From contig NW_026943822.1 of assembly GCF_035594765.1 (NCBI RefSeq), forward strand, positions 25,178,968 through 25,242,774: 63,807 nt of DNA, in the 5' to 3' direction. The stretch is from Anolis carolinensis. Its lineage: Eukaryota. The notes under the pieces were generated by a model. It searched no databases. It was not told where the DNA came from and saw only the letters and a list, made by a program, of their open reading frames with translations. How positions within the stretch are numbered: position 1 is the first letter of the stretch; each line of letters starts with the position of its first letter. Made by a program: the position numbers and the translations under genes. Positions 1 to 63,807 of this stretch are shown here, piece by piece.

Positions 1-314
1 GGGGCTTTGAAGCAGAGGCTGGGTGGCTGTCTATGGGGGTGGGCTTTGATGCTGCGTTTCCTGCAGGTGTTGCACTCTAGCCCTGAAACCCTGATCTCAC
101 GTGGTCTGGCCAATGCAATTTTCCAAATCGGCACCCCAAATAACCAAACCGAATCTAAATTTGACCAAAAACTGATTCGTAACCCTTTTGGTACTAATGT
201 TGGAGAGAAGTCCCTGGTCAAAAAAAAAAGGTTGGGAACCACTGCTTTATTAATTGTTTGAAATTACACAGATGTCTATAATCCACAGTGAAACGGACAA
301 AGAAAAGTATGGTA

Positions 315-638
315 CAGTAGAGTCTCACTTATCCAAGCTAAACGGGCCGGCAGAAGCTTGGATAAGCGAATATCTTGGATAATAAGGAGGGATTAAGGAA
401 AAGCCTTTTCCTTAATCAAATTAGGTTATGATTTTACAAATTAAGCACCAAAACATCATGTTATACAACAAATTTGACAGAAAAAGTAGTTCAATACGCA
501 GTAATGTTATGTTGTAATTACTGTATTTACGAATTTAGCACCGAAATATCATGATATATTGAAAACATTGACTACAAAAATGGCTTGGATAATCCAGAAG
601 CTTGGATAAGCGAGGCTTGGATAAGTGAGACTCTACTG
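315..638. mobile_element. Tc1/mariner (pogo/Tigger-like) MITE, copy 1 of 8
   Basis: TIR CAGTAGAGTCTCACTTATCCAA with TA flanks. Other copies at 14684-~14990, 31150-31472, 31874-32196, 34552-34874, 43791-44099, 49969-~50290 and 61729-62135. Confidence 0.9.
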
Positions 639-1357
639 TATATAATATAGTTTAAAGTAACTAATTTATGAGTCCTATATTTCTATAGTGATATAATCTT
701 TTATATATCCAATCTGTAACACCAACTTGTATCCAACTTGTATAAGAAAGGGATTGTGGTGACGTACCTACTTAAGTCTGAACTGGATTTAAATGAAGTC
801 AGTCATAAACCATAACCCTGTCCCTGTTGTATATGCACCAACTAATGTTAATCTATTTGCAAAATTTGTTCCAAACAAGCAATGTATATTCTAAATTAAG
901 TGTCCAAGAATTATATTATTATGCAACTGGAATTGTATCACTCATAACATAAATGTATAATATGGCAACTCTTCACATAAGTATACCTATAAACCTGTTG
1001 CAGTTTCAGGTTTTACTCTCAGTCTTGACACATAAGGTAAATGAAATCAAACAAAAAAATTTTTTTACTAACGTCTTGATAATGTTCTCAAATGCTGCTG
1101 GAGTTGTTATCCAACTGAGTTTGTACAGTTCTTTGTACATACTTTAGTAACACTTTACATAAGTATTCCTTTAAAACTATTGCAGTCTCAAATTTTAACT
1201 CCAGTCTTGCTTTATGTGAAGTCTTGCTTTATTGTATTGTTTAATTGTATTATGATATGTTGTTTTATATTTTGCTATATTGTATTGTTTTGGGCATGGC
1301 CCCATGTAAGCCGCCCCGAGTCCCCGTTGGGGAAATGGTGGCGGGGTATAAATAAAG

Positions 1358-1410
<53 letters not shown>

Positions 1411-1701
1411 GGCAATGTTGTCTCCTTTGAGGAGCTTGAAGCCCCAACCATCTCATGAAAGCCCGTCCAGGTGCCCATGAGATTGTGCCTAACACCCTTG
1501 GACTTCAATCTTATCTCGGATTCCCTGAAAATATCTCGTTGGTCTGTTTTGCACTCAAAGCCCTTCTGATGGCCAGGCTTGCTTTTGGCAGCATTCAGGG
1601 GTTTGTTTTTCAGTACCCAGGATCCTGCATGAAGGCAGACAGGGGCTGGACTAGGTGGCCCCTGGGGGTCTCTCCCGACTCTTGTTCTGTGATTCCCTCA
1701 G

Positions 1702-4700
1702 TTTCCAGCCGGTGGTCGGGGAGTGCGTGAGGCAGATGGCGGCCGAGCTGAACCAGCTGAAGGCGGAGAACAACAAGGGCAACTGCGTGGTGGAAGCCGA
1801 GATCGTCCTGCGACCGCTGATGGACTTCCTTGACAAAACGTACAAGGGGGGGGAAGGGGGCGTTGTGGGTTGGCGATGCCGGAAAGTGGGGTGCAGCCCC
1901 CTCCTTGGCTCCCTCTTCATCCCTGCGTGGCCTCCCTTACCCACAGGTTAAGCGCCTCGGCCAAAATCTGCGAGAAGACGGTGCTCAAGCGGGTCTTGAA
2001 GGAGCTCTGGAAGCTGGTGCTGAACACCATCGAGAAGCAGATCGTCCTCCCGCCCTTGACCGACCAAACCGTAAGCAGGGACCCAGGGAGGGGCTCCTAA
2101 AGAGGGGAAACTCTCAGCCAGGAGACTCCCTGGGAAGGGGTCCCAGGGTGGAGTGACCCTTGACCCACTGGGAGCCCATTGGGACCCCCTTTGCACCTCT
2201 CTCTCTCTCTTCTCAGGGGCCTCCCATGCTTCTCAGCGCAGCCAAAGACTTCGGCCAGCTCTCCAAGCTGAAGGTAAGGAGGAAGGGTCCTCCCTGGCTG
2301 GAGAGGGTCCTTGAGACCCCCCCCCCCCAACTCCTGGGTTGCTGTGAGTTTCCCGGGCTGTCTGGCCATGTTCCAGAAAAATTCCCTCCTGATGTTTATT
2401 ACGACTATTATTAATAATAATAATCCTGATTGTTGTTGTTGTTGTTGTTGTTATTATTATTATTATTATTATTATATTACTGTCCAGTCTTTGTGGCTCA
2501 ACAGCCAAAGAGACCTCTGGCTGGCAGAGGTAGGCTGCAGCTGCGTGTGGAGGCTTCACATCAGCATCCATCTCCCTCCCGTCCCATGGACATGTCCCAG
2601 TCCTTTCATCCGTGCCCCCAGGACACACACTCACATGACTTTAAGCAGTCACCCCATTGTGTTAATGGTGGGTGAAATAGGATTGTTGTGGGGTGCAGAC
2701 TTCCCAGTGGGCAGAGATGGCCAAGTTGCAGGCAGCAGGCGAAGGAGGGCTTTGGCCCCACCTTTGGTACGGACTGCTGAGCTGACCGCATTCCACCCCT
2801 TCTCCCCCTCCCCTTGCAGGACCACGTCATCCGGGAAGACACCAAGAGCCTGTCGCTGAGGCAGTGTGCCGTCATGGACGTGGTCCTGGCCACCATTAAG
2901 GTATGCGCTGGCTGGCCCTTTCACCTGGCGCCGAGGCAGGGTCGGCGGGTGGTGCGCCACCAAGAGAGCCCTCCTTATAGTGGGTCCATTCAATGTGCGG
3001 ATGAGGGCTTGAAGGGAGAAAGCCGCCCTCGTGTTGATGGTGCATCCGGATGTCCTCCCATTTCCTCAAAAGCATCCGCAGCAGTAAATTTCACGGTTGC
3101 ATTTCCATTGCTGAGCTGTTCTCCTATCTGGGAGAGATGTGTCTAATTACCCCTTTTGATTGAATAATTGTCAGCTAATTAAACCGTCCTCCCAGCCGGG
3201 AAGGAAGAACCAAGCGGGCGGCTGCATGGCCTGCGGCTTTGGGTGGCCCCGTGGGGGAAGTGGCCTCCTTGGCACAGAGGGATGGGAGAGACACCGTGAG
3301 GTGGAGTGGCCTCAGTTGGCATTACAACTCTATCCTGAATGTTATTAGGTCCCTTTTATTTGGGTATTTTAACTGATGATGTTATTTTTATATTGCTTCT
3401 GAAGTCCCCCCCACCAATGAAGTCGACTGAATTGTACTTGGTGGTTGATTGATTTACTGCTGTATTAACTCTTGTTTTATTGTCTTACTGTGTTTTATTT
3501 TTATTTTTTTGTATATTGTTTAATGTATTTATGCTGTTGTCTTTTTAAGTTGTGCTAGTTGCCCCATGTGAGCCGCCCCGAGTCCCCGTGGGGAGATGGT
3601 GGCGGGGTATAAATAAAGTTTTATTATTATTATTATTATTATAAATATAATTAATTATTATTATTTTCCCTGCTTCTCTCCCTCCCTCCCAGCAATACTT
3701 CCATGCCGGAGGGAGCGGCCTGAAGAAGACCTTCCTGGAGAAGAGCCCCGACATGCAGTCGCTCAAGTACGCCCTCAACCTCTACACGCAGACCACCGAC
3801 GTCCTGATCACCAAGTTCATCGACACCCAGGCGACGCAAAGTGAGTCCGCGTCAGCACAGGAGGCAGAGGGGCCTCCCATTGCATATATACAGATATCTG
3901 TCTTAGAGGGAGGCATGATTGCAAAGGAAAGCTCTCTGGAGCTTAAAGACGGATTAAGGCTCCCCGAAGACGCGCTTTCGGCAGTGCATTTAGAAAACAT
4001 GGCTCCTCCATAGACCGTGCATGGAACGAAGCCTGCGCAGAACATCCAATCCCATATACACGCATGGAAAGAGGGCAGAGAGGAAGCTGCTCTCATACAC
4101 ACACACACACACACAGTTCATTGTTGCATTGTGCTGGGGCCAGGAAATCACACGTGAATTGTGTTGACGCATACTTAGATGCAAACGGAGGCCAACGAAA
4201 GTCTCTCTGGCCACCCCTGGCCAGACCAAGGTTGGCTTTCCTGTTTCGGGGCCGTGCCCTCTCTCGGCTGGCATGCGCTTTGGATTTCACCCGTTGCGCC
4301 CGCTTCCACACAGGCTCTGTCCCTAATTGGCGTTCCCTTTCGTTGCAGATCAAGGGACAGAGAAGCCGGTGGGGGAGATCAACGTCCAGCTGGAGGTCGT
4401 TCCGCAGCCCGGGACCGGAGAGCACAAAGTGACCATCAAAGGTGTGTCTCTCGCAAAGCCAAGGCGGGAGAGCGGAGCCCTGGGTCTGTGTGGCTGTGGG
4501 GCCGGGGTGCTCACTCTCCCTGTCGCCGTTGTGCCCAGTGATCGCCATCAACAAGCTGCAGTGGCAGACGAGCAACATGTTCCGCCCCTTCGTGGAGGTC
4601 TTCCTCCTGGGCCCCAGCCTGAGCGACAAGCGCCGGAGGCACGGCACCAAGACCAAGAGCAACACCTGGTCGCCCAAGTACAACGAGACCTTCCAGTTGT

Positions 4701-5171
4701 GAGTAGGAGTGTACAATCCTATATTAATTACCCATGGACCCCAGTATCCATATGGTGATTTTATCCTTGTTCATACGCGTCTAGCATTGCACTTATCCTG
4801 CTTTTAAGTCTTGTCGGAGTCCCAGAATAGGTCAAGGAGTGGTCCTCTGAAGGGCTTCCTTCTCCTTTCTCACTCCCTCCAGCGTGGTGGGCAAGGAGGA
4901 GCGCCCGGGGGCCTACGAGGTGCACCTGGTGGTGAAGGACTACTGCTTCGCCCGCGAGGACCGCGTCATCGGCATGGCCGTCTTCCAGCTGCGCAGCCTG
5001 GCGGCCGAGAGGGGCCCCAGCGCGGCCTGGCACCCCTTGCGCCGGAGCCTCCGCACGGACGAGACCGGCCTGACCATCCTGCGCATCCTCTCCCAGAGGA
5101 CCCACGACGACGTGGCCAAGGAGTTCGTCCGGCTCAAGACGGAGACGCGGTCCCCGGAAGAAACCGCCTGA
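1702..5171 (+). CDS. UNC13C: Protein unc-13 homolog C (Munc13-3), last 8 coding exons (MHD2 and C2C domains); 5' part lies outside the window
   Basis: Exons 1702-1839, 1947-2070, 2217-2273, 2820-2900, 3693-3840, 4349-4441, 4539-4698 and 4883-5171 have AG/GT boundaries and join in frame. Peptides [73 protein letters not shown] and [10 protein letters not shown]...[30 protein letters not shown] match Munc13-3. Adjacency to RSL24D1 supports paralog C. Candidate AATAAA at 6484 and 6546. Confidence 0.93.
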
Positions 5172-6867
5172 GACGAGAGGAGAGGAGAGGGAGGGGCCTC
5201 CGTCGGCCCGCCTGACCGTATGTCCGTCCGTCCGTCTGCCCGTCCGACCCATGCATGCGTGTGCCAGTCCGCTGTGGGAATGTTTACCTCGCTCTGTCTC
5301 TTGTGTTTATGCCGGAAACGTAAAAAAAAAAAGCGCTCTTTTCTCGCGGCCTTTTTTCGGGAGGGCCCTTGAAAAAAATAACGAGTCTTGTTGTCTCAAA
5401 CAAAGTGCCAAAACTGCCGCCGGCGGCGGAAGCAGCGGGCAAGCGAGCGAATGAGCGAGCGGGCCTCTTGGCGCCGTCCGGAAGTGTTGCTTTTGTGTCG
5501 CGTCGTCCTCCCTCCGTCCCGTCCCGTCCCGTCCACTTGCCCGCCTTTGTCGTGGGGTCGCGTCGTCCCGCTCCGGACGGCGCTCCATTTTATGCAAGCT
5601 CCATTCGAACCTTCGCTCCCCAGGTGAAGAAGAAGAAGAAGAAAAAAAGGTCTTTTTCTACCATATCTTAACAGGTGCAGTTCCTTCCGGAAGGGGAAAA
5701 AAAGGGTTTGTAATTTTATAAATTGCCAAAACAGTTTTTTGCATACAAACTTTAACAGAAAAATAAGAGAGAGGAGGCGGAAGTGTTTTGTGCAGACCTT
5801 AGTTTTGCCCCCAAAACCTCTCATCTCTTTATCACTGTGAAGTAGAATCCCCCCACTGTCAGCCCCATTGGAGGGTCACGTCGCGCCCCCAAACTGCCAA
5901 GCGGACCCCCATTACGGAGGCAATAGGAAGCCCCGGTCCCCCATTGAGGGCCAGCAGAAGCAAGGGGGTCGGTGGCCTCTTCCAGTGAAGTCAATGGGGG
6001 CCAAAGGGGTCCCCAAGCAACGGAGGAGGAGGAGGAGGCAAATAATGGGGTCGGGGTCTCCAGAGGAAGGGCAAAGGGGTCACTGGCTCAGGGTTTCCTC
6101 CAGGAGGGGGTCTCTCTCTTTCTCTCTCCTTTGGGCAGGAAAATGGGGTCCCGCCCCGTCCCCCCAATAGGCCTCTATGGGTCACAAGGGGCCCTTGGTG
6201 GTGCCAATGCTGCGTCTGGACAATACAGGGTTAATGGAAAGCATGGAGTAGGTCAATGGGGAGGGGGCTCCCGTCCGGAGACCCCTCCTCCCCAAGGAAT
6301 GATATTTTCTCTTTTCTTTTTCGTTTTGGTGCGGTTTGACATTTGCCATCCTTCGCTGGGAAACGGGGCCTCGGTTCAGTGCTTTATTTCTTACTTTTCG
6401 TTTTTCATACAAACGTTCGGAAGGTTTCTACTTATGCAACATGCCTGTGTCCTGCACTGAGGCAACAAAAAACAAAACAAAACAATAAAACAAATTGAAA
6501 ATATAACCTCCATGTGCTGTAAATACCTTTCATGAGAAATTGTACAATAAAGCAAGAGGAAACTGCCCCGGTCTCCTCCCGTTGTCTTTATTTACTCTTT
6601 CCCTTTTTTCGAGGAGGGGGCTTGAAGGAGAGAAGGACCGCGGGTATAGCACAGCGGATTAAACCGCCGGCTACAAAAGATCTTCCCAACTGGAAGGGGG
6701 ACAATTCAAAACTCCCTTCCTTCCCAGGACATCCTCAGAGCTTGAGATGCTTGTCTGTTCTGAAGATGGAAAGCAACGTCTGCGTTTTAGATGGATTAGG
6801 AACCAGCTGGTTTTCTCTGTAATAGGCAGTAAGAACACCTCAAGCTTCAGAGAGCTTCTGTTCAACT

Positions 6868-7390
6868 ATTTCAAAACTCTCTGCTTGGTCGGTGATGGCA
6901 CAATCATCAGCATAGATGAAACTCTGTCTTTTCCAGCAGTGACTGGACATTTGTGGAAATGCTGAACATTGATGGAGCAAACACGTTGATTATAAAGCAT
7001 GGATTTCAAAGCTCCCTGCTTGGGTGGTGATGGCATGATCGTCAGCATAGATGAAACTCTGTCTTTTCCAGCAGTGGCTGATCATTTGTGTCAATGTTGA
7101 ACATTGATGGAGCAAACACGCTGATTATAAAGCATGGATTTCAAAGCTCCCTGCTTGGGCGGTGATGGCATGATCGTCAGCATAGATGAAACTCTCTGTT
7201 CCTTTGGCAGTCAACATTTGTGGAAATGTTGAACATTGATGGAGCAAACATTGATTATAATGCGTGGATTTCAAAGCTCCCTGCTTGGGCAGTGATGGCA
7301 TGATCGTCAGCATAGATGAAACTCTCTATTCCTTCCGGCAGTGTCTGGTCATTTCTGTCAATGTCAAACTTTGATGGAGCAAGAAGACTC
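6868..7390 (-). repeat. ~135-bp tandem repeat (4 copies) derived from a LINE reverse-transcriptase segment
   Basis: Units start at about 6868, 7003, 7138 and 7268. The minus strand encodes ESFIYADDHAITAQAGSFEI (RT YADD motif, Vingi/RTE-like). Confidence 0.8.
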
Positions 7391-8069
7391 CCCTGAGACA
7401 GGTGTGCTGCAAACTCCCAGGTGTGTTGATGCGCTGCAGTGCTCCGGCGGGATTCCTCCCCAGGCCTTCCTGCGGAAACACTTTTGGAGGCAGCGGAGGA
7501 TCTGCTCTGGGTTTCGGCCGAGCAAAACAACTGATTAATGTCCCTTCTTGGCCAGGAATGGATTTGTCTTGTGCTGCATAAAAGAGAAGACAAGTATTGA
7601 TTTCCCGGGAAGGGAGAAAGAAAGCAGCGCCGCCTGGTTCTCGATGCATAATGAGCGCCGCCAGATTCGGATTCGACCGCCTGGCCTGCCTTCCACTCTC
7701 AAGGAACAAAGCGGGTGGATGGGAGGGAGCCCAGGGCCAGCGGCCAGCCTCCCTTGGCTCTCCTCGCGGCATGGCAACCCTGCCCGCATTCATCATCTCG
7801 CCCGCTTCCTTCCAGGGATTTGGAGAATGTTTCCAGCGTTGCTCTGTGCATAAAACGCACTGGCAGTTGGGATCTGCGGCCCCAAAAGCATCTTCCAGCA
7901 GCGTGAATTATAGCAGGGCTTTGCAGCTGAAGTTGGCCCGTGCCTGCTCCGAAGCAAGCCCAAAATGGGACAAGTAGGGCGGCTAATTTTGGAAAACTGT
8001 TCACAGCCCAGCTATTTTGCTCCCTTCGCTTCCGTTCTCGAGGGAGCCGACAGTTTGCAAATCCCAACG

Positions 8070-8770
8070 GGTGCTCAGCCAAGAAGCTCCTCAGAGGGAT
8101 CCACGGTCTCCAGATCTTTGGTCCTTTCAGTCTCCCTCTTCTTCTGGACACCTTCCAGCTCGGAGACAACGTCTCTTTTGAATTATGGGGCTCAGAAGTG
8201 GACACAGGGTTATTATTCCAGGTAGAGAGAATTGAGACTTCTTCCTTCGATCTGGACATCAGACTCCTTTGGATGCAGCCCAAAATCACATTGGCTTTTT
8301 GAGCTGCTGCATCACATTCTTGGCTCACGTTCAGCTGGTTCTCCATGAAAGCTCCCATATCTTTCTCACATGGACTGTTGTCGAGCCAAGAGTCACCCAT
8401 CCTGTGTCTTTGCGTTTTGTTTGTTCCTGCCTAAGTGTCGTATCTTACATTTCACGTTGTTGAAATCCATCGTGTTTGTTTTGGCCAATCTTCCAAGGTC
8501 CTGTTGCATCTTCTGGAGCATTAGCTCTCCTCAGTTTGGTCCCACCTGCAAACCCTCCAAACCTTCATCCAAGTCATGAATAAAGACGTTGAAGAGTACT
8601 GGGCCCAGGACCGAACCTTCTTCGTGGCACCAAATGGTCACTTCTTTCCAGGACGAAGAAGAGGAACCATTGGGGAGAAGAAGCACCCTCTGGGTTTGGA
8701 CACATAACCAATTCCAGAGCCACCTCATCGTAGCCTTGAGAAGGCAACATGCCAGTCGGGCAAACACTCC
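8070..8770 (-). mobile_element. Degenerate CR1 LINE ORF2 fragment
   Basis: GSVLGPVLFNVFIHDLDEGLEG and EKDMGAFMENQLNVSQECDAAAQKANVILGCI are typical CR1 RT and C-terminal motifs; frameshifted. Confidence 0.88.
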
Positions 8771-9540
8771 TGGCAATTCCTCTGGTTCTTTGGACCCCAA
8801 AGGGCCATCTGAGAAGCCGAGAAGTTCCTTGCTCCCGCTCCGTGATGCAGCCGTGCATCAGGAGGGCAGCACATGATGTGCCCAGAGATGTGGCAAAGTC
8901 CTCTGTCTCTCCGTATTATTCCGTCCTGTCTTTTCCTTTTGCGCTGTTCCGGACGCTAATCGGGAACGAGGGTTGTGTGGCAGAAGCACACACACACATA
9001 AATACACACACACACATACTTATATATATATATCTCTCCCTCCCTGGGGCCTTGCTTGGCTCGTTCCTTCCGTCTCAGGGCCCTCCGGCGGCCACTTGCC
9101 TGTCACTCAGCTGTCACTTCCCTTGATTTTCAAACCCGACACAGACTGACTGACGGTCCCTTTTGCAGCGGAAGATGCAGACTAAGCACCTGGGAAGTTT
9201 GCCGGCCCAGATTGTGGCCTTAGATTTATTATTTCACCGAGGAGTGAGTCACTTGTTAACTGCTGACTCTCTCAAAGCCGCAACTCCTGCCTGGGTCCCA
9301 GAGGAAGCTGCGCAAGCGGCGAAGGCACACGGAGCAAACGCTGCCTCTGCTCCCGGCGGCAGGAGCCTCCTCCGAGGGGGATCATGGGCATCGTATTCCT
9401 CTCTCTGGGCCCAGAAACAAGGCTGCGCATCGGTCTCAGATTCAGAGGAGCCTGAAGAATCGTCTTGGTCAGAGATGATGTTGGGACTATTTACAAGAAT
9501 AAGGTTTCCATAGCACAAAGTTCTTTATACTTCCTTCTTT

Positions 9541-10075
9541 GCTTCCACGCTGGGCTTCTTTCTCATGCAGATGAACAGCTTCGCTCTAACAGAGCCTCCT
9601 CTTGCACCGAAATTACCCAGGAGCTTCACACAATAGCTTTGCTTCCACGCTGGGCTTCTTTCTCATGCAGATGAACAGCTTCGCTCTAACAGAGCCTCCT
9701 CTTGCACCGAAATTACCCAGGAGCTTCACACAATAGCTTTGCTTCCACGCTGGGCTTCTTTCTCATGCAGATGAACAGCTTCGCTCTCACAGAGCCTCCT
9801 CTCACACCAAAATTACCCAGGAGCTTCACACAATAGCTTTGCTTCCACTGGGCTTCTTTCTCATGCAGGTACAGCTTCCAGCTATCACTCTCACAGAGCC
9901 TCCTCTCACACCGAACTTACACAATAGCTTTTACACACATTAGTCTTCACACTGGGGCTTCTCTCACAGAAGCTTCTCAAGCCAAGGCCTCCCTCACGCC
10001 GAGGCTTTCCTCATATTGAGGCCTCCCTCACGCCGAGGCCTCCCTCACACTGAGGCTGACCTCACTGAGGCTAAC
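9541..10075. repeat. 100-bp tandem repeat (about 4 copies) followed by ~17-bp GAGGCCTCCCTCACGCC repeats
   Basis: GCTTCCAC starts at 9541, 9641, 9741 and 9841. Confidence 0.9.
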
Positions 10076-12496
10076 ACTGAAGTCTACTAAGCTACAGGCA
10101 CACCAGCTTATATTGAACTGCAGCTTTTGCTTAGTTATTGTATCCATTTAACACTTTCAGTGCTTGACTCACATTTTTGTAATTAAAAATACCTAATTAA
10201 TTTTTAATATTTCTGACATCAGCAAAAATAATAGTAATAATAATGTCTAGGGCCAGACAACAACAACATCAATAGTAATAATAATGTCTAGGGCCAGACA
10301 ACAGCAAAAGCAACAGCAACAACAACGTCTAGGGCCAGAGGGAGATTGGGTTCAGATCTCTGTGATGTTTCTCAACCCTTGATGGCCCGCCGGTCCCTCC
10401 TCGCAGGGCTGTTGTGAGGTTACAAGGCAAGGCAATGTGTGTCATGGAGAACAATGGAATGTAAAGACGCGCAACCCAACAGCCGTCAAGCAGGAGGCAG
10501 AGCCCAGCGGGGCCTGGCGCATCCTTGTGCGACCTCTCACTCAGTTTGTGCCGGATGCCTGCAATTTGTTTTCCGAGCCAGAGCTCGTTTCCTTGGCATC
10601 GGCTTCCCTGGCTCCTGCGTTTTCCGAGGGAGACGTGAATTTTTCATGGCTCTGGAGGAAAGCCTCGCACGGATTGGCTCTTTAATATTTAAAGGGATGA
10701 CGGGCCTGGCGATGAATCATCGTCGCTCAAGGAGCGGGAGGCCGAGGAACGAGGAGGGGTGGGTGTGCGGGCGGGCGGGGGGCTCTTTCCTCGCCCTTCG
10801 GGCCGGGCTGTCATCCCAATCCAAGCGGAAGCGGCGGGCGGAGAGAGTCGGTCTGACAGGAGAGAGCGGCGAGTCTGCGAGGGAGGCTTCCTCCACAGGA
10901 AAGGGGGCAGGGAGACCCCCGGAGGGACCCCCGAAGCAGCCTCCTCCGGAGAGAGATGGTGGCAGGAGCCGGGCCCGGAGGAGCGGAGCAACCGGGGCCT
11001 CTTCCCGAGTCAGAAGGCATTCAAGCGGAGCCTTGGAGATGCAGGAAGATCGGGAGGGAGAGTACGTGTGACACTCGGGTCCGTGAATCACCTTGATTAG
11101 CATTCAGTGGCCTTGCAGCTTCAAGGCCTAGCTGATTCCTGCTTGAGGAAATCCTTTGTTGGGAGGTGTTAGCTGGCCCTGGTTGTTTCCTGTCTGGAAC
11201 TCACCCGTTTTCAGAGTGTTGTGCTTTATTTAGAGAGGTTTTTTTTTCTCCCACCCAAGACATTATTCCACAAGGATATTGATCTTGGTTGGATCAGGCT
11301 CGTCCCCACGTAAGCCGCCTCGAGTCCCTTCAGGGAGATGGAGGCGGGATATAAAAATAAAGGTATTATTATTATTATTATTATTGACATAAAGACACAG
11401 TATGACACAGCAAACGAGATTTCATCTCACAAAATCACAAGTCGAACACTTCCTTTATTATTATTGTTATTATTATATAAACTCCACTTGCCTAGTTTCC
11501 AACAGACCTCACAAACTCTGAGGATGCCTGCCATAGATGTGGGTGAAACATCAGGAGAGAATGCTTCTGGAACATGGCCAGGCAGACCAGAAAACTCACA
11601 GCAAGTGAAAGATTTTGACAATACATTCAACATCTCTATGGGAAGAAATAGTTCCAAGACACACAGAGATTGGGAAAACGACAACTCAGGAAAACACACC
11701 AATTGTGTCCTCTAACCTTTTTTCTACGCTTCTGCCCCTCATTTCTCACAGCCAAGGGAACTTTCACAACACCACAGGCTCACCGTATCTATGACTGCAT
11801 TGAACTTAACACTCTTACAAGTGCGAATCCACACTACACGCCTATAACACAACACCCCTACATGAGAGAAACCACATTACATACAAAGAAACAAGGAGTT
11901 GCTGTTCCTTCATCTCAATACCAGCCACTAATAGCATCCTTCACACTTGGTTAATAGACATTCCACAGGTAATAATAATAATATTATAATAATTTTATTT
12001 TTGTTCCCCGCCACCCTCTCCCCAGAGGGACTCGGGGCGGCTCACAGACATAAAACAAGCATACAGTGATATCAAATACAAAAACACACAAATGAATTTA
12101 AAAGGCATAACATAAAATCAATTTGCCCTGCTAGCATCAGATCCTCTCAAGATGCCACTAGCCACAAATGCAGGTGAAACATCAGGAGAAAATGCTGCTA
12201 GAACACACAGGCCACACAGCACGGAAACGACACAACACCCCATAGAACATATTGCTCAGTGCTTTTCCAATCAGACCAAGCAGGCACCAGGCTGGTATTT
12301 TTTCACACCCATGTTTTTATTTGATGCGCCATATGGTTCACTAGATGTAGGATATCAACAGGCCTCTTTCTCTGTCCCTGCAACATTTGTATTGTCCTCT
12401 TATCCAACAGTCGACATACAGAATAGATTGAAGAGCACCCAGTCGGAAGCAAAAAGAGGGCTTTGCACACAAACAACCAAGAGGGATCGAGGTTTC

Positions 12497-15400
12497 CTAG
12501 GAGGCGTCCTCCATCTCCACTGTGTCCTGTAACTGCTGCACCATCTTCTCTTCCAGCTGCTTGGCTTTGCCTTTGGAAACAATAACAACAACAACAAAAG
12601 GTTAAAATAGGCACGGTATATAATAGTAAGTTACGACTGTGTGCCACTACAGCTGACAGAATTTGGTTATCAGTTGTATTATTGTTTGCAATATTGTTAA
12701 CATTATTATATATAGGATGCTCTAATATACATACTGTGTTCTATGTTTTGAACCTTTATCGTGGTGTAGATTTTTCAGATAAAATAGGCACGGACCAACT
12801 TTGGATCTCCCTCCGGGGTGTTTTGGACTTAAACTTCCACAATTCCTGGCCTCAGGCCCTTTCCTTTCCCAGCTGCTTAAGCTTCTAATAAATATTTATT
12901 TATTTACAGTATTTATATCCCGCCCTTCTTTCTCACCCCGAAGGGGACTCAGGGCGGATTACAATGAACACATATATGGCAAACATTCAATGCCAACAGA
13001 CAAACAACATTCAGTTTTAGACAGACACAGAGGCATTTTTTAACATCTTTCCAGCTTCACGATTCCGGCCACAGGGGGAGCTGTTGCTTCACCGTCCATT
13101 GGTGGCTGTTCTTCCTCTTCTTTTCCTCGTGAGCAGTTTTATGGGGTTGTAGATTAGTTAAATTAGCCTCACGCATAAAGCGTCCCTAAATTTTCCCTAC
13201 TTGACAGATGCAACTGTCTTTCGGGGCTGCTAGGTAAACAGCAAGCCGGGGCTATATATATATATTTTTTAATGGCCAGAGGCTTAACCCGACCCGGGCT
13301 TCGAACTCATGACCTCTCGGTCAGTAGTGATTTATAGCAGCTGGTTACTAGCCAGCTGCGCCACAGCCCGGCCCCATAAATAGTGTTATAAATTACCTAA
13401 CCCAGGCATTACCAGGTACCTAGGCTAATTAACTTAATAATTTCCAAGGGGGGCTTCCGAACGCTGCCACTCACGCAGGTGCCTCCTCCCCGCAAAGCCC
13501 GCCTACCTGCGTGCGGAGCCCGGATGAGGTGGATGTTCTGCTTGACCTCCTTGATGTCTTGGGCCTTCTGCAGCTCTTTCCCTTTCTTTAACCTGAAATA
13601 AGCAGGAAGAGGACATGTTCATTCTGAAGGGAGCCGCAAAAAGAAGCAGGAAATTATTATTATTGTTATTATTATTATTCTCAAGAATCCCCTCGCACCT
13701 GTTCAGGATGAACTTGGCTTGACGCTTTTGCTTGATCTCCTCCACTTTCTTCATCGCATCCACTATAAGGATAAAAAAAAACATTGTCGTCATGTTAAAA
13801 TAAGCCATAGTTTAGTCCTCCTTCACTTGAGTCAGGATGTGATGTATTGGTCTCTTTAAAAGCTTATTAATATTTAATGACTGGTCCATAGCAGTGCTGA
13901 GTGATTTAAAAACACATGGTCAGAAAGAAGAGCAAGATGATGATAAATGTTGTACAATTAGGCCACCTTTGAATAAATCTACATTGCTTGTTAAGAGCTT
14001 TGGTAGGAGAAAATGTTGTAAAACTTTTATCCCGGTGTAGCGTTGGGAAGTTTCCTTTCAAATAAGATATGTATGTTTTACTATTATGAGAAGGTGTACA
14101 ATTACTGCTGTTAATCAGAAGGTTTATATACCAATAGTTACATTATAATGTGTACAACTTGGAAACAACAATAATAATAGCTTATTAATGGGGCTGCCAG
14201 GAACAACAACAACAAGATTATGAAAAGGTGAGCTCATGGCATACCTGTCTTGTTCCAAAGCTCTCGCTGGTATTTCACCGGCTCATTTCTCCGCTTCTCG
14301 AACTCGAATGAATTATCCTGTGCAGACAGAAGGCAAGGAGTTAATGCGGGTCAATCGAATCCCATGATGCAGCCCTAAAAAGCTCCTCTGCATTTCACAA
14401 TATTTGTCAAGAGATGTTTGTGCACTGCACCTCCTGGCTGCCCAGTCTTCAATCCCCGCTGGCAGAAAACGATTGGACTCTATGGTTCTATTATTATTAA
14501 GCAGGGGCTGGGTGGCCATCTGTTGGGAGGGACTGGATGGTGCTTTCCCCGTCTGGCAGAAAACATTTATTATTATTATTATTATGGATGACCATCTGTT
14601 GGGAGGGATCGGGTGGTGCCTTTCCTGCATGAAAGAAGAAAGGGGTTGGACTGGAGATCCTTTCCAACACTAGGATTCTATTACAGTAGAGTCTCACTTA
14701 TCCAAGTCTCGCTTATCCAAGTTTCTGGATTATCCAAGCCATTTTTGTAGTCAATGTTTTCAATACATCGTGATATTTTGGTGCTAAATTCGTAAATACA
14801 GTAATTACAACATAACATTACTGGGTATTGAACTGCTTTTTCTGACAAATTTGTTGTAAAACATGATGTTTTGGTGCTTAATTTGTAAAATCATAACCTA
14901 ATTTGATGTTTAATAGGCTTTTCCTTAATCCCTCCTTATTATCCAAGATATTCACTTATCCAACGTTCTGCCAGCCTGTTTAGCTTGGATTACTACAAGT
15001 TCTAAGCAGGGACTGGATGGCCTTCTGTGAGGAGGGATCGGATGGTGCCTTTGGGGGTCCGTCCCAACTATAGGATCCTATTATTATTATTACTATTATA
15101 TTATTATTATTATTATTGATCCGAGGATGATGATGCAGGGAGCTGGATGGCCCTCTGTGAGGAGGGATCGGATGGTGCCTTTGGGGGTCCGTCCCAACTA
15201 TAGGATCCTATTATTATTATTACTATTATATTATTATTATTATTATTGATCCGAGGATGATGATGCAGGGAGCTGGATGGCCCTCTGTGAGGAGGGATCG
15301 GATGGTGCCTTTCCTGCCTGAAGGGGGTTGGACTGGATAGCCTCTGGGAGTCCCTCCCAACTCTAGGATCCTATTACTATTAATTATTATTAATTATTAT

Positions 15401-15832
15401 TATTGATGTGATGATGATGATGATGCAGGGGGCCGGCTGGCCCTCTGTGGGGAGGGATCGGGTGGTGCTTTTCCTCCCTGGCAGAATATTACTATTCCTA
15501 TGATGAGGCCGGGGCCGGCTGGCCCTCTATGGGGAGGGATCGGATGGTGCCTTTCCTCTCTGGCAGAATATTATTATTACTACGATGAGGCGGGGCCGGC
15601 TGGCCCTCTGCGGGGAGGGGTCGTGCGGTGCGCTCACCGTGGCCAGCTCCTTCCCGGAGGCCTTGCGGAAGGCCTTGGTCCATCGCACCTTCCGGGGGTT
15701 GCGCTTCTTCTTGAAGCCCTTGTGGCACTTGGAGCGGCAGAAGCGGAAGGCCTTGCAGTCGTTGCGCACGAAGAGCACCCCGTGGCCCGGGTAGACCGGC
15801 CCCGAGCAGAAGTAGCACCGCTCCACGCGCAT
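12497..15832 (-). CDS. RSL24D1: Probable ribosome biogenesis protein RLP24 (163 aa)
   Basis: Exons 15832-15638, 14317-14245, 13762-13699, 13592-13507 and 12570-12497 total 492 nt. Translation: [18 protein letters not shown]...[23 protein letters not shown]...[21 protein letters not shown]...[10 protein letters not shown]. Minus-strand AATAAA at 12316-12321. Confidence 0.97.
12890..13376 (-). mobile_element. tRNA-derived SINE with L2-type tail
   Basis: The minus strand begins GGGGCCGGGCTGTGGCGCAG, has a B-box-like GAGTTCGAAGCC, and ends GCCCTGAGTCCCCTTCGGGGTGAGAAAG...(AAAT)n. A related copy is at about 62840-63050 (+). Confidence 0.75.
15000..15615. repeat. Tandem array of CR1 3'-UTR-like units in RSL24D1 intron 1
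   Basis: Repeated GGCTGGATGGCCCTCTGTGAGGAGGGATCGGATGGTGCCTT units separated by (TTA)n. Confidence 0.7.
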
Positions 15833-15834
15833 GG

Positions 15835-16120
15835 CGGACCGGAAAAGGAGGCGGAACCGGAAAGAAGGAAGCAAGACGGCAAGCCCTGAGACACTACACG
15901 CATGCGCGGTGTGAGGCACTGAGGTAGGGAAAAGGAAAAGGCTTCGAACACGCATGCGCACTGTGAGAGACGCACACAGCCCTGAGGCGCCACGGGGAAT
16001 AGCGACTTCGAGCACGCATGCGCGGTATGAGGCAACGCCGCCCTGAGAAGCCATAGAGCCCTCTTGTGGCAAGAAGAAGGAAACGCCACAGGCAGCTCCA
16101 AACACGCATGCGCGGTGTGA
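15835..16120 (-). promoter_or_regulatory. RSL24D1 CpG-island promoter with four NRF1-like ACGCATGCGC sites and ETS-like CCGGAA sites
   Basis: CACGCATGCGC at about 15897, 15949, 16013 and 16103; CCGGAA at about 15839 and 15857; all immediately upstream of the ATG at 15832. Confidence 0.7.
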
Positions 16121-17780
16121 GAGAAACAGCTCCCTGAGGCGCCAAAGGCAAGGCGCGTGCTCCTGCTTGACTGGGACGCCCATAATCCCCTCAGAAAGCA
16201 AGACAGGGATGCAGAGTTCGGCCTGTGCTTCATCTTTATTCCCAGGGAGGAACAGAAGGAGGGAAGGAAGGAACACAAGTGGACACAGTCCTGTCAGAAC
16301 GACAACAACAAACATGGCGTCGATGGAGAGGTGCGGCCTAGTCCCGTTTGGAGCCTGGGAGACAGTGAAATGGCGGGAAGGAGGGCCTTTTGTGGCTGAA
16401 GAGATGCGGCCTAGTCCCGTTTGGAGCCAGGGATACAGTAAAATGGTGGGAAGATGGGCCTTTTGTGGCCGAAGAGATGCAGCTTAGTCCCAGATCGTGT
16501 TCAGAAGCCCCACAGCACGCTTCGCCAGGTTGGGGTTTCTACGGTGTTGACGGCAAAGCGAGCTATTCGCTATGTGCTTTGTGGCTCCCACCTCCGTCCA
16601 TCCGGGTGCAGCCGGTGCCGCTGGAGAGTGATGGTGGAGAGGATGGCATGTTACTGAGAAAGCCAGGGAAGGCTACTACAGAATCGGAGGAGCTGAAATT
16701 CTCTGACAGTCAAAACAGCAGCACGGCAGGGGTTTTAGATAGGAAACCAAGGAGATGAAAGCAGGGAAAAGGTTCGAGAGACAGGACTTTATGATCTAGA
16801 GAGAAGGAAAAAGGGAAGAAAGAAAGGGAGAAATTGTTTGTGAAGAAATGGAATGAAGATAGAAGGAGGCCTTTTGGAAAAGGACCTGTTTGGTGGGCAA
16901 AGGGCATCATGGATGCCATCATGCCGTTACTGACCATTGCTGACAACAACAAACAGGCGAGGTCACCCATGCCAGAGGCCGGATAGGTAAGAGGCACCCA
17001 AAAGAAGGGCAAAGAAAGCAGAGAGGTGTGGATAGAAAGAAGGAGCTTATTTAGAAATGTTAGAAACCTCTACTATAAAAAGGTTGAGTTACACCTCAGC
17101 CTTTTGGCACTATTTTTCTATTGCACACCCAATAGCTTTGTCTGGCCAAAATAAATCTATTGTGTTTTACTCTACTAGGAGTATTGGGGGCACCGATCCT
17201 TAATAATGGGAGCCTGCAGCCATGGAGCCAAGAGGGCAAAGGGACAACAGCAGCCTCATTGAAACAGAGCCAGCCAAGGCTGTGAACTAAGGCACATTTT
17301 CTCCAAAGGCATTGAGCGGGAAGCATTGGCCAGCTCAACCAGCCTTCAGTCTGTTCCTGCCAAGACGAGAAAGCTGGTGTGCGACTTCTCTGTGGGGATA
17401 TAGCTATCTTTGTGTGTGTGTGTGTGTTTTTTTTTTTTGCCTTGGTCCAGATTGTGGTGCTGAGCACTCAGCTTGAGGGACCAAAAGGACTGCATCCGCT
17501 CCCTCTCCTCCTCAAGCTGCCCATTCTGTAACTGTGCCAGAGGATTTGGGGACTTTGACAGAAGGGGTCTTCTGCTCAGAAACAAGCAGGCAGGCAGGCT
17601 GTAGGCCAATCCTTCCCGCTGAATATGAAGAAAAGGGAATGGAAGCCAAGCTCCGGTTGGCATCGTTCGAAAGCAGGCTCCAAGGCTTCTCACAAAGGCT
17701 ACTTCTTCTATGTGCAGGGCAGGCAGGAGCGTCCGGCAAAGGGGTCGAACGGAGCCCCGGATCCGCCCCCAGCAGGCCGC

Positions 17781-20444
<2,664 letters not shown>

Positions 20445-20930
20445 TCAGGAAGATGGAGAGAAACCGGCTTCATGTCCACCTCACCGGATTCATCATAGCA
20501 CCCCTCGGAGTTGCGGTCCTGCAGCCTCCAGGTCCTTCATCGCTCTGGTCCTCCTCCTTGGCAAATATTGAACAAGGCATCTCCACCCTCTTTGTGACTT
20601 CTGGTGACCGGTGAGCGGCCTGCCCAGCCAGGTAGGGATTCAACAGGTGTTCATTGCAGCCACCTCATACTTCACGTGTCAAATCCCTGCCAGGAGCCAT
20701 CTCCAAAGCCAGGCATGGGGAAGCTTCAGCCTTCCAGGAGTTTTGGACTTCAACTCCCACCATTCCTAACAGCCTCAGGCCCTTTCCTTTTGCCCCGCAG
20801 CCGCTTAAGCGGCTGCGGGGCAAAAGGAAAGGGCCTGAGGCTGTTAGGAATAGTGGGAGTTGAAGTCCAAAACACCTGGTGCACCCCAAGGTTTTCTTTT
20901 CCATCGCTGGAAGCTTTGGATGTTCTAACG

Positions 20931-21831
20931 CAGGGGTCCCCAAACTAAGGCCCGGGGGCCGGATGCGGCCCTCCGAGGTCATTTACCTGGCCCCCGCCCT
21001 CAGTTTTATAATATAATATACTAGCTGTGCCCGGCCACGCATTGCTGTGGCAAAATGGTGGTGGTATTGGTTAAAAATTGTTGTGTAATTTTTATTTGTC
21101 GTTATTTGTATTTTTAAATTATTTTTATTGTAAGTTATCTTTTTATTTATTATATTTTATTATTTTCTTGTATTATTTTTAGTTATTTTCTGTTATTATA
21201 GTATTTCATTGTATTAATTTTTTAGTGTTTTTAATTATTTTTAGTGTTTTTTTATAATTTTTTATTGGGTTGCTAGGAGACCAAGTTGGAGGAGCTTAGC
21301 CTTCTAACTGGCAGCAATTGGATAAAAGCAATTATTCCTCTCCCTCTAATTAGGACTTTATTTTTCTTTTCTTTTTGTTGTATCAACCTAGAGGCGTGGA
21401 TGATGGGTTGTGTTGTCAAATTTCGAGGTTGGGGGGCCTATAGTTTTGTTGTTTTGTCGGTCGCCGTGATGTGATCACTCATTTATATATATATAGATTG
21501 TATATACATATAATATTGATAATAATATTATAATGTAATACAATATAACACTAATAATGATACCACATAATATTAATTATATATTCTATATTACATATAA
21601 TATTACTCATAATATTACAGTATAGTGGTATAGTTCAATATAATAATACATAATGCTAATATTGTGCTATGCTAATAATATAATATATTGTATGTACATA
21701 TAATTTGTAAGCCACTCTGAGTCCCCTTTGGAGTGAGAAGGGTGTGATACAAATATAGTAAATAAATAAATAAATAAATAAATAAATTTTAGACTTAGGC
21801 TCGCCCAAAGTCTGAAATGACTTGAAGGCAC

Positions 21832-21863
<32 letters not shown>

Positions 21864-22142
21864 CCTAATTAACTTGACTATCTCATTGGCCAGAAGCAGG
21901 ACCACACTTCCCATTGAAATCCTGATAAATGTATGTTGGTTAAAATTGTTTTTATTTTTAAATATTGTATTGTTCTTTCATTGTTCTTCTTCTTGTTGTT
22001 GTTGTTTTTGCACTACAAATAAGACATGTGCAGTGTGCATCGGAATTTGTTTGTATTTTTTTTTTCCAAATGATAATCCGGCCCCTCAAGAATCTGAAGG
22101 ATTGTGGACCGGCCCTCGGCTTAAAAAGTTTGAGGACCCCTG
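20931..22142. mobile_element. Non-autonomous hAT transposon with a nested Helitron
   Basis: TIRs CAGGGGTCCCCAAACT and AGTTTGAGGACCCCTG; perfect 8-bp TSD TTCTAACG at 20923-20930 and 22143-22150. Confidence 0.92.
21021..21497 (-). mobile_element. Non-autonomous Helitron
   Basis: The minus strand runs 5'-TCTATATAT...GCCAC-loop-GTGGC hairpin...CTAG-3', inserted between A and T. Other copies at 22817-~23040, 26979-27438, from 44263, and 51908-52503. Confidence 0.8.
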
Positions 22143-23042
22143 TTCTAACGCAATGGTTTATAACGAAGCAAACCTAAGCAGGAAACTACAGTTTATGGCC
22201 AAGTAAAAAAGATGGCACTTTTTGATATTCGGTAGTCATTGCTCTCTTTTGCTTTGGTTCCAGGGTTTTGAAAATGGAGGTGTGCATGAGATTTGATGGC
22301 GCATGAGACCCGAGTCAAGACGGGTGAGTTGTTTTCAACAAACAGCCCTTAGCTTGATGTGGCGTAGGGCCTTCCCACCTGTCCTTTGGAGAGGAGGAAG
22401 AAGCCAAGCGAGGCGTGAGAAGAGGGAAACGAGGCCAAGAGGCAGGTGGTGGAGCTCAGCCGTGTTGCCAGGAGCCAGCAACGGAGGGAGGAAGGGAGGG
22501 TGCCCCTTCTTCTGCCCATCCCCACCTCTGCTGCCCCATAGCATTGCCCTGCCGCCTCTCCACTCACCTGTCTTCTCCCTCGTCACCTTCCTCCTCCTCC
22601 TCCACAGAAGGCCACTTGCCAGATGCTGCTCTGGCCAGGGGTGCATCCTCCCCTCTTCCTGGCCTCTGGAGCAGCCCTTCCTCCTCCCCTCCCTCCTTTC
22701 CTCCACCTGCTTTGCACACAGGAGGAGGAGGAGGCCTGGGGCTTACGTGTCACCTCTTGGCAACCGCCCAGTGCTGCTTATGGGCACATGGATCACTAAA
22801 CCAGAATATATATATACTAGCTGTGCCCTGCCACGCGTTGCTGTGGCCCATTGAAATTGCACTGAATAGCTCTGGTTTTTGGGGGTTTTTAGGCCCTGTG
22901 GAGGTTCGTGACGTGATATTTTGTGGTTTCAACCTCGAGGCGTGGATGATGGATTGTGTTGTGAAATTTCGAGGTTGGGGGGTGTTTAGTTTTGTTGTTT
23001 TGCTCGGTGCCAGGATTCCATCGCTCATATATATATATATAT

Positions 23043-23646
23043 GGGGTTGCTGTGAGTTTTCTGGGCTGTCTGGCTATGTTCCAGAAGCATTATCTCCTGA
23101 CGTTTCACCCACATCTATGGCAGGCATCCTCAGAGGTTGTGAGGTCTGTTGGAAACTAGGCAAGTGGGGTTTATACATCTGTGGAATAATGTCCAGGGTG
23201 GGAGAACCAACTCTTGTCTGCTGGAGGAAAGTGTGAATGTTGTAGTTGATCACCTTGGTTAGCATTGAATGTTAACTTGTTTCTTTGACAATTTCCTCAT
23301 TTGGTTGCACTTTATCTTGCCCTATTAGTGTATTATAGTCACATGATTCCCCCCTCCCAAGTTGCTCTTCTATTCGACAATAGCACTTAAATATCTACCT
23401 TGTTTACAATTTTCACTCACTGCACTTTAACCAGTCCGTTTTATTTTATCTACTTGGGAGCCAAATCCATGTTTTTACCATTACTGTCTTTTATACATAT
23501 ATGTTTTATTATTATTATTATGTTTAGAAGGTTATTTTTTTTTATATCTTCTGATGTTATTGTATGTTGTTTGTTGTTTTATCCGGGCTTGGCCCCATGT
23601 AAGCCGCCGAGTCCCTTTGGGGAGATGGAGGTGGGGTATAAAAATA

Positions 23647-23689
<43 letters not shown>

Positions 23690-23950
23690 GAATGGCCTTG
23701 AAGCTTCAAGGCCCGGCTGATTCCTGCCTGTGGGAATCCTTTGTTGGGAGGCGTTACCTCTCCCTGATTGTTTCATATCTGGAATTCCCCTGTTGAACTT
23801 TATTTACTGTCCTGATTTTAAGAGGTTTTTTTTTTTAAAAAAAAACAACCACTATGTCAGACTACACAGAGAAGCCATTGAAATCCACAAGAATCATGTG
23901 GACAATTTCAAGAGAAAGGAGGAAAGTGAAAAAAATCTGGCAACCAGAAT
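23043..23950. mobile_element. Penelope-like element remnants (pseudo-LTR plus GIY-YIG C-terminal fragment)
   Basis: pLTR-type GGGTTGCTGTGAGTTTTCTGGGCTG...GCAGGCATCCTCAGAGG; peptide HYVRLHREAIEIHKNHVDNFKRKEES at about 23850-23930. Related pieces at ~11090-11600, 27780-27870, 34919-35099, 36870-36990 and 53430-53760. Confidence 0.7.
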
Positions 23951-26900
23951 TTAAAAAACTGCAGAAATGTTTGTTTACAAATTGCTTGCTCCAGGCGCTG
24001 TACTTGCTGTCTCTTTCCTCTCGTTGGAGAACACTCAACAACAACAACACCAGAACCAACTGCAGCAAAAGAGACTCCTAAACCCTTAGGCAGGAGAAAG
24101 GCCTGCTTTGGGATTGGATGGATTGGATGGAGACCTTTTCCTTGGGGCAACCGATTGCAGGAGACAAACAGATATCCCTCAGTCATCAGCCCAAGACAGT
24201 CCCTATTCCCTGTGAATCACGGCAAATGAAGAGGTTGGAAAAAATTGTGGCGAATCACAGATTGAAGGCAAAGCATCCCTTCATTAGAAGATCGATGCTT
24301 TGCAGCTCTGGGGGCAAATGGATAAAAATTAGCGTTTCATGGTTTCTGGGGACAAGAGACCCAGACAAATTGGTTTTAAGCCACGAGGGAGACCTGCTGC
24401 TAATTTTGAGGAATGGGTGCGACCGGGAACTCTGCTTAGCCCAAATTTCTGAAGTTATAATTCCACTTTGGACTTGCTGGTGTCGGTAATGCAAAGCGAC
24501 ACTGAAGATGATGGCAAGCTGATGAAGAAATGCGGAGTGCGTTGCAAAGAAAAGAAGAAGCCCAGCAGAGGAAGGAGAGACTCGAGGGGGCTGCGGATGC
24601 CGCAAGTTCGGTTAGTTGGATGGGCCTCTTTCGGGAGAGATTTATTTGTGTACTCTGGCGTGGCTGAACAGAGTTGGACTAGATGGGCAAGCCCTTTCTG
24701 ATAAACACAAGGAGAAAGCCAAACAGTGTGGGAGGGGAGCAAACGGCCCTTTCGTCGCTCCCATTCCTGGTGCCAAAACACACAGTCCCTCCTTCTTCCT
24801 TCTCTGGAAGGCCAAGCGGCCAAAGACAAAGCCATGTGAGCCCAGGGAGAGGCCACGGCCTGGCTGGACACTTGGTGGGACAAGGCCAAGAGGAGGGCTG
24901 CCCTTTCCTTGTGCCATTGGGGAGGGGAAAGCAGCCTCCGGGGCTGGAAAAGGGACCCATCCCTTTTGCAAAAGGCACACCTCCAAATATTAGTATTTAC
25001 TCAAATCTCACCTTTTTATGCTCAATTACCTTCCCAAAATGAGGGTGTGCATTAAATTCGCGTAATGTGGCAATCTTAGTGTTGAGCCAAAGCCAAAGGG
25101 GAAGCCGATTTGGGAGCTCCTCTTTGAGGGATACCATCTCTACAGCATTGATCACACATAAGGTTTTGTTTTCCATCAATGGAAGCTTTGGTGTCCTAAC
25201 ACTCATTCAACTGTAATGGCCAATGACAAAGAGCACACTTTTTGCCTCTCTGCGTTGCATTCGGCAGCAAATCCTTTCTTTGGTTCCAGGGTTTTGAAAA
25301 TGGAGGTGCGCATTAGATTCAATGGCACATGAAACTTGAATCGTTACGGGTATATTTACTTACTCAGACCCAAGCCTGTGTGCGATCCCTGGCCAGGAAG
25401 GAAGGAAACAGGGCGGCTGTGGCTTATCTTTTGCTCCTGCTTCTCTGGGTGAAGGGGCCCGAGCGAGGCCTCTCCCTCCGGCCCACCCCTCTCCACCCCA
25501 CACTTCTTCTCCTCCTTCTCCCTGACCCCTTTCTCTGCCTCGCCTTTGCAAACTTCAAAGCGGAAGCAGGGCAGGATCCCTCTCTGCGGTTTCCTTGCCA
25601 GGAGGAGAGCCGTCCGAGCTCCAGGCCCGCATCATATGATCCCTGTTTCATAAAGAAGGGCTTCTTTCTTCAGCCTGGTGGGAACTCGATTAAGGAGCAG
25701 CACCAACAAAGTGGCCTTTGATCTCTCCTCCGACTAAGAGCATTACGGTCCTGGGAAGAGAGGGATGGAGCCAGGGCGGAGGGGGAAGTGAGTGCCCACA
25801 AGGGCTTCTCTTGCCACCCTTGCAGAACCGACACGCGGTCCGTTTGTGGCTCTTTGCAATCCCAACACACCGGCAAGCCACAGCGGGCCACCAACAGATG
25901 TGTCTGCATTGCTCTTGCTCTGAAGAGGAGATCCCACTGCCTCGCGGGGGTCTGTCCCGCCCGGATCCTTGCCTTCCACCTTATTCCTCCCCGGATTGAG
26001 GCCTCTGCCTACAAGGAGCCTTCTGATGCCTTCCTGCGGTGCAGACCAAACAGGGAGAGAGAGGAATCATAGAATAACAGAGCATGGATCATCTAGTCCA
26101 ACCCCCTTGCATGCAGGAAAAGCACTATCAAAGCAACCTCAAGAGATGGCCATCCAGCCTCTGCTGGACTCTGAGGAAGAGAGTTCCACTGTTGAACAGT
26201 GAGGAAGTTCTTCCTAATGTTCAGCTGGAATCTCCTTTCCCGGGATTGCTCAGAGTCCTAGTCTCCAAGGGAGCAGAGAGCAAGTTTGTTCCCTCCTCCT
26301 TACGGCATCCTTTTCCTTACCTGTGGGAGGAAGCAAGGACGGGCGGACGGAAGACTGGCACTACAGGAGGAAGAGGAAGGGTCGGAGGAAGGCAACAGCG
26401 GCGGTGGGTCTCTGGGTCAGGGTCCGGTCCATCGGCCTTGCTTCTTGGAGGGAGGGGGCCCAGCGGCGGGTCCCAAACCCCAGAGCAGGCAGGCAACAGG
26501 CAGAGAGAGAGAGAGAGAGAGAGAGAGGTTCCTAATGACTCTCAGCTGCTTGTCATGTGCTTCTGGCTGCCCTGGTCAAGTGATGGGGAGCTCCTGTGCC
26601 AGCCCCACGGCCCTCCCCTTGCAGAAGGGGCCTCCCTTGGACCTCAAGGAAGAAGGAAGGAAGGATGGAAAGAAGGGGAGCAAAGGGAAGCAGTCCCTTT
26701 CCATCCGTGGGACTTGGCTGCCGTTGCTGCTTCGCAACCCCACTTCCTGCCGGTGTTACGGCACTGCTTCCTCTTCTGCTGCGCCGCTTGCCCAACACAA
26801 ACACCCCTTGGCCCTTCCTCTCTTCCTCCCCTGCCACAGGCTGGGATGCAAGGGAAGAATGAAAAATATTTGGAAATATTTCATGAAAGAGTGGAGAAAC

Positions 26901-28017
26901 TCTATTAAAGTGGCAGTTTGGGCCTTTTGGGGCACTTCTTGTGCAAGGAGCAAGTCACAGAAAGTATTATATACACAACTAGCTGTGCCCGGCCACGCGT
27001 TGCTGTGGCAAAGTGGTGGTGGTATTGGTTAAAAATTGTTGTATAATTTTTATTTGACGTTATTTGTATTTTTTAATTAATTTTATTGTAAGTTATCTTT
27101 TTATTATATTTTATTATTTTCTTGTATTAGTTTTAGTTATTTTCTGTTATTATAGTATTTTATTATATTAATTTTTTAGTGTGTTTAATTATTTTTTTAG
27201 TGTTTTTTATTATTTTTTATTGGCTTGCTAGGAGAAGGGGCTTAGCCTTCTAACTGGCAGCAATTGGATAAAAGCAATTATTCCTCTCTCTCTAATTAGG
27301 ACTTTATTTTTCTTCTTTTTGTTGTATCAACCTAGAGCCGTGGATGAGGGGTTGTGTCGTCAAATTTCGAGGTTGGGGGGGCCTGTACTTTTGTTGTTTT
27401 GTGGGTCGCCGTGATGCCATCACTCTTTTATATATAGATATATCTCTCCCTCCAGGTGTTTTGGACTTTGTCCCAAAAGTCCTAACAGCTGGTAATAATA
27501 ATATAGTACTCACACATTTTAATATTTTTTTATAATTCACGTTTTAATAGCGTTAATATAACTTTTAATTGATTTTGGTATTGTTATTGTTTTATTGAAC
27601 TGCCACTATTTATTGAATGTGTTTTTGGGGCAATGGAATTTGCTGTTTGTTGTAAGCTGCCCTGAGTCCCTACGGGTGACAAGGGCGGGGTAGAAATGAT
27701 GTAAATAAATAAATAAAATAAATAGTATAATAATGAGAATAGTACTATTATAATATATGTTGTCGAAGGCTTTCAAGGTTGTTGTGTGTTTTCCGGGCTG
27801 TCTGGCCGTGTTCCAGAAGCATTCTCTCCTGACATTTCGCTCACATCTATGGCAGGCTTCCTCAGGTTTGCCCCTCAGTTGTTTGCAAGTCGGACATTTG
27901 CAATCAGGGATGACCTGTAGATACGTAAAATAACAATAATACTAATAATCTATAAGTATCTATAATACTAATAATCTGTGTGTGTATATTCATATAACAC
28001 AATGTACTGTTCCATTA

Positions 28018-28500
28018 TGGAGTGGTGCAGCAGGTTAAACCACTGAGCTGCTGTACTTGCTGACCGGGAGGTCGGTGGTTCGAATCTGGGGAGCAGGGTG
28101 AGCTCCCGCAGTTAGCCCCAGCTTCTGCCAACCAAGCAGTTCGAAAACATACAAATGTGAGTAGATGAATAGGTACTGTAAGGGTTACCCTAGACAAAAA
28201 ACCCCTCCCAAATGTTATTGTTAATTCACTTCTATGTACCATGTATGTACATAGTATGTTCATATTTTATATTTTAACTATCTTGATTGGGCTCGTCCCC
28301 ATGTAAGCCGCTCCGAGTCCCTTTGGGGAGATGGAGGCGGGGTACAACAATAAAATTATTATTATTACTGTAACGGCGCAGCATGCAGTCATGCCAGTGG
28401 CCACATGACCTTGGAGGTGTCTACGGACAACGCCGGCTCAGAAATGGAGATGAGAACCGATCCCTCGAGTTGGACAGGACTGGGCTGAATGTCAGGGGAA
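28018..28500 (+). mobile_element. Sauria-type SINE (interrupted)
   Basis: GGTTAAACCACTGAGCTGCT...GGTTCGAATCTGGGGAGC...CCACATGACCTTGGAGGTGTCTACGGACAACGCCGGCTC. Other copies at 30413-30674 (-) and 50309-50570 (+). Confidence 0.75.
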
Positions 28501-28624
28501 TGGTTTCAGTGGCTTCCCTGTGTGGTTGTGAGAGTGGTCTAGTATTTCTGTGAGAATACATCAAGGGAGCAGATGAAGAAACACAAACAATCTCCAGACC
28601 CACCAGCGCATTTATTAGCAGCCT

Positions 28625-29132
28625 ACTTCCGGACTACAGCTCCCGGCGTCCCTTGCGGCAGGGAGGGAGCCTCGTCTCGGGCCAGTCCTGCCCAGGCGGG
28701 GCTCCATCTCTAGGTTTCCACGCCGCGGCGCCTCCCGAGGCGGGTTCTTCCTTCCACAGCCCGAAACACGCACCGAGGGGCCCTGGAGGCGAGGAACGCC
28801 ATTCAGACGCGCAGGGCGCTCTTTCCCGACGCGTGTCGTGCTAGCGCTCCTCCCCTTTCTGGGCGGGGCCTGCCTCCTTCCGCTCCTCCCCTTTCTGGGC
28901 GGGGCCTGCCTCCATCCGCTCCTCCCCTTTCTGGGCGGGGCCTGCCTCTTCCCGCTCCGCCTCCTCTTTCTGGAAAACGGGCTTCCAGACGTAGACGCCG
29001 CTGGAGACGCCCAAAATGGCGGCCAGGAGCAACTGCGGGAAGCCCCGCCCACGGAACATCACGATTGGTTAAGCTTCCCTGTCCTGCCCCGGAAGTATCG
29101 CGAGATCCCACGCGAGGTTTTGCTGTACGGTG
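28625..29132. promoter_or_regulatory. PIGB/PIGBOS1 bidirectional CpG-island promoter elements
   Basis: ETS ACTTCCGG at 28625; ZNF143-type ACTACAGCTCCC at 28633; GC boxes at 28861, 28897, 28933 and 29043; YY1-type AAAATGGCGGC at 29013; ATTGG at 29064; CCGGAAGT at 29089; TATCGCGAGA (TMTCGCGANR, BANP-type) at 29096. Confidence 0.7.
28841..29059 (-). CDS. PIGBOS1: PIGBOS1 mitochondrial outer-membrane microprotein ortholog (72 aa, with a repeat-extended C-terminus)
   Basis: MFRGRGFPQLLLAAILGVSSGVYVWKPVFQK resembles the recalled human [31 protein letters not shown] (single TM helix). It lies antisense and head-to-head to PIGB as in human. Minus-strand AATAAA at 28611-28616. Confidence 0.9.
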   Translation of the reverse strand: MFRGRGFPQLLLAAILGVSSGVYVWKPVFQKEEAEREEAGPAQKGEERMEAGPAQKGEERKEAGPAQKGEER

Positions 29133-30802
29133 ATGGCGGCGGCCGCCGAGTCAGAAGCACGTCTCCGGAAGCGGAAGCGGGCGCCGCGTGGGCCCGGTTT
29201 GGAGAGCCCCGTGGCGGCGTCGTCGTCGTGGGTACGCTTGGCCTTCTTGGTCACGGCGCTGCGGCTCCTGAACGCCTTCCTGGTCCAGACCAGCTTCGTC
29301 CCCGACGAGTACTGGCAGGCGCTGGAAGTCGCGCACCGGGCCGCCTTCCGATATCCTTTCAGGGTGAGGTGAGCAATGGGAGGCCGAGGATGGGGAGGGG
29401 GCGGGGCTAGGATGGCACTACTCCGCCAATGGGAACCAAGGCTGGGAAGGGGGCGGGACCGGGATGGCTTCAATCTACCAATAGGAACCGAGGCTTGAAA
29501 GGAGGCGGGGTCGGGATAGGGTTACTACGCCAATGGGAACCGGGGCCGGGCTGGGGTCAGAAGGCTGGGAAAGGGGCGGGACCTCGCTGAGTTTACTACG
29601 CCAATGGGGAAGGAGGCTAGAAAAGGGGCGGGCCGGGATAGGGTTGGTTGACCATTGGGAATCGAGGCTAGAAAAGGGGCGGGCCGGGATAGGGCTGGTT
29701 GACCAATGGGAATCGAGGCTAGCAAAGGGGCGGGCCGGGATAGGGTTGGTTGACCAATGGGAATCGAGGCTAGAAAAGGAGCGGGTCCGGGCTGGGTTGA
29801 CTCCGCCAATGGGAGCCGAGGCTGGGAGAGGGGGCGGGGCAGAGAGGAGGCCTTGTGAGAGGAATCCCAAACGGCTGCCTTCCTGAGCGTCTCCCTCACG
29901 TACGGTTTCCTGACGTGGGAGTGGGCGCGGGGCCTGCGCAGCGCCCTCTACCCGCTGGCCCTGGCCGGGCTCTACAAGGCGCTGGAGCTGCTGGGGACGG
30001 ACCGCGCGCCCCTCCTGGTGAGTGTCTTGTCCTCCCTCCCTCCCGCCCGCGCAGCAGGCCCCGCGCCCCTCTCCACGCGCCCAGGAGGGAACCCCGAGGG
30101 CTGAGCCCGCGCCTCCTCCTCCTCCTCCTCCCGCAGGTCTGGCTCCCGCGCCTGGCCCAGGCCCTGCTGGCGGCCGTGGCCGACGTGCGGCTCTACTTCC
30201 TGGCCAAGCGGATAGAAGGCCCCGCCGTGGCCCCCTGGGTGGTGAGTCCCCCCCCCCATACATACACATACATACATACCTATACACACACACATAGACT
30301 ATTTATCTATTTATCCAAACACACACACACACATATATACTTTATGTATATACATATCCATAGAGAATATCTATCTATCTATATCTAAACATGCATATAT
30401 ATATATATATATAAGGTAAAGGTTTCCCCTGACGTGAAGTCCAGTCGTGACCGACTCTGGGACTCTGGTGCTCATCTCCATTTCTAAGCCACGCCGTTAC
30501 CTTCCCACCGGAGCAGTACCTATTGATCTACTCACATTGGCATGTTTTCGAACTGCTAGGTTGGCAGGAGCTGGAGCTAACAGTGGGAGCTCATTCCACT
30601 CCCGGGATTTGAACCTGGGACCTTTTGGTCCGCAAGTTCAGCAGCTCAGCGCTTTAACACACTTTGCCACCGGGGCTCATACCCATAGAGAATACGTATC
30701 TATATATATCCAAACATGCACACACACATATATATATATTGCAAATATACAGAAAAAAATCTATATCTTTCTATCCAAACACACACATACACATATATAC
30801 TG

Positions 30803-30838
<36 letters not shown>

Positions 30839-31111
30839 TCAAGAATATCTGTTTATATCTATCTAAAGACACGTGTATATATACTGTATACACACAGAGA
30901 ATGTCTGTCTCTCTAGCCAAATACACACACACATACTGTACATATATATACGCACTTAAAGAATATCTATCCATATATTGAAACAATATATATAATATAT
31001 ACTATGTATAGAGTATATTTCTATGTATCTATTGAGCAAACCACACATATATATACAGTATGTATATGTGTGGGTGTATATATACACATAGAGAATATCT
31101 ATCTATCCAAC

Positions 31112-31146
<35 letters not shown>

Positions 31147-31521
31147 ATACAGTAGAGTCTCACTTATCCAACACTCACTTATCCAACGTTCTGGATTATC
31201 CAAGCCATTTTTGTAGTCAATGTTTTCAATATATCGTGATATTTTGGTGCTAAATTCGTAAATACAGTAATTACTGCATAGCATTAATGTGTAATGAACT
31301 ACTTTTTCTGTCAAATTTGTTGTATAACATGATGTTTTGGTGCTTAATTTGTAAAATCTTAACCTATTTTGATGTTTAATAGGCTTTTTTTAAATCTCTC
31401 CTTATTATCCAACATATTCGCTTATTCAACTTTCTGCCGGCCCATTTATGTTGGATAAGTGAGACTCTACTGTAGTATATACTCTATACATAGAGTATAT
31501 TTCTATGTATCTATCGAACCA

Positions 31522-31577
<56 letters not shown>

Positions 31578-32333
31578 CAGTATGTATATGTATGTGTGTG
31601 TGTATACACATAGAGAATATCCATCCATCCAACCACACACACATATATAATGTATCACACACACACAATAGCTGAATATCTATCTCACCAACATGCATAT
31701 GTACTGTATGTACGTATATATTTTATCCTTTACAATTTAGCTTGTAAATCTCCTAGAGCATCTTGGATGGAGGGCGATTAATAAGTAATTAAATGATGAT
31801 GATGATGATGATGATATATACACACAGTCTATCTATCCATCTAGCCATGTATATCTATCCAAACACACATATACAGTAGAGTCTCACTTATCCAAGCCTC
31901 GCTTATCCAAGTTTCTGGATAATTCAAGCCATTTTTGTAGTCAATGTTTTCAATATATCGTGATATTTTGGTGCTAAATTCATAAATACAGTAATTACAA
32001 CATAGCATTACTGCGTATTGAACTACTTTTTCTGTCAAATTTGTTGTATAACATGATGTTCTGGTGCTTAATTTGTAATATCATAACCTAATTTGATGTT
32101 TAATAGGCTTTTTTTTTTAATCTCTCCTTATTATCCAACATATTCGCTTATCCAACGTTCTGCCGGCCCATTTATGTTAGATAAGTGAGACTACTGTATA
32201 ATGTATGTATATATATATATACATACACAATAGCTGAATATCTATCATACCAACGCACATATGTACTGTATGTACGTATATATATATACAGAGTGTCTAT
32301 CTATCCATCTAGCCATGTATATCTATCCAAACA

Positions 32334-32382
<49 letters not shown>

Positions 32383-35300
32383 ACACACACACACTGTATA
32401 CACAGATAATATCTATCTGTCTTATATCTACCGTGTTTCCCTGAAAATAAGACAGTGTCTTATATTAATTTTTGCTCCCAAAGATGCACTAGGTCTAATT
32501 TTCAGGGGATGTCTTATTTTTCCATGAGGAAGAATTCACATTTATTGTTGAACAAAAAAAATGAACATTTATTATATACTGTACAGGAGTTGTCATCACA
32601 AACCAGCATAACCAGACAAACTGTGAATCCTATCAAGAATTTCTTGTTACTACCATTATTTACATGTACAACACTCTATGTGTTGTACATGTAAATAATG
32701 GTACATTTACCAATCCAGCCTGCTCTGGTGTTCTGTTTGTTGGCCATGCTTCCAAACAAAACCTTTGCTAGGTCTTACTTTCGGGGGAGGCCTTATATTT
32801 AGCAATTCAGCAAAACCTCTACTAGGTCTTATTTTCTGAGGATGTCTTATTTTAGGGGAAACAGGGTATCTATCCAAACGTGTGTGTGTGTGTGTATATA
32901 TATATATACATTTGCTGTTAGGAATGGTGGGAGTTGGAGTCAGTTCCGTTCAGAGAGCAGAACTGACCTCTTCTGGGCCCTGCCGGGCGTGTGCAGGTCT
33001 TCTGCCAGCTCTGCTCCTGGTTCACCTGGTTCTGCTGCACCCGGACGCTGACCAACGCCACGGAGGCCGCGCTCGGCACCATCGCCCTCTCCTTCTACCC
33101 CGTGCCGGGCACCCCATCGGGGGTCAGCAGGTGAGGGAGGGGCTCCTTCTGGGCAAAGGGCAGGAGGGCGGGTGGCCGGCCCCACAGTGGCCGCAAGGCA
33201 GTGTATAGTCTCCCCACAGCACCTTACTCTCAAGGCTTTACTATTTATTTATTTATTAGCTACATTTATATGCCGCCCTTCTTTCTCACCCCAAAGGGGA
33301 CTCAGAGCGGCTTACAAATTAAATTTACATACAATATTATACTAGCATAGTACAATACTGGTAATAAATTACTATACTGTACTGTATCAGTATATTGTAA
33401 TATTATGAGTAATATTACATGTAAAATATAATATATAATTAATATTATATTGTATTATTAGTATTATATCATATTGCAATATAATATGACTATTATATGT
33501 ATATATAATATGTTATAATTATTATANNNNNNNNNNNNNNNNNNNNNNNNNNNNNNNNNNNNNNNNNNNNNNNNNNNNNNNNNNNNNNNNNNNNNNNNNN
33601 NNNNNNNNNNNNNNNNNNNNNNNNNNNNNNNNNNNNNNNNNNNNNNNNNNNNNNNNNNNNNNNNNNNNNNNNNNNNNNNNNNNNNNNNNNNNNNNNNNNN
33701 NNNNNNNNNNNNNNNNNNNNNNNNNNNNNNNNNNNNNNNNNNNNNNNNNTTGCGGGGAGGGTCCTCCAGCTGATGCAATTTTGTAATTTACCATTTTGTA
33801 AGCCCAAACAAAAGACCCTCCCTGTAAAAGAACCACAGTAAAGTCTTGAGAGTATTAATTCTTTCATACTTTGTAGTAATTACTGTATTTTCTGCTGTGG
33901 GTGGACTATAATTATTATTTAGAGGCTGAGAGCGGGCTTTCCTCGCTTGTAGGAAGAATGCAATGACCCCAAACCCTTTCCTCTCCCAGCGTCCGGTACT
34001 TGACCCTGGCGGCCGTGGCCTTCATCATCCGCCCGACAGCGGCCATCCTGTGGGCCCCGCTGGTGCTCTGGCACTTCTGGACCGAGACCCCCGAGGGGCG
34101 CCTCCGCCTCCTCCTCCGCTGCCTCTCCGTGGGGTGAGTCCCACCCTTGGAATGTCGGGATGCTCTGCCCTCTCCCTCTTTGCTCCAACCAAACACTTGT
34201 TCATTTGCGTTCGCATGTTGTGTGCCTTGGTGTTTGACTTGGTGCTGTATGGGCCAGGCATGGGCCAACTTGGGCCCTCCCGAAAGGTGTTTTGGCCTCG
34301 AGTCAGGGATTTGGGTCACTTCCCAGCAAGTGTACATTTTCTCCTCCTTCCTTTGCAGCCTGGTCACTCTGGGCAGCTCTTTGGTCCTTGACCGGATGTT
34401 CTACGGCAAGGTAAGCGTGCCTTCGGGGAAGGGTCCAGGCCCCTTCTGACCAACGGGGCCTTGCTTACCTCTAACTATGTTTCTTCAAGTTCAAATTCAC
34501 ACATATGGGTTGTTTCCTATATGTGCAATTTCACAGAGATCACAATGAATACAGTAGAGTCTCACTTATCCAAGCTAAATGGGCCGGCAGAAGCTTGGAT
34601 AAGCAAATATCTTGGATAATAAGGAGGGATTAAAGAAAAGCCTATTAAACATCAAATTAGGTTATGATTTTACAAATTAAGCACCAAAACATCATACTAT
34701 ACAACAAATTTGACAGAAGCAGTAGTTCAATAGGCAGTAATGTTATGTTGTAATTACTATATTTATGAATTTAGCACCAAAATATCACAATATATTGAAA
34801 ACATTGATTGCAAAAATGGCTTGGATAATCCAGAACGTTGGATAAGCGAGGCTTGGATAAGTGAGACTCTACTGTATATGGTTAATGTGTTATCGAAGGC
34901 TTTCACGGGCCAGAATCACAGGGTTGTTGTGTGTTTTCTGGGCTGTATGGCCATGTTCCAGAAGTATTCTCTCCTGATGTTTCGCCCACATCTATGGCAG
35001 GCAACCTCTGAGGATGCCTGCCATAGATGTGGGTGAAACATCAGGAGAGAATACTTCTGGAACATGGCCATACAGCCCAGAAAACACACAACAACCCTGA
35101 ATATATGGTTGCTTACCTGTCACCGTGTTTCTTTTTTTTTTTTGGAATAGTTTTTATTGAATTTCCAAATAAAATTTACAGTGAGAGTGTGAGAACACAT
35201 AAGGTTTTTAGAAAAAGAGGTGCAATGAGTAAATAGGAAGAAAAAAGAGAGAAGAAGAAAAAACAACAACAGAAATAATGATAAAAATTAAAAAATTAAA

Positions 35301-38300
35301 AATAAAACTCGTCACTTCCCTCTTACACAGATACTTTAAAAAGTTACTTTCTTTGATTCGTTTGTTTGTCTGTTCATACTTTCTTCTTTGGTGTCGGCCT
35401 CTTCTTTACCTTCAATCATTATCCACAAAATCTCTTTTAGAGTTAAATTAGCACCCTCATTTGCCTTTCAACCAAATTTTTTTTTATCAAGTCCCAGTTT
35501 GTTTGCTTTTTTGGAATGCCGTAATTTTTTTTTAGCAAATACGTCAATTTATCCATATTCATTATTTCCAAAACCTTATTTAGCCAGCAACTCAACTCCG
35601 GAATTTCTTTCTTTTTCCAATATCTGTGTTTCTTTGAGTGGTCATCTGTGAAATTTGCAGACCCCTAGGTGCGATTTCACAGAGACCACGAAGAAGTTTC
35701 TCTCTCCTTCCTTCCTTCCCTCCTGCAGTGGGTGGTGGTGCAGCTGAACTTCCTGCGCTTCAATGTGCTGACGGGCGGGGGCTCCTTCTACGGCTCCCAC
35801 GCGTGGCACTGGTACTGGACGCAGGGCCTGCCGGCCATCCTGGGCCCCCACCTGCCCCTCTTCCTGCTGGGATGCCTCCGGGCCCCGAGGAGGGCCCCCC
35901 ACCGCCTGCTCCTGGCCCTCATCCTCTGGACGGTGGGCGCCTACAGGTGGGCCTTGCGGGGGGGGGGCTGCGTTGGGGGGGGGGGGGCACTGGGGCCGGG
36001 TGGGGAGAGCAAGGCAGCCCCTGACCCGACGGTCCGCCCGCCCTCTCTGTTTGCAGCGCCTTGAGCCACAAGGAGTTCCGCTTCCTCCTCCCGGTGCTGC
36101 CCCTCGCCATGCTCTTCTGCGGTAAGCGCTCGGTTCAAACACACCACGGAACCACATTGGAACAATTTCCTCTTCCTGTTCAATTAAGCAGTTTGGGTGA
36201 ATACAGGGCGGAAGGTGGAGGATTCTTCTAGGTCATGCCCTTCTGCCAGGTTGTCTCTCCATCTGCCCACTCCACTCTGTTCAGGGACTTCCAAGCTGCC
36301 CCTTCTTGGTACGTTATTCCACAGGTATATACACAACACTCCACTTGCCTCGTTCCCAACAGACCTCTGAACAAACCTCTGACAAAATATTACTGGGGAA
36401 CATGGCCAGGCATCCCAGAAAACTCAGCAAACTGATTCGATCTAATTTACAGCAGCCACAAAAACAAAGTTTATGGATCGTTGAAGGTTTTCATGGTGGG
36501 TTGCTGTGAGTTTTCTGGGCTGTCTTGCCATGTTTATTTATTTATTAGCTACATTTATATCCCGCCCTTCTCACCCCGAAGGGGACTCAGAGCGGCTTAC
36601 AAATTAAATTTACATACAATATTATATTAGTGTAGTACAATACTGGTAATAAATTACTATATTGTACTGTATCAATATGTTGTAATATTATTAGTAATAT
36701 TACATGTAAAATATAACATATAATTAATGTTATTATATTGTATTAGTATTATATCGTATTACAATATAATATTATGAATATTATATGCATATACAATATG
36801 TTATAATTATTATATATTGTGTGTATATATATATATATATATAAACACTCACATACATATATAAACACTCACAGAAGCATTCTCTCCTGACGTTCCACCC
36901 ACATCTATGGCAGGCATCCTCAGAGGTTGTGAGGTCTGTTGGAAACGAGTCATGTGAGGCTGACCTATCAGTGGAATGTCCAAGGTGGGGAAATGAACTC
37001 CCGTATGTAGGAGGCATGTGTCCCTTCCATATCCCTTATGTCAGTGATGGCCAACCTATGACACGCGTGTCAGCACTGACACGCCTAGCCATTTTTGCTG
37101 ACACGCTGCCGCATGCAGATTGATCGGATGACTAATGTCTTTTGTGGCCAAATTTGGTGTGATTTGGTCCAGTGGTTTTGTTGTTTACTCCATGGGAATT
37201 ATGCACATTACATTTAGATATCATTCTATTATTATATTATTATTGTAGTATATTATTATATTATTACTATTATATTATTAATATATTATTAATTATTCAT
37301 GACTATATTGAAACTAGAATAGAGAGAAATCAGCGTGGAAACTGCAAGAGGTCCCATAGATTGTTGTACCTGGAAATAATGGCAGTAAATAGTTTTTGAT
37401 TTATTAAATACAGTTATATATTACAATTATATACTTTTGTTATTTAAACTATATATATTGCGAAATTATGGTTTTTTTTCTCTCGAAGTGACACACCACC
37501 CAAGTCATGCGAGGTTTTTTGTTGAATGTTGACCCCCCAAATGCCAAGCTTGCCCCCCATTGCCTCCTGTTCCTCCCCTCGATGCCTGACGGTCTCTGCT
37601 TCTCCTCTGGCAGGGCGTGCGCTGCACGGGCTGCGCAAGGGGAGGAGGGCGGTGTCGGCCGGGGCCCTGCTGGCCTCCAATGCGCTGCTGGCGCTCTACC
37701 TGGGCCTGGTGCACCAGCGCGGGACCCTGGACCTCATGGCCCACCTGCGCGGCCTCTGCCCCCCTCCCTCTCCCTCTCCCCCCCAGCAGCAGCAGCAGCG
37801 GGGCCCGCCCTCCGTCCTGATGCTGATGCCCTGCCACTCCACCCCCTTCTACAGGTGAGGAGGGGTCCGGGTCCGGGTGGGGGTGGGGGCTGGCCTGGGT
37901 GGCCTGCCTCCTCTGAGGCCCCTCTGCCTCCTCCTCCTCCTCCTCCTCTTGCAGCCACATCCACTGCCCGCTGCAGATGCGCTTCCTGCAGTGCCCCCCC
38001 GACCTGGACGGAAGGGCCGACTACCAGGACGAGGCCGACGCCTTCTACGCCGCCCCCCTCCCGTGGCTCCAGCGGGAGTTCGGCACAGCCAACGCCTCCT
38101 CCACGCCGCCCCCCACACACCTGGCCCTCTTCCGGGGCCTCCAGAAGGTGGGTCGTGCACCCACAGGCCGGGGAATTACACCTCCTCCATGGCCTGGCTG
38201 TGCCTTCCTTGGAGGTGCCCCAAGTGCATCGTAGCTCTGCTTCCAGGTGTAGTTTTATAGGTGTATTTAACTGTGTTCTGCCCAACTGCCTCCAACCAAA

Positions 38301-39099
38301 GCAGAGGCAGGTCATACATTTATTATTATTATTATTATTATTATTCTTAGTAGTAGTAGTAGTAGTAGTAGTATTGAGTAGGGAACCTTTCCATGTTGGA
38401 AAGCCGCACTGATTTAGTTGCCATCTAGTAAGGCTGCCTCCAAGAAACATCAATTTACTGAGTTTCTTTAGTATATTTGTGTGTGTGTGTGTATGTATAT
38501 ATATGTGTGTGTGTGTATATATACACATATACATACACACACATATATATATACAGAGGGAAGTTTTATACAGGAAAAAGTACATTTTAATTCAAGAACT
38601 ACAATTCATGCATATATATATACACACACCCTATATATATATATAGATCATAGAATCATATAATAGTAGAGTTGGAAGAGACCTCATGGGCCATCCAGTC
38701 CAACCCCATTCTGCCAAGAAGCAGGAAATCGCATTCAAAGCACCCCCGACAGATAGCCATCCAGCCATCACACACACACACACAGAGACAGTATTTCTTA
38801 GCAGGCAGCACCTGTAATGTGGTAATAATTTGACAATTATTTGGCCCCCAGAGATTTCTATGACTCCGTGAGCATTCAAACACATGTATTTGGCAACAGA
38901 ACGAGGTTGGGCAACTGACGGTGTTCTTTGGGGCCCAACTGGAGGCATGATGGAGCCTGTTCTCTTCCCGCAGGAGATCGGCCCCTTCCTCTGTGCGCAC
39001 GGCTACAAGCACCGCGCCGCCTTCTTCCACACGCACCTGCCGCAAGGGCGGGTCGGGAGCCACGTGGACCTCTACGAGCGGGACCCGAAAGGGAGCTGA
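29133..39099 (+). CDS. PIGB: GPI mannosyltransferase 3 (about 537 aa)
   Basis: Exons 29133-29350, 29900-30017, 30137-30241, 32997-33130, 33990-34133, 34359-34410, 35729-35946, 36057-36121, 37614-37854, 37955-38147 and 38974-39099 total 1614 nt. Motifs: [57 protein letters not shown]. Confidence 0.96.
29351..29899 (+). other. U12-type (minor spliceosome) AT-AC intron, PIGB intron 1
   Basis: Begins ATATCCTTT (U12 5' consensus) and ends CTCAC. Candidate branch CCTTCCTGAG at 29878-29887. Splicing gives [11 protein letters not shown], in frame with PIGB homology. Confidence 0.93.
29370..29845 (+). repeat. ~51-52 bp minisatellite of CCAAT box plus GC box inside PIGB intron 1
   Basis: Unit GACCAATGGGAATCGAGGCTAGAAAAGGGGCGGGCCGGGATAGGGTTGGTT. 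CCAAT at 29426, 29478, 29530, 29601, 29703, 29754 and 29806, with a CCATT variant at 29652. Confidence 0.9.
32431..32866. mobile_element. Tigger-like MITE
   Basis: TA|CCGTGTTTCCCTGAAAATAAGAC ... GTCTTATTTTAGGGGAAACAGGG|TA. Confidence 0.75.
33527..33749. other. Assembly gap (second gap at 61408-61550)
   Basis: Runs of N. Confidence 1.
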
Positions 39100-39692
39100 G
39101 GCGCAGCCGGGCGCAAGGGAGGAGGAGGAGGAGGAGGAGGAGGAGGAGGAGACCTTCCCTGCAACCGGATCCCGGGACGCTCTCTGCAGCGAGGCCAAGT
39201 TTGATAAAGAACAGGACTCTGCTTTGTTTTCCCCCAACCACGTCTTTATTCTTCCTTCCACCGGGCTGTGCAAGAAGGAAGTCCAGTGCAGGTCGGACAG
39301 CGGCCCACAGACGCAAAGGAGTCGGCAGGGAAGGGACGGGGGGTGGGCTCAGGCACGGGCCAACCTCGGCCCCCCCCCCGCCAGGGGTTTTGGGCTCCAG
39401 AACACCGGGAGGGAAGTCCGAAGTTGGCCCGTGCCTGTTGATCCACATGGGAGGGAAGCGGATAACACACACACACACGCACAGAAGCGGCTGCTCACCC
39501 GGCCTTTTTATTATTGCCATCGTAGTCGCTGTGGCGCCCGTTTCTCCGGAGTGAGGAGGGGGTGGGGGGTCTCCTTGGTGGTCAAAGGAGGGTCAAGGGT
39601 GGCTTCGGCCCCTCTGCTCTCTCCTCTCCCCCAAAGGCAGCAGCGGGGCTTCTCTTCTTAAATCTCGGCGGAGGAGGAGGAGGAGGGGGGGC

Positions 39693-53962: not shown

Positions 53963-54270
53963 CTGCGTCCTCCGCCTCTGCTTCCCCAAACAAGCCAACC
54001 CCAGCCGGCCGCTGCGCCTGCGCACTCCCTGTGGAAGCGGAGCTCGCCCGGGGCAGGCTGGGAAGCGTAGTCCCGCCTCCGCCGGGCGCCGCGGAGAGAG
54101 GCGCGCGGGGACTACAGCGCCCACAAAGCAGCGGGCGCGAGGGGGGCGTGGCCTCGGCCGGGCGCGCTGCGTCGACAAAGGCAGGGAGGCGGTTGCCAAG
54201 GCGACGCCGAGGAGATTGAGAGGCATCCGAGAGGAAGCAGGCCAGCCAATTAGCAGGCCGATTGCGTCAG
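53963..54270. promoter_or_regulatory. CCPG1/PIERCE2 bidirectional CpG promoter with first noncoding exons
   Basis: Minus-strand donor GTAGGC at 53962; plus-strand donor GTAGGG at 54271; NRF1-like GCGCCTGCGCA at about 54014; two ZNF143-type ACTACnnnnCCCA motifs at about 54058 (-) and 54111 (+); RFX X-box GTTGCCAAGGCGAC at 54192-54205. Confidence 0.7.
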
Positions 54271-54779
54271 GTAGGGCCAGATTGGGCCCGCCCTCCCTGC
54301 CTCCCTCCAGGTGTTTGGGACTCCAACTCCCAGCATTCCTTTCCCCCTCAGTCCTGTCCTGTGTTATGTACATGTAAATAATAATAATAATAATAATACC
54401 TTTAATACCCCAGGCCCTTGGGAATTGCCTCATATTCAGAGATGGGCCCCAGACACTTGGACCTCATGTGCATGTACATGTAAATCATAATAATATATAA
54501 TAATAATAATAATAATCCTCTAATATCCCAGGCTTTGGGAAGAGCCTGATATTCTGAGACGGACCCGACACTTGGACCTCATGTGCATGTGTACTCTGTT
54601 ATGTACATGTAATTAATAATATTAATAATACTATAATACATCTAATATCCTAGGTCCTTGGGAAAAGCCTGATGTTCAGAGACAAAGCCCAGACACTTGG
54701 ACCTCATGTGCATGTTAATAATAATAATACTAATCAGCATATATATTTTGTTTGCTGTGTCATACTGTGTCTTTGTGTC

Positions 54780-54823
<44 letters not shown>

Positions 54824-54912
54824 ATCACACAGTCCTAGACACTTGGGAAGTGTTTGACTTGTGATTTTGTGATACGAAATCCAGCACATCTATCTTGTTT
54901 GCTGTGTCATAC

Positions 54913-54959
<47 letters not shown>

Positions 54960-55048
54960 ATCACACAGTCCTAGACACTTGGGAAGTGTTCGACTTGTGA
55001 TTTTGTGATACGAAATCCAGCATATCTATCTTGTTGGCTGTGTCATAC

Positions 55049-55094
<46 letters not shown>

Positions 55095-55362
55095 TACCTC
55101 TGATTTCTATTCAGAGATAGACCCCAGACGCTTGGACCCCATGTGCACGTGTGCTGTGTTGCTACGTACATGTAAATAAATAAATAATAATAATCAGCAT
55201 ATATATTTCGTTTGCTGTGTCATACTATGTCTTTGTGTCAATAATAATGATAATAATAATACTTCTGATATTCTAGGCCCTTGGGAAGAGCCTGATATTC
55301 AGAGATGGATCCCAGACGCTTGGACCCCATGTGCATGTGTGCTGTGTTGCTATGTACATGTA

Positions 55363-55413
<51 letters not shown>

Positions 55414-55458
55414 TCTTTCTTTCTTTCTTTCCTTCCTCCCTTCAGGCAGGGTCTGGGC

Positions 55459-55788
55459 ATGTCTTCAGAAGAGACCCCCGCGTCGGGGTCGTTCCTGTGC
55501 GCCAACCCTGGGAACCCGGTTGCCTCCTGCGGCCTGGACCCCAAGAGCCTGACCACGGGCGGGGGCCCCGTGCTGGGGAAGCCCCACCTCCTGATGTACC
55601 TGAAGACCTCCGAGGACTACGGGGCGGTGCCCCCCACCTCCCCCTTGGCGCCCTGCCGCTTCTGGCCCCGGAGCAACGCCTTCACCGACTACCAGGCCGC
55701 CTGCGGGCGCAGCCAGCTCAACGGCATCAACACCGGGGTCGAGAGGGGCAGGGTCATCGACCACAAAGAACTCATCAACGTCCTGTGA
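55459..55788 (+). CDS. PIERCE2: Piercer of microtubule wall 2 (C15orf65 ortholog), 109 aa
   Basis: CANPGNPVASCGLDPKSL...MYLKTSEDYG...NGINTGVERGRVID resembles the recalled C15orf65 CVNPGNPVFSCMLDPKTL...YKTNSSHYG...NTAPDRTRTLD. Acceptor at 55445, AATAAA at 55819, syntenic position. Confidence 0.9.
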   Translation: MSSEETPASGSFLCANPGNPVASCGLDPKSLTTGGGPVLGKPHLLMYLKTSEDYGAVPPTSPLAPCRFWPRSNAFTDYQAACGRSQLNGINTGVERGRVIDHKELINVL

Positions 55789-55992
55789 CCCAAAGGGACT
55801 CGACGACCCCCTTGCCCCAATAAAGCGCCTTCCAAGGTGTGTCCGTCTGTCCAGTGCTGTGATAAATGGATTGAGTGCATGATAGAGAAATAGAGATAAG
55901 ACACAGTGATAGATACAGTTTAAATGGACTGGTAAGATGGTAGAGAGAAAGAGAGAGGATGGATAGATGAGTGGATTGATATAAGATAAATA

Positions 55993-57011
55993 CGAGGGTT
56001 ATCCAGAAAGTAGATTAGGTTTTGGAATTAAAAATGAACAAAGTATAGGAGAAAACATTTACCATATGCAGTTGAAAAGCCACACCCAAAGACCACTTCT
56101 CAACATAGTCGCCATTCAAATCTAGGCATTCACATCTGTTGGCTCGACTCGGTCAGGCTTAAGGTTTATGTACGGTTATGTAAGGTTAATGGCTCAAGTA
56201 TTTTATAATGTATGGTTTTAAATTTATTTATTGTATTTTGTTAAATTATCTAATTGTTTTAATTGCTTATGTTTTATCTTTTTGTATTGTATATTGGCAT
56301 TGAATTTTGCCAGATTGTGAGCCGCCCTGAATCCCTTCGGGTGAGAAGGGTGAGGATAGAAATTATGGAAATAAATAAATAAATAAATAAATAAATAGGC
56401 ATAGTGATGAATGAGCTTGGCAACTCCTTCCCCACAAAACTCTGCCTCATGCGTCCTCAACCAGCCGGTCACCCCTTCCCGCAGCTGCGCATCGTCACCA
56501 AAACGCTGCGTTGAGGACGCAAGCGGCAGAGTTTTGTGAGGAAGGAGTTGCCAAGCTCATTCATCGCTATGAGAAGTGCCTAGATTTGAATGGCGACTAT
56601 GTTTTTTTAAAAAAATTGTTTTATTACATTCCAACAATTAACAAAAATTTTGCGATGCATGTCTTATTTCAATATACAAAATACCAAAAGTAAGTAATGC
56701 TTAAATGACATTTTAAACGATCCTTTGGAATGTAACCCCCACTCCCCTCCCCCCTGGAACAGCAATTCAATATATTATCGTTGTATCATTTTAACTGTGT
56801 GGAACGCCTGGTTCAAGGTGGTGTATCTTTCGTCTCCATCTATTTTGTTAATTAGGACTGACCATTTCCTGAACCAGTCAGGTTCTTTTAGAACGACTAT
56901 GTTGAGAAGTGGTATTTGGGTGTGGCTTTCAACTGCATATGGTAAATGTTTTCTCCTATACTTTGTTCATTTTTAATTCCAAAACGTAATCTACTTTCTG
57001 GATAACCCTCG
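55993..57011. mobile_element. Mariner-derived foldback element
   Basis: TA|CGAGGGTTATCCAGAAAGTAGATTA ... TAATCTACTTTCTGGATAACCCTCG|TA with ~115-bp arms. Internal inverted copies of the transposase C-terminus (AAEFCEEGVAKLIHRYEKCLDLNGDYV). Confidence 0.85.
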
Positions 57012-57264
57012 TATACAGACAGACATAGACGCCCAATTGAAGAAATACAGTCTAGCTGAGAAACACAAGCTTTTCCTGAGAATTTCCTCTACTTTGTTTA
57101 TTGAGAAAAGTATTAAATTATTAAAAAATGGAAATATTTTCTACAGAGAATCATTTCTGGAAATCAGTTCCAGCTCTTCCTCTCCTCACGAGAGCCATAA
57201 GAGCCACTTATAACGAGGAGAAAGGCCCCCCGAGGACCCCCGTCAGCATGGCGCGTCCCCAGAA

Positions 57265-57642
57265 TCACTCCTGCCCTTGAATTATGTGTCGAATCCTTTC
57301 CGCATCTTCCTCCAGATTTTTATTGGAAGGCTCGATTTTTAGCGCGGCCATGTAATCTTGGAGGCCTAGGGGAAACGCAGCACACACAGATGGTGATGCT
57401 AGAGCACCGGGAACCGCTGTGTTGCGGAAGTAAAATGTGCATCTACTTCTAGGCATCTTTACTCTAAAAAGTGCTGCTGATTTCCCAAGCAGAAATCCTA
57501 CGAAGACCAGAAATGGCTGCACTCTTCTTGGCATCATAATAATAATAATAATAACAACAACAACAATATAATTGTGCTTTTTTAATTTAGATTTTAATCA
57601 TCTTTGATGTGGGTTTTACAGCTGTATTAGATGGAAATGTGT

Positions 57643-57684
<42 letters not shown>

Positions 57685-57846
57685 GTTTTTAAATTAGATT
57701 TTAATAATCTTCGATGTGGGTTTTACAGCTGTATTAGATGGAAATGTGTTCAATAATAATAATAATAATATTGTGTTTTTTAAATTTTAGATTTTAATAA
57801 TCTTCGATGTGGGTTTTACAGCTGTATTAGATGGAAATGTGTTCAA

Positions 57847-57920
<74 letters not shown>

Positions 57921-60900
57921 TAATTGTGGTTTTTTAATTTAGATTTTAATAATCTTTGATGTGGGTTTTACGGCTGTATTAGATTGAAATGTGTTCAATA
58001 CTACTACTACTACTACTAATAATAATAATAATAATAATGTGTTTTTAATTTAGTTTTGAATAATCTTCGATGTGGTTTTTACAGCTGTATTAGATGGAAA
58101 TGTGTTCATGACGGGATCGCGGGATCGCGGATTGACGTCTTTGCTTTTTAATGAGTCCCGATGGGGCAGAAAAGCGGGATGGAAATAAATAAATACGTGA
58201 GAAATGTAACATTCCCCTTACCTTCGGCATACAATTCCAGTTCGCAGAAGGCCGTCCCACGCCGGACGTGAGCCTTCGCTCTGGCCTTTGCGTTGTCAGG
58301 GACGGGAGGAGTCAATAAATCCAAAGCCTTGAAAATAATAATAATAATAATAATAATGTGCTGCTTGTTCTTGAGGCTCAAGGCTTTAGAGCAGGCATGG
58401 GCCAACTTGGGCCCTCCTTCCTGTTGTTTTGGACTCCAACTCCCACCATTCCTGACAGCCTCAGGCCCCTTCCTTTTCCCCCTCAGCCGCTTAAGCGGCT
58501 GAGGGGGAAAAGGAAGGGGCCTGAGGCTGTCAGGAATGGTGGGAGTTGGAGTCCAAAACAACAGGAAGGAGGGCCCAAGTTGGCCCATGCTTGCTTTATA
58601 ATATCTGTTAAGGAAGACGTAAATAGCCCATACCTTGGAGGCATCTTCGATGGCCTTGTGCAGGTTCCTCAGCCTCAGGTGGGAGGCAGCTCTGTTCAGG
58701 TACAAGACCGGGATCCGGCTGTTGATGCGAATCGCCAAATTGTAAGCATTGACCGCCGCCAGGTAGTTCCCCGTTGCAAACATTTTGCTAAACGAACAGA
58801 AAAGCTGCGTAAACAGAAGGCTTAGCTGCCAGCCGAAGCACATAGGGACTCCGTCTGAGGCCTGGGAACTCACTTGCCCTTGTCTTTCAGCCAGTCGGGG
58901 TCTTTCTCCTCTTCTCGTAAATCCTCGATCTCTGCAGCGTCGGCGTCAATCATGCGTCGGGCCTCTGCTTGCTTGCGCAGCCACTGAGGAAGGGAGGGAG
59001 GTGCAACGGTCATTTCGGAGACAGACGGCCAAAGGAAGGACCAAGATGTGAAAGGATGATGGAAGAAAGAGGGAGAGGATGTATGACCAATGCAACTCGA
59101 TTATTATAATAATTATTATTGAGGTTGGATGGCCATCTTTCAGGAGAGCTTTAATGGTGAAGGCAGAAAAGAGTTGGACTGGGTGGTCAATGCAGCCTCT
59201 TCCAACACTATTATTAATTATTATTGAGGTTGGATGGCCATCTGTCGGGGGAGCTTTAATGGTGAAGGCAGAAAAGGATTGGACTGGATGGTCAATGCAG
59301 CCTCTTCCAACACTATTATTATTTATTATTGAGGTTGGATGGCCATCTGTCGGGGGAGCTTTAATGGTGAAGGCAGAAAAGGATTGGACTGGCTGGTCAA
59401 TGCAGTCTCTTCCAACACTATTATTAATTATTATTGAGGTTGGATGGCCATCTGTCAGGGGAGCTTTAATGGTGAAGGCAGAAAAGGATTGGACTGGATG
59501 GTCAATGCAGCCTCTTCCAACACTATTATTAATTATTATTGAGGTTGGATGGCCATCTGTCGGGGGAGCTTTAATGGTGGAGGCAGAAAAGGATTGGACT
59601 GGATGGTCAATGCAGTCTCTTCCAACACTATTATTAATTATTATTGAGGTTGGATGGCCATCTGTCGGGGGAGCTTTAATGGTGAAGGCACAAAAGGGTT
59701 AGACTGGATGGTCAATGCAGTCTCTTCCAACACTATTATTAATTATTATTGAGGTTGGATGGCCATCTGTCGGGGGAGCTTTAATGGTGAAGGCAGAAAA
59801 GGGTTAGACTGGATGGTCAATGCAGTCTCTTCCAACACTATTATTAATTATTATTGAGGTTGGATGGCCATCTGTCGGGGGAGCTTTAATGGTGAAGGCA
59901 GAAAAGGGTTAGACTGGATGGTCAATGCAGTCTCTTCCAACACTATTATTAATTATTATTGAGGTTGGATGGCCATCTGTCGGGGGAGCTTTAATGGTGA
60001 AGGCAGAAAAGGGTTAGACTGGATGGTCAATGCAGTCTCTTCCAACACTATTATTAATTATTATTGAGGTTGGATGGCCATCTGTCGGGGGAGCTTTAAT
60101 GGTGAAGGCAGAAAAGGGTTAGACTGGATGGTCAATGCAGCCTCTTCCAACACTATTATTAATTATTATTGAGGTTGGATGGCCATCTGTCGGGGGAGCT
60201 TTAATGGTGAAGGCAGAAAAGGGTTAGACTGGATGGTCAATGCAGTCTCTTCCAACACTATTATTAATTATTATTGAGGTTGGATGGCCATCTGTCGGGG
60301 GAGCTTTAATGGTGAAGGCAGAAAAGGATTGGACTGGATGGTCAATGCAGTCTCTTCCAACACTATTATTATTTATTATTGAGGTTGGATGGCCATCTGT
60401 CGGGGGAGCTTTAATGGTGAAGGCAGAAAAGGATTGGACTGGATGGTCAATGCAGTCTCTTCCAACACTATTATTAATTATTATTGAGGTTGGATGGCCA
60501 TCTGTTGGGGGAGCTTTAATGGTGAAGGCAGAAAAGGATTGGACTGGCTGGTCAATGCAGTCTCTTCCAACACTATTATTAATTATTATTGAGGTTGGAT
60601 GGCCATCTGTCGGGGGAGCTTTAATGGTGAAGGCAGAAAAGGATTGGACTGGCTGGTCAATGCAGTCTCTTCCAACACTATTATTAATTATTATTGAGGT
60701 TGGATGGCCATCTGTCGGGGGAGCTTTAATGGTGAAGGCAGAAAAGGATTGGACTGAATGGTCAATGCAGCCTCTTCCAACACTATTATTAATTATTATT
60801 GAGGTTGGATGGCCATCTGTCGGGGGAGCTTTAATGGTGAAGGCAGAAAAGGATTGGACTGGATGGTCAATGCAGCCTCTTTCAACACTATTATTATCAT

Positions 60901-60989
60901 TGAGGTTGCATGGCCATCTGTCGGAGGAGATTTAATGGTGAAGGCAGAAAAGGATTGGACTGGATGGTCAATGCAGCCTCTTCCAACAC

Positions 60990-61038
<49 letters not shown>

Positions 61039-61583
61039 GAGGTTGGATGGTCATCTATCGGGGTGCTTTGATGGTGCTTTTCCCTGCCCGCTGACCTCCT
61101 CTTCTTCGGGGGCGCGGGACTCCCTGCTGGCCGTGGGGAAGGCGCGAGGGGTGAAGGCGACCTCGATGCTCCCGGCCGGACGCGGGGCAGGCAGGGCCTC
61201 TGCCTTCAGCTTCTCCAAAAACATATTGCCTGAGTTTATTCCTGCGGGAAAGACAAGTGGAGAAGAGAGCCATGAGGAGAGGCAGGTAAGAAATAAAATT
61301 ACGATTATTCTTGTTATTGGGTTGCTGTGAGATTTTCGGGCTGTATGGAGCAAAGACACCATAATAATGAATATCACTTAATATATATGTACTTCAGTCC
61401 CCACAATNNNNNNNNNNNNNNNNNNNNNNNNNNNNNNNNNNNNNNNNNNNNNNNNNNNNNNNNNNNNNNNNNNNNNNNNNNNNNNNNNNNNNNNNNNNNN
61501 NNNNNNNNNNNNNNNNNNNNNNNNNNNNNNNNNNNNNNNNNNNNNNNNNNAAAAGGCCACCCTACTTGTTTGCTGTGTCATAC

Positions 61584-61630
<47 letters not shown>

Positions 61631-63541
61631 ATCACACAGTCCTAGACACTTGGGAAGTGTTCGACTTGTGATTTTGTGATACGAAATCCAGCATATCTAT
61701 CTTATTTGCTGTGTCATACAATAAAATACAGTAGAGTCTCACTTATCCAAGCTAAACGGGCTGGCAGAACCTTGGATAATTTAGCTTGTAAATCGCCTAG
61801 AGCATCTTGGATGGAGGGTGATTAATAAGTAATTAAATGATGAATGATGATTATGATGAATAAGCGAGTATCTTGGATAATAAGGAGGCATTAAGGAAAA
61901 GCCTATTAAACATCAAATTAGGTTATGATTTTACAAATGAAGCACCAAAACATCATGTTAGACAACAAATTTGGCAGAAAAAGTAGTTCAATACGCAGTA
62001 ATGCTATGTAGTAATTACTGTATTTATGAATTTAGCACCAAAATATCACGATAAATTGAAAACATTGACTACAAAAATGCATTGGATAATCCAGAAACTT
62101 TGATAAGCGAGACTTGGATAAGTGAGACTCTACTGTATAATTATTCAACCGCCACAATTCCTAACAGCCAGTAATAATAATATAATATAATGCAGGCATG
62201 GGCAAACTTCAGTCCTCCAGGTGTTTTGGACTTCAGCCCCCACAATTTCTAACAACTGGTAGGATAACTATGTACGATAACTATTTGATGTTTCTGTTAG
62301 TCAATTCATAACCAAAATATATAACTTAATGGGAAGTTTTTTTAAAAAGGGAAAGGGGAAACCCATTTTTCATGACAGTCAAGGAGTGAGAAGCCATGTC
62401 TACCTCCTTGTAGGGCAGTATACAAATACACTTTTACTGACTTACCTCCGTCCGTCTTGTTTCTATGGAAAGACTTCGCTTTCCCTGTCTCTGGGCTCTT
62501 CCTCTTTTCGTGATGCGTCTTTTGCTCTCCTCGAGCCTCCTTCAGCCTCTCCTTCTGCTTCTTCCACCTCTCAATCTCCGCATTGGCTTTCCTTCGCTCC
62601 TCTTCTTTGCAATCTTCTATTCGTTTCCTTTCTGCCTCTTCCAGCTGTTTGGACAGACAAGGATCGTGTATTTATTGCAGCTGCTCAATCATTTAGTCAT
62701 CTCCGACTCTTCGTGACCTCATGGACCAGACTATATTTTACTGATGAACTGACTCACAGAAAAACCAAATGACAATAATAATAACAATACATAAAATAGT
62801 AACATAAAATACTATTATTAATAATATTAATATTGTCATGGCCCGGGGCTGTGGCGCAGACGGGAGAGCAATGAGTCACTGACCAGGAGGTCATAAGTTC
62901 GAGGCCCGCTCGGAGCTATGTTTGTTTGTCTTTGTCTTGTGTTAAAAAGGCATTGAATGTTTGCCTAATATGTGTAATGTGATCCGCCCTGAGTCCCCTT
63001 CGGGGTGAGAAGGGCGGAATATAAATGATGTAAATAAATAAATAAATAAAATGATTATTATTATTTATGCCTTGGCTCACCTTCATTGTGGCATCCAGAG
63101 TGAAGTGGCCCCGCTCCCGCTTCCGAGTCGCTTTGGCTTTGGCCTCGGCCGCGGCCTCTTCCTGGGCCTTGCGCACTGCCTCTTCCCGGACACTCTGCCG
63201 CTCCGCTTTGTCCCCTGGGAAGGAAGGATTATATGATTGACCATACTGAGGTATCAATAGTCAATAGTATTGCTGTACAAAAAAATAATTAATAAAGAGG
63301 AAGGAAGGAATTTGCTCGGCCACAAGGAAAGATGATGTCCCCCCCTCCCTCCGCTGAGGGCCAAATGCACCAATGAAAGGCTTGACCACTCACCTCCCTC
63401 CATGAGAAGGGACTCCCAGGGGCCGGGCTCCCTTTTGTAGAGGGTGAAGGAGACACAGCCCTCCTCCACCTTGGCAGTGCTTCGCGCATTGTCGATGGGC
63501 GCCCAGAGTAAGGCCTCGAAGAGGAACGGAGGGGAGCTCAC
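57265..63541 (-). CDS. DNAAF4: Dynein axonemal assembly factor 4 (DYX1C1; CS and TPR domains); first coding exon lies beyond the window
   Basis: Exons 63541-63394, 63214-63081, 62644-62446, 61241-61096, 58983-58874, 58787-58634, 58327-58222 and 57365-57265 join in frame. Motifs: [66 protein letters not shown]. Minus-strand AATAAA at 57097-57102. Confidence 0.96.
57570..58110. repeat. Five-copy AT-rich tandem repeat interleaved with (TAA)n and (TAC)n in the DNAAF4 last intron
   Basis: Repeated TGATGTGGGTTTTACAGCTGTATTAGATGGAAATGTGTT core. Confidence 0.85.
58392..58593. mobile_element. Palindromic hAT-type MITE
   Basis: Near-perfect 200-bp hairpin centred on GCCGCTTAAGCGGC; imperfect 8-bp TSD CTTTAGAG/CTTTATAA. 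Relatives at ~20710-20880, 40181-40470 and 47524-47795. Confidence 0.85.
59113..61050. repeat. 105-bp minisatellite, about 18 copies, in a DNAAF4 intron
   Basis: Unit ATTATTATTGAGGTTGGATGGCCATCTGTCGGGGGAGCTTTAATGGTGAAGGCAGAAAAGGATTGGACTGGATGGTCAATGCAGTCTCTTCCAACACT...; resembles a CR1 3' UTR. Confidence 0.95.
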
Positions 63542-63626
63542 CTGCAAAGACAATAATCATCATTATTATAATAATTATATTATATTATAGCCATAGAGGC
63601 GGAGGAGGAGGAGAGCTCACCTAGGG

Positions 63627-63684
<58 letters not shown>

Positions 63685-63807
63685 GAGGAGAGCTCACCTG
63701 GGGATATATAATAATAATAATAATGATGATGAAGGAGAGCTCACCTAGGGATATATAATAATAATAAAAATTATGGAGGAGAGCTCACCTGGGGATATAT
63801 AATAACA

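Follow-up and report, generated by a model that had tools for sequence, protein, structure and literature searches.

A probable young coding minisatellite, carrying a GC box as a likely passenger, in the tail of the anole PIGBOS1 microprotein

The closest described system is human PIGBOS1, whose product, according to the accessible text of PMC6814811, has a transmembrane (TM) segment at residues 7 to 29, a cytosolic C terminus, and a stretch (residues 30 to 36) critical for CLCC1 binding; versions with a C-terminal FLAG, APEX, or 3xGFP11 still localize and meet CLCC1. The accessible part of a preprint further states that PIGBOS residues 30 to 54 are needed for calcium effects (10.64898/2026.01.08.697870). 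The human PIGBOS1 and PIGB genes have overlapping 5' ends (PMC6814811, same portion), and human PIGB is named among the minor-intron genes, with a 3' site of the AT-AC type (10.64898/2026.10.16.759739, in the part available). Excerpts of three other sources report that GABPA, NFY, and YY1 sites are overrepresented in divergent promoters (PMC3082894), that YY1 sites favor positions downstream of the start site (PMC11269187), and that promoter VNTRs are known, e.g., that of MAOA (PMC12776774).

We analyzed a 63,807-nucleotide stretch of Anolis carolinensis DNA (the window), for which the ORF listing gives an uninterrupted minus-strand ORF of 72 aa (Table 1). Residues 1 to 47 of this ORF match the Pfam family PF23670 (PIGBOS1) with 52.4 bits (E = 5.9e-14; gathering cutoff, 27 bits), and its closest named relative is the PIGBOS1-like protein of Anolis sagrei (P0005; accession no. 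XP_060611814.1; 47 aa), with 64% identity over 47 aa. The ORF lies on the strand opposite to PIGB in a head-to-head arrangement, with the two ATGs 73 bp apart; the facing ORF, starting at 29133, matches the PIGB-type Pfam family PF03901. The family score, the A. sagrei match, and the head-to-head setting bear out the identification made in a preliminary description of this DNA, and, judged by its sequence, the locus is the anole version of the known PIGBOS1 gene. That description also held that the ORF is easily missed by annotation, which does not stand, as UniRef and NCBI nr contain a 60-aa form and the NCBI set contains the 72-aa one. Among the matches listed in our sequence searches, A. 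sagrei supplied the one Anolis sequence found besides this gene, and no other named squamate ortholog was seen; a literature search for PIGBOS1 in lizards found no paper, and the literature on Anolis promoter repeats, judged by title or abstract start, held none on this locus. Of 525 frames that passed a complexity filter, the 300 longest were scanned with Pfam; exons of the MUN/C2, L24e, and Ras families lay to one side of the gene pair, and further PF03901 exons, a PIERCE match, and a weak TPR match lay to the other. The Ras-family exon reads as RAB27A-like, and the gene order around PIGBOS1 and PIGB presumably matches that in humans. PF23670 also has members in insects (P0132, P0184, P0189, and P0200, from Anastrepha, Haematobia, Rhagoletis, and Ladona, labelled uncharacterized or hypothetical), and the family thus extends beyond vertebrates.

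The predicted signal-anchor of the anole protein has a hydropathy peak of 1.53, and, in keeping with the preliminary description, this N-terminal TM segment aligns with the PIGBOS1 family (PF23670 over residues 1 to 47), including the family-invariant residues G17, G21, Y23, and P27. By analogy with the human protein, we infer that it is anchored in the outer mitochondrial membrane via residues 7 to 29, with the tail and C terminus facing the cytosol. AF2 predicts helices at residues 7 to 25 and 27 to 34 and no secondary structure after residue 34, with low confidence (mean pLDDT, 58; pTM, 0.21). Residues 30 to 36, which by position correspond to the CLCC1-critical stretch of human PIGBOS, agree at none of 7 positions with the majority residue of a set composed largely of mammals, making a transfer of the human CLCC1 mechanism uncertain. 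In particular, Tyr32, present in 100 of the 116 sequences of our first family set, is absent from both anole proteins. The equivalent position is occupied by Tyr in 40 of 107 sequences, among the matches listed, of a second family set drawn from 120 of 166 matches.

TABLE 1 Positions of features around the anole PIGBOS1 gene, counted from the first letter of the window
Feature	Positions	Strand	Basis
PIGBOS1 coding sequence, 72 aa	28841..29059	-	PF23670 over aa 1-47; A. sagrei alignment
Predicted TM signal-anchor, residues 7-29, with G-x3-G-x-Y-x3-P motif	28973..29041	-	Hydropathy; motif; human TM
Residues 30-36, equivalent by position to human CLCC1-critical stretch; unrepeated, diverged, no Tyr32	28952..28972	-	Comparison
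Repeat unit 1, residues 37-48, the original distal tail (homolog: end of A. sagrei protein)	28916..28951	-	Alignment
Repeat unit 2, residues 49-60, M-type; also in P0001	28880..28915	-	Sequence
Repeat unit 3, residues 61-72, K-type; P0001 has no K-type unit	28844..28879	-	Sequence; K-type junction in all four runs
GC box copy in unit 1	28933..28942	+	Sequence
GC box copy in unit 2	28897..28906	+	Sequence
GC box copy in unit 3	28861..28870	+	Sequence
YY1-like motif in PIGBOS1 coding sequence, codons 13-16	29013..29023	+	Sequence
Gap of 73 bp between ATGs, likely shared core promoter	29060..29132	.	CCAAT, ETS-type, and BANP-like motifs
PIGB first coding exon	29133..29350	+	PF03901; joined to exon 2 (29900) in contigs of runs X1 and X9
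PIGB intron 1, AT-AC minor-class, starts ATATCCTTT, ends AC	29351..29899	+	Contigs of runs X1 and X9
Minisatellite of 51-52 bp, about 9 units, upstream of PIGBOS1	29374..29856	.	TRF
Candidate proximal poly(A) signal AATAAA	28611..28616	-	Sequence
GT-AG intron in PIGBOS1 3' UTR, 689 nt	27915..28603	-	One contig of run X9

Residues 37 to 72, starting just past the CLCC1-equivalent stretch, are three 12-residue units that differ in their first residue only (E, M, and K), and TRF reports the corresponding array (28845 to 28958; period, 36; 3.2 copies; 94% matches; score, 207). Thus, the ORF and TRF both agree with the earlier reading of the C terminus as three copies encoded by a 36-bp repeat, i.e., tandem in-frame units inside the PIGBOS1 coding sequence. 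The further proposal that the repeat has replaced the ancestral tail fails on the A. sagrei alignment, which spans residues 1 to 47 through unit 1 (E38, G40, P41, K44, and E46 are identical) and stops where a one-unit protein would end; the A. sagrei tail itself (18 aa) is nonrepetitive, with a single unit, and residues 30 to 36 precede the repeat. As one unit equals the native tail end in this alignment, the tail has been extended rather than replaced. The hexamer GGAGCG occurs at positions 102, 138, 174, and 210 of the coding sequence, spaced 36 nt apart; the first precedes unit 1 and one more ends each unit, so that each unit border has 6 nt of microhomology; such a pattern would be expected from slippage between short flanking homologies. 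The region is repeat-prone, with 23 of the 53 TRF rows in the window having a period of at least 32 bp.

The reading that we prefer, and consider probable, is a young, tolerated coding minisatellite in PIGBOS1 that carries its GC box as a passenger. The native last 12 codons would have been tandemly repeated, likely via replication slippage, lengthening a predicted floppy cytosolic tail and leaving the membrane anchor untouched; extra units would be tolerated because they are located beyond residue 36. The human fusions that still work with a tagged C terminus, the predicted absence of secondary structure after residue 34, and the loose tail length in the family favor this explanation: among the matches listed, the tails of 223 anchored PIGBOS1-family sequences range from 11 to 102 aa, and 17 are at least 43 aa long. 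In the same sequences, an internal tail repeat of at least 5 aa is seen only in P0001 and P0002, both records of this gene; these counts leave out P0003, P0004, and P0008, which are long repetitive proteins (344 to 2,733 aa), and three further sequences that have no anchor motif. The apparent tolerance of repeats would thus be without parallel in other family members, which counts against the preferred explanation.

The plus strand of each unit carries a perfect GGGCGGGGCC, which we take to be the Sp/KLF consensus, at the three places first described, and no other occurrence was found on either strand of the whole window. A CpG island (28301 to 30500) contains the PIGBOS1 coding sequence, and the boxes lie 190 to 270 bp upstream of the PIGB ATG, i.e., a binding-site consensus is present in coding sequence within a promoter region. 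By its location, the repeat may have the promoter role put forward in the preliminary description. The 36-bp units are identical across the GC box as young copies, leaving a test of synonymous constraint on the boxes powerless, and the three boxes are copies of one event. How surprising that single event is can be gauged from codon composition: considering synonymous codings of the central hexapeptide at a GC3 of 0.8 to 0.9 (that of the PIGBOS1 ORF is 0.85), the unit peptide carries the GGGCGG core by chance with a probability of 0.16 to 0.20 and the 9-mer with 0.06 to 0.09. When two of the copies are removed, 649 bp of the island contain 2 GGGCGG cores, versus 1.87 expected from first-order Markov simulations. 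Whatever synonymous codons are chosen, the A. sagrei tail cannot contain GGGCGG on either strand, and the core is encodable at the same place in 5 of 114 other family tails. Thus, the box is neither conserved nor beyond what codon composition leads one to expect; moreover, 8 of the 11 GGGCGG cores in 28600 to 29899 lie outside the coding repeat. Gly-Pro-Ala-Gln codons, set in a CpG island of high GC3, would have given rise to the box by chance, and duplication of the unit would then have carried it along; in each unit, the GC box is likely a passenger and not a conserved switch of the promoter. Sp/KLF proteins may nonetheless bind the predicted boxes, and some effect on transcription is plausible, since a perfect consensus lies in a CpG island at this distance from the PIGB ATG.

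The gap between the ATGs contains CCAAT (minus strand, 29068 to 29064), an ETS-type CCGGAAGT (29089), and a BANP-like TCGCGA element (29096 to 29105); these names, like that of the YY1-like motif, are what we take the motifs to be. PIGB intron 1 holds 8 CCAAT and 7 GGGCGG cores, and the minisatellite within it appears a better candidate than the coding repeat for a repeat-built promoter of PIGBOS1. The promoter would likely rest on the motifs between the ATGs together with this intron-1 array. A plus-strand ATG at 29016, in strong context and within the YY1-like motif, opens an 18-codon frame that is in the PIGB frame and stops at 29070 to 29072. Elsewhere in the window, a 73-bp repeat with YY1-like cores (16327 to 16491) lies just upstream of the first exon of an L24e-family (RSL24D1-like) gene, and promoter-region minisatellites thus recur; a 105-bp minisatellite (59110 to 61005; 18 copies; 97% matches) gives spurious weak Pfam matches.

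Contigs from sequencing runs provided information on transcription. In runs X1 and X9, a contig covering 28919 to 29350 continues into PIGB exon 2 at 29900, and on the minus strand no ATG occurs between 29059 and about 29650. At the exon-2 start (29900 to 29929), X1 and X9 carry 3 differences from the window in 30 letters, and two of them alter the amino acid; this divergence exceeds the four shared substitutions and one insertion seen over the covered upstream part. A further X9 contig covering 28602 to 28874 continues at 27912, joining 28604 to 27914, and the skipped 689 nt read GT-AG on the minus strand only, showing a transcript from the minus strand in which both the last unit and the stop codon are present; the splice is seen in one contig of one of the four runs, and the RNA status of that run is presumed. 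The junction lies 237 nt past the PIGBOS1 stop, so under the 50- to 55-nt rule for NMD the spliced form would be NMD sensitive. The AATAAA reported earlier is present at its given place on the minus strand; contigs of X1 and X5 pass it unspliced, and the X9 contig splices out 7 nt behind it. The exon downstream of the 3' UTR intron enters a dispersed repeat, presumably a SINE, with 8 other matches in the window, and then reaches AATAAA sites at 27614 and 27596.

The number of units was approached through database records and the same runs. P0001, which UniRef and NCBI nr contain, is identical to the protein of the window except that it has two units and is 12 aa shorter (60 aa); copy number therefore likely varies, the two-versus-three unit difference being one between two database records, not genotypes. 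We examined 4 of 24 listed runs, from four studies, all as contigs, which cannot count units. The unit-to-unit junction piece (28847 to 28910) is present in contigs of all four, and the contigs break at the repeat; hence, each run has at least two units, and the repeat is genuine and not confined to this assembly. The K-type junction was seen in all four runs. The core-to-junction depth ratios by run (2.33, 1.93, 1.53, and about 1.42) give a weak hint of about 2, 2, 3, and 3 units, if junctions are uniform and on the strength of a 32-nt piece. The absence of the M-type junction piece from all four runs (by bin algebra) was considered as a sign of other alleles and set aside: a single base separates the M from the K junction, variants of this kind are dropped in contigs, and the records are filtered. 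The window differs from all four runs at 28824, 28952, 29132, and 29159 and by a 1-nt insertion at 28776. On this evidence, the PIGBOS1 repeat is likely a copy-number-variable coding minisatellite.

These observations bear on several other readings. In one, the array is a dual-use VNTR, each unit adding 12 residues and one functional Sp/KLF site and thereby tuning the transcription of PIGB or PIGBOS1. The boxes are perfect, are the only three in the window, and lie inside the CpG island; the unbroken X1 and X9 contigs, running from 28919 through the gap into spliced PIGB, are consistent with overlapping 5' ends as in humans; the YY1-like site at 29013 would fit a plus-strand start inside the PIGBOS1 coding sequence, near the boxes; and promoter VNTRs that alter binding-site density are known, as reported in the accessible part of PMC12776774. 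A start upstream of 29016, however, would put the 18-codon upstream ORF before PIGB, and the PIGB ATG is directly preceded by CCAAT, ETS, and BANP-like motifs of its own. Taken with a box that the A. sagrei tail cannot encode, a chance level of 0.06 to 0.20 for one unit, and the 8 of 11 GGGCGG cores outside the repeat, this makes dual use unlikely in our view. Its more elaborate form, in which a segregating 36-bp VNTR couples, in one mutation step, tail length to the expression of the facing GPI-anchor gene PIGB and a second minisatellite (CCAAT and GC boxes) in the AT-AC intron drives the opposite gene, we consider quite unlikely. The boxes could instead belong to a RAB27A promoter that uses the 28604 donor; this is less likely, since a separate candidate first exon exists with its donor near 26321 and the exon spliced from 28604 enters the dispersed repeat and then AATAAA sites. 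That candidate RAB27A first exon and promoter (about 26320 to 26850, minus strand, with a GTAAG donor near 26321) has no CpG island and shows ETS-like and AP-1-like motifs and a (CT)n tract.

Two further readings concern the repeat itself. It could be real but fixed in number, the two- and three-unit forms reflecting assembly collapse or expansion or a sister species. The copy-number evidence does amount to two records, with contigs that cannot count units, and the window may come from a diverged lineage, given the four sites and the insertion that set it apart from all runs and the 3 of 30 letters by which the spliced PIGB exon-2 end departs from it. Weighing in the other direction, the depth ratios are unequal among the runs (a weak hint), the M-type junction is the only one in P0001 but the runs show the K-type, suggesting several haplotypes, and an array of 108 bp should be within reach of most assemblies, so that we regard a fixed number as very unlikely. 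Still less do we favor the view that the longer acidic tail is a selected change, which alters reach or affinity at ER-mitochondria contacts and perhaps compensates for the lost Tyr32-type stretch. The repeat is unique to the records of this gene among the 223 family tails from the matches listed, at least two units occur in all four runs, the reading frame is kept, and neither anole protein has the Tyr32 found in 100 of 116 first-set sequences. Yet A. sagrei likewise has no Tyr32 and keeps a tail of 18 aa, the differences between units include amino acid changes at the junction (E, M, and K), and a repeat period has a prior chance of one in three of being a multiple of three; selection on the tail thus strikes us as highly improbable. 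Ordinary repeat drift in a tolerant tail, i.e., the passenger-carrying minisatellite that we prefer, is the likelier reading.

Each unit makes up about one-fifth of the microprotein chain. The locus offers natural one-, two-, and three-unit variants of the PIGBOS1 tail. The anole proteins, having no Tyr32 stretch, also provide a means of finding out which features of the tail are required for CLCC1 binding in animals other than mammals. Were unit number to change PIGB expression, the locus would provide a compact example, open to genotyping, of a single repeat constrained both as coding sequence and as promoter.

In comparison with known systems, the anole locus resembles human PIGBOS and the PF23670 family at large in its N-terminal hydrophobic segment with the G-x3-G-x-Y-x3-P motif, its ORF in one exon, and its charged tail (for the human gene, PMC6814811, accessible text), as well as in its head-to-head placement opposite to PIGB. 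Compared with the 25-aa tail of 83 of 116 first-set sequences, it has a 43-aa tail with three 12-aa units, and, unlike human PIGBOS, it is diverged at residues 30 to 36, with Tyr32 absent. In contrast to the human gene, whose ORF lies in exon 2 (PMC6814811, same text), the anole ATG is only 73 bp from that of PIGB, which places the coding sequence inside the promoter CpG island; it also has the 3' UTR intron seen in one run. The A. sagrei protein is similar over 47 aa including the first unit (64% identity) and shares the absence of Tyr32, but it ends after a single unit, at 47 aa, with Asp-Pro where the A. carolinensis protein has Ala-Gln, making the GC box impossible. As in the exonic VNTRs of ACAN, FLG, and the mucins, described in the accessible part of PMC12776774, the unit is in frame, protein length changes, and copy number is likely variable; unlike them, the array has only 2 or 3 units, lies in a microprotein, and overlaps the promoter island of a neighboring gene. 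It also resembles duons and exonic enhancers, as far as the portions available of the sources describe them, in having a transcription factor consensus in coding sequence within a promoter island, and it differs from duons and from the MAOA VNTR in that A. sagrei, the closest named relative, does not have the candidate motif. Among the matches listed, no other family member showed a repeated PIGBOS1 tail, and in-frame exonic VNTRs, promoter VNTRs, and dual-use exonic sites are all known classes.

Follow-up and report, generated by a model that had tools for sequence, protein, structure and literature searches.

The window analysed here, a 63,807-nt stretch of the Anolis carolinensis genome, carries, in this order, RAB27A (minus strand), PIGBOS1 (minus strand) and PIGB (plus strand), the last two lying head to head with the PIGBOS1 start codon at 29059 and the PIGB start codon at 29133 separated by only 73 bp. 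These coordinates, given in a preliminary description of the locus, hold, as does its placing of GC boxes upstream of PIGB within the PIGBOS1 coding sequence (at 28861, 28897 and 28933, in a 36-bp repeat) and of a CCAAT/GC-box array within PIGB intron 1. The features of the locus are as follows.

26321..26440, minus strand: exon without coding sequence that run X6 splices to 28604; it lies upstream of the coding exon of RAB27A, whose ATG is at 20390 (contig)
28598..28616, minus strand: PIGBOS1 poly(A) signal (28616-28611) and, 7 nt beyond it, a GT splice donor, with the exon ending at 28604 (contig, motif)
28625..28644: an ETS motif beside a ZNF143-type motif in the 3' UTR of PIGBOS1 (motif scan, with patterns presumed to be those of the two factors); the window has no other match to this ZNF143 pattern
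28841..29059, minus strand: PIGBOS1 coding sequence, 72 aa, single exon (ORF, PF23670, alignment)
28845..28958: 36-bp tandem repeat in the PIGBOS1 coding sequence, 3.2 copies, 94% alike, extending the C-terminal tail (repeat scan)
29013..29022, plus strand: YY1-type motif within the PIGBOS1 coding sequence (motif scan, with a pattern presumed to be that of YY1)
29042..29051, minus strand: GC box outside the repeat, in PIGBOS1 codons 3-6 (motif scan)
29060..29132: 73-bp spacer, with CCAAT, ETS and BANP-like sites inside it
29064-29068, minus strand: CCAAT box in the spacer (motif scan)
29089-29096: ETS site CCGGAAGT in the spacer (GABP site pattern from PMC10887517)
29096-29105: BANP-like site in the spacer, 9/10 match (BANP motif from PMC9363121)
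29133..29350, plus strand: first coding exon of PIGB; ETS-type sites at 29165 and 29171 (ORF, contigs, squamate N-termini)
29351..29899, plus strand: PIGB intron 1, U12-type AT-AC, 549 nt (joint 29350-29900 in runs X6 and X9)
about 29365..29850, plus strand: CCAAT/GC-box array, nine units with a period of about 52 bp (repeat scan, unit alignment)
29900..30017, plus strand: PIGB exon 2 (ORF, contig splice joint)

The PIGB start codon is the first in-frame ATG past a TAA at 29070 and agrees with the N-termini of squamate PIGB proteins, and a CpG island spans both first exons (GC 0.63-0.67 and CpG observed/expected 0.76-0.97 over 28501-29750). Because minisatellites are frequent in the window (13 loci in 64 kb), the presence of two of them beside a promoter is unsurprising by itself. 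The PIGBOS1 ORF matches Pfam PF23670 (E 5.9e-14; 52.4 bits against a cut-off of 27), retains the hydrophobic segment at about residues 7-29 (alignment A1) and is most similar, among named proteins, to PIGBOS1 of Anolis sagrei ordinatus (65% identity). The outer mitochondrial membrane location of PIGBOS1 and its role in the UPR come from mammalian data, and residues 30-36 of the human protein are needed for CLCC1 binding (PMC6814811). The anole protein differs from the human one both in length (72 versus 54 aa, with a repeat-extended tail) and in these residues, 0/7 of which are identical to those of the mammalian sequence P0014.

Four of 24 runs (X6, X7, X9 and X15) were compared, all as assembled contigs whose RNA origin was judged from splicing; X15 served as a DNA control, X7 was discarded as RNA evidence for being unspliced at both introns, and contig depth was not a basis for ranking transcripts. 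All four runs agree against the window at eight positions within 28952-29961, and the three coding differences that were tested leave the protein unchanged, suggesting that the window represents a somewhat divergent haplotype. In X6 and X9, which come from two studies, position 29350 is joined to 29900 with AT..AC ends and a conserved 5' site, which identifies intron 1 as U12-type and these contigs as mRNA-derived. Other U12 AT-AC introns share these ends, the conserved 5' site and the splicing, whereas the anole intron is almost entirely occupied by a promoter-motif array, which spans about 486 of its 549 nt (PMC6558932). No contig branching from exon 1 into the intron, as expected of a minus-strand RNA that starts within the array, was found in X6 or X9, in contigs from which minor branches get dropped, and the gaps in cover (X6 at 29351-29415, X9 over the intron) are no evidence of absence. 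Shortly after the start of the intron, at 29361-29375, there are two sites resembling U2-type donors, the first of which is lost in the allele of X7 and X15 (at 29364). In X6 and X9, spliced contigs cover 28919-29350, both start codons included, without a break; they give neither strand nor transcription start. They are consistent with a 5' overlap of PIGB and PIGBOS1 transcripts, and a short one inside the spacer would already account for them. Such an overlap, suggested previously for this locus, is thus plausible, all the more so because overlapping first exons have been published for the human genes (PMC6814811). No minus-strand ATG occurs in 29063-29372, an absence that is not significant (P 0.22).

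The link to RAB27A comes from a single contig in one run: an X6 contig leaves at 28604, and its loose end maps to 26440-26321 with a proper acceptor and donor, indicating that at least some RAB27A RNA starts in this island. Presumably the human RAB27A annotation likewise has a first exon in common with PIGBOS1. The anole contig breaks at the coding repeat, short of showing whether the PIGBOS1 coding sequence is included, and RAB27A RNA starting here would bear six upstream ATGs. It is possible that the ETS/ZNF143-type pair at 28625-28644 constitutes a separate promoter for RAB27A or for an antisense RNA.

The same gene pair occurs in distant loci. A scan with a conserved PIGB exon yielded 38 metagenome loci, none recognisably vertebrate, and the PIGBOS profile, with Pfam PF23670 in agreement, matched three of them (3/21 among those with at least 900 nt upstream) and none of the other 35. 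In each of the three, the PIGBOS start codon lies on the strand opposite to that of PIGB.

L007, 3493-3902: PIGBOS1-family ORF head to head with PIGB, start codons 253 bp apart (profile, Pfam)
L016, 409-839: PIGBOS1-family ORF head to head with PIGB, start codons 244 bp apart (profile, Pfam)
L017, 3573-3884: PIGBOS1-family ORF head to head with PIGB, start codons 152 bp apart (profile, Pfam)

Identity to vertebrate PIGB is 42-47% for L016, compared with 59-78% among vertebrates, and the nearest named match is from a coral (45%); a PIGB tree (88 columns, no starred branch) does not place the three loci, which are probably invertebrate. GC boxes are absent from them, as is any similarity to the two anole repeats, and each has two CCAAT boxes in ~1.4 kb. 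Since the pair is found in these loci without the repeats, a tight pair needs no repeats, and the earlier idea of a unit dependent on both is not borne out; A. sagrei, too, has the gene without the coding repeat. Judged by sequence comparison, the head-to-head PIGB/PIGBOS1 pair probably predates vertebrates. The U12 AT-AC intron of PIGB occupies the same codon in the window, L001, L006, L007 and L017, other loci having a GT intron or none, and no array is present in the corresponding intron of L007 and L017. These two loci also have a predicted 50-nt intron directly before the PIGBOS ATG, with identical bases preceding its donor, which in L017 lies about 93 nt from the PIGB ATG. In human, the PIGBOS1 coding sequence is located in exon 2 (PMC6814811), whereas the anole coding sequence abuts the spacer and the contigs contain no 5' UTR intron; the two-exon human form may be the older state, with the intron having been lost in the lizard. 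No RAB match was detected in the 38 loci. L001 and L007 lie on one contig as two PIGB copies ~24 kb apart, with a PIGBOS partner at L007 only.

The spacer had previously been considered to leave little room for two core promoters and 5' UTRs, but it holds a CCAAT box, an ETS site and a 9/10 BANP-like site. Among 20000 shuffles of the spacer, 2064 contained the CCAAT box, 167 the ETS site, 30 the BANP-like site and 0 all three together, for patterns from a panel of 16, in part picked after a first look at the sequence. Across the window the BANP-like site is unremarkable (0.59 expected), and only its spacer position is informative. The BANP motif itself has been described in PMC9363121 and PMC10206803. 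The GC box at 29042..29051 and the YY1-type motif both fall within the first 50 bp of the PIGBOS1 coding sequence. Bidirectional promoters show enrichment for NF-Y, GABPA, SP1 and YY1 (PMC10887517), and SP, NFY and ETS motifs work on both strands (bioRxiv 2023.06.27.546584).

With divergent starts less than 1 kb apart, a CpG island and GABP/ETS, NF-Y, SP and YY1 motifs, the locus belongs, by these features, to the CpG-island bidirectional promoters described in PMC10887517; it is a variant of this known type, an old pairing that is for the most part known already. Of human genes, 11% lie divergently within 1 kb of each other, 23% of those overlapping (PMC10887517, PMC8076222), and 582 human gene pairs overlap at their 5' ends with expression not reduced (PMC8076222). 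Compared with such pairs, the anole locus adds a nine-unit array in a minor intron and a splice to a third gene, RAB27A. Head-to-head pairs of deep conservation likewise form a class already described, exemplified by HSPE1-HSPD1 (PMC3514665), with which the present pair shares a deeply kept 5'-5' orientation and a short spacer, differing in that one partner is a microprotein. The closest parallel in gene content is the human locus itself, an opposite-strand pair for which co-regulation from one shared promoter has been proposed (PMC6814811); an array like that of the anole is absent from the description of the locus in the accessible part of that source. The functional coupling of the two genes envisaged in the preliminary description is in one respect already known from human, where PIGB and PIGBOS1 fall together under LPS. 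It is weakened by the finding that human knockdown of one gene left the other unchanged (PMC6814811) and by the divergence of residues 30-36.

The reading that we prefer, with a probability of about 0.6, is a head-to-head pair served by one CpG-island bidirectional promoter, in which the array acts as a lizard-specific activator and the coding repeat is incidental. The GC box and the CCAAT, ETS and BANP-like sites (29042-29105) would direct a PIGB start just before its ATG, while the minus strand would start further right under the ETS sites of the spacer and PIGB exon 1 and the NF-Y/SP sites of the array. PIGBOS1 RNA would then overlap PIGB exon 1 and would either end at the poly(A) signal at 28611 or splice on to RAB27A. 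Against such an overlap, dispersed initiation could bridge the 73 bp with only a short one. A more ambitious reading, unlikely as a whole, holds that an array of NF-Y/SP modules, set some five helical turns from one another and under motif-level selection, fills the minor intron and launches an antisense RNA that runs through PIGB exon 1 and encodes PIGBOS1, that a choice between poly(A) and splice sites 7 nt apart leads to a two-gene PIGBOS1-RAB27A mRNA, that copy number tunes all three genes and that the pair is far older than vertebrates.

Both readings involve the array. Its units are 51-53 bp long, with one of 71, and 51-94% alike, and it contains 8 CCAAT (either strand) and 7 GGGCGG motifs, compared with shuffle means of 1.1 and 2.2. 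Raw counts were dropped as promoter evidence, since a minisatellite at 59110-61005 that served as a control (105-bp unit, 18 copies, 97% alike) has 11 CCAAT. The arrangement of the motifs is more telling: CCAAT-to-GC-box spacing is 28-29 bp in 8/9 units, and with units 6-8 collapsed to one, leaving seven, motif cells are off consensus in 2/77 cases versus 65/245 for other cells. As the alignment was anchored on the motifs, re-anchoring was simulated (n=50000), giving 26 cases at a rate of 0.15, 1 at 0.21 and 0 at 0.26; in a single-anchor alignment, the GC box was changed in 1/24 cells versus 38/164. Both damaged CCAAT boxes (29373 and 29655) are intact in other runs. The 52-bp period, which would equal five helical turns, was given no weight, many periods fitting some multiple. 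In the DNA control X15, depth is 286 on one 50-nt piece of the array and 55 on its flanks, a hint of extra copies.

It is quite unlikely that the array is no promoter at all and instead represents a U12 splicing enhancer, acting through hnRNP H and G-runs or a G-quadruplex, or a neutral minisatellite homogenised by unequal exchange. This explanation draws on the 42 G-runs and 7 quadruplex-type matches of the sense strand, on the part played by hnRNP H in the recognition of many minor-intron splice sites (PMC6558932) and on the abundance of minisatellites in the window. G-richness nevertheless fails as an explanation because CCAAT, which contains no G, is the best-kept block of the array (changed in 1/35 cells versus 40/126 other non-G cells, p 1e-4). 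Even among G columns, those of the GC box are better kept than others (changed in 1/35 versus 25/119, p 0.006), although these p-values are optimistic, as the star-shaped null leaves out the common history of non-independent units. Moreover, L007 and L017 possess the same intron without an array. Motif conservation is the best evidence for binding of NF-Y and SP/KLF to what is likely a selected promoter module, with a presumed direction and target.

Slightly more doubtful is the proposal that the array is a promoter or enhancer with another main output, either RAB27A or plus-strand transcription that begins near exon 2 and so avoids the slow U12 intron. The motif types of the array act on both strands, low-depth X6 contigs lie within it (29416-29694), and in the same run the PIGBOS1 exon is spliced to RAB27A. 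However, PIGB exon 2 has no in-frame ATG, the intronic contigs may be pre-mRNA, and the six upstream ATGs speak against RAB27A as the main output.

The preferred reading treats the coding repeat as incidental, and its history agrees with this. The copies are 93-98% alike with one GC box in each, and there are three here versus two in P0001 (60 aa), where assembly collapse could explain the lower number. PIGBOS1 of A. sagrei (P0004) lacks the repeat and has G-P-D where the G-P-A codons of the present sequence spell the GC box. When the 36-bp unit is shuffled, 13% of trials yield a GC box, and the three boxes of the repeat, being nearly identical, count as one event. The repeat is read as a young tail expansion whose GC boxes are probably incidental. 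Local alignment of the coding and intronic units scores no higher than shuffles, so the units are unrelated and the independent origin of the two expansions, as formerly suggested, holds. Their reciprocal supply of promoter elements survives only for the array, which looks selected.

A strict reciprocal model, in which the coding GC boxes direct a PIGB start near 28960-29015 and the array directs that of PIGBOS1, is the least probable of the readings: although initiation is favoured just upstream of YY1 motifs in a human model (bioRxiv 2023.06.27.546584), which here, from the motif at 29013 on the plus strand, would place the start 55-150 bp beyond the coding GC boxes, and although the array looks selected and the contigs are continuous across the spacer, such a start would put before PIGB an 18-codon upstream ORF (from ATG 29016, in the YY1-type motif, to 29072, in frame with PIGB and in strong context), and the state of the repeat in A. 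sagrei, the chance frequency and single origin of its GC boxes, the spacer's own motifs and the occurrence of the pair elsewhere without repeats all argue against it.

Beyond the preliminary description, the analysis brings in the spacer's own motifs, the U12 AT-AC type of the intron and the splice into RAB27A. PIGB was not found in the accessible part of PMC3514665, the supplements of which could list PIGB neighbours, nor in the supplement of PMC8076222, and the available portions of bioRxiv 2026.01.08.697870 and 2021.10.01.462744 yielded nothing on the evolution of the pair. Neither the distant-locus pair nor the motif-keeping array was found in print, as judged from listings outside subscription journals; the RefSeq-type annotation of the anole may show the transcript structure. 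Three features appear to be new here: a minor intron that carries an array likely under selection, the splice into RAB27A, and how far back the pairing reaches. That the pair is present in distant loci, probably of invertebrates, points to a constraint of long standing, and these loci offer compact natural versions of the question raised in PMC6814811, namely whether PIGB and PIGBOS1 are co-regulated. In the array, only the factor sites are kept among the diverged units, which would make it a natural experiment on the way promoter strength is built up by tandem duplication.
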